From positions 176,685-188,569 of the IMG/VR virus record IMGVR_UViG_3300036766_000644: a DNA stretch of 11,885 nt; one strand, written 5' to 3'. This document shows, piece by piece, positions 1-11,885 of the stretch. Both the position numbers and the translations under genes were made by a program. The notes beneath the pieces were generated by a model that did not search any database, was not told the origin of the DNA, and saw only the letters and a program-made list of their open reading frames with translations. Each line of letters starts with the position of its first letter. Positions within the stretch are counted from its first letter, which is position 1. The stretch is from a virus.

Positions 1-747
1 ATACAGATCCGCCGCGGCGATGGTCGCAGCGGCTTGACCTACGAACGGGGTTCCGTTCAGGTTGCGAAGGTAGAGACGATTGTTCGCAAAGTCGGCGTTT
101 TGGACGAAGTAGAACCCAGCGTCAGCGCCGGTCGCGATACGCACGACACCAAAACGCGTTGGGGTGATGTAAGACTGGTCCCACCAACCGGCGTTGGCGA
201 AGGTAACGAAGTTCGTCCCCACCGCGGTTGTGAGCGTCGCGGCGGCGATGGTCATCGGGTGCGCGTAGACGATGCCGATCTGCGTGTAGTCGGCAGGGAG
301 GTCTGAGGCAGAGACGATTGAGTCGGATCCCCAGGCGCCCGCCGCCAGGTTGTCGTACGCGGCGATTCCTGCGTGAACTCGCGCGAGTAGGCCGGACCCA
401 ATGGTTCCGATGCTTCCTGTTGCACGGAACTTGGAATAGTCGAGCGTCGACAGCTGCGCCTGCCCCGCGACGCCGTTCGCAGGGTAGACGGCCAGGTTGG
501 CGTTGTACCACAGCGCGTGACCGACGGTGATGTCGTTGTCGTCGAGCAGGTTCCCCTGTTTCCACGGGTACAGGTTGATCCCGTAGTTGGAGCCGTTGTT
601 GTTGTTGTCCCAGAAGTAAAGGGTTCTGGCGAGAGTGCGGCTGCGGAAGGCGATGTTGCCCGCCTGCAGATCTTCTTTGTTGGAGGACTTCGGGTTCTCC
701 TTGTCAGGGAGAATCGTCATGAGCCCCGTGATTTCTTTGACTGACAT
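1..747 (-). CDS. Putative structural (tail/fiber-like) protein, C-terminus beyond the window edge. Starts MSVKEITGLMTILPDKENPKSS...; not in the ORF track because no stop lies inside the window.
   Basis: Reverse frame ending at 745-747 (ATG) is open for 249 codons to position 1; checked for tta/cta/tca in plus triplets and found none. GAGGA RBS 8 nt upstream of the ATG. Asn/Gly/Thr-rich beta-type composition. Sits directly downstream of the fiber-like genes. Confidence 0.45.
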   Translation of the reverse strand, partial: MSVKEITGLMTILPDKENPKSSNKEDLQAGNIAFRSRTLARTLYFWDNNNNGSNYGINLYPWKQGNLLDDNDITVGHALWYNANLAVYPANGVAGQAQLSTLDYSKFRATGSIGTIGSGLLARVHAGIAAYDNLAAGAWGSDSIVSASDLPADYTQIGIVYAHPMTIAAATLTTAVGTNFVTFANAGWWDQSYITPTRFGVVRIATGADAGFYFVQNADFANNRLYLRNLNGTPFVGQAAATIAAADLY

Positions 748-760
748 GTGTGTAATCCTC

Positions 761-1339
761 TTAGTAAATCGGGCTCATGCTGATCTTGTAGACGACTTCC
801 AGCGTCTGCGTTGTCGTCTGTGTTTTTGGCGGAGTTAGCAGGGCGTATGCGAGGACCCCGCGCGCCATGTTGTACGGGAGAGACTCATTGACGCGCAGAA
901 CGAAAATTGTTCCGAGCGTACGGTTGTTGGCCGGAGTCCCGAAGGTCGTCGACACCGTCTTGGTGTGTGTCACTGAGTTGTTGGACGGCGTCAAGTTCCC
1001 TGACGAGAAAATCTGCGTGCTGTCGCCAATCAACGCAGATCGGCGAGGATCGGGCGCCTCTGTAGAGGCGCAGAAGCCGACCTGGATGTAGTAGAAGCGC
1101 ATGTCCATCCATGCGAAGCGCCCGAAGTCCGTGATGAGATTGTTGTCTGCGTGCGTCCAAGCGACTTCTCCAGATTCGGCATCACGCGCGGTGATCTCAA
1201 AGGAGCCTTTAAGCTCGAGGTCCCCCGCCAAGACCAGCTTTGGGTTCATCCGCTTCGGAGGAACTCGTCCCGCGCGAAGATGAGTGAGCATCGCCTCAGC
1301 TTCATCCGGACTGAACGTGCTCACTTTGTAGTCGCTCAT
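761..1339 (-). CDS. Hypothetical protein, possibly tail-associated. ATG at 1339-1337 overlaps the TGA of the upstream fiber-like gene (ATGA). The ORF track extends it to a GTG at 1369.
   Basis: Open frame with protein-like composition. GAGGA 4 nt upstream of the ATG. ATGA overlap with the upstream stop suggests translational coupling. TAA stop at 761-763. Confidence 0.5.
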   Translation of the reverse strand: MSDYKVSTFSPDEAEAMLTHLRAGRVPPKRMNPKLVLAGDLELKGSFEITARDAESGEVAWTHADNNLITDFGRFAWMDMRFYYIQVGFCASTEAPDPRRSALIGDSTQIFSSGNLTPSNNSVTHTKTVSTTFGTPANNRTLGTIFVLRVNESLPYNMARGVLAYALLTPPKTQTTTQTLEVVYKISMSPIY

Positions 1340-3114
1340 ATGATCCTCGTCGTTCCTGCCTGTGTCCACGTACCTACTCCATCGGCATTACCTGTTCCAC
1401 CAGGGCCGCCAGCGCCATCCCCGAGGAGGTTTGTATCAGGGTCCTGCGTGGAAAACTTCACCGGGGAACGGTTAACGTAGGTGATGTCGCTGTCTTGCGG
1501 GTCCCTCTGGGCACCACCCTCTCCTAAGAGACCGGAATCAGCCACATCACCATCACGTCCAAAATCCCACCGGGCGTCTCCAACCAGAAATCCTTCGTTG
1601 AAGCGGTCGTAGATGACCAGGGACATCACATCGGTGAGCAAGCCTCCCGGGAGGAGAGCCCTCACGAAATAGCCACGTCCATAGACGCGCGTCGCGATAG
1701 GTATGAAATACGTACCTCTGTCCGAATCGTAAATCGGAGTGGTGAGTTGAGCTGTAGCTCCGCCCTCGATCCGATATGCAACGTACCCCGCCATCTGTGT
1801 GTTTTTGGGTCCGAAGACAATTCCGAATCCGTCGGGAGACGGTCTCGTGACGAACGCGATAGATGGTGTGTCAGGGGATCCACTGGTAAACGTGCCCTGA
1901 TCCCCGGCGCCTTCTCCTACAAAATTTGTATCAGGGTCCGTGAACCCGATCTTCACTGGCTGCCGGTTGACGTACGTGAAATCGTCGATCAGTGGATGTC
2001 GCTGCCCTGCGCCTTCGCCCAGGCGTCCGCCGTCGACGTTGTCGAGGACCTTGATGATGCCGCCGGTGTCCGCGGTAAACGGCATGTTGATGGTCGCAGG
2101 GTCGTCCGTGCTGTTGGCGGTCAACTTGTAGATGCGATTCCCGGCGAAGAAGAAGACGTACAGCGTGTCCGCAGCCGCATCGTAGAGAAGTTCAGGGCGC
2201 CCTGTGTTGGAGGAGTTCCCGCCACCAGGGGTGGTCAGCCGCGTCTCCGAACCGAACTGCCCGAAGGGGCTCTCCTTTACCACGTAAAGATCGCGGTCCC
2301 GCTCGACGCACCACCACCGTACGCCTGAGCCCATCTCGTAGGATGAGAGCGAGACGACGTTGTCCGTCGCAGTGAGTTTGGTCGTCGCAGAACGTAGGGC
2401 CGCCTGGTAGTAGGCAGCGATCAGATACGGCTGCTTCGCTCGAGCGACGTTGTGCACGGAGACTTCGTCGACGAGGCCGTCCCAGAACGCAGAGTCGGCG
2501 ACACGCTGCAACCGGCCCACGCTGAACACGGCAGACGCGTTCGCGGCGGGAGGCGGTACTGGAAGGGCCGACGGAGACCCGTTCACGGTGACGGAGGTAG
2601 CTGGTACCAGTGCGTTGTCGAGGTAGATCTCGACGTCTTGGTTCCCGCCGTTCGCCACGCGCCGAACGGCGACGGAGTAGAATTGGTTCGTCTTGATGGT
2701 TCCTACCGCCGTCGTCACCAACACTTCGCCCGCCGCGGCCGTGTGCCGGTATTCCAGAGCCCCGTTGTTCTTCACGGAAAGGGCGTACAACACGCCGTCA
2801 CCGGTCGTGGGCCCCGCGCATGAGACGAAGCAGCGAAGGAAAGAACCCGTCGTATTGACCGAGGTGAGTCTGAACCAGCCGATGAGGGCCAGGTCACCGG
2901 TGAGGCGGAGCGCTGAACTGGTGATCGCCGCGAACGACGAGGTACCGTTCATTCCTCGAGCGCCGCCAACGCGCCCCAAGGTCGCGGAGGACGCGTTGGT
3001 GACCGTCAGGTGTAAAGCATTCGCTGTTGCATCGCGCGCAGCGTCAGTTTCCAGAGCTTCATCGAAGCCCCAGTACCCGATGAGGTTGGCGTCGAGCGTC
3101 AGCCGAACAGCCAC
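1336..3114 (-). CDS. Putative tail fiber / receptor-binding protein. N-terminal concanavalin-A/LamG-like region, then an internal duplicated ~45-aa Gly/Asp-rich domain. Apparent GTG start.
   Basis: 592-codon ORF. G-rich RBS-like tract (GGCGGGGGTG) before the GTG at 3114-3112, 3 nt after the upstream TGA. Internal repeat GEGAGQRHPLIDDFTYVNRQPVKIGFTDPDTN versus GEGGAQRDPQDSDITYVNRSPVKFSTQDPDTN, visible at DNA level as the shared 15-mer tttgtatcagggtcc at 1429-1443 and 1925-1939. Confidence 0.6.
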   Translation of the reverse strand: MAVRLTLDANLIGYWGFDEALETDAARDATANALHLTVTNASSATLGRVGGARGMNGTSSFAAITSSALRLTGDLALIGWFRLTSVNTTGSFLRCFVSCAGPTTGDGVLYALSVKNNGALEYRHTAAAGEVLVTTAVGTIKTNQFYSVAVRRVANGGNQDVEIYLDNALVPATSVTVNGSPSALPVPPPAANASAVFSVGRLQRVADSAFWDGLVDEVSVHNVARAKQPYLIAAYYQAALRSATTKLTATDNVVSLSSYEMGSGVRWWCVERDRDLYVVKESPFGQFGSETRLTTPGGGNSSNTGRPELLYDAAADTLYVFFFAGNRIYKLTANSTDDPATINMPFTADTGGIIKVLDNVDGGRLGEGAGQRHPLIDDFTYVNRQPVKIGFTDPDTNFVGEGAGDQGTFTSGSPDTPSIAFVTRPSPDGFGIVFGPKNTQMAGYVAYRIEGGATAQLTTPIYDSDRGTYFIPIATRVYGRGYFVRALLPGGLLTDVMSLVIYDRFNEGFLVGDARWDFGRDGDVADSGLLGEGGAQRDPQDSDITYVNRSPVKFSTQDPDTNLLGDGAGGPGGTGNADGVGTWTQAGTTRII

Positions 3115-3117
3115 GGG

Positions 3118-3594
3118 TCACACCCCCGCCTGGACGTAGGTTCCGCCGCGCTCTTTGAAGTTGGGCTCTGTGGTCTGGTTGAGGTGATCTTGGTGCACTA
3201 CTGACGCGTACTTCTCGGCGAAGAAGAGACTGGCACGGTAACGCTTGGACCAGGCGTCACCGCTGGCCATGATCGTAACATCTGCCCGCCTCACATCGTC
3301 GAACCAGAAGGCCTGCGCCTGAAACAGGCCGCCCCCTGCGGTATCAAAGGGGAACCAGAGCTCGGGGTCTCGCGTGGAGAGCTCGAGCGTGTCGGCGTCG
3401 GCTCCAAGCTCTACGCCCACCGAGGCCACAGCCCCGTTGGTCTTCTTCTGGAGACGGAGGAACACTCCAGCGCCGTTCGTCAAGATGACGTCGTGCGCAC
3501 TGAGTTCTCGGGCTAGTGTCAGCCCGACCGAATCCATCAGAAACGACTTGAGCGCGCTGTAGAAAAGCAGAACGCTGTCGAAGGTTTCGTTCAT
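3118..3594 (-). CDS. Hypothetical protein (MNETFDSVLLFYSALK...). The track ORF starts at TTG 3633; ATG at 3594-3592 with a GGAG RBS is preferred.
   Basis: GGAG, 5-nt spacer, then ATG at 3594. TGA stop at 3118-3120 lies 3 nt before the fiber-gene GTG. Composition is protein-like. Confidence 0.5.
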   Translation of the reverse strand: MNETFDSVLLFYSALKSFLMDSVGLTLARELSAHDVILTNGAGVFLRLQKKTNGAVASVGVELGADADTLELSTRDPELWFPFDTAGGGLFQAQAFWFDDVRRADVTIMASGDAWSKRYRASLFFAEKYASVVHQDHLNQTTEPNFKERGGTYVQAGV

Positions 3595-3664
3595 TGCGTC
3601 TCCACGGTGGACCGCCAGAGTATAGGCGAACAACCCCTAGAGGCGCGGCATGAAATGAGGGGCT

Positions 3665-3720
3665 GGGTTCTCGAGACTCCGTAGCACGTCAGTGCCCAAC
3701 CATCAACGCCTCGAGAACCC
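3665..3720. repeat. 11-bp inverted repeat GGGTTCTCGAG ... CTCGAGAACCC with a 34-nt spacer containing a nested 4-bp hairpin (gcac gtca gtgc). Lies in the 164-nt intergenic region between two minus-strand genes.
   Basis: Read directly from the sequence. The arms are at 3665-3675 and 3710-3720. Confidence 0.6.
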
Positions 3721-3758
3721 GCGGAGGTGCCCTCTACCTTGGCCCGCGCTCAGCTTTT

Positions 3759-4010
3759 CTACTCCACTGGACTGAAGTCGACCCAGTACGTCTTGCCGAT
3801 GACGAACTGGTTGTACGCATCCGGGTTGGTGATCGTCAGTCGCAGCTCTCCGCTCGGGGTCCACTTCGACCACTCACGGTTCGCTTTGTCGTCTTCTCCG
3901 CCGTACACCGGCATCAGTGTTACTTCCACTGCTTCCAGCATCCCGGTGCTTGTGCAGACGCTGATGTTCTCTGCTCTCCGCGTGACGCGGCACTTCGCTC
4001 TTACGGGCAT
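3759..4010 (-). CDS. Hypothetical small protein (83 aa, MPVRAKCRVTRRAENISVCTSTGMLEAVEV...).
   Basis: ATG at 4010-4008 and TAG at 3759-3761. Composition is protein-like, whereas the overlapping plus ORF 3727-4290 is Ser/Arg-rich junk. Lies between the hydrolase gene and the intergenic inverted repeat. Weak RBS. Confidence 0.35.
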   Translation of the reverse strand: MPVRAKCRVTRRAENISVCTSTGMLEAVEVTLMPVYGGEDDKANREWSKWTPSGELRLTITNPDAYNQFVIGKTYWVDFSPVE

Positions 4011-4057
4011 TGTGCTACCTGATGTGAGGGCCGCTTACCGCTCGTCCCTTGTCCACC

Positions 4058-4618
4058 TCAGTCGTGAGTGTAGAACAGGAGGTTCTGGATTGCACCGAAA
4101 CCCTTGCTCAGGTCCTGGTCGAAGAAGTTGTTCGCACCAGCCTGGGCGATGTGGCAGAAGTCCGTGCCAGGCAGCACGACCGCGACGTGCCCGATCCCGC
4201 CGGGGTTCTTCCAGACGACCACGGAGGGGAGTCCTTTGGAGGCGCGCTCCATTGCCTTGCTCTTCCCACACTGCATCCAGCCGAACTTAGAAGAGTGCGT
4301 GGCGAACCAGTCGCAGACGCCGTTGGCAGACAACTCCTTGCCCTTCCCACGAGGAACTTCAACGCCGGTCGCCGGGTCAACCCAGTGGGGAACCTCGCAG
4401 CTCATGGCGACGGTGACGTCCCAGAGGTAAATGTTGCAGTAGGTCTCCTGCCCGTTGGCGGGATTCCCGTCATGGCCCCGAACGTATCGAGGATTCGTCT
4501 CCACCTCGAACTGTTTGGCCGCGGCTACGTAGTTCGCTGGGGATCGGTCGCTCAACGGGATCGTCAGGTCGGGTGTCACTTCTTCCCATGCGGCGGGGTT
4601 CTTCATGGAGGGGTTCAT
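4058..4618 (-). CDS. Putative peptidoglycan hydrolase of the papain-like Cys-His type (NlpC/P60 or CHAP-like amidase/peptidase). Candidate endolysin or virion-associated lysin.
   Basis: 186-aa ORF with candidate catalytic Cys in ETYCNIYLWDVT and His in GIGHVAVVLPG about 85 residues downstream; this order and spacing are typical of CHAP/NlpC-P60 enzymes. ATG at 4618-4616 lies one nt after the stop of the upstream glycine-zipper gene. Confidence 0.45.
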   Translation of the reverse strand: MNPSMKNPAAWEEVTPDLTIPLSDRSPANYVAAAKQFEVETNPRYVRGHDGNPANGQETYCNIYLWDVTVAMSCEVPHWVDPATGVEVPRGKGKELSANGVCDWFATHSSKFGWMQCGKSKAMERASKGLPSVVVWKNPGGIGHVAVVLPGTDFCHIAQAGANNFFDQDLSKGFGAIQNLLFYTHD

Positions 4619-4619
4619 G

Positions 4620-5249
4620 TCACTTGCTCGCTGTGAGGGACGGAGGGGCGCCGGGGGCCTTCATGGGTTGCACCACCGGGGGAGGAACCTTCGGCATCGT
4701 GTACTTCATCGCGGCTCCCGTGGCGATGGGAACCGCTGCGAGGGCGATCCGCATGTACTTCGCTACCTCAGGGCTCAGGAAGTCGAACCCTGCTTCCTTC
4801 TCATCCCCGCGAGAAAGGAAGTGGTGGGCCAGGCTCGCAGCAAGCGCCGTCGCTCCGATAGCTGCTGCTGCCCCGGGAGCGTACTTCCTGATCGCACCGG
4901 CGCGACCACTCTGCGTCAGCATCTTGTGGACCTTGTGGACGGCGGCTTGGCCGAGACCTGCGCCGGTAGCCCCACCGGCTAGTCCGCCGCCAGCTCCGCC
5001 CAGGATGAACCCCCCGATTCCTCCCGTCACTCCGAGGAGGCCAGGATGCCGGCCCCCCCACGCGGCACCCCCCAGTCCGCCAGCCCCCAGCCCAGCGATC
5101 CCTCCGGCCAGCCCGCCAGCCGCTCTCGCAGCGATGGGCGTCTGCGTCGGCTGAAGGTGTTCCCACAGCTTCGCCGCTCTGTCGGCGTAGTCGGCCTCTT
5201 TGATGAATGTCTCGCGAGCCTCTCGGGCTCCGGCAGCGTAGAAGTCCAT
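4620..5249 (-). CDS. Glycine-zipper-rich putative membrane protein (GGLAGGIAGLGAGGLGGAAWGG...GGIGGFILGGAGGGLAGGATGAGLG). Holin-like candidate or virion membrane-active protein.
   Basis: 209-aa ORF. The overlapping 217-aa ORF in another frame (4801-5454) is Arg-rich junk. Lies directly 5' of the hydrolase gene with a 1-nt gap. GxxxG repeats are typical of membrane helices. Confidence 0.5.
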   Translation of the reverse strand: MDFYAAGAREARETFIKEADYADRAAKLWEHLQPTQTPIAARAAGGLAGGIAGLGAGGLGGAAWGGRHPGLLGVTGGIGGFILGGAGGGLAGGATGAGLGQAAVHKVHKMLTQSGRAGAIRKYAPGAAAAIGATALAASLAHHFLSRGDEKEAGFDFLSPEVAKYMRIALAAVPIATGAAMKYTMPKVPPPVVQPMKAPGAPPSLTASK

Positions 5250-5264
5250 GGCGGCAGTATAGGC

Positions 5265-5471
5265 TTACTTTCCGCCCTTCAACATCTCCGCCGGAACCGC
5301 GAGCATGTTGTAGATGGCGTCCTTCTGGTGCTGGAAGTACTCGTCTAGCTCGAAGTCTGGAACGTAGGACGCAGATCCGAAGAGACAAGCACCGTCGGGC
5401 ATGTGGTGCTCCCGGATAGCCCAGCAACTTCGGCAGGGGATGTTGAGGACCCATTTCGCAGTGAGCTTCAA
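5265..5471 (-). CDS. Cys-motif small protein, paralog 1 (CRSC-x6-HHMPDGAC-LF). TTG start overlapping the stop of paralog 2 (TTGA).
   Basis: GGAGGA RBS 7 nt upstream of the TTG at 5471-5469. Shares the CxxC...H.D..C.F motif with four neighbouring genes. TAA stop at 5265-5267. Confidence 0.5.
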   Translation of the reverse strand: MKLTAKWVLNIPCRSCWAIREHHMPDGACLFGSASYVPDFELDEYFQHQKDAIYNMLAVPAEMLKGGK

Positions 5472-5671
5472 AAGAGGATCCTCCGGAGCAGTGAGTCGCT
5501 GTAGGGCTCCAACACCGCTGGCTTGTAGAACTGGAACAACGCCGAGTTGACCCGCTCCACTGTGAGCCCTGTTATCGCCGCGAAGTTGCTCGCCTCAAAA
5601 GGGCACTTCTCATCGACGTGGTGCTGGTACTGCTTTCGGCAGTTGGAGCAGCGGGTGGTTGGGGTGGTCAC
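5468..5671 (-). CDS. Cys-motif small protein, paralog 2 (CSNCRKQYQHHVDEKCPFEASNF). GTG start at 5671-5669 overlapping the stop of paralog 3 (GTGA). The track extends it to 5848, inside paralog 3.
   Basis: AGAAGGTG RBS 5 nt upstream of the GTG. The GTGA stop/start overlap was read directly. The N-terminal extension in the track would overlap the paralog 3 coding sequence by 180 nt. Confidence 0.5.
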   Translation of the reverse strand: MTTPTTRCSNCRKQYQHHVDEKCPFEASNFAAITGLTVERVNSALFQFYKPAVLEPYSDSLLRRILF

Positions 5672-5904
5672 TTGTACACCTTCTTGAATCCCCATACGCC
5701 GCCGAAGGTAGCCGTGATGGCGCCGCTCGCCGGGGGCAGGGGCGCTGGGACGAAAGGTATCCGCTCCAGGCTGGCTTCGAAGTTGGACGCTTCGAAAGGG
5801 CACTTCTGGTCGATGTGCACGGTGCCCGGCTTCCCGCAGTTGAGGCACTCCGACGTAGGGTCAGGGACGAATGACTCTTCGAGAGTCGATCCGGTGTCGT
5901 TCAT
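5668..5904 (-). CDS. Cys-motif small protein, paralog 3 (MNDTGSTLEESFVPDPTSECLNCGKPGTVHIDQKCPFEASNFEAS...). ATG overlaps the stop of paralog 4 (ATGA).
   Basis: Strong RBS AAGGAG with a 5-nt spacer before the ATG at 5904-5902. About 30 nt of near-identical DNA shared with paralog 2 (aagttg.ncgc.tc.aaagggcacttct..tcga.gtg). Confidence 0.55.
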   Translation of the reverse strand: MNDTGSTLEESFVPDPTSECLNCGKPGTVHIDQKCPFEASNFEASLERIPFVPAPLPPASGAITATFGGVWGFKKVYK

Positions 5905-6092
5905 TTCTTCTCCTTGTCTTTGGGCTCTTCTACGTAGCACTTGATCGTCTGCTTCAGCACGCTGATGCCCCCGGGCTTGAACTCCGAGGAGTCGAAGAGG
6001 CACTTCTTGTCGAGGTGCTGCGTGTAGTCCTTACCGCAGTTGGCGCAGGTCCGGCGCATCACCGGCATCCTGAGCTTGTACTCTTTGCTCAC
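5901..6092 (-). CDS. Cys-motif small protein, paralog 4 (CANCGKDYTQHLDKKCLFDSSEF). GTG at 6092-6090 overlaps the upstream stop (GTGA); the alternative ATG at 6068 gives MPVMRRTCANC.
   Basis: Motif conserved. Start codon ambiguous, with no clear SD for either candidate. Confidence 0.45.
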   Translation of the reverse strand: MSKEYKLRMPVMRRTCANCGKDYTQHLDKKCLFDSSEFKPGGISVLKQTIKCYVEEPKDKEKK

Positions 6093-6367
6093 GGGTCCGT
6101 GACGCCCATGATCCGACCATCCCCCTGCCAGTCTTTGTACTCGAGCGTGTACTCCACCGGGCCATTCTGCTTGTAGCCTTGTGCCCTGCTGCTGGGTTCG
6201 TCGCTGCTGTAGATCGGGTCCAGTTGTCGGTTGAGGCTCCAGTTCAGGTTCTTGCCGAACCCGTCGGGATTCTTTGCGTCCATGAGCACCTGCTCTGTGT
6301 GGTGCCCCGTCTCCAAGTCTTCTACGGTGAGGGTGATCTGAAGCCGTACTACTTTCTGCGTCGTCAT
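6089..6367 (-). CDS. Hypothetical protein (92 aa, MTTQKVVRLQITLTVEDLETGHH...) inserted between paralogs 5 and 4. It lacks the Cys motif.
   Basis: ATG at 6367-6365 preceded by AGGGG. Its TGA stop overlaps the start of paralog 4. Confidence 0.45.
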   Translation of the reverse strand: MTTQKVVRLQITLTVEDLETGHHTEQVLMDAKNPDGFGKNLNWSLNRQLDPIYSSDEPSSRAQGYKQNGPVEYTLEYKDWQGDGRIMGVTDP

Positions 6368-6375
6368 TTTAACCC

Positions 6376-6645
6376 CTATACGGTGAAGGTGAGCCCCATG
6401 TACTGAATCGTCTTCTTAACGCGGATCTTCATGTCCACGTGAACCTTGTCCCCGTCGGTGACGGTGTTGTCTTCTTCGATGACTCTCTCGCAGCTGCAGT
6501 CCAGGTGGTCGTTGACCGTCTCTTCGCGGTACTGCGTAAAGTCGAAGAGGCAGGCCCCATCGACATGGGCTTCCTTCGGCTTCCGGCAGTTGCCGCAGCG
6601 CCCCTTCTCGACCGTGTGAACCAGGTCCTTCTGGATGGAATGCAT
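6376..6645 (-). CDS. Cys-motif small protein, paralog 5 (CGNCRKPKEAHVDGACLFDFTQY) with an extra C-terminal extension containing DCSC. Probably the first gene of the leftward operon, and possibly leaderless.
   Basis: ATG at 6645-6643. The track start at 6687 is a TTG with no RBS. A TAnnnT element (TACTCT) lies 6 nt upstream of the ATG. Confidence 0.45.
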   Translation of the reverse strand: MHSIQKDLVHTVEKGRCGNCRKPKEAHVDGACLFDFTQYREETVNDHLDCSCERVIEEDNTVTDGDKVHVDMKIRVKKTIQYMGLTFTV

Positions 6646-6719
6646 GGGCGCAGAGTACCCGCGTTCGGAGGGAAAAAGCAACGCCAAATTAGGGTATCAG
6701 TAGTTGAAGGGCCCACACC
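6646..6719. promoter_or_regulatory. Divergent control region. Candidate leftward sigma-70-like promoter (TTGCTT, 18-nt spacer, TACTCT, 6 nt to ATG 6645) overlapping rightward promoter-motif copy 1 (aaattagggtatcagtagttgaagg, 6686-6710, 10 nt before ATG 6720).
   Basis: Hexamers read from the reverse complement of 6652-6681. Motif copy 1 is the most degenerate of the seven copies. Confidence 0.35.
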
Positions 6720-7094
6720 ATGACTACACTGAAATCCTTCCTCAACGGAGCTCGTAGAAACGCCTACATCAAGTACCCGGGCTTCAATTTTATGTACGTC
6801 CGACACACCAAGCGGTTCGGTATCGAAGTGATCGACCTCGCCAACCTGGAGGCGAAGGAACCTGGGCGGGGTTCGTTCGCCCGCCTGGTCAAGCACATAC
6901 GTAAGACGTACCCCCACTTGGGGATCTACGTCGAGTGCGTGCTGAACGAACGGTTCGAAGGCAAGTTGCTCGCAATGGGATTCACCCGTTGCGACGTCGG
7001 AATGAGCGCATGCTTTTACCTCTCACCGGAGATGGAGCTGAATGATCAAACCAGTCAAAGAAGCCCTCAACGAAGTTCTATGGAACCTGCGTGA
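6720..7094 (+). CDS. Small GNAT-family N-acetyltransferase-like protein (124 aa).
   Basis: Segment IEVIDLANLEAKEPGRGSFARLVKHI resembles GNAT motif A (R/Q-x-x-G-x-G/A, acetyl-CoA pyrophosphate loop). VLNERFEGKLLAMGFT resembles motif B (N..A..lYek.GF). The 3' end overlaps the next gene by 53 nt in another frame. Confidence 0.4.
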   Translation: MTTLKSFLNGARRNAYIKYPGFNFMYVRHTKRFGIEVIDLANLEAKEPGRGSFARLVKHIRKTYPHLGIYVECVLNERFEGKLLAMGFTRCDVGMSACFYLSPEMELNDQTSQRSPQRSSMEPA

Positions 7095-7380
7095 GGGGCA
7101 GGCCGTAGTAGGCGTCAAGCGTGACAAGTGGATAGCCCTCATCGAGGCTATCCTGCTGGACGCCGAAGAGAATGAGAAGCTCTTCGTCGATACGAAGATG
7201 CGGCTGATGCGTAACCGCTATTCACTCGAAGAGGTGAAGCAGATTGCAAAGGAGTACGCTGCAACCATCGGCGGAACGCAGTTCGGGCGAACCCGGACGG
7301 ACGTGGAAGACGAAGAAGACTGCAGGCGGAACCTCGAGCGTGTGATCCTCGAAGTGACGGAGAAGAGGACGCTTGGCTAA
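7042..7380 (+). CDS. Hypothetical protein (112 aa, MIKPVKEALNEVLWNLREGQAVVG...).
   Basis: Two GGAG boxes 4 and 10 nt upstream of ATG 7042. Composition is protein-like. TAA stop at 7378-7380. Confidence 0.5.
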   Translation: MIKPVKEALNEVLWNLREGQAVVGVKRDKWIALIEAILLDAEENEKLFVDTKMRLMRNRYSLEEVKQIAKEYAATIGGTQFGRTRTDVEDEEDCRRNLERVILEVTEKRTLG

Positions 7381-7594
7381 ACCGAAACAAGACGACCTTT
7401 CCAGGCGCCGTAGGCTCAACAAGGGCCAGTGCCCGACCCACGGAACAGGGCTCGAGCAAATCGGAGTTGCGACGAACCAACAGGGGATTCCTTTCGGGGA
7501 CACGCTCGCGTGCCCCCGGAAGGACTGTGACTTCTGGACGGAAGTCCGACCCGGAACTAAGCTTTGGGAGGTGCTGCGGTCAAGCGGTGGGTGA
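7373..7594 (+). CDS. Small basic zinc-finger-like protein (73 aa; CPTHG...ACPRKDC, KPKQDDLSRRRRLNK N-terminus). Possible DNA-binding regulator. TTG start overlaps the upstream stop.
   Basis: AGAGGA then a 3-nt spacer before the TTG at 7373. ORF ends just before the hairpin/T-run region. The C-x2-H ... C-x4-C spacing suggests a metal-binding knuckle. Confidence 0.4.
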   Translation: MAKPKQDDLSRRRRLNKGQCPTHGTGLEQIGVATNQQGIPFGDTLACPRKDCDFWTEVRPGTKLWEVLRSSGG

Positions 7595-7600
7595 CCGGCA

Positions 7601-7725
7601 TTCCTGAGTACTTGTTCTGTTCGTCCGGGTACTCAGTAACAACTACCGCAGTGGGGGTCTCGGGGACAGCTGCACCTCCCCCCGGGAGACCTCACCGTCT
7701 GGCCCACGAAACGGGCTTGTTTTTT
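7601..7725 (+). terminator. Cluster of stem-loops ending in a T-run: ttcctgagtac[17]gtactcagtaa at 7601-7639, ggtctcgggg...ccccccgggagacc at 7656-7691, then gcccacgaaacgggc followed by ttgtttttt at 7699-7725. Probable end of the first rightward transcription unit.
   Basis: Inverted repeats read directly from the sequence. The T6 run merges into promoter-motif copy 2. Confidence 0.35.
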
Positions 7726-7743
7726 GGGTATCAGTCTTTGAGC
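7716..7743 (+). promoter_or_regulatory. Promoter-like motif copy 2: cttgttttttGGGTATCAGTCTTTGAGC.
   Basis: One of seven direct copies of the conserved motif. Lies 24 nt upstream of ATG 7767. Confidence 0.5.
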
Positions 7744-7766
7744 ATTCCAGCTCAAGAAAGGTACTC

Positions 7767-8378
7767 ATGGCCGACATGTTCGTCAACCGCCACGCTGTGG
7801 CGGGAATCGATACCAAGGTAGTTTTTAAGAAGGACCTCGAGGGCACCGCCCCAGGGATCGAGGGGGTCCCCAAGTGGATGGCGGTGAACTTCGCCGTCGA
7901 GAACATGGGGCCTGTGGAGCTCTTGCTCCATGGGGGGAGTCTCAAGACTCTGATCGAGGTGCTCCAGAAGGGCCTGGAGAAGCTTCGGACGGAGCCGGAG
8001 GTCCTCTACACGGGCCTCTTCCTCACCCCGGAGTTCAAGGGGGCCCTGCTGGAGGCGTATCCGGCCTTCCACCCCCGACTCCACGCCGACCACGTGACAG
8101 TGGTTTTCAGGCCCGACGAGGCCATGCGGTTTCTGCTGGAGCCTCAGATCGGCAAGGAGTTCCCGATCGTGGTCACCGGAGCCGCTGCGGACGAAAAGGG
8201 GCAGGTTGTGGGCGTTAAGATCCCCTCATTCCTGCAGCATGGAGATCAGCGCCCCCACGTCACCATCTCCTGCGCTGTCAATACAGCGCCGGTCTACAGC
8301 AACCAGCTGCTGGACAAGCTGGTGGAGGTGGCGCCCCTCAAGCTGGTGGGGGTGCTCCGGCACTTCATGTCGAAGTAG
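7767..8378 (+). CDS. 2H phosphoesterase superfamily protein (LigT / 2',5' RNA ligase or cyclic phosphodiesterase-like). Candidate RNA-end healing enzyme or cyclic-nucleotide-degrading anti-defence enzyme.
   Basis: Two H-x-T-x motifs, each followed by hydrophobic residues: DHVTVVF at aa 108-114 and PHVTISC at aa 163-169. This pair is the defining signature of the 2H fold. RBS GAAAGG lies 8 nt upstream of the ATG. Confidence 0.55.
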   Translation: MADMFVNRHAVAGIDTKVVFKKDLEGTAPGIEGVPKWMAVNFAVENMGPVELLLHGGSLKTLIEVLQKGLEKLRTEPEVLYTGLFLTPEFKGALLEAYPAFHPRLHADHVTVVFRPDEAMRFLLEPQIGKEFPIVVTGAAADEKGQVVGVKIPSFLQHGDQRPHVTISCAVNTAPVYSNQLLDKLVEVAPLKLVGVLRHFMSK

Positions 8379-8386
8379 CTCCTCCG

Positions 8387-8410
8387 GGGGCCCCTCTTCG
8401 GAGGGGTCCC
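8387..8410 (+). terminator. Stem-loop ggggcccctc-TTCG-gaggggtccc (10-bp stem with 1 mismatch, UUCG tetraloop) after the 2H gene. No adjacent U-tract, so it may be a processing or stability hairpin rather than an intrinsic terminator.
   Basis: Read directly. Belongs to a ~75-bp hairpin+motif module duplicated at 9085-9167 and 9817-9923. Confidence 0.4.
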
Positions 8411-8427
8411 TGGGAGACCCTAAAAGT

Positions 8428-8456
8428 GATCATTTTTAGGGTATTAGACTTTGAAC
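8428..8456 (+). promoter_or_regulatory. Promoter-like motif copy 3: gatcatttttaGGGTATTAGACTTTGAAC.
   Basis: Conserved motif. Lies 21 nt upstream of ATG 8477, which has an AAGGAG RBS. Confidence 0.5.
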
Positions 8457-8476
8457 CCTTACAAAGGAGTTACATC

Positions 8477-9088
8477 ATGGGCTTGCCCGGGAATACCCGA
8501 ACCGTAACGAATCAGTCGGCCACCTGCGAGCAGGAGAACTGCTTCCGAAAGGCGGTGATCCGTCTGCAGGGGGAGACGGACAGTTTCGGAGCTGAGTCCG
8601 CGGAGCTGTGCGAGGAGTGCTACAAGGAGGGCCTCGCGAAGGAGGCGGCCGAGCGGGCCGCTGGAACGCACTGGATGCAGTCGGCGCACTGCGACTGGTG
8701 CAAGAAGAGCGGGGTCGCGGTGTCCCACAAGCGGGACACCGACGGGGAGGGGACCAGCGGTCCGGTCTACCTCGTCTGTGACCCCTGCAGCGATCGGTAT
8801 GACGCTGCGCTCGCTGAAGAGTACCGCGCCGAGAAGCTCCAGAAGATGGGGTACTCCTCCGAGTTGGAGTACCGGTTGGCGCAGCAGGACGCAGAGGACC
8901 GCCTGTGGGAGGACGAGGATGAGGCTCGCCACATGAACTCCCTGTGGTCCCCCACCATGGCGGTGGAGTGGAAGAGGGAGGCCTTCGAGGAGGCGGTCCT
9001 CGGGTACTACTACGATCCGGATACACGGATCGACCGGCTCCACGAGGCGGCCCTCGAGGAGGCCGCTGCCCGGTCCGAGTACTACTGA
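8477..9088 (+). CDS. Acidic Cys-rich protein with four CxxC-type pairs (CEQENC, CEEC, CDWC, CDPC; probably two zinc ribbons) and a strongly acidic C-terminal half.
   Basis: ATG preceded by AAGGAG. About 43 acidic versus 23 basic residues in 203 aa. The 240-aa antisense ORF 8475-9197 is Pro/Arg/Ser-rich junk. Confidence 0.55.
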   Translation: MGLPGNTRTVTNQSATCEQENCFRKAVIRLQGETDSFGAESAELCEECYKEGLAKEAAERAAGTHWMQSAHCDWCKKSGVAVSHKRDTDGEGTSGPVYLVCDPCSDRYDAALAEEYRAEKLQKMGYSSELEYRLAQQDAEDRLWEDEDEARHMNSLWSPTMAVEWKREAFEEAVLGYYYDPDTRIDRLHEAALEEAAARSEYY

Positions 9089-9116
9089 GCTCCCCCAGGG
9101 GCCCCTCTTCGGAGGG
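9085..9116 (+). terminator. Stem-loop cccaggggcccctc-TTCG-gaggggtccctggg (14-bp stem with 1 mismatch, UUCG loop).
   Basis: Read directly. Paralogous to the hairpins at 8387 and 9817. Confidence 0.4.
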
Positions 9117-9137
9117 GTCCCTGGGAAGGCGTAAAAC

Positions 9138-9167
9138 GATCATTTTTAGGGGTATGAGTCTTTGAGC
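9138..9167 (+). promoter_or_regulatory. Promoter-like motif copy 4: gatcatttttaGGGGTATGAGTCTTTGAGC.
   Basis: Conserved motif. Lies 44 nt upstream of ATG 9211. Confidence 0.5.
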
Positions 9168-9210
9168 CCGTACACTGCCTGGCAGTCCGGCGCTCACCCT
9201 TGGAGGGGTG

Positions 9211-9810
9211 ATGAACCCAACACAGAAGAAGATTCAAGAGGCCTTGGTCAACACGATGTTGACCGATTTGACCCACCTCGCGCTGACGTTCAATCAGCGC
9301 AACCCGGGCGAGGGCCAGGTCGGCTCTCGCTGGGACGAGACGCAGAGCCCGGCGAGCCTCATCGCCGCGGCTGAAACCCCCTACGGCTACGACGCCGGAG
9401 ACAATGCATTTGGTGGGTGTGAGTATTTCCAGTTGCCCATTCCGGGCAGTCTGGGGATCCTCCCCATCGACGCGGTCATCCACATGGGGGTTGGCCCGGA
9501 TGGCGCGGAGCGGAAGGTCTCTTTGGAGGACCCCAAGAAGACGACGGGGTCATCTGGGGGTGGCGTCCAGGCGATCCTGGACGTCACGGAGATCCAGTAC
9601 GCGCTCCACGCACGTAAGGTTCGCTTCAGCGTGGTCTCCCTCGGGCGGGAGAAGGAGGGGGCCCCCCTCCAGGTGTTCACGGTTCATCCGGGGGACGTCT
9701 CCCCGTATGTACCGGGCCTCAACAAGCCCGAGCTGATCGGGCGCGTCGTGACGGCGCAGGAGGCCAAGGACCTCGGGGTCCTCATCGTGAAGCTGCGGAT
9801 CCGGGCCTAA
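9211..9810 (+). CDS. Hypothetical protein (199 aa, MNPTQKKIQEALVNTMLTDLTHL...). The GTG at 9208 is an alternative start.
   Basis: GGAGGGG precedes the ATG. Composition is protein-like. TAA stop at 9808-9810, then a perfect hairpin. Confidence 0.55.
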   Translation: MNPTQKKIQEALVNTMLTDLTHLALTFNQRNPGEGQVGSRWDETQSPASLIAAAETPYGYDAGDNAFGGCEYFQLPIPGSLGILPIDAVIHMGVGPDGAERKVSLEDPKKTTGSSGGGVQAILDVTEIQYALHARKVRFSVVSLGREKEGAPLQVFTVHPGDVSPYVPGLNKPELIGRVVTAQEAKDLGVLIVKLRIRA

Positions 9811-9816
9811 ATGCCC

Positions 9817-9846
9817 CCAGGGACCCCTCTTCGGAGGGGTCCCTGG
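9817..9846 (+). terminator. Perfect 13-bp stem-loop ccagggacccctc-TTCG-gaggggtccctgg (UUCG tetraloop), followed at 9857-9866 by a decayed motif fragment cttgtttttagcc.
   Basis: Read directly from the sequence. Confidence 0.45.
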
Positions 9847-9894
9847 CCCGTAGGCCTTGTTTTTAGCCCTAAACGGCCCCAGGATCATAAAACT

Positions 9895-9923
9895 GATCAA
9901 AATGGGGGTATGAGTACTTGAGC
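9895..9923 (+). promoter_or_regulatory. Promoter-like motif copy 5: gatcaaaatgGGGGTATGAGTACTTGAGC. Here the T-run is replaced by aaaatg.
   Basis: Conserved motif. Lies 50 nt upstream of ATG 9973. Confidence 0.45.
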
Positions 9924-9972
9924 CCAAGTATAGCTGTTCCACCCGTAGTCCGGGGCTCAAAAAGGACACCAG

Positions 9973-10200
9973 ATGAGCTACCTCTTCCCCACCACCTCCG
10001 AGAAGATCTTCAACCGTAAGAACCTCTCGGTCGCCGCTGACGTGACTGTCATCGCCACCGCCGCCATCCCCCTCGCCATCTGGCTGTTCGATGCGGCGAA
10101 GGGCCTCGTCGGCACCGCCTCGACGGCCGCCGCGTCGGTCGCCGCGAAGTTCCAGGCCCGCCGCCCGTCGCACGTGTCCTCGATGCAGGACGTCGGCTAA
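9973..10200 (+). CDS. Small membrane protein (75 aa; TM helix VTVIATAAIPLAIWLF).
   Basis: RBS AAAGGA precedes the ATG. One hydrophobic helix. TAA stop, then an intrinsic terminator. Confidence 0.5.
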   Translation: MSYLFPTTSEKIFNRKNLSVAADVTVIATAAIPLAIWLFDAAKGLVGTASTAAASVAAKFQARRPSHVSSMQDVG

Positions 10201-10224
10201 ACGGCTTCGATCCTCCACCCCTAC

Positions 10225-10256
10225 ACGGGGGCCCTCACAGGCCCCCGTTGTTTTTG
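10225..10256 (+). terminator. Rho-independent terminator: acgggggcc-ctcaca-ggcccccgt, then tgtttttg.
   Basis: 9-bp GC-rich stem immediately followed by a U-tract. Confidence 0.6.
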
Positions 10257-10271
10257 CTCAAAGGAGCTCAC

Positions 10272-10415
10272 ATGTCGCGTTTCGATACGTTCGCTTTCGG
10301 GGTCGTCTTCGGGGTAGGCTTCGCCTTGCTGTACGCCGGGGCTAAAGCGGTCTTCGGTACCCACACCTGCTGCTGCCCTGGAACGGGGGCCCCGCTGGAG
10401 GAGTCCAATGCTTGA
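10272..10415 (+). CDS. Small hydrophobic peptide (47 aa, MSRFDTFAFGVVFGVGFALLYAGAKAVFGTHTCCCPGTGAPLEESNA). Not in the ORF track.
   Basis: AAGGAG RBS 5 nt upstream of ATG 10272. Single TM-like segment followed by a CCC motif. TGA at 10413-10415. Confidence 0.4.
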   Translation: MSRFDTFAFGVVFGVGFALLYAGAKAVFGTHTCCCPGTGAPLEESNA

Positions 10416-10569
10416 TCCAATTAAGCTGTTCGCTGACAAACCTCCAGAGGAGTTGACCGGATCAGAGATCCTGGTCAAAGCCATCTTCACGTGCCTCTCC
10501 TTCCTCATGAAGGTGGAGGAGTTCGAGGGTCGCCTCCTGGAAGCCGAGAAGTCCGCCAAGAAGAGCTAA
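10408..10569 (+). CDS. Small protein (53 aa, MLDPIKLFADKPPEELTGSEILVKAIFTCLSFLMKVEEFEGRLLEAEKSAKKS). Its ATG overlaps the upstream stop (ATGCTTGA). Not in the ORF track.
   Basis: GGAGGA RBS 5 nt upstream. Open to the TAA at 10567-10569, then a terminator. Confidence 0.4.
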   Translation: MLDPIKLFADKPPEELTGSEILVKAIFTCLSFLMKVEEFEGRLLEAEKSAKKS

Positions 10570-10573
10570 AAGA

Positions 10574-10612
10574 CGAGCCACCCGGGGGTCCCCTGAGGTG
10601 GCTTTTCTTTTG
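10574..10612 (+). terminator. Rho-independent terminator: agccacc(c)ggggg-tc-cccct(ga)ggtggct, then tttctttt.
   Basis: Long GC-rich stem followed by a U-tract. Confidence 0.55.
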
Positions 10613-10628
10613 ATCAGAAAAGAGCCTC

Positions 10629-10652
10629 TTTTTTAGGTATCAGTCTTTGAGC
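10629..10652 (+). promoter_or_regulatory. Promoter-like motif copy 6: ttttttaGGTATCAGTCTTTGAGC. Lies only 4 nt before ATG 10657, which implies a leaderless or very short-leader mRNA.
   Basis: Conserved motif. No SD lies between the motif and the ATG. Confidence 0.5.
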
Positions 10653-10656
10653 AATC

Positions 10657-11169
10657 ATGCTCGAGAAAGGTGCCTTCGTGGACAAGTCCACTGCTTATGT
10701 TGTGTCCGCCGTCCTTACCACCATCGCCGGGATCGCCGGTTTCTTCCTCGGTCGTCGCAATGACGCCGAGCGTACCGCCTCCGCCCTCGAGCGGCAGGCG
10801 CTGATCGCCGCTGAGAAGGCGGCGAGCGAGCGTACCTACACGCTCCAGATCAAGGCCACCACGCAGGCCCGCCAGGAGGCCGCCGAGGCGGAGCGCCAGG
10901 AGGCGGCGCGGATCGCCGCCCTCACCCCCGCCCAGCGGGAAGCCTTCGAGTCGGAGCGCAAGCACAAGGAGGAGGCGGCCAACGCCCGCATCGCCGCCCA
11001 GCGGGAGGCCGACGCTGCCTACGCCATCGCTGCCGCCGAGCAGCGCCAGGCGCTGGCCGCTGAGGAGATGGTTCGCGAGACGCGGCGCCTTCGCCGGGAG
11101 ATCGCGGACGTCGCCTACACGGCGCCGTCTCCGGCGTACTACCTGGGCCTGTACACCCGGGGGTACTGA
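10657..11169 (+). CDS. Membrane-anchored coiled-coil protein. N-terminal TM (VVSAVLTTIAGIAGFFLG), then an Ala/Glu/Arg/Gln-rich helical region. The topology resembles an i-spanin or Rz, but the function is unknown.
   Basis: 170-aa ORF. The 201-aa antisense ORF is Arg/Gly/Leu-rich junk. TGA stop, then a terminator. Confidence 0.5.
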   Translation: MLEKGAFVDKSTAYVVSAVLTTIAGIAGFFLGRRNDAERTASALERQALIAAEKAASERTYTLQIKATTQARQEAAEAERQEAARIAALTPAQREAFESERKHKEEAANARIAAQREADAAYAIAAAEQRQALAAEEMVRETRRLRREIADVAYTAPSPAYYLGLYTRGY

Positions 11170-11182
11170 GTCACGCCGTCCG

Positions 11183-11215
11183 CCGCCCACAGAACATCGT
11201 GGGCGGTTTCTTTTG
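11183..11215 (+). terminator. Rho-independent terminator: ccgcccac-agaacatc-gtgggcgg, then tttcttttg.
   Basis: 8-bp stem followed by a U-tract. Confidence 0.55.
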
Positions 11216-11227
11216 CCTAGGAGTGCC

Positions 11228-11677
11228 ATGGAACTCATCCTGCTGTGCGGGATCTCTGGGTCGGGTAAGACGACCTACCGTGACAAACACTTTCCCGACG
11301 CAGTTCTGGCGTCGGCAGACGATGGAATGATGGAGAACGGGATCTACGTGTTCCGAGGGTCCAACCTCGAGCACGCCCACGGAGCTTGTTTCCGGCGGGT
11401 AATCGAGGCCCTTCAGTCTCGCCGCCCGCTGGTGGTTGTGGACAATACGAACATCACCATTGAAGCGGTGGCCCCGTATATGTCCGCAGGGGAAGCCTAC
11501 GGGTACAAGGTCCGGCTCCTCTGCCTGAAGTTGGCCCCCGAGATCGCTGGCCCTCGGAACACCCACAAGGTACCGCAGGCCAAGGTCGAGGAGATGGCAA
11601 AGACGTTCGACGCCTTCCTCAAGAACCTCCCAAGGCGCTGGAAAGCACGCGTAGAACTGGTCCCCGCCGATCCGTAG
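11228..11677 (+). CDS. P-loop kinase of the polynucleotide-kinase / AAA_33 type (MELILLCGISGSGKTT ... PLVVVDNTNI).
   Basis: Walker A GISGSGKTT at the N-terminus. The hhhhDNTN Walker-B-like motif, as I recall it, is characteristic of PNK-family kinases. AGGAG RBS 4 nt upstream of ATG 11228. The track starts 15 nt earlier, with no RBS. Confidence 0.5.
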   Translation: MELILLCGISGSGKTTYRDKHFPDAVLASADDGMMENGIYVFRGSNLEHAHGACFRRVIEALQSRRPLVVVDNTNITIEAVAPYMSAGEAYGYKVRLLCLKLAPEIAGPRNTHKVPQAKVEEMAKTFDAFLKNLPRRWKARVELVPADP

Positions 11678-11694
11678 GCGGGGGCCTTTTTTTG
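11662..11694 (+). terminator. Hairpin ccccgcc-gatccgtag-ggcgggg, then gcc and ttttttt, which merges into motif copy 7.
   Basis: 7-bp GC stem, 3 nt, then a T7 run. Confidence 0.45.
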
Positions 11695-11710
11695 GTATCA
11701 GATCTTGAGC
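11686..11710 (+). promoter_or_regulatory. Promoter-like motif copy 7: ctttttttGGTATCAGATCTTGAGC.
   Basis: Conserved motif. Lies 38 nt upstream of ATG 11749. Confidence 0.45.
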
Positions 11711-11748
11711 CTCAGCTTTACTCCCACGGGCTCGGAAAGGTACCACAC

Positions 11749-11885
11749 ATGCAGCTCATGTTGGCCTACGTGGCAGCCGCCACCTCCCCAGAGGAGCTTC
11801 TCTGGATCGCGGAGTTCGCAGCGGAGTTGAAAACCGCGGCGGATACACGCCGTTGGGGCCCGATCCTGGGCCGTCTTGAGAACTC
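11749..11885 (+). CDS. Hypothetical protein, N-terminal fragment (MQLMLAYVAAATSPEELLWIAEFAAELKTAADTRRWGPILGRLEN...) running off the window.
   Basis: GGAAAGG RBS 8 nt upstream. Open to the end of the window. Confidence 0.45.
   Translation, partial: MQLMLAYVAAATSPEELLWIAEFAAELKTAADTRRWGPILGRLEN

Follow-up and report, generated by a model that had tools for sequence, protein, structure and literature searches.

Several kinds of small protein are built on one metal site. The retroviral zinc knuckle (zf-CCHC) has the pattern C-x2-C-x4-H-x4-C, and the HIV-type knuckle reads CFNCGKEGHxxxxC. The gyrase inhibitor YacG, in which a short tail contacts the target, and the archaeal protein HVO_2753 are proteins of 60–90 residues on one metal site. 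Small phage proteins built on a single zinc site include Com of phage Mu, Ogr of P2 and Delta of P4; their sites are of the C4 type with long spacers, and their genes lie near the start of a late operon. MitoNEET-type [2Fe-2S] proteins also use three Cys and one His, in the CDGSH spacing C-x-C-x8-C-x3-H. Large phages also carry multigene families of small accessory proteins, with tandem paralogues, a copy number that varies between relatives, a place in accessory regions and stop/start overlaps.

We compared these systems with an array of five minus-strand genes, A to E, in an uncultured large phage (IMG/VR record IMGVR_UViG_3300036766_000644, positions 176,685 to 188,569; this whole stretch of 11,885 nucleotides is referred to as the window). 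The array has the features listed above for multigene families of large phages but differs in that what its paralogues have in common is limited to a strongly conserved metal knuckle, and this knuckle recurs in hundreds of proteins that are otherwise unrelated. The retroviral zf-CCHC has the same order of Cys, Cys, His and Cys, the same C-x2-C and H-x4-C spacings and a Gly-Lys that often follows the second Cys; it is likewise very small. In contrast to zf-CCHC, the window family has a middle spacer of x6 rather than x4, gives no HMM match, is neutral or acidic instead of basic, and is apparently confined to phages; its conserved extension C-[L/P]-F-[E/D]-x-[S/T]-x-aromatic is absent from zf-CCHC knuckles. 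YacG and HVO_2753 differ in their C4 ligand sets and other spacings, show no significant sequence or fold match (HVO_2753 gave sub-threshold matches, with an E-value of 0.014 in NCBIfam and 8.8 in Foldseek), and do not form multi-copy arrays. Com, Ogr and Delta are single-copy, basic DNA or RNA binders, and no sequence similarity to them was detected with Pfam or PHROGs.

The five genes, with the lengths and peptide motifs given for them in an earlier note made from the sequence, were all recovered as described. Gene A (6376..6645, 89 aa) starts with ATG, gene B (5901..6092, 63 aa) with GTG, gene C (5668..5904, 78 aa) with the ATG within ATGA, gene D (5468..5671, 67 aa) with the GTG within GTGA, and gene E (5265..5471, 68 aa) with the TTG within TTGA, preceded by GGAGGA 7 nt upstream. 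The chaining of stop and start codons reported for them is exact, with four 4-nt overlaps: TTGA at 5468–5471, GTGA at 5668–5671, ATGA at 5901–5904 and GTGA at 6089–6092. The last of these joins the start of B to the stop of a 92-aa minus-strand gene inside the array (6089..6367). As had been claimed, this gene is not a paralogue: it lacks the motif and is an acidic ORFan. Its place in related phages is taken by a 144–146-aa motif protein with a hydrophobic N-terminus. Some gene callers place the start of B at 6059 (52 aa), yet the N-terminal KEYKLRMPVM is kept in orthologues.

All five proteins contain a motif of about 26 residues, C-x-[N/H]-C-x6-H-x4/5-C-[L/P]-F-[E/D]-x-[S/T]-x-[F/Y/W]. On the minus strand it lies at 6544..6597 in A (CGNCRKPKEAHVDGACLF), 5994..6047 in B (CANCGKDYTQHLDKKCLF), 5794..5847 in C (CLNCGKPGTVHIDQKCPF), 5597..5650 in D (CSNCRKQYQHHVDEKCPF) and 5379..5435 in E (CRSCWAIREHHMPDGACLF). 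The four ligands and the Phe are present in each of the five, with spacings of x6/x4 in A to D and x6/x5 in E, where the second His is used and x5 precedes the last Cys (H-M-P-D-G-A-C). The Cys/His motif first written for these genes is real, but its Cys-to-His spacer of x6-9 is x6 in every copy, and its Asp is no fixed part of it, being replaced by N or E in some orthologues. A search of the six-frame translation of the window for C..C.{6}H.{4,5}C.[FYW] returned five matches, all within A to E, where 1000 dinucleotide-preserving shuffles gave a mean of 0.001 and a maximum of 1.

Alignment and BLASTP also bore out the proposal that A to E are true paralogues whose sequences beyond the motif are unrelated. 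Nine of the ten pairs matched, with E-values from 2.6 × 10−4 to 4 × 10−13 (D and E gave no match). The matches span some 24–30 residues, with the exception of C and D, which match over 58. Two 38-mers quoted as paralogous DNA are indeed identical at 31 of 38 positions, although the second lies at 5780–5817 and not at 5771–5810. Outside the knuckle, A has a beta-rich C-terminal part and a second conserved His/Cys set (H10, H47, C50 and C52). The tail of B is Lys-rich, that of C is Pro-rich and then weakly hydrophobic, and that of D contains a predicted helix.

Gene calling in GC-rich loci relied on a GC3–GC2 filter. GC3 was 0.78–0.90 and GC2 0.33–0.38 for A, B, E and the 92-aa gene, with E alone at 0.78 and 0.38. 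Comparison with the orthologous array in the related locus L024 gave dN/dS values of 0.11 for B, 0.11 for C, 0.41 for A and 0.44 for D; the neighbouring gene in the lysin slot had 0.11. The GC3 signature and these dN/dS values of 0.11–0.44 indicate that the frames of A to E are translated. They speak against calling the array diversifying in the sense of positive selection, as does the retention of each paralogue type across related phages. Variation among those phages consists in which paralogue types occur and which tail each bears. Gene A has about 20 orthologues (45–76% identity) and C-type genes occur in other phage contexts as well (L026, L036 and L065), while E was seen only in near-identical copies of the same phage.

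To place the motif among known proteins, we searched sequence databases with it and with A to E. Scans of the five proteins against Pfam, PHROGs, NCBIfam and PADLOC assigned no family, nor did PHROGs for 120 family segments. In the PDB, neither the motif profile nor E nor an extended-tail profile had a significant sequence match. Neither the window (by megablast) nor three motif queries (by tblastn) had a real match in 50,697 deposited phage genomes. When 185,579 species genomes were scanned with a degenerate DNA pattern for the commonest variant of the motif, H-x-D-G-K-C-L-F-[D/E], four matches came up, none of them with the full motif. A word-indexed protein search with the 120-sequence alignment returned nine matches, none of which added to the family. 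A search of the literature on the spacing string and on DUF1281/Api92 found no relevant paper. Metagenomes gave a different picture: out of 1.84 billion representatives, a 32-column profile matched at least 330 clusters (50% identity) at E ≤ 10−3, and 13 of these clusters reached E ≤ 10−10. The members are mostly proteins of 60–140 aa. Over 189 family domains, the spacing was (6,4) in 147 and (6,5) in 36. The array thus belongs to a large, previously unannotated and unnamed family, seen here only in uncultured phages and apparently restricted to phages. The earlier note had missed this large family of phage domains, of which the array is a single example and in which tandem arrangement is the norm.

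Tandem arrays of two to five copies, multi-domain chains and fusions are typical across the family. Related phages have four or five copies at the same place, IMG/VR genomes two, and unrelated contigs three or four within about 1 kb; two or more copies were present at 22 of some 44 true metagenome loci. Chains with two or three domains were found in P0031-34, P0037, P0042, P0045 and P0049, and fusions link the domain to DUF1281_C and to other N-terminal domains. The tails of one subfamily carry a family-A polymerase motif (P0080, E-value of 2.6 × 10−4 to Taq Pol I; also P0031/P0176). This strip corresponds to the thumb-to-palm segment, KSTYxDxLP...TGRLSSxxPNLQNIP, and was found in subfamily tails only; none of the five window proteins has it. 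We also considered whether the whole domain was derived from a family-A polymerase, and rejected this for the core: a profile of members that lack the polymerase-like tail does not match polymerases.

The residues C, C, H, C and F were invariant both in 26 and in 120 aligned segments. The invariance of these five, and not of the Asp, points to a mononuclear CCHC site rather than an HNH element. A metal site, as suggested from the start, is the most economical reading, because the four ligands are invariant and AlphaFold2 (AF2) gives a pLDDT of about 91 over the motif. Judging from ligand conservation alone, the knuckle most likely binds one metal ion, Zn2+, tetrahedrally. With the 120-sequence alignment, pLDDT was 82–91 over residues 1–30 of D. 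The model of A had a mean pLDDT of 78. The models show short strands and a three-residue helical turn around the His. DSSP places this helix at residues 15–17 of the D model, just before His18, with Cys23 in a strand or loop; in a treble clef, one of two folds suggested earlier, a knuckle is combined with two ligands from the first turn of an α-helix. The knuckle fold is confidently predicted by AF2, yet matches no solved structure. A zinc ribbon, the other fold that had been proposed, consists of two CxxC/H knuckles on two β-hairpins, which is not what we found here.

Upstream of the array, a 13-mer on the minus strand (6688..6700, CTGATACCCTAAT) is a candidate promoter or operator of a leftward operon. 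In each of the 22 related loci where it occurs, its sequence is unchanged and it precedes the first array gene by about 45 nt. A scan of 3500–7500 found no sigma-70 promoter, and terminator-like sites were at chance level. Downstream, a minus-strand gene for a 209-aa Gly/Ala-rich protein without a family match (4620..5249) separates the array from the lysin slot and is missing from two relatives (L024 and L025). The slot itself is occupied by a minus-strand gene of 186 aa (4058..4618) with a weak, sub-threshold resemblance to NlpC/P60. A Peptidase_M15_4 endolysin holds this position in relatives, which upholds the view that the array sits directly 5′ of the lysis slot and of tail-fibre-like genes. 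Elsewhere, the neighbours of family members are DNA-metabolism and accessory genes, including homologues of Tad3, Gad2 and AcrVA2-like proteins. Such closeness to anti-defence homologues is anecdotal for large phages. We found no capsid, portal or terminase genes beside family members outside the window's lineage, and this context argues weakly against a structural role in the virion.

We propose, with a probability of roughly 0.55, that the array consists of five old paralogues, coupled in translation as one cassette, each joining the knuckle to a variable, protein-binding tail, which act as small modulators. Each protein opens with the Cys2-His-Cys knuckle and continues into a tail unrelated to those of its neighbours. 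Some 12 non-ligand positions of the knuckle are conserved like the ligands, while the tails are freely swapped, duplicated, lost or fused, and for this reason the knuckle may be a shared module for folding and docking and the tails the specific protein-binding effector parts. Conserved positions other than the ligands are N/H3, V12, D13, G14, K15, L/P17, E/D19, A/S20, T/S21 and F/Y/W23. The proteins would then modulate host or phage proteins as take-over, anti-defence or regulatory accessories, and would not be enzymes, virion parts or general nucleic-acid binders. In this phage lineage the cassette forms the first genes of the leftward operon behind the 13-mer, and would be co-transcribed with the gene in the endolysin slot and the tail-fibre-like genes. 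The operon of the window's lineage contains late-type genes (lysin and tail fibre), among which early take-over genes are not expected.

Since strong conservation of the knuckle could equally reflect a nucleic-acid target, we asked how well the proteins would fit as zinc knuckles that bind nucleic acids and regulate expression or replication, like the retroviral nucleocapsid knuckles, Com, or Ogr and Delta. Placed at a divergent promoter region, the array might govern the change from early to late expression, or the translation of its own operon, of which it is the head. The CCHC ligand order and the retroviral H-x4-C spacing are consistent with this, as are the CLNCGKPGTVHIDQKC of copy C beside the HIV-type sequence, the conserved intergenic element that adjoins the array, the many members in replication or nucleotide-metabolism modules, and the subfamily with the DNA-contacting TGRLSSxxPNxQNI strip of family-A polymerases; the last two observations also count against the docking proposal. 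Surface charge points the other way. The surface expected of zf-CCHC is basic and aromatic-bearing, but the knuckle has a mean net charge of −0.5, 65% of the family's proteins are acidic (median pI of 6.1), and the position after the first Cys is A, R, G or V and not aromatic. A neutral-to-acidic surface would suit protein binding better than nucleic-acid binding. Moreover, the middle spacing is x6 instead of x4, Pfam zf-CCHC is unmatched at E ≤ 1, PDB matches to nucleocapsid have E-values above 1, and it is hard to see why five regulators with unrelated tails should be expressed together. We therefore regard nucleic-acid binding as unlikely, though it is the most probable of the alternatives. 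A 3Cys-1His iron-sulfur site in small redox or cluster-carrying proteins is suggested by the H-x-D-G-x-C within the motif, but order and spacing depart from the CDGSH/mitoNEET signature C-x-C-x2-(S/T)-x3-P-x-C-D-G-(S/A/T)-H, Pfam gives no match, and the tight knuckle predicted by AF2 suits a mononuclear site, which makes this very improbable. Least probable are degenerate remnants of an HNH/His-Me-finger nuclease. The resemblance noted earlier, of the CxxCGK...H-x-D string to the first half of zinc-containing HNH motifs, is superficial: no HNH model is matched in Pfam (at E ≤ 1), PHROGs or NCBIfam, orthologues can have N or E in place of the Asp, a second CxxC knuckle, a conserved Asn and a second His are all missing, and the models contain no beta-beta-alpha element.

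Genomic position suggests two further explanations, both of which we consider improbable. The array could be fixed beside the endolysin slot because its products tune lysis, acting on the holin or endolysin or on membrane events at the end of infection. Throughout the lineage it directly precedes the slot, whether this holds the 186-aa gene or Peptidase_M15_4, the 143–146-aa member of the relatives has its hydrophobic N-terminus, and no canonical holin is visible between array and lysin in L024 and L025. However, none of the five window proteins has a transmembrane segment, members in other phages adjoin DNA-metabolism genes and not lysins, and the linkage occurs within a single phage lineage, where it may be inherited gene order. 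Alternatively, the proteins could be packaged in the virion and ejected, with the knuckle as a tag that directs them to the capsid or the phage tail and so brings their diverse C-terminal parts into the particle for delivery at the next infection, like the targeting peptide of T4 internal proteins. A conserved module with variable cargo would fit such a tag, and the genes adjoin late-type genes and share their orientation; against it, the structural genes sought beside members elsewhere were not found, and members also occur in early or replication arms.

A more novel reading appears improbable as well, if slightly less so. The knuckle might be a universal phage carrier for short peptides that imitate conserved stretches of proteins essential to replication or assembly, in which case arrays would be decoy or dominant-negative cassettes against host defence sensors or competing phages. 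Its clearest case is the subfamily tail that copies the polymerase strip, and, if true, it would be a new strategy in the arms race between phage and host and among phages.

Host-takeover and anti-defence functions still to be discovered reside mainly in small phage proteins, most of which defy grouping into families. A strongly conserved knuckle of 26 residues here unites hundreds of mini-proteins that come from uncultured large phages and are otherwise unrelated. Its reproducible habit of forming tandem arrays, exchanging tails and entering fusions opens the family to systematic study, with one structure to solve, one docking partner to find and many tails to screen. Should the knuckle be a docking or carrier module, it would also offer peptide display a compact, natural scaffold; should it be merely a fold-stabilising zinc site, it would still be a useful new domain definition for phage dark matter.

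We also looked at the tail of E, which recalls what we take to be a portal-protein motif. This likeness was dropped, as neither Pfam nor the PDB gave a match. By eye alone, an 'IPAEML.G' tail appears to be common to E and the D-like genes of relatives.

The minus strand of the window carries six tightly packed genes between positions 5265 and 6645. Five of them, A (6376-6645, 89 aa), B (5901-6092, 63 aa), C (5668-5904, 78 aa), D (5468-5671, 67 aa) and E (5265-5471, 68 aa), encode small proteins that share a short Cys/His motif, here called the knuckle. The sixth, a 92-aa gene at 6089-6367, lies between A and B. The peptides quoted in an earlier note on this DNA are present in all five proteins, and the four stop/start junctions that it described (TTGA, GTGA, ATGA and GTGA) lie where it had placed them. 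When the 11.9-kb window was translated in all six frames and searched with the motif as a regular expression, the only five matches were in A-E, against a mean of 0.001 expected by chance (1000 dinucleotide-preserving shuffles). Nine of the ten protein pairs match by BLASTP (E-values of 2.6e-4 to 4e-13), D and E being the pair with no match. The similarity is limited to about 24-30 residues, except between C and D, where it extends over 58. The 92-aa protein matched none of A-E and is non-paralogous, as had been proposed. The paralogy reported at the DNA level is real, with 31 of 38 positions identical, but the second string lies at 5780-5817 rather than 5771-5810.

In A, B, E and the 92-aa gene, GC3 is 0.78-0.90 and GC2 0.33-0.38, the signature of accepted genes in this window (60% GC). 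A, B, C and D have orthologues on the related contig L024, with Nei-Gojobori dN/dS values of 0.41, 0.11, 0.11 and 0.44, respectively; the comparison values are 0.11 for the gene in the lysin slot and 0.25-0.44 for other neighbours. Together, codon signature and dN/dS show that the array genes are real and under purifying selection. The family had been called diversifying, which holds for the paralogues, as they have nothing in common outside the motif, but not for the orthologues, where dN/dS of 0.11-0.44 indicates purifying selection. The N-terminus of B, KEYKLRMPVM, is kept in its orthologues, which supports a GTG start overlapping the stop codon upstream.

Once orthologues are included, only Cys, Cys, His, Cys and Phe are invariant; where the motif as first described has Asp, some orthologues have Asn or Glu. 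The consensus of 145 distinct domains is C-x-[N 72% / H 23%]-C-x6-H-[V/I/L/A]-D-G-K-C-[L/P]-F-[E/D]-[A/S]-[T/S]-x-[F/Y/W]-x-P. Ligand spacing is x2/x6/x4 in 147 of 189 domains and x2/x6/x5, the form found in E, in 36. Judged by these invariant residues and their spacing, the motif reads as a Cys2-His-Cys site, which probably binds metal. Its H-x4-C half is spaced as in the retroviral zinc knuckle, but the family motif has a longer middle spacer and a conserved aromatic extension. A-type proteins have another conserved set, H10 and D-H47-x-D-C50-x-C52-E, in which H10, H47, C50 and C52 could form a second site. AlphaFold2, given 120 aligned segments, modelled residues 1-30 of D with pLDDT 82-91 as short beta bridges and a three-residue helical turn immediately preceding the His; the tail is a low-confidence model with one helix. 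A is predicted to be a small beta-rich protein (mean pLDDT 78). Foldseek searches against the PDB gave nothing significant (all E>1); going by entry names, we take most of these matches to be zinc-finger or zinc-ribbon chains.

None of the five window proteins matched a model in Pfam, PHROGs, NCBIfam or PADLOC, 120 family segments had no match in PHROGs, and a PDB sequence search found none for the knuckle. A profile built from the five proteins retrieved 30 metagenomic proteins, all unnamed and lacking Pfam domains. With HMMER, a 32-column motif profile matched 330 clusters at E<=1e-3 (13 at E<=1e-10) among 1.84 billion representatives, nearly all of them proteins of 60-230 aa. The knuckle was absent from 50,697 deposited phage genomes (tblastn, three queries). 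When the commonest variant was searched for with a degenerate DNA pattern, 185,579 species genomes of bacteria and archaea yielded four matches, none with the full motif, and metagenomes yielded 50 loci, about 44 of them genuine; going by sample accessions, the metagenome loci are mostly from freshwater sediment. IMG/VR phage genomes carrying the knuckle measure 36-190 kb. The domain is missing from every curated library searched and was found only in uncultured phages. Very small zinc-finger proteins are already familiar, as are multigene families of large phages, and the outcome overturns nothing; what it adds is the solid definition of a new domain that has a distinctive habit of forming arrays and swapping tails.

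Tandem arrays are the rule in this family, and 22 of the roughly 44 genuine metagenome loci hold 2-4 copies inside about 1 kb. Three adjacent genes of L012 hold four knuckle domains, L011 carries four copies split between two places, a genome of 187 kb has the knuckle at three loci, and some single chains contain two or three domains. In two IMG/VR genomes of 167-187 kb (L015:5458-6102 and L017:5419-6102), a knuckle preceded by an extra CxxC is fused C-terminally to DUF1281_C, the ferredoxin-like domain of Api92-like proteins. Two further N-terminal regions are recurrently fused to the knuckle. Relatives of the window phage encode a 143-146-aa fusion (L008:10270-10710, L025:4312-4746 and L011:17390-17821) that occupies the place of the window's 92-aa ORFan; its N-terminus is hydrophobic (MNIFKLLYCALFGHKSS...), its knuckle is C-terminal, and it also has a second Cys cluster (C-x-R-C...PPPP-x-C-x-x-C...H). 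Grouped by eye, tails recur in different combinations, among them 'PMTxEE...W', 'G-I-G-I-x-N-I-x-A-I-x-K-[IV]-Q-F' and 'IPAEML.G', the last found in E as well as in D-like genes of related phages.

Each gene of the window has its match on L001, a Logan contig of 30 kb, a near-identical D-type cluster member is encoded on a JGI contig of 188.6 kb, and the relatives are contigs of 100-138 kb. The leftward operon opens with the hydrophobic-N type in L011, L031 and L069 and with an A-type gene in all other cases; it continues with 2-4 more motif genes, an endolysin slot and a conserved protein roughly 80 aa long. Downstream are a Laminin_G_3 protein (about 590 aa), a 192-aa protein and one of 1700-2000 aa. 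The slot holds Peptidase_M15_4 in L025 (5169-5660), L011 (16060-16551) and L044; in the window (4058-4618, minus strand), L008 and L024 its occupant is a 186-aa protein that has Cys/His motifs and only weakly resembles NlpC/P60. The slot shows non-orthologous replacement. Synteny supports the claim that the array lies immediately 5' of lysis and tail genes. Array composition varies: the window has A, the 92-aa ORFan, B, C, D and E; L024 has A, B, C, a P25-type copy and D; L025 has A, hydrophobic-N, B and P25-type; and L008 has A, hydrophobic-N, B, a 101-aa type and P26-type (P25- and P26-type are D-like copies named for P0025 and P0026). The 92-aa gene had no relatives outside the window phage's population. 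Between array and lysin slot (4620-5249, minus strand), the window encodes a 209-aa Gly/Ala-rich protein with glycine-zipper-like stretches; it has no family match, is missing in L024 and L025, and may be membrane or holin-like. The window's 592-aa Laminin_G_3 protein (1336-3114, minus strand) contains two copies of a repeat of about 40 residues, ...D-x-TYVNR-x-PVK-x-x-x-x-DPDTN-x-x-G-[ED]-GAG....

About 45 nt upstream of the first array gene is a 13-mer, CTGATACCCTAAT (6688-6700, minus strand), identical in all 22 related loci having it, amid flanks and genes that have diverged. Copies with two mismatches occur at two other intergenic sites of the window (7722-7734 and 8435-8447, both minus strand; 0.1 expected), inverted relative to the plus-strand genes there. 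The element may be a phage-specific promoter or operator; neither a sigma-70-like promoter nor a convincing terminator was detected at 3500-7500.

A Pfam census of 139 ORFs beside family members at 16 loci found genes for the metabolism of deoxynucleotides and DNA (dCMP deaminase, thymidylate synthase, ligase, helicases, PNKP, dNMP kinase and VapE), Tad3, Bro-N and response-regulator receiver domains, and the M15 lysins of the window's own lineage; capsid, portal and terminase genes were absent from these ORFs. Single look-ups of neighbours added Prim-Pol, VapE, RuvC, ribonucleotide reductase, Gad2, Tad3, rIIB and an AcrVA2-like gene. As an anecdotal observation, anti-defence homologues (AcrVA2-like, Tad3 and Gad2) lie less than about 10 kb from knuckle genes on the same contigs (L008:7-990, minus; L011:9046-9426, plus; L026:8527-8738, minus).

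Conservation in the knuckle reaches far past the four ligands, which suggests that the knuckle itself takes part in a conserved interaction and is not merely a staple. The tails are interchangeable and often acidic; the knuckle's net charge is -0.5, the proteins' median pI 6.1, and 65% of them are acidic. This leads us to favour a docking module joined to variable protein-binding tails, the whole proteins being small accessory factors that would modulate proteins of the host or the phage. Their size, modularity, copy-number flux and neighbourhood would place them in take-over, anti-defence or regulation. The main rival is that they bind nucleic acid in a regulatory role, for which the CCHC pattern, the replication-module contexts and a polymerase-like subfamily speak. 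Lysis-linked factors, as the position beside the endolysin slot might suggest, and packaged effectors are less likely, as are an Fe-S site and an HNH reading of the motif.

In the polymerase-like subfamily, residues 40-84 of the 86-aa P0080 align with Taq Pol I 542-587 (KSTYIDPLPDLIHP...TGRLSSSDPNLQNIPVR; E=2.6e-4 against the PDB), and P0031 and P0176 have sub-threshold matches to Pfam DNA_pol_A. TGRLSS also occurs in P0177, and the related TGRLAS in an ORF of L026 (3-257). Together with L012:8001-8669, these members have as C-terminal strip the family-A DNA polymerase motif TGRLSSxxPN[LV]xNI. None of them is a polymerase gene; the proteins are short and free-standing, and L012 has no other polymerase motifs near its knuckle gene. 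A profile of 19 members with the same post-knuckle segment and no TGRLSS did not match polymerases, so the similarity is confined to the subfamily's tail, and an origin of the whole domain from a family-A polymerase is rejected for the core. All five window proteins lack this tail.

On the divergent arm, a 220-aa protein (8426-9088, plus strand) has several CxxC pairs (CEQENC, CEECYKEG, CDWCKKSG and CDPCSD); it matches phrog_15864, of unknown function (E=3.7e-18), and is not related to the array motif. Two plus-strand genes of this arm, 6720-7094 and 7042-7380, overlap by 53 nt in different frames and are conserved in L024 at 83% and 74% identity (dN/dS 0.25 and 0.37).

What the first reader, a model, noticed from the sequence alone, without database searches (positions are those of the whole stretch)
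6686..11710. Seven direct copies of a ~24-bp conserved promoter-like motif (tTTTTAGGGTATCAGTCTTTGAGC) punctuating the rightward arm
Copies lie at 6686-6710, 7716-7743, 8428-8456, 9138-9167, 9895-9923, 10629-10652 and 11686-11710. All are on the plus strand and all are upstream of a plus-strand gene. The distance from motif end to start codon varies from 4 to 50 nt, so this is not an RBS-linked start-associated sequence. The motif does not fit a sigma-70 -35/-10 layout: only a TATCAG-like hexamer is present and no -35 sits at the right spacing. A ~24-bp block of high conservation immediately 5' of transcription units is what phage-encoded RNA polymerase promoters (T7-like single-subunit RNAP) or phage-specific sigma or activator sites look like. 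Three copies are preceded by GATCA. Copy 1 is divergent (GTAGTTGAAGG), in copy 5 the T-run is replaced by AAAATG, and a decayed fragment (cttgtttttagcc) lies at 9857-9866. Some copies therefore look like weakened or older copies. Copies 1 and 6 lie 4-10 nt from the ATG with no SD, which implies leaderless mRNAs.
Basis: seen in the sequence. Interest (0 to 1): 0.7.

Follow-up and report, generated by a model that had tools for sequence, protein, structure and literature searches.

The report
Repeated terminator-promoter cassettes in large phage
Seven near-identical intergenic signals in one arm of an uncultured, roughly 188-kb phage most likely act as promoters that give each small accessory gene its own transcript, and related phages have gained and lost genes by recombining between these repeats.

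Summary
Seven plus-strand copies sit at the stated coordinates, and nothing else in 22 kb of the parent contig resembles them.

The promoter reading is supported in kind, but several details are wrong.
- The element is longer than 24 bp. It has an A-rich -35-like block (CrTAAA), 14 bp of AT-rich spacer, then an invariant GGTATnAG (usually GGGTATnAG), then TTGAGC.
- Spacer length, the GGGTAT box and the distance to the inferred start fit a sigma-70-family promoter of the sigmaB/SigF class, not a T7-type promoter.
- In three relatives the first rightward gene starts 5-7 nt after GGTATCAG with no ribosome-binding site. This places the start near G13/A14 of GAGC.
- One copy in a relative lies upstream of tRNA genes, so the signal is transcriptional.
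- The TTGAGC part pairs with a GCTCAA just before the ribosome-binding site. This would form a stem-loop at the 5' end of the mRNA in 21 of 29 independent leaders.
- Most copies follow a terminator or a GC-rich hairpin.

Relatives differ by whole-gene insertions and deletions whose crossover lies inside these repeats, as in the PeSL cassettes of T4-like phages. No sigma or RNA polymerase gene was found, and no transcript data exist. I rate it a new variant of a known kind, of moderate interest.

The parts
6672..6709 (+). Copy 1: GAAAAA-N14-GGGTATCAG-tagtt-GAAG. It is the first promoter-like element of the rightward arm and lies in the 74-bp divergent gap. Its 3' end carries GAAGG as the likely ribosome-binding site for ATG 6720.
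   Evidence: Orthologues in L021, L085, L086, L087 and L088 keep ATTAGGGTATCAG.
7706..7743 (+). Copy 2: ACGAAA-N14-GGGTATCAG-tcttt-GAGC, upstream of ATG 7767. The -35-like block sits in the loop of the terminator hairpin, and the T-tract is shared with that terminator.
8419..8456 (+). Copy 3: CCTAAA-N14-GGGTATTAG-acttt-GAAC, upstream of ATG 8477.
9130..9167 (+). Copy 4: CGTAAA-N14-GGGTATGAG-tcttt-GAGC, upstream of ATG 9211.
9886..9923 (+). Copy 5: CATAAA-N14-GGGTATGAG-tactt-GAGC, upstream of ATG 9973. The T-tract is replaced by AAAATGG.
   Evidence: The same variant is kept in L021 and L086.
10615..10652 (+). Copy 6: CAGAAA-N14-AGGTATCAG-tcttt-GAGC, upstream of GTG 10678 and not ATG 10657.
11673..11710 (+). 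Copy 7: CGTAGG-N14-TGGTATCAG-atctt-GAGC, upstream of ATG 11749.
7701..7725 (+). Intrinsic-terminator-like hairpin GGCCCACGAAACGGGCT plus TGTTTTTT, directly abutting copy 2.
8384..8414 (+). GC-rich stem-loop (GGGGCCCC-TCTTCGGA-GGGGTCCC) with a UUCG loop and a G.U pair on the sense strand. It lies 3' of the gene at 7767-8378. It has no adjacent U-tract.
   Evidence: (D3, I1, I2). It is the crossover site in L086.
9095..9125 (+). Second copy of the GC-rich stem-loop, 3' of the gene at 8477-9088.
9816..9868 (+). Third copy of the GC-rich stem-loop (9816-9846), followed by GGCC-cgta-GGCC and TTGTTTTT.
10577..10611 (+). Terminator hairpin GCCACC...GGTGGC plus TTTTCTTTT, 3' of the gene at 10408-10569 and upstream of copy 6.
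11659..11693 (+). Terminator hairpin (10 pairs, 9 of them G-C) plus TTTTTTT. The T-run runs directly into copy 7.
7740..7753 (+). Predicted 5'-terminal RNA hairpin GAGC-attcca-GCTC, extendable to TTTGAGC/GCTCAAG. It ends just before the ribosome-binding site GAAAGG.
   Evidence: z = -4.5.
8449..8466 (+). Weaker variant hairpin CTTTG-aaccctta-CAAAG in the leader of copy 3, whose motif has GAAC in place of GAGC.
   Evidence: The same form occurs in L088.
9164..9195 (+). Predicted 5'-terminal hairpin GAGCCCG...CGGCGCTC in the leader of copy 4.
   Evidence: z = -2.2.
9920..9958 (+). Predicted 5'-terminal hairpin GAGCCC...GGGCTC in the leader of copy 5, followed by AAAAAGGA.
10649..10662 (+). Predicted 5'-terminal hairpin GAGCA-atca-TGCTC in the leader of copy 6, followed by GAGAAAGG and GTG 10678.
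   Evidence: z = -5.7.
11707..11733 (+). Predicted 5'-terminal hairpin GAGCC...GGCTC in the leader of copy 7, followed by GGAAAGG.

Best explanation
Each copy is the promoter part of a composite intergenic cassette that makes the downstream accessory gene, or in a relative a tRNA cluster, its own transcription unit.

Reading 5' to 3', a cassette contains:
1. The stem-loop or intrinsic terminator that ends the upstream transcript.
2. A two-block promoter: an A-rich -35-like hexamer CrTAAA, a 14-bp AT-rich spacer that is usually a T-tract, and a -10-like GGGTATnAG.
3. A start at or next to G13/A14 of the conserved GAGC, 8-10 nt after GGGTAT.
4. An RNA stem-loop that begins at the first transcribed base (GAGCn...nGCTC) and ends just before the ribosome-binding site AAAGG.

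Marked as inference:
- A bacterial-type RNA polymerase holoenzyme reads the promoter with a non-primary sigma factor of the sigmaB/SigF kind. This sigma could be a host stress sigma or a phage-encoded one.
- The 5' stem-loop protects the mRNA end from 5'-end-dependent decay.

Because the cassettes are about 100 bp of near-identical sequence repeated every 0.7-1 kb, they also serve as substrates for homologous recombination. That recombination adds, removes and swaps whole genes between related phages.

The confidence of 0.65 is for the cassette model: promoter, terminator, leader hairpin and recombination substrate. The sigmaB/SigF-type sigma assignment alone is worth about 0.35.
For: Shown:
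- Seven copies stand far above background.
- More than 40 further copies in nine related contigs are always intergenic, on one strand, and co-oriented with the next gene.
- Block anatomy from 18 non-redundant copies: GGTAT, A6, G7, T12 and G13 are invariant. A is present at -18 to -16 in 14-15 of 18 copies, with a fixed 14-bp spacing to GGGTAT.
- Copy 1 is the only such element in the divergent 74-bp gap where the rightward arm must start.
- One copy lies about 50 nt upstream of tRNA-Thr and tRNA-Gln genes in L101.
- In L087 and L088 an orthologous 62-66 aa gene starts at an ATG 5-7 nt after GGTATCAG. There is no room for a ribosome-binding site, and L088 has no alternative in-frame start. L086 has an ATG at the same place.
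- Canonical terminators abut copies 2, 6 and 7.
- Leaders are more structured than shuffles: mean z = -1.8, Wilcoxon p = 4e-5, n = 29. The fold begins at base 1 of the predicted RNA in 21 of 29.
- The inner stem position covaries: GAGCC/GGCTC, GAGCA/TGCTC, GAGCG/CGCTC, GAAC/GTTC.
- Insertions and deletions against L086 and L021 remove whole cassettes. The crossover lies inside the shared hairpin CCCCTCTTCGGAGGGGTCCCTGG.

From the literature:
- PeSL cassettes have the same stem-loop, AT-rich tract, promoter and Shine-Dalgarno layout, and the same role in gene shuffling (PMC2839356, PMC4122927).
- The sigmaB consensus is GTTTAA-N14-GGGTAT (PMC9847131).
- Streptomyces SigB-type promoters place the start about 8-10 nt after GGGTAT (PMC8346170, Table 2).
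Against: - There are no transcript 5' ends, no expression data and no cultured phage or host. Promoter activity and the start site are inferred.
- The -35-like block shares only 3 of 6 bases with GTTTAA.
- The invariant A6 and G7 have no counterpart in the sigmaB class.
- No sigma gene was found, but only part of the genome was seen.
- A formal count of the pairs flanking the GAGC/GCTC core did not beat the controls: 50.8% paired against 48.3% in shuffles, and the slid registers scored as high. The outer T:A pairs may only reflect a T-rich motif facing a purine-rich ribosome-binding region.
- Eight of 29 leaders lack the terminal hairpin.
- GCTCAAAGGAG also precedes the gene at 10272 without any motif copy.
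- Copies 3 and 4 follow a hairpin that has no U-tract, so termination there is not assured.
Confidence: 0.65

Rival explanations
1. The copies are promoters for a phage-encoded RNA polymerase, either T7-like single-subunit or another non-host enzyme. It would recognise one contiguous block of about 24 bp and start at A6/G7 or just after it.
For: - Conservation is high and nearly contiguous from the T-tract to GAGC, and extends into the transcribed region as in T7-type promoters.
- The motif departs from the canonical -10 and -35, while canonical-looking promoters exist on the other strand.
- If the T10-T12:AAA pairs of the leader stem are real, the start would lie upstream of T10.
Against: - The element has two blocks at a fixed 14-bp (or 17-bp) spacing typical of sigma-70-family promoters.
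- The start codons without a ribosome-binding site at positions 13-15 in L087 and L088 need a start there and not at position 6-7.
- No polymerase gene was found in about 100 kb of lineage DNA. The 2045-aa protein is a repetitive fibre-like protein with no DxDxD motif.
- The motif is limited to one arm of 5-10 kb in genomes of about 188 kb.
Confidence: 0.1
2. The copies are binding sites for a phage regulator, such as asymmetric 'stoperator'-like repressor sites or activator sites. They would be placed in intergenic gaps and oriented with transcription, with the real promoter only at copy 1.
For: - The element is asymmetric, one-stranded, intergenic and co-oriented with transcription. From my own knowledge, this matches the repressor sites of cluster A mycobacteriophages.
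- One copy overlaps the divergent promoter region.
- An HTH protein is encoded in the same arm of a relative.
Against: - Canonical terminators sit directly upstream of copies 2, 6 and 7, so transcription has to restart there.
- The distance to the gene starts that lack a ribosome-binding site, and to the 5' hairpin, is fixed.
- One copy precedes tRNA genes.
- No repressor, integrase or other sign of a temperate lifestyle was seen.
Confidence: 0.08
3. The copies mark RNA processing sites. One long rightward transcript would be cut at the conserved sequence into monocistronic mRNAs that carry a protective hairpin at each end.
For: - There is a strong sense-strand hairpin with a conserved G.U pair 3' of several genes, without a U-tract at copies 3 and 4.
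- A hairpin begins right at the conserved GAGC.
- The arm carries an RNA-repair and RNA-processing gene set.
Against: - Copy 1 has no upstream rightward transcript to process.
- The upstream -35-like block and its fixed spacing have no role in an RNA cleavage site.
- Terminators with U-tracts precede copies 2, 6 and 7.
Confidence: 0.07
4. The repeats are mainly selfish or recombinational DNA, a dispersed repeat kept similar by gene conversion. Any promoter activity would be incidental.
For: - Cassette insertions and deletions cross over within the repeats.
- Similarity extends over about 100 bp, including parts with no obvious signal function (D3 and D6).
- The cluster is confined to one arm.
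Against: - The invariant bases are the same in contigs that have diverged elsewhere, including a 51% G+C genome that keeps only the GGTATNAG core.
- Strand and position relative to genes are strictly kept.
- The leader hairpin is kept through changes on both sides.
Confidence: 0.1

Closest known systems
PeSL (promoter-early stem-loop) cassettes of T4-like phages (Arbiol et al. 2010, PMC2839356; Comeau et al. 2014, PMC4122927)
   Same: - A composite intergenic repeat of about 100 bp.
- The same layout: G/C-rich stem-loop (terminator or attenuator), AT-rich tract, promoter, then Shine-Dalgarno sequence and start codon.
- The repeats are clustered in a variable region full of small genes of unknown function.
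- Related phages differ by whole-gene insertions, deletions and replacements whose crossover lies in the repeats.
   Different: - The promoter here is not the sigma-70 consensus (-35 CrTAAA, -10 GGGTATnAG).
- The transcribed end of the motif forms an extra 5' stem-loop.
- The phage shows no detectable relation to T4-like phages or to any GenBank phage.
- Promoter and terminator activity and mini-circles were shown by experiment for PeSLs. None was tested here.
SigmaB/SigF-class (group 3 sigma) promoters, GTTTAA-N12-15-GGGTAT (PMC9847131, PMC8346170)
   Same: - A GGGTAT -10 box (GGTAT invariant, the first G in 11 of 18 copies).
- A 14-bp spacer to the upstream hexamer.
- The start inferred 8-10 nt after GGGTAT.
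- An A-rich 3' half of the upstream hexamer.
   Different: - The upstream hexamer is CrTAAA and not GTTTAA, and lacks the leading G.
- There are two extra invariant bases (A6, G7) and a conserved TTGAGC.
- No such sigma has been identified in the phage or assigned to a host.
T7-family single-subunit RNA polymerase promoters (own knowledge: about 23 bp, -17 to +6)
   Same: - High, nearly contiguous conservation over more than 20 bp.
- Many copies on one strand in front of genes.
- The transcribed start folds into a 5' stem-loop.
   Different: - The element has two blocks and an upstream block near -35.
- The inferred start is 6 nt after the conserved AG.
- No polymerase gene was seen.
- The genome is about 188 kb with divergent arms, and the motif is limited to one arm.
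Stoperators of cluster A mycobacteriophages (own knowledge)
   Same: Asymmetric short repeats in intergenic gaps, oriented with transcription, with one copy at a divergent promoter.
   Different: - Stoperators are 13-bp repressor sites spread over both arms of temperate phages.
- Here the copies follow terminators.
- They keep a fixed distance to gene starts that lack a ribosome-binding site.
- They include a -35-like block.

Membership tests
PeSL-type mobile regulatory cassette | A repeated intergenic composite of a stem-loop plus a promoter, ending in a Shine-Dalgarno sequence and start codon | tested here: met
   Hairpins or terminators lie upstream of copies 2-7. The Shine-Dalgarno sequence and start codon lie 14-53 nt downstream.
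PeSL-type mobile regulatory cassette | The promoter matches the host sigma-70 consensus (an early promoter) | tested here: not met
   The consensus scan finds no sigma-70-type site at any copy. The -10-like hexamer is TATnAG, with G at the last position, and the -35-like hexamer is CrTAAA.
PeSL-type mobile regulatory cassette | Clustered in a variable region of small orphan genes | tested here: met
   Ten of 12 right-arm proteins have no Pfam or named PHROG family. The motif is confined to this arm in the parent contig and in the 187-kb and 190-kb relatives.
PeSL-type mobile regulatory cassette | Differences between related genomes are whole-cassette insertions, deletions or replacements with the crossover inside the repeats | tested here: met
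   L086 lacks window 8413-9814 and L021 lacks 9124-9814. The three-way alignment places the crossover in the shared hairpin. Different genes follow orthologous copies in L021, L085 and L086.
PeSL-type mobile regulatory cassette | Measured promoter and terminator activity; excised mini-circles | not testable with these tools
   This needs reporter assays and inverse PCR on phage DNA.
PeSL-type mobile regulatory cassette | Host phage is a T4-like myovirus | tested here: not met
   There is no nucleotide or protein match to any of 50,697 GenBank phage records. There are no T4-like families in Pfam or PHROGs.
SigmaB/SigF-class promoter | -10 box GGGTAT (GGG(A/T)A(A/T)) | tested here: met
   GGTAT is invariant in 18 of 18 non-redundant copies. 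The preceding base is G in 11 of 18.
SigmaB/SigF-class promoter | -35 box GTTTAA (at least G and T-rich) | tested here: not met
   The block is CrTAAA: C in 14 of 18, T in 10 of 18, and AAA in 14-15 of 18. It matches 3 of 6 bases and has no leading G.
SigmaB/SigF-class promoter | Spacer of 12-15 (up to 17) bp between the boxes | tested here: met
   The spacer is 14 bp in all seven window copies and in register across 18 copies.
SigmaB/SigF-class promoter | Transcription by holoenzyme that carries such a sigma | not testable with these tools
   No sigma gene was found in the DNA held. The host is unknown. In vitro transcription or a two-plasmid assay is needed.
T7-family phage polymerase promoter | A single contiguous conserved block from about -17 to +6, with the start directly after it | tested here: not met
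   There is an extra conserved block 15 bp upstream. The start is inferred 6 nt after the invariant AG, from gene starts that lack a ribosome-binding site.
T7-family phage polymerase promoter | A single-subunit RNA polymerase gene in the genome | tested here: inconclusive
   None was found among the proteins of the 22-kb parent stretch or in about 80 kb from relatives. Most of the roughly 188-kb genome was not available.

The most novel reading that the evidence does not exclude
The cassettes define a previously undescribed promoter class, CrTAAA-N14-GGGTATnAG with the start at GAGC. An unidentified phage-encoded or phage-redirected sigma factor of the sigmaB/SigF lineage reads it in an uncultured lineage of roughly 188-kb phages. 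The promoter is fused to a built-in 5' mRNA stem-loop, and the whole unit doubles as the recombination module that shuffles accessory and RNA-repair genes. This would extend the PeSL principle beyond T4-like phages and beyond sigma-70 promoters.
Probability: 0.3. Interest if true: 0.65.

Novelty: new variant of a known kind. Interest (0 to 1): 0.5.

Why it matters
If this is right, composite terminator-promoter cassettes that both express and shuffle accessory genes are not peculiar to T4-like phages. They would be a general solution that arose again in an unrelated large-phage lineage, with a different promoter type.

It would give three things:
- A precise, testable promoter consensus and a predicted start site for a group of phages that has no cultured member.
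- A way to delimit the 'accessory gene' arm in metagenomic contigs.
- A compact natural part (terminator, promoter, stabilising 5' hairpin, ribosome-binding site) that could be tried as an insulated expression unit in high-G+C hosts.

It would also point to an alternative sigma factor, from the host or the phage, as the switch for this arm.

Tried and rejected
- Nucleotide and protein searches against GenBank phages found nothing.
- The exact 17-mer in IMG/VR gave only single chance-level hits.
- I tried to recover the remaining 8 kb of the 30-kb parent contig, and the 188,569-bp JGI contig that carries an identical protein. The exact look-up returned only the Logan contig. The metagenome scan did not hold the large contig.
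- Host assignment failed. The lysin-like protein has only 42-49% relatives, in Archangium chromosomes and an Actinomycetes MAG. That is too weak to name a host.
- I tested whether the 2045-aa protein is a virion RNA polymerase. It has no DxDxD motif, no PDB or Pfam match, and a repetitive Gly/Thr-rich fibre-like sequence.
- A 198-aa protein in L101 gave a weak Sigma70_r4_2 hit, below the curated cut-off. It is only a mid-protein helix-turn-helix, not a sigma factor.
- Sigma-54 does not fit. The GG-to-GC spacing is 13, not 10, read directly from the sequence.
- Sigma-28 does not fit. TAAA-N15 is followed by GGTATnAG, not GCCGATAA.
- The Bacteroidetes TAnnTTTG box and archaeal BRE/TATA layouts also do not fit the spacing.
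- Two pairing tests were uninformative. A count of pairs flanking the GAGC/GCTC core did not exceed the shuffles or the slid registers. A first longest-helix test was noisy, with Fisher p = 0.005. An earlier version was badly designed and was discarded.
- Rfam found only tRNAs.

Full report
**Observation**

- The stated 24-mer finds four copies at up to 3 mismatches, against none in 200 shuffles.
- A weight matrix built from the seven scores them at 30.7-40.6 bits. The next best site on either strand of 21,958 bp of the parent contig scores 10.9.
- The bare core GGTATNAG occurs seven times on the + strand, all of them the copies, and once on the - strand.

**Source**

The window is part of a 30,196-bp Logan contig (SRR11714510_65354).
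- One window protein is recorded, with an identical sequence, on a 188,569-bp JGI contig.
- Relatives with 70-79% identical structural-region proteins lie on IMG/VR contigs of 187,070 and 190,250 bp.
- No GenBank phage matches at the DNA or protein level.
- Almost no protein has a Pfam or PHROG family.
- The window therefore most likely comes from an uncultured phage of about 188 kb.
- The - strand arm holds tail-fibre-like, lysis-like and small Cys-rich genes.
- The + strand arm holds small orphan genes, a 2H-phosphoesterase-like gene and an AAA_33/polynucleotide-kinase-like gene.

**Related copies**

- A scan of JGI metagenome contigs with a 17-mer gave mostly single chance hits. It also gave five contigs (L018, L021, L037, L052, L068) with one to six full copies each.
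- Contigs that carry homologues of the 203-aa window protein (L085, L086) have four copies each.
- The two large IMG/VR genomes have five to ten copies in the equivalent arm (L087/L125; L088/L111/L101).
- In every case the copies are on one strand, intergenic, and co-oriented with the next gene.
- A 51% G+C genome (L011) keeps only the core GGTATNAG, five times on the relevant strand and never on the other.
- A degenerate pattern scan of IMG/VR hit the 187-kb and 190-kb genomes only inside this arm.
- 21 kb of their structural region holds no copy.
- The cluster therefore spans about 5-10 kb and is not genome-wide. The pattern would miss diverged copies.

**Anatomy**

Positions are numbered from the first G of GGTAT as 0. 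In 18 non-redundant copies:
- GGTAT (0-4), A6, G7, T12 and G13 are invariant, and A14 is present in 17 of 18.
- G-1 is present in 11 of 18.
- There is a T-tract at -7 to -3.
- There is a second block at -21 to -16: C in 14 of 18, then any base, T in 10 of 18, and AAA in 14-15 of 18. The contig is 18% A.

The seven window copies read GAAAAA, ACGAAA, CCTAAA, CGTAAA, CATAAA, CAGAAA and CGTAGG. Each is followed by exactly 14 bp and then (G/A/T)GGTATnAG.

The block keeps its register even where it lies in the loop of a terminator hairpin (copies 2 and 7).

**Start site**

In L087 and L088 an orthologous 62-66 aa gene begins at an ATG 5 or 7 nt after GGTATCAG.
- There is no room for a ribosome-binding site.
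- L088 has no other in-frame start.
- L086 has an ATG at the same place.

Such genes need a leaderless mRNA, which puts the start at position 13-15. In the standard copies this is the invariant G13/A14.

The same leaderless geometry is seen for canonical-looking promoters on the other strand.
- TTGCTT-N18-TACTCT-N6-ATG lies at 6645. Its hexamers are unchanged in four relatives while the spacer varies.
- TATACT-N6-ATG lies at 5249.

With the start at 13-14, the -10-like hexamer TATnAG occupies -12 to -7, the upstream hexamer occupies -35 to -30, and GGGTAT lies 8-10 nt before the start.
- This is sigma-70-family geometry.
- Its closest class is sigmaB/SigF, with GTTTAA-N14-GGGTAT (PMC9847131) and the start about 8-10 nt after GGGTAT in Streptomyces examples (PMC8346170).
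- The upstream hexamer matches only 3 of 6 bases, and A6/G7 have no counterpart. Membership of that class is therefore not established.

**Evidence that the signal is transcriptional**

- Copy 1 is the only candidate promoter in the 74-bp divergent gap.
- Canonical terminators abut copies 2, 6 and 7, so transcription must restart there.
- One copy in L101 lies about 50 nt upstream of tRNA-Thr and tRNA-Gln genes.

**Leader structure**

The conserved 3' end of the motif pairs with a GCTC(A/G)A just before the ribosome-binding site AAAGG.
- The stem is 4-8 bp and the loop is 4-31 nt of unrelated sequence.
- Leaders taken from G13 are more stable than their shuffles: mean z = -1.8, Wilcoxon p = 4e-5, n = 29 non-redundant.
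- In 21 of 29 the fold starts at base 1. Taken from position 9, mean z is -2.1.
- The inner stem position changes on both sides: GAGCC/GGCTC, GAGCA/TGCTC, GAGCG/CGCTC, GAAC/GTTC.
- A formal count of the flanking pairs did not beat the shuffled or slid controls. The extent of the stem beyond GAGCn is therefore uncertain.
- A stem-loop at the very 5' end of an mRNA is an established protection against 5'-end-dependent decay (general knowledge). That function is inferred here.

**Upstream structure and recombination**

Copies 3, 4 and 5 follow a 31-nt GC-rich stem-loop with a UUCG loop and a conserved sense-strand G.U pair. Copies 2, 6 and 7 follow hairpins with U-tracts.

Comparison with relatives shows whole-cassette differences:
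- L086 lacks window 8413-9814, which holds two genes.
- L021 lacks 9124-9814 and 7050-7374.
- Both carry an extra gene after copy 1.

A three-way alignment shows that L086 matches the copy-3 cassette up to the stem-loop and the copy-5 cassette after it. The crossover therefore lies inside the shared hairpin. Orthologous copies also precede different genes in L021, L085 and L086.

This is the behaviour described for the PeSL cassettes of T4-like phages. PeSLs have the same order: stem-loop, AT-rich tract, promoter, Shine-Dalgarno sequence (PMC2839356, PMC4122927).

**What reads the promoter**

This is not settled.
- No sigma or RNA polymerase gene appears in the 22-kb parent stretch or in about 80 kb from relatives.
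- The 2045-aa protein is fibre-like.
- A weak region-4 hit in L101 is only a helix-turn-helix.
- Most of the genome was not available.
- The same invariant core in a relative with very different G+C content hints at a factor inherited with the phage. This is only an inference.

**Verdict**

The finding is real. It is best read as a set of PeSL-like terminator-promoter-leader cassettes with a non-canonical, sigmaB-like promoter.
- The T7-like reading is unlikely.
- The claims of a leaderless copy 6 and of a missing -35 are wrong.
- The idea that the repeats are recombination sites is also true.
- It is a new variant of a known kind, of moderate interest.

Noticed in passing
window 5468-6645 (- strand): A tandem family of small Cys-rich genes (CxxC...KCxF pattern). 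Four of them share a 57-nt repeat at 5595, 5792, 5992 and 6542. A similar short match exists in the 187-kb relative (L010 17045-17122).
   Followed up: partly
window 6643-6681 and 5247-5261 (- strand): Canonical-looking promoters placed for leaderless mRNAs. TTGCTT-N18-TACTCT-N6-ATG(6645) has both hexamers unchanged in L021, L085 and L086 while the spacer varies. TATACT-N6-ATG(5249) is similar. The -35 of the first lies back to back with the -35-like block of motif copy 1.
   Followed up: partly
window 8384-8414, 9095-9125, 9816-9846: A 31-nt GC-rich stem-loop with a UUCG tetraloop and a G.U pair that exists only on the sense strand. It has no adjacent U-tract. Variants with other loops (GAAA, AAAA, CTAACC) occur in relatives.
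   Followed up: partly
window 7767-8378 and 11228-11677; L101, L125, L052: An RNA-repair theme in the motif-bearing arm. It includes a protein with two HxT motifs (2H-phosphoesterase-like, no Pfam hit) and an AAA_33/polynucleotide-kinase-like protein. Relatives carry cREC_REC and a weak tRNA_lig_CPD match, and tRNA genes are present in L101 (and in L011).
   Followed up: partly
window 10225-10268 and 11182-11227: Two terminator-like hairpins with T-tracts are followed directly by a ribosome-binding site and a gene, with no motif copy. The first is followed by GCTCAAAGGAG, the usual 3' arm plus ribosome-binding site but without the 5' arm. This may be a cassette that lost its promoter, or an attenuator.
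   Followed up: no
L007 10593-16730 (parent contig, left of the window; its C-terminal end is window 2-744, - strand): A 2045-aa Gly/Thr/Ala-rich protein with repeated ...DVGK..V.TG....ANNG.F.IT... units. It has no Pfam, PHROG or PDB sequence match and sits among tail-fibre-like genes.
   Followed up: partly
window 4058-4618 (- strand): A lysin-like 186-aa protein with no family match. It has 72-77% relatives on two other IMG/VR contigs of about 170 kb. It also has 42-49% relatives in Archangium (Myxococcota) chromosomes and an Actinomycetes MAG. This is the only, and weak, hint about the host.
   Followed up: partly
window 8424-8441 (also 9135-9152, 10603-10618): A short A-tract/T-tract palindrome around GATC (AAAAGTGATCATTTTT) lies between the GC hairpin and the core. 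CCCTAAAA can pair with TTTTAGGG. GATC is a common methylation site, and this was not examined.
   Followed up: no
L101 6477-6527 and L011 (- strand) about 700-760: A 28-nt stretch, GGCAAGTA(A/C)GCCCAGCTCATT(G/T)TTTAGC, is shared downstream of a motif copy in two otherwise different genomes. In one it precedes tRNA genes and in the other a protein gene. Rfam has no match.
   Followed up: no

What the first reader, a model, noticed from the sequence alone, without database searches (positions are those of the whole stretch)
7767..11677. 2H phosphoesterase plus PNK-type P-loop kinase in the early arm, candidate RNA-repair (end-healing) or anti-signalling functions
The gene at 7767-8378 carries the two HxT motifs of the 2H fold (DHVTVVF, PHVTISC). 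That fold is found in LigT 2',5'-ligase or cyclic phosphodiesterase, the tRNA-ligase CPD domain, viral 2',5'-oligoadenylate phosphodiesterases, and (as I recall) the phage anti-CBASS nuclease Acb1. The gene at 11228-11677 carries GISGSGKTT and VVVDNTN, typical of polynucleotide 5'-kinases (T4 Pnk or Trl1 kinase type). A cyclic-phosphodiesterase plus a 5'-OH kinase are the two healing activities of tRNA repair pathways that counter anticodon nucleases; no sealing ligase is visible in this window. Alternatively the 2H enzyme alone could degrade cyclic oligonucleotide or 2',5'-linked immune second messengers. Either reading makes these counter-defence candidates.
Basis: partly seen in the sequence, partly recalled or inferred. 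Interest (0 to 1): 0.65.

Follow-up and report, generated by a model that had tools for sequence, protein, structure and literature searches.

The report
Phage RNA end-healing pair: mini-2H plus kinase
A large uncultured phage encodes a very compact CNPase/tRNA-ligase-type cyclic phosphodiesterase and a separate polynucleotide-kinase-type enzyme, most likely the two "end-healing" steps that prepare host-cut RNA (for example tRNA) for re-ligation; this function is expected in big phages, though this enzyme subfamily is uncharacterised.

Summary

Context favours RNA end-healing over anti-signalling. The mini-2H domain occurs fused to an Rnl1 RNA ligase, to HAD_SAK phosphatases and to this same kinase subfamily. 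A same-subfamily kinase lies within 10 kb in 5 of 9 mini-2H lineages. One relative carries a full cassette with Rnl1.

Three caveats apply. No ligase was found in the reachable ~30 kb. Most loci selected on the kinase lack repair partners. The two genes are separated by terminator-like hairpins.

2H enzymes in large phages are already widely predicted to do this. Verdict: new member of a known kind, moderate interest.

The parts
7767..8378 (+). Gene for a 203-aa two-domain protein: a clade-specific N-terminal extension plus a mini-2H phosphoesterase domain
   Evidence: ORF list. Called as a 203-aa gene on the Logan contig. Five homologues at 73-100% identity.
7767..7997 (+). N-terminal extension (residues 1-77), function unknown
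   Evidence: Found only in the five close homologues. No match in any other fetched protein or locus. No Pfam, PHROG or NCBIfam hit. The AF2 model of the full-length protein was unusable (pLDDT 32).
7998..8375 (+). Mini-2H (CNPase/Trl1-CPD-like) cyclic phosphodiesterase domain, residues 78-203
8091..8102 (+). First HxTx catalytic motif (H109-V-T111-V)
   Evidence: H109 in 149/150 and T111 in 148/150 homologues. Lies at the start of a beta-strand in the model. Coordinates verified.
8256..8267 (+). Second HxTx catalytic motif (H164-V-T166-I), followed by the conserved S168
   Evidence: H164 in 147/150, T166 in 149/150, S168 in 143/150. Aligns to CNPase HVTLGCA, the H309/T311 motif.
8289..8303 (+). 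Family signature PVYSN (P175-N179)
   Evidence: Y177 in 143/150, S178 in 141/150, N179 in 133/150. The P-V part aligns with CNPase 'QPV' after motif 2.
11228..11677 (+). Gene for a stand-alone 149-aa PNK-clade P-loop kinase
   Evidence: Pfam AAA_33 1.1e-14; phrog_2071 1.6e-22; phrog_505 'polynucleotide kinase' 9e-7. Family profile against PDB: T4 Pnk 3.6e-17. NCBIfam bacter_Pnkp, kinase part only.
11249..11272 (+). Walker A / P-loop GISGSGKT (G8-T15)
   Evidence: G8, G11, G13 and K14 are invariant in 33 homologues. Coordinates verified.
11312..11323 (+). SADD motif; D31 is the counterpart of the T4 Pnk Asp35 general base
   Evidence: S29 and D31 are nearly invariant. D31 aligns with T4 Pnk D35 and with the CthPnkp 'SSD' Asp.
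11438..11452 (+). Invariant VDNTN (V71-N75), a Walker-B-like motif of the PNK clade
   Evidence: Invariant in 33 homologues. Aligns to CthPnkp VVDATN and T4 ISDTN.
11555..11575 (+). Lid motif RNTHKVP (R110-P116), a shortened version of the PNK RNxxRGxxxVP lid
   Evidence: R110 and N111 >=90% conserved in the 13-sequence set. H113 and V115 >=90% conserved in 33 homologues, and H113 invariant in the 13. Four residues shorter than T4 Pnk, so the R126 counterpart is absent.
7701..7717 (+). Weak terminator-like hairpin upstream of the 2H gene
   Evidence: Pattern scan only.
10225..10248 (+). Strong terminator-like hairpin (9 bp stem, 8 GC pairs, T-run) between the 2H and kinase genes
   Evidence: Pattern scan only.
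11182..11207 (+). Strong terminator-like hairpin immediately upstream of the kinase gene
   Evidence: Pattern scan only.
11659..11686 (+). Strong terminator-like hairpin (10 bp stem, 9 GC pairs, T7 run) overlapping the kinase stop codon
   Evidence: Pattern scan only.

Best explanation
The two genes encode the two end-healing activities of a Trl1/CNPase-type RNA repair route, split into separate small proteins. (1) The C-terminal mini-2H domain of the 7767-8378 protein uses its two HxT histidines, without metal, to open RNA 2',3'-cyclic phosphate ends left by metal-independent host ribonucleases such as anticodon nucleases. As for the CNPase/Trl1-CPD branch, the expected product is a 3'-OH/2'-phosphate end. 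(2) The 11228-11677 kinase transfers a phosphate from an NTP to the 5'-OH end, using the P-loop Lys14/Thr15 and Asp31 as general base. (3) The healed ends are then joined by an RNA ligase encoded elsewhere in the ~188 kb phage genome or by the host, and any 2'-phosphate is removed by a phosphatase or a KptA-type enzyme. The net effect would be to keep translation running during infection.

Shown here: the fold, conservation of the catalytic motifs, membership of the kinase clade, the domain fusions and the neighbourhood associations. Inferred: the substrates, the product chemistry, cooperation of the two proteins, and the biological role.
For: 2H domain:
- Near-invariant HxT pair in 150 homologues.
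- AF2 pLDDT 97.5.
- Foldseek ranks CNPase first, then Trl1 KIN-CPD 6u05 and RICH.
- Relatives pass the Pfam tRNA_lig_CPD cutoff: P0233 at 40.9 bits and P0041 at 30.4 bits against a cutoff of 23.

Fusions of this same mini-2H domain:
- Rnl1-type RNA ligase (P0152, RNA_lig_T4_1 at 5.8e-36).
- HAD_SAK_1 RNA-repair phosphatase (12 of the top 150).
- AAA_33 kinase (P0159).
- Giant 'Swiss Army Knife' proteins P0151 and P0162, which also carry MJ1316, AKAP7-2H, R3H or a ligase.

Kinase:
- The family profile hits only polynucleotide or tRNA kinases at the top.
- The kinase domains inside P0151 and P0162 score 109 and 95 bits against the window kinase's own family HMM and share its motifs. Both window proteins therefore have their domain families side by side in one polypeptide.

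Neighbourhoods:
- A same-subfamily kinase lies within 10 kb in 5 of 9 independent mini-2H lineages (window/L002, L006, L012, L013, L014) and elsewhere in the same genome in a sixth (L005/L007). The binomial p is 1e-8 to 9e-4 for assumed base rates of 1-10%.
- L014 has CCA-type nucleotidyltransferase, tRNA, mini-2H, tRNA, kinase-HD, Rnl1 and HAD_SAK_2.
- In 5 of 6 sampled cultured phages the kinase homologue sits in a phosphoesterase / RNA ligase / kinase cassette.

Literature: 2H enzymes in large phages are proposed to clear 2',3'-cyclic ends for tRNA ligases (PMC7824862; PMC9503650). CNPase derives from tRNA-healing PNK/CPDase enzymes (PMC5434554).
Against: - No RNA ligase, HAD, HD or metallophosphoesterase was found in the window, in the rest of the reachable 30 kb contig, or in the close relative L002. 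The 188.6 kb parent contig could not be retrieved.
- The two genes are 2.85 kb apart, with six unrelated clade-specific ORFs and two strong terminator-like hairpins between them, so they are not a tight operon.
- Among 80 viral loci selected on the kinase subfamily, only 2 have a (distant) 2H and 6 an RNA ligase within 10 kb. In one relative the kinase sits next to a DNA ligase and a Pyr_excise gene instead.
- The kinase lacks counterparts of T4 Pnk Arg38 and Arg126.
- The window's contig has no tRNA genes.
- No biochemistry exists for either subfamily.
Confidence: 0.55

Rival explanations
1. Anti-signalling enzyme. The mini-2H protein acts alone, like Acb1 or the viral 2',5'-phosphodiesterases, degrading cyclic oligonucleotide or related immune second messengers (CBASS, type III CRISPR, Thoeris or Pycsar signals). 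The kinase is unrelated to it.
Confidence: 0.1
2. Two unrelated housekeeping functions. The kinase heals DNA 5'-OH ends for the phage DNA ligase or serves another nucleic-acid or nucleotide phosphorylation role. [quoted passage not shown] Their proximity in the window is incidental.
Against: The same two domain families are fused in P0151 and P0162. The kinase is found within 10 kb in 5 of 9 mini-2H lineages, far above any plausible base rate. In L014 and in five cultured phages this kinase subfamily is adjacent to RNA ligases, not DNA ligases.
Confidence: 0.2
3. Anti-repair. The pair does not restore RNA but makes host RNA breaks irreparable. It converts 2',3'>P/5'-OH ends, the substrate of the host RtcB ligase, into 2'-P/3'-OH and 5'-P ends that RtcB cannot join. 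This would lock in damage made by a phage or host nuclease.
For: No cognate 5'-P ligase is visible near the genes. The predicted end chemistry is incompatible with RtcB (from my own knowledge of RtcB specificity). Otherwise this is pure inference.
Against: The mini-2H and kinase families are fused to, or adjacent to, 5'-P-dependent RNA ligases in relatives (P0152, P0162, L014), which points to productive repair. No phage nuclease partner was identified.
Confidence: 0.05

Closest known systems
Vertebrate CNPase catalytic domain (2',3'-cyclic nucleotide 3'-phosphodiesterase; e.g. PDB 2xmi) and its fish homologue RICH
   Different: The phage domain is ~125 residues against ~215, so it lacks large parts of the CNPase lobes. 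Its two motifs are 55 residues apart against 79 in CNPase. The kinase is a separate gene and retains catalytic motifs, whereas the CNPase N-terminal domain has lost kinase activity. Sequence similarity alone is not significant (E ~0.14).
Fungal/plant tRNA ligase Trl1 healing module (KIN-CPD; Pfam PF08302 tRNA_lig_CPD; PDB 6u05)
   Same: This is the only Pfam family that relatives hit, several above the gathering cutoff. Foldseek E 1.6e-4 to 6u05. The pathway logic is the same: a 2H CPD plus a P-loop 5'-OH kinase. Relatives of the mini-2H are fused to Rnl1-type ligase and kinase like Trl1 (P0152, P0162).
   Different: The window protein itself gives no PF08302 hit. Matches of relatives cover only the second half of the model (positions ~122-247 of 250). 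Here the three activities are not in one polypeptide and the ligase was not found. The kinase is closer to T4 Pnk/CthPnkp than to anything else solved.
'Swiss Army Knife' (SAK) RNA repair proteins (Pfam HAD_SAK_1/HAD_SAK_2; Burroughs & Aravind 2016, cited in PMC7824862)
   Same: The mini-2H domain is fused to HAD_SAK_1 in 12 of the top 150 relatives. In P0151 it sits between an AAA_33 kinase of the window's subfamily and HAD_SAK_1, with MJ1316, AKAP7-2H and R3H also present. L014 encodes HAD_SAK_2 near the mini-2H.
   Different: The window phage has only the two domains, as separate small proteins. No HAD domain was detected in the window or its reachable flanks. I could not read the 2016 paper, so I cannot say whether this exact 2H subfamily was named there.
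T4 polynucleotide kinase (Pnk kinase domain, PDB 1ly1/1ltq) and Clostridium thermocellum Pnkp kinase domain (4gp7)
   Same: Best solved-structure matches for the kinase family (3.6e-17 and 2e-14). Shared features are the P-loop, the catalytic Asp (D31 = T4 D35), the D-x-T-N motif and the R-N...V-P lid.
   Different: Stand-alone 149 aa with no fused phosphatase. There is no counterpart of T4 Arg38 (Met34 here) and a lid four residues shorter that lacks Arg126. It has family-specific near-invariant Tyr40, His51 and His113. From memory, the STDDFF/AH/DNTN/RNxHGV motif set also resembles the eukaryotic N4BP2/N4BP2L kinase domains; this was not tested.
Phage anti-CBASS nuclease Acb1 (PDB 7t27, 9q2y)
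   Different: About half the structural score of CNPase. No sequence-level link. Rank 10 in the viral structure library. The family's fusion and neighbourhood partners are RNA-repair enzymes.

Membership tests
2H phosphoesterase superfamily | Two H-x-T/S-x motifs (x hydrophobic) conserved across the family | tested here: met
   HVTV (109-112) and HVTI (164-167). The His and Thr residues are conserved in 147-149 of 150 homologues.
2H phosphoesterase superfamily | Bilobed alpha+beta 2H fold, with each motif on a central beta-strand | tested here: met
2H phosphoesterase superfamily | Significant match of the protein itself to a curated 2H sequence model | tested here: not met
   No Pfam, NCBIfam or PDB sequence hit for the window protein. 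The family profile against PDB gives only E~0.14 to CNPase. The link is transitive, through relatives that pass the PF08302 cutoff.
2H phosphoesterase superfamily | Metal-independent phosphodiesterase or cyclic phosphodiesterase activity that depends on the two histidines | not testable with these tools
   Needs an enzyme assay and H109/H164 mutants.
CNPase / Trl1-CPD branch of 2H (Pfam PF08302 tRNA_lig_CPD) | Closer to CNPase/Trl1-CPD than to the LigT, AKAP7, Usb1 or Acb1 branches | tested here: met
CNPase / Trl1-CPD branch of 2H (Pfam PF08302 tRNA_lig_CPD) | Full-length match to the ~250-position CPD model / ~215-residue catalytic domain | tested here: not met
   The domain is ~125 residues. 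Matches of relatives cover only model positions ~122-247. This is a truncated, compact variant.
CNPase / Trl1-CPD branch of 2H (Pfam PF08302 tRNA_lig_CPD) | Physical coupling to a PNK-type P-loop domain | tested here: inconclusive
   Not fused in the window; the genes are 2.85 kb apart with terminator-like hairpins between them. They are fused in relatives P0151, P0159 and P0162 and linked within 10 kb in 5 of 9 lineages.
Polynucleotide 5'-OH kinase clade of P-loop kinases (T4 Pnk / CthPnkp / PNKP) | Walker A GxxGxGK[ST] and best profile matches to PNKs rather than to small-molecule kinases | tested here: met
   GISGSGKT is invariant. The 16 best PDB hits are polynucleotide or tRNA kinases (3.6e-17 to 4.8e-8); the next class starts at 1.6e-5.
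Polynucleotide 5'-OH kinase clade of P-loop kinases (T4 Pnk / CthPnkp / PNKP) | Catalytic Asp general base ~17-20 residues after the P-loop Lys (T4 Asp35) | tested here: met
   D31 is nearly invariant and aligns with T4 D35 and the CthPnkp SSD Asp. The role of Asp35 is from my own knowledge of T4 Pnk mutagenesis.
Polynucleotide 5'-OH kinase clade of P-loop kinases (T4 Pnk / CthPnkp / PNKP) | Arg contacting the acceptor's phosphate (T4 Arg38) and the second lid Arg (T4 Arg126) | tested here: not met
   Met34 (Phe in the family consensus) aligns with R38. The lid is four residues shorter, so R126 has no counterpart. R110 (= T4 R122) is kept and H113 is near-invariant. The essentiality of R38 and R126 is from memory.
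Polynucleotide 5'-OH kinase clade of P-loop kinases (T4 Pnk / CthPnkp / PNKP) | 5'-OH polynucleotide kinase activity | not testable with these tools
   Needs an assay on 5'-OH RNA and DNA oligonucleotides.
Complete phage RNA repair system (heal and seal) | An RNA ligase encoded with the healing enzymes | tested here: inconclusive
   None in the window, L001 (15 kb of the 30 kb contig) or L002, by Pfam, PHROG, NCBIfam and iterated local ligase profiles. About 85% of the 188.6 kb genome could not be retrieved.
Acb1 anti-CBASS 2H nucleases | Specific sequence or structural affinity to Acb1 over other 2H branches | tested here: not met

The most novel reading that the evidence does not exclude
The compact 2H protein, with its unique 77-residue N-terminal extension, is not (or not only) a repair enzyme but a counter-defence enzyme. 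It would destroy a 2',3'-cyclic-phosphate-bearing or cyclic-nucleotide immune signal, as a new Acb1-like family derived from the CNPase/Trl1 branch. A related reading is that, together with the kinase, it converts RNA ends into forms the host RtcB cannot religate. Either would be a new anti-defence or anti-repair mechanism carried by a family of more than 800 sequence clusters that is absent from cultured phages.
Probability: 0.12. Interest if true: 0.7.

Novelty: new member of a known kind. Interest (0 to 1): 0.4.

Why it matters
If the reading is right, this phage lineage carries a stripped-down, split version of the eukaryotic Trl1/CNPase-type healing module (kinase plus 2H cyclic phosphodiesterase). 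That differs from the T4-type Pnkp (kinase plus HAD phosphatase). It implies 2'-phosphate end chemistry, and so a 2'-phosphate-tolerant ligase or a 2'-phosphate-removing step, in a bacterial virus.

The practical value lies in annotation. The ~125-residue mini-2H family has at least 830 representative clusters, no Pfam model of its own and no match in 50,697 deposited phage genomes, and is labelled 'hypothetical'. It can now be tied to RNA repair through its fusions. At ~125 residues it appears (from my own knowledge of 2H enzyme sizes) to be among the smallest 2H catalytic domains, which makes it a convenient minimal scaffold for studying 2H catalysis. The kinase subfamily, widespread in large phages and usually labelled 'ATPase', is shown to belong to the polynucleotide-kinase clade while lacking two canonical arginines. 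That raises a defined question about how it binds substrate.

The general idea, that big phages carry 2H enzymes and kinases for RNA repair, is already established in comparative-genomics literature, so a specialist would not be surprised.

Tried and rejected
- A near-identity DNA search of the plus-strand arm against GenBank phages found no match.
- A direct Pfam, PHROG, NCBIfam and PDB sequence search of the 203-aa protein gave nothing useful. Its only PDB hits were spurious armadillo-repeat matches in the N-terminal part.
- AF2 of the full-length protein with five close homologues was unusable (pLDDT 32). I re-ran it on the domain with 93 diverse sequences.
- I could not retrieve the 188.6 kb parent contig. 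Exact-protein look-ups returned only a 30 kb Logan contig that ends 833 nt beyond the window. One metagenome scan found nothing and the other found only a 7.2 kb relative.
It was repeated with a 14-sequence alignment.
- The Burroughs & Aravind 2016 paper could not be read.
- Pfam, PHROG and NCBIfam scans of the other window proteins and the flanking proteins, and local HAD_SAK, Rnl1, metallophosphoesterase, HD and HAD_PNKP probes over all ORFs, found no repair partner near the window genes. A PDB sequence search of the 9208-9810 protein also gave nothing convincing.
- I considered whether the HxT pair might be coincidental. Family-wide conservation and the fold rule this out.
- I considered the TTG at 11213 as the kinase start. 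Homologue N-termini, gene calls and the TAGGAG upstream of 11228 argue against it.
- I considered whether the kinase is of shikimate or adenylate kinase type. This is rejected.

Full report
**Setting.** The window has a divergent layout. Minus-strand genes run up to about 6687. They include a 592-aa Laminin_G_3 tail-fibre-like protein and a tandem set of small Cys-rich proteins. Plus-strand, mostly small, genes start at 6720. GC content is 55-66%. The exact proteins occur on a 30 kb Logan contig and, according to the protein database, on a 188,569-bp JGI contig. Related genes lie on IMG/VR phage contigs of 168-190 kb. The source is therefore a large uncultured phage. It has no near DNA relative among 50,697 deposited phage genomes.

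**Checking the observation.** ORF 7767-8378 encodes 203 aa, with HVTV at residues 109-112 and HVTI at 164-167. ORF 11228-11677 encodes 149 aa, with GISGSGKT and VDNTN. Both have Shine-Dalgarno-like sequences upstream.

**The 2H candidate: sequence searches.**
- Direct searches were blank: no Pfam, NCBIfam or PDB sequence hit.
- The word-indexed search found only five close homologues.
- An exhaustive HMMER search with their profile found 830 representative proteins at E<=1e-3. All of them match only residues ~78-200.
- Most are stand-alone proteins of 125-150 aa.
- In an alignment of 150 of them, H109, T111, H164 and T166 are kept in 147-149 sequences. S168, Y177-S178-N179, D142, Q146 and H102 are also strongly conserved.
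- Residues 1-77 occur only in the window's immediate clade. Relatives have other extensions or none.

**The 2H candidate: structure.** With 93 diverse sequences, AlphaFold gave a model with pLDDT 97.5 and pTM 0.89. A first attempt on the full-length protein with five sequences had failed (pLDDT 32).

| Search | Result |
|---|---|
| Foldseek vs PDB | 48 CNPase entries, then Candida Trl1 kinase-CPD (6u05), then goldfish RICH |
| Foldseek vs viral library | Best matches are giant-virus multidomain proteins, including a 765-aa 'RNA ligase'; Acb1 is tenth |

**The 2H candidate: link to a curated family.** At sequence level, relatives hit only Pfam PF08302 (fungal tRNA ligase CPD). Several are above the 23-bit cutoff, for example P0233 at 40.9 bits and P0041 at 30.4 bits; P0041 is about 45% identical to the window domain over the full alignment and 53% in the best local alignment. 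The matches always fall on the second half of the model. The domain is therefore a genuine but unusually compact 2H domain of the CNPase/Trl1-CPD branch.

**The kinase.**
- Pfam AAA_33 at 1.1e-14; PHROG 'ATPase' at 1.6e-22 and 'polynucleotide kinase' at 9e-7.
- A profile of 33 stand-alone homologues was searched against all PDB sequences:

| Hit | E-value |
|---|---|
| T4 Pnk | 3.6e-17 |
| C. thermocellum Pnkp kinase | 2e-14 |
| Phosphoseryl-tRNA kinase (PSTK) | 7e-13 |
| Mucorales RNA 5'-OH kinase | 4e-10 |
| Mammalian PNKP | 2e-9 |
| Pnkp1 | 5e-8 |
| Adenylate kinase 9 (P-loop only) | 1.6e-5 |
| Nicotinamide riboside kinase | 6.6e-5 |
| PFK-2 | 1e-4 |

- The second refutation condition, a better fit to shikimate or adenylate kinases, therefore fails as well.
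- The near-invariant D31 aligns with the T4 Pnk general base Asp35. R110-N111 align with R122-N123.
- Met34 replaces Arg38, and a lid four residues shorter removes the Arg126 counterpart. The family instead conserves Y40, H51 and H113.
- It is thus a distinct subfamily within the PNK clade. How it binds substrate is an open point.

**Do the two belong together, and in what process?** Three lines of evidence bear on this.

1. *Domain fusions of the mini-2H*:
   - HAD_SAK_1, the phosphatase of 'Swiss Army Knife RNA repair proteins', in 12 of the top 150 relatives.
   - An Rnl1-type RNA ligase (P0152, 5.8e-36).
   - An AAA_33 kinase (P0159).
   - Two giant proteins, P0151 and P0162, which combine it with a kinase, HAD_SAK_1, MJ1316, AKAP7-2H, R3H or a ligase.
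   - The kinase domains of P0151 and P0162 score 109 and 95 bits against the window kinase's own family HMM and share its motif set. This is a Rosetta-stone link between the two window genes.

2. *Neighbourhoods of the mini-2H.* In 5 of 9 independent lineages a kinase of exactly this subfamily (100-194 bits) lies within 10 kb: window/L002, L006, L012, L013 and L014. In a sixth it is 23 kb away in the same genome. With base rates of 1-10% this is unlikely by chance (p 1e-8 to 9e-4). L014 carries a textbook cassette: CCA-type nucleotidyltransferase, tRNA-Cys, mini-2H, tRNA-Trp, kinase fused to an HD-like domain, Rnl1 and HAD_SAK_2. tRNA genes also flank the 2H gene in L005, L012 and L013.

3. 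*Cultured phages.* In 5 of 6 sampled, the kinase homologue (labelled 'ATPase', 'hypothetical' or 'polynucleotide kinase') sits in a phosphoesterase / RNA ligase / kinase cassette. In the window's phage the mini-2H would fill the phosphoesterase slot.

**Evidence that tempers this.**
- No ligase, HAD, HD or metallophosphoesterase is detectable in the window, in the 15 kb read from the 30 kb contig, or in the close relative L002.
- The rest of the genome was not retrievable.
- The two genes are 2.85 kb apart. Six clade-specific ORFs and two strong terminator-like hairpins lie between them, and the kinase gene looks monocistronic.
- Among 80 viral loci selected on the kinase, only 2 hold a distant 2H and 6 an RNA ligase. 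In one relative the kinase sits by a DNA ligase and a Pyr_excise gene.
- The association is therefore asymmetric. The mini-2H usually comes with this kinase, but the kinase is a more widely used module.

**Mechanism proposed.** The mini-2H opens RNA 2',3'-cyclic phosphate ends. By analogy with CNPase/Trl1-CPD the product is 3'-OH/2'-phosphate (PMC9503650). The kinase phosphorylates 5'-OH ends. A ligase encoded elsewhere seals them. This would counter host ribonucleases that cut tRNA or other translation RNAs (PMC7824862). Fold, motifs, clade membership, fusions and linkage are shown here; substrates, products and cooperation are inferred. My confidence is about 0.55.

| Rival explanation | Confidence |
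|---|---|
| Independent functions (DNA-end kinase; nucleotide or Appr>p CPDase) | 0.2 |
| Acb1-like signal degradation | 0.1 |
| 'Anti-repair' blocking of RtcB | 0.05 |

[quoted passage not shown] The jumbo-phage survey says the same of kinases and SAK phosphatases. The system is therefore a new member of a known kind. Four things are new in detail:
- The compact CNPase-branch 2H subfamily has no Pfam model of its own and no tblastn match in deposited phage genomes.
- Its arrangement is split relative to the fused eukaryotic and giant-virus forms.
- It carries a clade-specific N-terminal extension.
- The kinase's active site lacks two canonical arginines.

Noticed in passing
window 5468-6687, minus strand (ORFs 5468-5848, 5668-6003, 5901-6092, 6376-6687): A tandem array of small paralogous proteins share a C-x-N-C-x-K ... 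H-x-D-x(2)-C-x-F motif (for example CSNCRKQYQHHVDEKCPF, CLNCGKPGTVHIDQKCPF, CANCGKDYTQHLDKKCLF, CGNCRKPKEAHVDGACLF). They look like a locally amplified zinc-binding mini-protein family and have no family hit.
   Followed up: no
window 7373-7594 (+) and L004 9307-9681: The 73-aa Cys-containing protein just upstream of the 2H gene is the only other window gene that keeps its position next to the mini-2H in a more distant relative (L004, E 5.5e-39). Its function is unknown.
   Followed up: partly
window 8426-9088 (+): A 220-aa Cys-rich, acidic protein matches phrog_15864 (unknown function, 3.7e-18) and has a sub-threshold DUF7685 hit. It is conserved next to the 2H gene only in the close relative L002.
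   Followed up: partly
window 4058-5249, minus strand: A 186-aa protein is followed by a 209-aa Gly/Ala-rich protein (long GGxxGG runs). It might be a lysis or membrane module, but no family hit was found in Pfam or PHROGs.
   Followed up: no
L007 3165-5825 (168 kb phage contig Ga0499953_000001): An 886-aa phage protein carries precomputed Pfam hits to Vault repeats and MVP_shoulder (major vault protein), which is unusual for a phage genome. It lies a few kb upstream of a DNA ligase, a Pyr_excise gene and the kinase homologue.
   Followed up: no
L014 11397-12377: A kinase of the window subfamily is fused to a C-terminal HD-like domain (H...HD...H motifs seen by eye) and sits directly upstream of an Rnl1 RNA ligase. 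This is the reverse domain order of the HD-Pnk enzymes I recall from the literature.
   Followed up: partly
L005 987-1731 and 15669-15918: Six tRNA genes (Lys-UUU, Val-UAC, Glu-UUC, Leu-UAG, Gln-UUG, Leu-UAA) flank the mini-2H gene in a 168 kb relative. Lys-UUU, Glu-UUC and Gln-UUG are the isoacceptors I recall as classic anticodon-nuclease targets.
   Followed up: no
window 10225-10248, 11182-11207, 11659-11686 (+): Three strong GC-rich hairpins with T-runs lie in the plus-strand arm, two of them bracketing the kinase gene. No sigma-70-like promoter was found in 6500-11885, so the phage probably uses other promoter types.
   Followed up: partly
L015 (Pseudomonas phage PHB09) and L016 (vB_PseuGesM_254): In these cultured phages the RNA ligase / kinase pair is embedded among NAD+ salvage genes (nicotinamide phosphoribosyltransferase, PRPP synthetase) with Nudix and HD hydrolases. 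This fits the proposed link between RNA repair and NAD+ metabolism.
   Followed up: no

What the first reader, a model, noticed from the sequence alone, without database searches (positions are those of the whole stretch)
8383..9923. Duplicated ~75-bp intergenic module: GC-rich stem-loop with UUCG tetraloop, ~20-nt spacer, then the promoter motif
Modules at 8387-8456 and 9085-9167 are near-identical: ...gaggggtccctggga[g/a]...taaaa[gt/c]gatcatttttagggtat... A third module at 9817-9923 has a perfect 13-bp stem (ccagggacccctc TTCG gaggggtccctgg) plus an insertion. The hairpins are about 15-20 nt from any U-run, so they are poor intrinsic terminators. UUCG tetraloops on long perfect stems are classical RNA-stabilising or RNase III-type processing elements, as between T7 early genes. 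Copying of hairpin and promoter as a single unit suggests gene cassettes are shuffled by recombination between these modules.
Basis: seen in the sequence. Interest (0 to 1): 0.55.

Follow-up and report, generated by a model that had tools for sequence, protein, structure and literature searches.

The report
Phage terminator-promoter modules bounding gene cassettes
Three near-identical intergenic units (a stable RNA hairpin, an AT-rich TGATCA box and a phage promoter) separate unrelated small genes in an uncultured ~190-kb phage. Close relatives carry zero, one or two extra genes at one of these sites, with the first boundary mapped to the hairpin, much like the PeSL regulatory cassettes that shuffle genes in T4-like phages.

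Summary
Hairpins at 8384-8413, 9094-9125 and 9817-9846 each precede a (T/G)AAAAnTGATC box and the promoter-like motif GGTATNAG-N3-TTGAR. That motif occurs 7 times in the window, always on the + strand upstream of a gene (0 expected by chance). Modules 1 and 2 are about 85% identical from stop codon to promoter, while the flanking genes are unrelated.

The window belongs to an uncultured phage lineage with contigs of about 187-204 kb. Relatives carry the same modules.

The hairpin looks selected as sense-strand RNA. All 11 copies pair, with G.U pairs and compensatory changes, and the loops switch among UUCG, GAAA and A-rich.

One site holds 0 (L013), 1 (window, g9211) or 2 (L028) units of promoter, gene and hairpin. 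The L013/window junction falls in the hairpin.

The cassette-shuffling idea is therefore supported. The RNase III/T7 analogy is not: the stems are only 12-17 bp and perfect.

The closest known system is the PeSL/PmSL composite terminator-promoter cassettes of T4-like phages. I file this as a new member of that kind in a different phage lineage, with a promoter that is not sigma-70-like. Transcript ends, the polymerase and the box-binding factor are all untested.

The parts
8384..8413 (+). Hairpin 1: CCGGGGGCCCCTC-TTCG-GAGGGGTCCCTGG. It starts 6 nt after the TAG stop of g7767.
   Evidence: -31 kcal/mol as sense RNA against -24 as antisense, with G.U pairs.
8421..8438 (+). Box 1: TAAAAGTGATCATTTTTA, a near-perfect 18-bp palindrome. 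It spans about -33 to -16 relative to the inferred transcription start.
   Evidence: A perfect palindrome, TAAAAATGATCATTTTTA, sits at the equivalent place in L009/L014.
8440..8456 (+). Promoter motif 1 (class B): GGTATTAGACTTTGAAC. The -10-like hexamer TATTAG is at 8442-8447. The inferred start is near G8453/A8454. SD AAGGAG is at 8464-8469 and the ATG at 8477.
   Evidence: The start position is inferred from the leaderless ortholog in L009.
9094..9125 (+). Hairpin 2: 14-bp stem with a TTCG loop. It starts 6 nt after the TGA stop of g8477.
9132..9148 (+). Box 2: TAAAACGATCATTTTTA.
9151..9167 (+). Promoter motif 2 (class B): GGTATGAGTCTTTGAGC. It lies upstream of g9211 (ATG at 9211).
9125..9813 (+). 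Cassette present here and absent from the close relative L013. It comprises spacer, box 2, promoter 2, the 5'UTR, g9211 (199 aa, no known family) and the flank up to hairpin 3.
   Evidence: L013 1001-2754 matches window 7374-9124 and L013 2724-4734 matches window 9814-11831. Also. L028 has this cassette plus a second one.
9817..9846 (+). Hairpin 3: perfect 13-bp stem CCAGGGACCCCTC-TTCG-GAGGGGTCCCTGG. It starts 6 nt after the TAA stop of g9211.
9847..9886 (+). A 40-nt insertion specific to module 3. It includes a weak GGCC-cgta-GGCC stem (9845-9856) followed by TTGTTTTT (9857-9864).
   Evidence: It is conserved in L013 and L028. It was not called terminator-like by the scan.
9888..9899 (+). Box 3: TAAAACTGATCA. 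The right half is A-rich, so this copy is not palindromic.
9907..9923 (+). Promoter motif 3 (class B): GGTATGAGTACTTGAGC. It lies upstream of g9973.
6693..6709 (+). Class A promoter copy (GGTATCAG...) at the divergent junction. It is the first promoter of the + strand gene block.
7701..7743 (+). Small hairpin plus T-run (7701-7726) abutting a class A promoter (7727-7743).
10575..10652 (+). Terminator-like hairpin plus T-run, then TTTTGATCAGAAAA, then a class A promoter (10636-10652).
11659..11710 (+). Strong canonical terminator (10-bp stem plus T7) directly abutting a class A promoter (11694-11710).
9918..9960 (+). An example of the 5'UTR stem. The promoter-proximal TTGAGCCC pairs with GGGCTCAA just before the SD. 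Equivalent stems are at 7737-7756, 9164-9195, 10646-10665 and 11705-11735.
   Evidence: GCTCRA follows all 11 TTGAGC/CTGAGC promoters examined, with unrelated loops of 4-27 nt.

Best explanation
Each module is a composite regulatory junction that fills the whole space between two unrelated accessory genes of an uncultured phage lineage with contigs of about 187-204 kb.

(1) A very stable stem-loop begins 6 nt after the upstream stop codon and is selected as sense-strand RNA. It most likely forms the 3' end of the upstream message, acting as a U-tract-independent terminator or attenuator and as a barrier to 3' exonucleases.

(2) An AT-rich box, (T/G)AAAAnTGATC, lies 13-15 nt upstream of the promoter core, where a -35 element would normally sit. 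It is most likely the binding site of a regulator that defines a separate promoter class. In layout it resembles the Mot box of T4 middle promoters.

(3) The promoter core is GGTAT(G/T)AG-N3-TTGA, with transcription starting in or near TTGA.

(4) A 5'UTR stem pairs the first transcribed bases (TTGAGC) with GCTCRA just before the ribosome-binding site.

Because the same 30-85 bp are repeated at successive junctions, they serve as homology for recombination. This adds or removes whole units of box, promoter, gene and hairpin.

Shown here: the repeats, the RNA-type conservation of the hairpin, conservation of the modules in relatives, and the nested 0/1/2 cassette series with the L013/window junction in the hairpin.

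Inferred, not shown: termination or stabilisation, the transcription start, the box-binding factor, and the recombination mechanism.
For: Repeat and chance:
- establish the repeats and that chance does not explain them.
- The flanking genes are unrelated.

RNA-level selection on the hairpin:
- All 11 hairpin copies from 5 sources (window, L013, L014, L023, L028) pair at every stem position.
- One position alternates between G.U, A-U and G-C. Double compensatory changes occur at 2-3 positions. Loops are UUCG (4 copies), GAAA (5 copies) and A-rich (2 copies).
- Sense RNA is more stable than antisense by 4-11 kcal/mol in 6 of 7 copies.

Lineage:
- The neighbouring 2045-aa protein has 37 homologs, on contigs up to 188-204 kb.

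Modules in relatives:
- L009/L014/L020, L015, L023 and L028.

Restriction to the + strand gene block:
- There is no motif or hairpin in about 16 kb of the adjacent structural region.

Two promoter classes:
- All 13 box-bearing promoter copies have G or T at hexamer position 4.
- Every promoter copy with C at that position lacks the box. Those with a hairpin plus T-run abut it directly (the copy at 6693 has neither).
- The GGGGTCCCTGG-type hairpin occurs only upstream of box-bearing (class B) promoters.

Start site:
- In L009 the ATG begins 8 nt after GGTATCAG (7 nt intervene), which implies a leaderless message.
- The 5'UTR stems begin at TTGAGC.

Cassette series:
-.
- The conserved anchors g7767 and g11228 have different gene sets between them in each relative examined that carries both.

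Precedent:
- PeSL and PmSL elements (PMC2839356; PMC4122927).
Against: - There is no transcript data, so neither 3' ends at the hairpins nor starts at TTGA are shown.
- The hairpins lack a U-tract, while the same region uses canonical hairpin plus T-run terminators at five other junctions. They may therefore terminate poorly and act only after read-through or processing.
- The -10-like hexamer has an invariant G where sigma-70-type promoters have the highly conserved T at -7, and there is no -35 element. The polymerase or sigma factor is unknown, and so is the host.
- The 3' arm GGGGTCCC is invariant across all copies, which is more than structure alone requires.
- Individual 5'UTR folds are not significant against shuffles.
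- Two of the three indels between the window and L013 are not at modules.
- The identical stretch at the L013 crossover is only about 10 nt.
- The hairpin copies are related by descent, so the counts are not independent events.
Confidence: 0.7

Rival explanations
1. RNase III-type processing sites, as between T7 early genes. A polycistronic transcript would be cut within the hairpins.
For: - The structures are stable and intergenic and lack a U-tract.
- Their position immediately after stop codons resembles the T7 R sites.
Against: - The stems are 12-17 perfect base pairs. From general knowledge, that is shorter than the roughly two helical turns, usually with an internal loop, of RNase III substrates.
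- Each downstream gene has its own promoter motif, so a polycistronic precursor is not required.
- Loops vary among stable tetraloop types, which fits a stability role rather than a cleavage role.
Confidence: 0.08
2. Purely functional convergence. The hairpins and promoters are ordinary regulatory signals kept similar by selection, and they play no part in recombination. The indels at these sites arise by unrelated illegitimate events.
For: - Two other indels between the window and L013 lie at gene overlaps or a 5'UTR, not at modules.
- The identical stretch at the L013 junction is short.
Against: - Similarity extends into parts with no obvious function, such as AGCTCC(T/C)CC right after the stop codon.
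- Three related sequences (the window, L013 and the 1.2-kb fragment L028) differ by whole units at the same site. The L013/window junction lies inside the hairpin, and the ends of the L028-specific segment lie at hairpins.
- The hairpin is linked exclusively to one promoter class.
Confidence: 0.12
3. A site-specific system. The hairpin would be the folded recombination site of a dedicated recombinase (analogous to integron attC sites) or the end of a miniature mobile element, rather than passive homology.
For: - The 3' arm GGGGTCCC is invariant in all 11 copies, while the 5' arm and the loop vary.
- The L013/window junction maps to the hairpin and the L028-specific segment starts and ends at hairpins.
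- The PeSL authors raised the same possibility for T4-like phages (PMC2839356).
Against: - No integrase or transposase family was detected among the window proteins scanned against Pfam or PHROGs, or in the Pfam marks on genes called in the fetched relatives.
- There are no target-site duplications or terminal inverted repeats around cassettes.
- G.U pairs, which would be mismatches on the other strand, point to sense RNA rather than a DNA site.
Confidence: 0.07
4. A double-stranded DNA protein-binding palindrome, for example a site for a repressor or a replication or packaging factor, rather than an RNA element.
For: - The sequence is an inverted repeat with one invariant arm.
- The neighbouring TGATCA box is itself palindromic in some copies.
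Against: - Six of seven copies carry G.U pairs that become C.A mismatches on the other strand, and antisense folds are 4-11 kcal/mol weaker.
- Loops switch between UUCG and GAAA, both stable RNA tetraloops.
- All copies are in the sense orientation, directly after stop codons.
Confidence: 0.03

Closest known systems
PeSL (promoter-early stem-loop) cassettes of T4-like phages (Arbiol et al. 2010, PMC2839356; Comeau et al. 2014, PMC4122927)
   Same: [quoted passage not shown] It contains a stem-loop, an AT-rich stretch, a promoter and an SD.
- The stem is G-run/C-run.
- It is repeated at successive junctions between small genes of unknown function in a variable region.
- Close relatives differ by whole genes bounded by the motifs, with at least one crossover mapped within the stem-loop.
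   Different: - A different phage lineage: rIIA is only 27% identical to T4-likes, and the 592-aa fibre and 354-aa structural proteins have no match in the phage collection.
- The promoter is not sigma-70-like. It has no -35 element and its hexamer is TATNAG.
- The stem-loop always lies upstream of the promoter, and it shows RNA-type covariation and tetraloops.
- Promoter activity, terminator activity and mini-circle formation have been demonstrated for PeSLs but are untested here.
PmSL (promoter-middle stem-loop) of vibriophage nt-1 and T4 MotA-dependent middle promoters (PMC4122927; PMC2988021)
   Same: - The class B modules have a conserved box in place of a -35 element, at a fixed short distance from a -10-like hexamer (9-11 bp here, 12 +/- 1 bp for the Mot box).
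- A stem-loop lies upstream.
   Different: - The box sequence is (T/G)AAAAnTGATC, partly palindromic, not TGCTT.
- No MotA or AsiA homolog was looked for or found.
- The temporal class is unknown.
REP/BIME repetitive extragenic palindromes of enterobacteria
   Same: - GC-rich imperfect palindromes repeated just after stop codons.
- From general knowledge, they are thought to protect upstream mRNA from 3' exonucleases and they act as recombination substrates.
   Different: - REPs are chromosomal and are not coupled to a promoter.
- They are mobilised by RAYT transposases, and none is seen here.
Integron gene cassettes (ORF plus attC)
   Same: - The unit of gain and loss is one ORF plus one hairpin-forming repeat.
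- Arrays of such units sit at one site.
   Different: - Integron cassettes are promoterless and are recombined by IntI at folded single-stranded attC sites.
- Here every unit carries its own promoter and no integrase is seen.
Intrinsic (Rho-independent) terminators
   Same: - A GC-rich stem with a stable tetraloop directly after a stop codon.
   Different: - There is no U-tract within 10 nt in any of the three modules (17-19 nt away in modules 1 and 2, about 11 nt in module 3).
- Canonical terminators with U-tracts occur at five other junctions in the same window.

Membership tests
PeSL / composite terminator-promoter cassettes | An intergenic composite of a stem-loop plus a promoter plus an SD, spanning from stop codon to start codon | tested here: met
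   The hairpin starts 6 nt after the stop in all three modules. The promoter motif, SD and start codon follow.
PeSL / composite terminator-promoter cassettes | Repeated many times, concentrated in a variable region upstream of small genes of unknown function, and rare in structural modules | tested here: met
   - Seven promoter copies and 3 hairpins lie in 5 kb of + strand genes, and none in about 16 kb of the adjacent structural region.
- Gene content between the anchors g7767 and g11228 differs in each relative examined that carries both.
PeSL / composite terminator-promoter cassettes | Insertions, deletions or replacements between close relatives are bounded by the motifs | tested here: met
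   - 0, 1 or 2 cassettes at one site in L013, the window and L028, with the L013/window junction in the hairpin.
- Two other indels are not at modules.
PeSL / composite terminator-promoter cassettes | A sigma-70-like early promoter (-35 TTGACA-like, 17 bp, -10 TATAAT-like) | tested here: not met
   - The consensus scan finds no sigma-70-type site at any module.
- There is no -35-like hexamer at 16-18 bp.
- The hexamer is TATNAG with an invariant G at the last position.
PeSL / composite terminator-promoter cassettes | The host phage is a T4-like myovirus | tested here: inconclusive
   - rIIA and rIIB homologs are present, but rIIA is only 27% identical to T4-likes.
- The 592-aa fibre and the 354-aa structural protein have no match in the phage collection. 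The large structural proteins scanned have no informative PHROG or Pfam hits, only one weak head-decoration match.
- T4 core genes were not surveyed, because only about 30 kb of the genome was available.
PeSL / composite terminator-promoter cassettes | Demonstrated promoter activity, terminator activity and mini-circle formation | not testable with these tools
   This needs reporter assays, transcript end mapping and inverse PCR on infected cells.
RNase III processing site (T7 R-site type) | A double-stranded stem of about two helical turns, typically with an internal loop, cleaved by RNase III | tested here: not met
   The stems are 12-17 perfect pairs without an internal loop. Cleavage itself is not testable here.
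Canonical intrinsic terminator | A GC-rich hairpin followed within a few nucleotides by a U-tract | tested here: not met
   - The terminator scan lists none of the three hairpins.
- The nearest T-run is 17-19 nt away in modules 1 and 2 and about 11 nt away in module 3.
Rfam RNA families | A match to any curated covariance model | tested here: not met
   only two chance-level hits (E about 0.9), and they lie elsewhere in the region.

The most novel reading that the evidence does not exclude
The modules may be more than passive homology.

The box-bearing promoters (class B) would form a separately regulated class, read by phage-specific transcription machinery. The evidence is the invariant G at the last position of the -10-like hexamer, the absence of a -35 element, and a TGATC box where the -35 element would be.

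The hairpin, with its invariant GGGGTCCC arm, would be recognised by a dedicated factor that both defines mRNA 3' ends and targets cassette exchange. That would make this a promoter-carrying, integron-like cassette system in an uncultured phage lineage with contigs of about 187-204 kb.
Probability: 0.12. Interest if true: 0.7.

Novelty: new member of a known kind. Interest (0 to 1): 0.45.

Why it matters
- It extends promoter/stem-loop-mediated modular shuffling beyond cultured T4-like phages. That mechanism is how large phages try out accessory genes without disrupting neighbouring expression. Here it appears in an uncultured, high-GC phage lineage with contigs of about 187-204 kb.
- The example is unusually clean: a nested series of zero, one and two cassettes at one site.
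- It gives a ready-made promoter consensus, with two apparent classes, and 3'/5' mRNA end structures for a lineage that has no cultured member. These can guide annotation and metatranscriptome analysis.
- The modules mark where to look for fast-evolving accessory or anti-defence genes.

Tried and rejected
- Megablast of the whole window against phage genomes found no match.
- An exact search for the hairpin in IMG/VR found no match.
- An exact 17-mer promoter search in IMG/VR gave 5 single hits in unrelated contigs. I judged these chance.
- A protein search with g8477 in IMG/VR found nothing. In cultured phages it found only a distant N-terminal domain in jumbo phages.
- I tested whether the three roughly 200-aa genes are diverged tandem paralogs. 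They are not.
- I looked for a DxDGD polymerase motif in the 2045-aa protein and found none. It has no Pfam or PHROG family.
- I compared the promoter motif by eye with sigma-54, Bacteroidetes -7/-33, ECF and T7/SP6 promoter patterns. None fits in spacing. A T7-like reading, with +1 at the G of TTGA, cannot be excluded.
- The genome-contig scans gave nothing with the 2045-aa protein. The 20-mer hairpin arm gave one chance hit inside a coding region of a Thermoanaerobaculales MAG. There is therefore no clue to the host.
- Rfam gave no family.
- GATC is not avoided in the window (77 observed against 42 expected), so the box is not explained by restriction-site or methylation-site depletion.
- One relative had no DNA on file.
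Full report
**1. Observation**

The three modules are present as described.
- Hairpin 1 is 8384-8413: CCGGGGGCCCCTC, loop TTCG, GAGGGGTCCCTGG.
- Hairpin 2 is 9094-9125, with 14 pairs.
- Hairpin 3 is 9817-9846, with 13 perfect pairs.

The 16-nt core CCCCTCTTCGGAGGGG occurs exactly three times, and no shuffle out of 200 reached three.

[quoted passage not shown] The 100 nt on either side are 26-28% identical, which is random. The three flanking proteins (203, 203 and 199 aa) show no similarity to each other. These are therefore intergenic repeats between unrelated genes, not diverged tandem gene duplicates.

Module 3 carries a 40-nt insertion (9847-9886) between hairpin and box.

The promoter-like motif GGTATNAG-N3-TTGAR occurs seven times: at 6693, 7727, 8440, 9151, 9907, 10636 and 11694. 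All copies are on the + strand and each lies upstream of a + strand gene. Shuffles gave none.

**2.

(a) The spacer is not neutral. It holds a box, TAAAAnTGATCA (8421-8432, 9132-9142, 9888-9899), with 4 matches against 0.07 expected. In module 1 it is part of a near-perfect 18-bp palindrome, TAAAAGTGATCATTTTTA. In a relative it is a perfect palindrome, TAAAAATGATCATTTTTA. In module 3 the right half is A-rich, so only the left half is universally conserved.

(b) The stems of modules 1 and 2 contain G.U pairs. As sense RNA the hairpins fold at -26 to -35 kcal/mol. That is 4-11 kcal/mol better than the antisense strand in six of seven copies.

(c) Downstream of the promoter, the conserved TTGAGC pairs with GCTCRA placed just before the ribosome-binding site. 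This holds for all 11 TTGAGC/CTGAGC promoters examined, with loops of 4-27 nt of unrelated sequence. The individual folds are not significant against shuffles. The argument rests on the recurring position of the stem.

(d) Five other junctions in the window have canonical terminators, a GC hairpin followed directly by a T-run:
- 7701-7726
- 10225-10254
- 10575-10612
- 11182-11215
- 11659-11693

Three of these abut a promoter copy directly.

**3. Source and relatives**

The window is part of a 30-kb Logan contig.
- The + strand genes run divergently from a structural and lysis block on the - strand.
- That block includes a 592-aa Laminin_G_3 fibre-like protein and a 2045-aa protein with no known family.
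- rIIA and rIIB homologs lie further along.

The 2045-aa protein has 37 homologs, on contigs up to 188-204 kb. This is an uncultured lineage of large phages. It has no nucleotide match among cultured phages, and its rIIA is only 27% identical to those of T4-likes. The host is unknown.

**4. The modules are conserved in the lineage**

The same architecture of hairpin, box and promoter occurs in several relatives:
- L009/L014/L020, a 187-kb contig with 75% identity in the 2045-aa protein
- L023, a 190-kb contig
- L013 and L028, which are close relatives
- L015 has the box plus promoter behind a different hairpin

Neither motif nor hairpin occurs in about 16 kb of the adjacent structural region.

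Two promoter classes emerge.
- **Class A** has TATCAG as its hexamer and no box. In most copies a canonical terminator T-run abuts the promoter directly.
- **Class B** has TAT(G/T)AG, with the box 13-15 nt upstream of GGTAT.

All 13 box-bearing copies have G or T at hexamer position 4. All copies with C at that position lack the box. The GGGGTCCCTGG-type hairpin is found only upstream of class B promoters. Many of these copies are orthologs, so the counts overstate the number of independent events.

**5. Hairpin conservation**

I compared 11 copies from 5 sources.
- Every stem position pairs in every copy.
- One position alternates between G.U (4 copies), A-U (5) and G-C (2).
- Two to three positions show changes on both sides, C-G to U-A or to G-C.
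- Loops are UUCG (4 copies), GAAA (5 copies) or A-rich (2 copies).
- UUCG and GAAA are both unusually stable RNA tetraloops (general knowledge).

Together with the strand asymmetry, this points to selection on a sense-strand RNA hairpin rather than on duplex DNA. The 3' arm GGGGTCCC is invariant, which is more than structure alone needs. It could reflect recent common descent, gene conversion or sequence-specific recognition.

**6. Cassette boundaries**

L013 is 82-98% identical to the window. L013 1001-2754 aligns to window 7374-9124, and L013 2724-4734 aligns to window 9814-11831. L013 therefore lacks window 9125-9813, which holds box 2, promoter 2, the 5'UTR and g9211.

The left flank of its single hairpin is of module-2 type, and everything 3' of the hairpin is of module-3 type.

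L028 is a 1.2-kb contig that carries a g9211 homolog at 89% identity. It has g9211 with its module, followed by a second complete unit of hairpin, box, promoter and a 63-aa ORF found in no other locus fetched here. Module 3 comes after that.

One site therefore holds 0, 1 or 2 units in three closely related sequences. The L013/window boundary falls in the hairpin, and the L028-specific segment begins and ends at hairpins.

Further from the window, the conserved genes g7767 and g11228 bracket different gene sets in each relative examined that carries both. After the g7767 homolog, L014 has the same module followed by an unrelated 78-aa gene. In L029, a g9211 homolog at 68% identity sits behind a box-less promoter copy and has a different 3' hairpin.

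As a control, two other indels between the window and L013 are not at modules. One is the loss of g7042 at overlapping stop and start codons. The other is an extra 129-aa ORF after the 6693 promoter.

**7. Mechanism**

Best explanation (confidence 0.7): each module is a composite regulatory junction with four parts.
- An RNA 3' stem-loop for the upstream message.
- A regulator box.
- A promoter.
- A 5'UTR stem for the downstream message.

Its repetition provides homology for recombination that adds or removes units of box, promoter, gene and hairpin.

The transcription start is inferred to lie in TTGA. In L009 the first gene's ATG begins 8 nt after GGTATCAG (7 nt intervene), which implies a leaderless message. 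The 5'UTR stems also begin at TTGAGC.

The hexamer TATNAG then occupies the -10 position. However, it has an invariant G where sigma-70-type promoters have T at -7, and there is no -35 element. The enzyme or sigma factor is therefore unresolved.

The box occupies about -33 to -22. In layout this matches the Mot box of T4 middle promoters, which lies 12 +/- 1 bp from the -10 element (PMC2988021).

Whether the hairpin terminates transcription without a U-tract or only stabilises 3' ends cannot be decided here. PeSL stem-loops were shown to be effective terminators in reporter assays (PMC2839356).

**8. Rivals**

- RNase III sites: unlikely. The stems are 12-17 perfect pairs, each gene has its own promoter, and the loops vary.
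- Functional convergence without any role in recombination: weakened by similarity in apparently non-functional flanks and by the nested cassette series.
- A site-specific or attC-like system: not excluded, given the invariant 3' arm. However, no recombinase is seen and the G.U pairs favour RNA.
- A duplex DNA-binding palindrome: disfavoured by the strand asymmetry.

**9. Comparison with the known**

The closest known system is the PeSL of T4-like phages, together with its Mot-box variant PmSL. These are composite terminator/promoter motifs running from stop codon to start codon. They are repeated in hyperplastic regions upstream of ORFans and bound the indels between close relatives, with crossovers sometimes inside the stem-loop (PMC2839356; PMC4122927).

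Features met here:
- The composite structure.
- Repetition in a variable region.
- Module-bounded indels.

Not met: a sigma-70-like promoter.

Unresolved: T4-like ancestry.

Not testable here: promoter activity, terminator activity and mini-circle formation.

I therefore describe it as working like a PeSL/PmSL. It is a new member of that kind of element in a different phage lineage, not a member of the T4 PeSL sequence family.

**10. Verdict**

The comparative evidence is clean and extends a known mechanism to an uncultured phage lineage with contigs of about 187-204 kb. The unusual promoter and the box leave room for lineage-specific transcription machinery.

Noticed in passing
window 5468-6645 (- strand): Four paralogous small genes in tandem share a 57-nt repeat family at 68-75% identity. 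They encode a Cys-rich motif (CxNCxK...H.D..CPF). Homologs sit at the same place in L014, L015 and L023.
   Followed up: partly
window 7767-8378 and 11228-11677 (+ strand): g7767 has two H-x-T motifs (HVTVVF, HVTISC), which suggests a 2H phosphoesterase, but it has no Pfam hit. g11228 is an AAA_33 kinase related to polynucleotide kinase PHROGs. Both are conserved in L013, L015 and L023 (only g7767 was found in L014). They bracket the variable cassettes and may form an RNA-repair pair.
   Followed up: partly
L009 4522-4505 (- strand), equal to L014 9798: In this relative the first + block gene starts 8 nt after GGTATCAG (GGTATCAGgaatgacATG). This implies a leaderless mRNA. In the window the equivalent gene (ATG 6720) has a leader of roughly 12-15 nt without an SD.
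   Followed up: partly
window 8477-9088: The N-terminal Cys-rich half of g8477 matches phrog_15864 and hypothetical proteins of cultured jumbo phages (Klebsiella Eowyn, Ralstonia RP12/RP31) at about 40% identity.
   Followed up: no
L007 10593-16730 (just left of the window): A 2045-aa structural-block protein has no Pfam or PHROG family and no DxDGD motif. It is conserved at 40-75% identity in 37 proteins from contigs up to 204 kb, which makes it a useful marker for this uncultured lineage.
   Followed up: partly
window 10606-10620: A TTTTGATCAGAAAA near-palindrome lies between a terminator and a class A promoter, 26 nt upstream of GGTAT. It may be a displaced or degraded copy of the class B box. 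It is also present in L013 and L025.
   Followed up: no
window 7042-7380 and 6719-6756 compared with L013: L013 lacks g7042, with the junction at overlapping stop and start codons. L013 also has an extra 129-aa ORF right after the 6693 promoter. Neither indel is at a module.
   Followed up: yes
window 4058-4618 compared with L009 5217-5708: The 186-aa gene next to the fibre block is 87% conserved in L015. In L009 the gene at that position is a Peptidase_M15_4 gene instead, which suggests swapping of a lysis gene.
   Followed up: no
L014 14272-14318 and L025 1-180: The 187-kb contig ends right after a GAAA-loop hairpin. It begins with low-complexity G/C runs followed by a class B promoter. The assembly probably broke at a module in a circularly permuted genome.
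   Followed up: no
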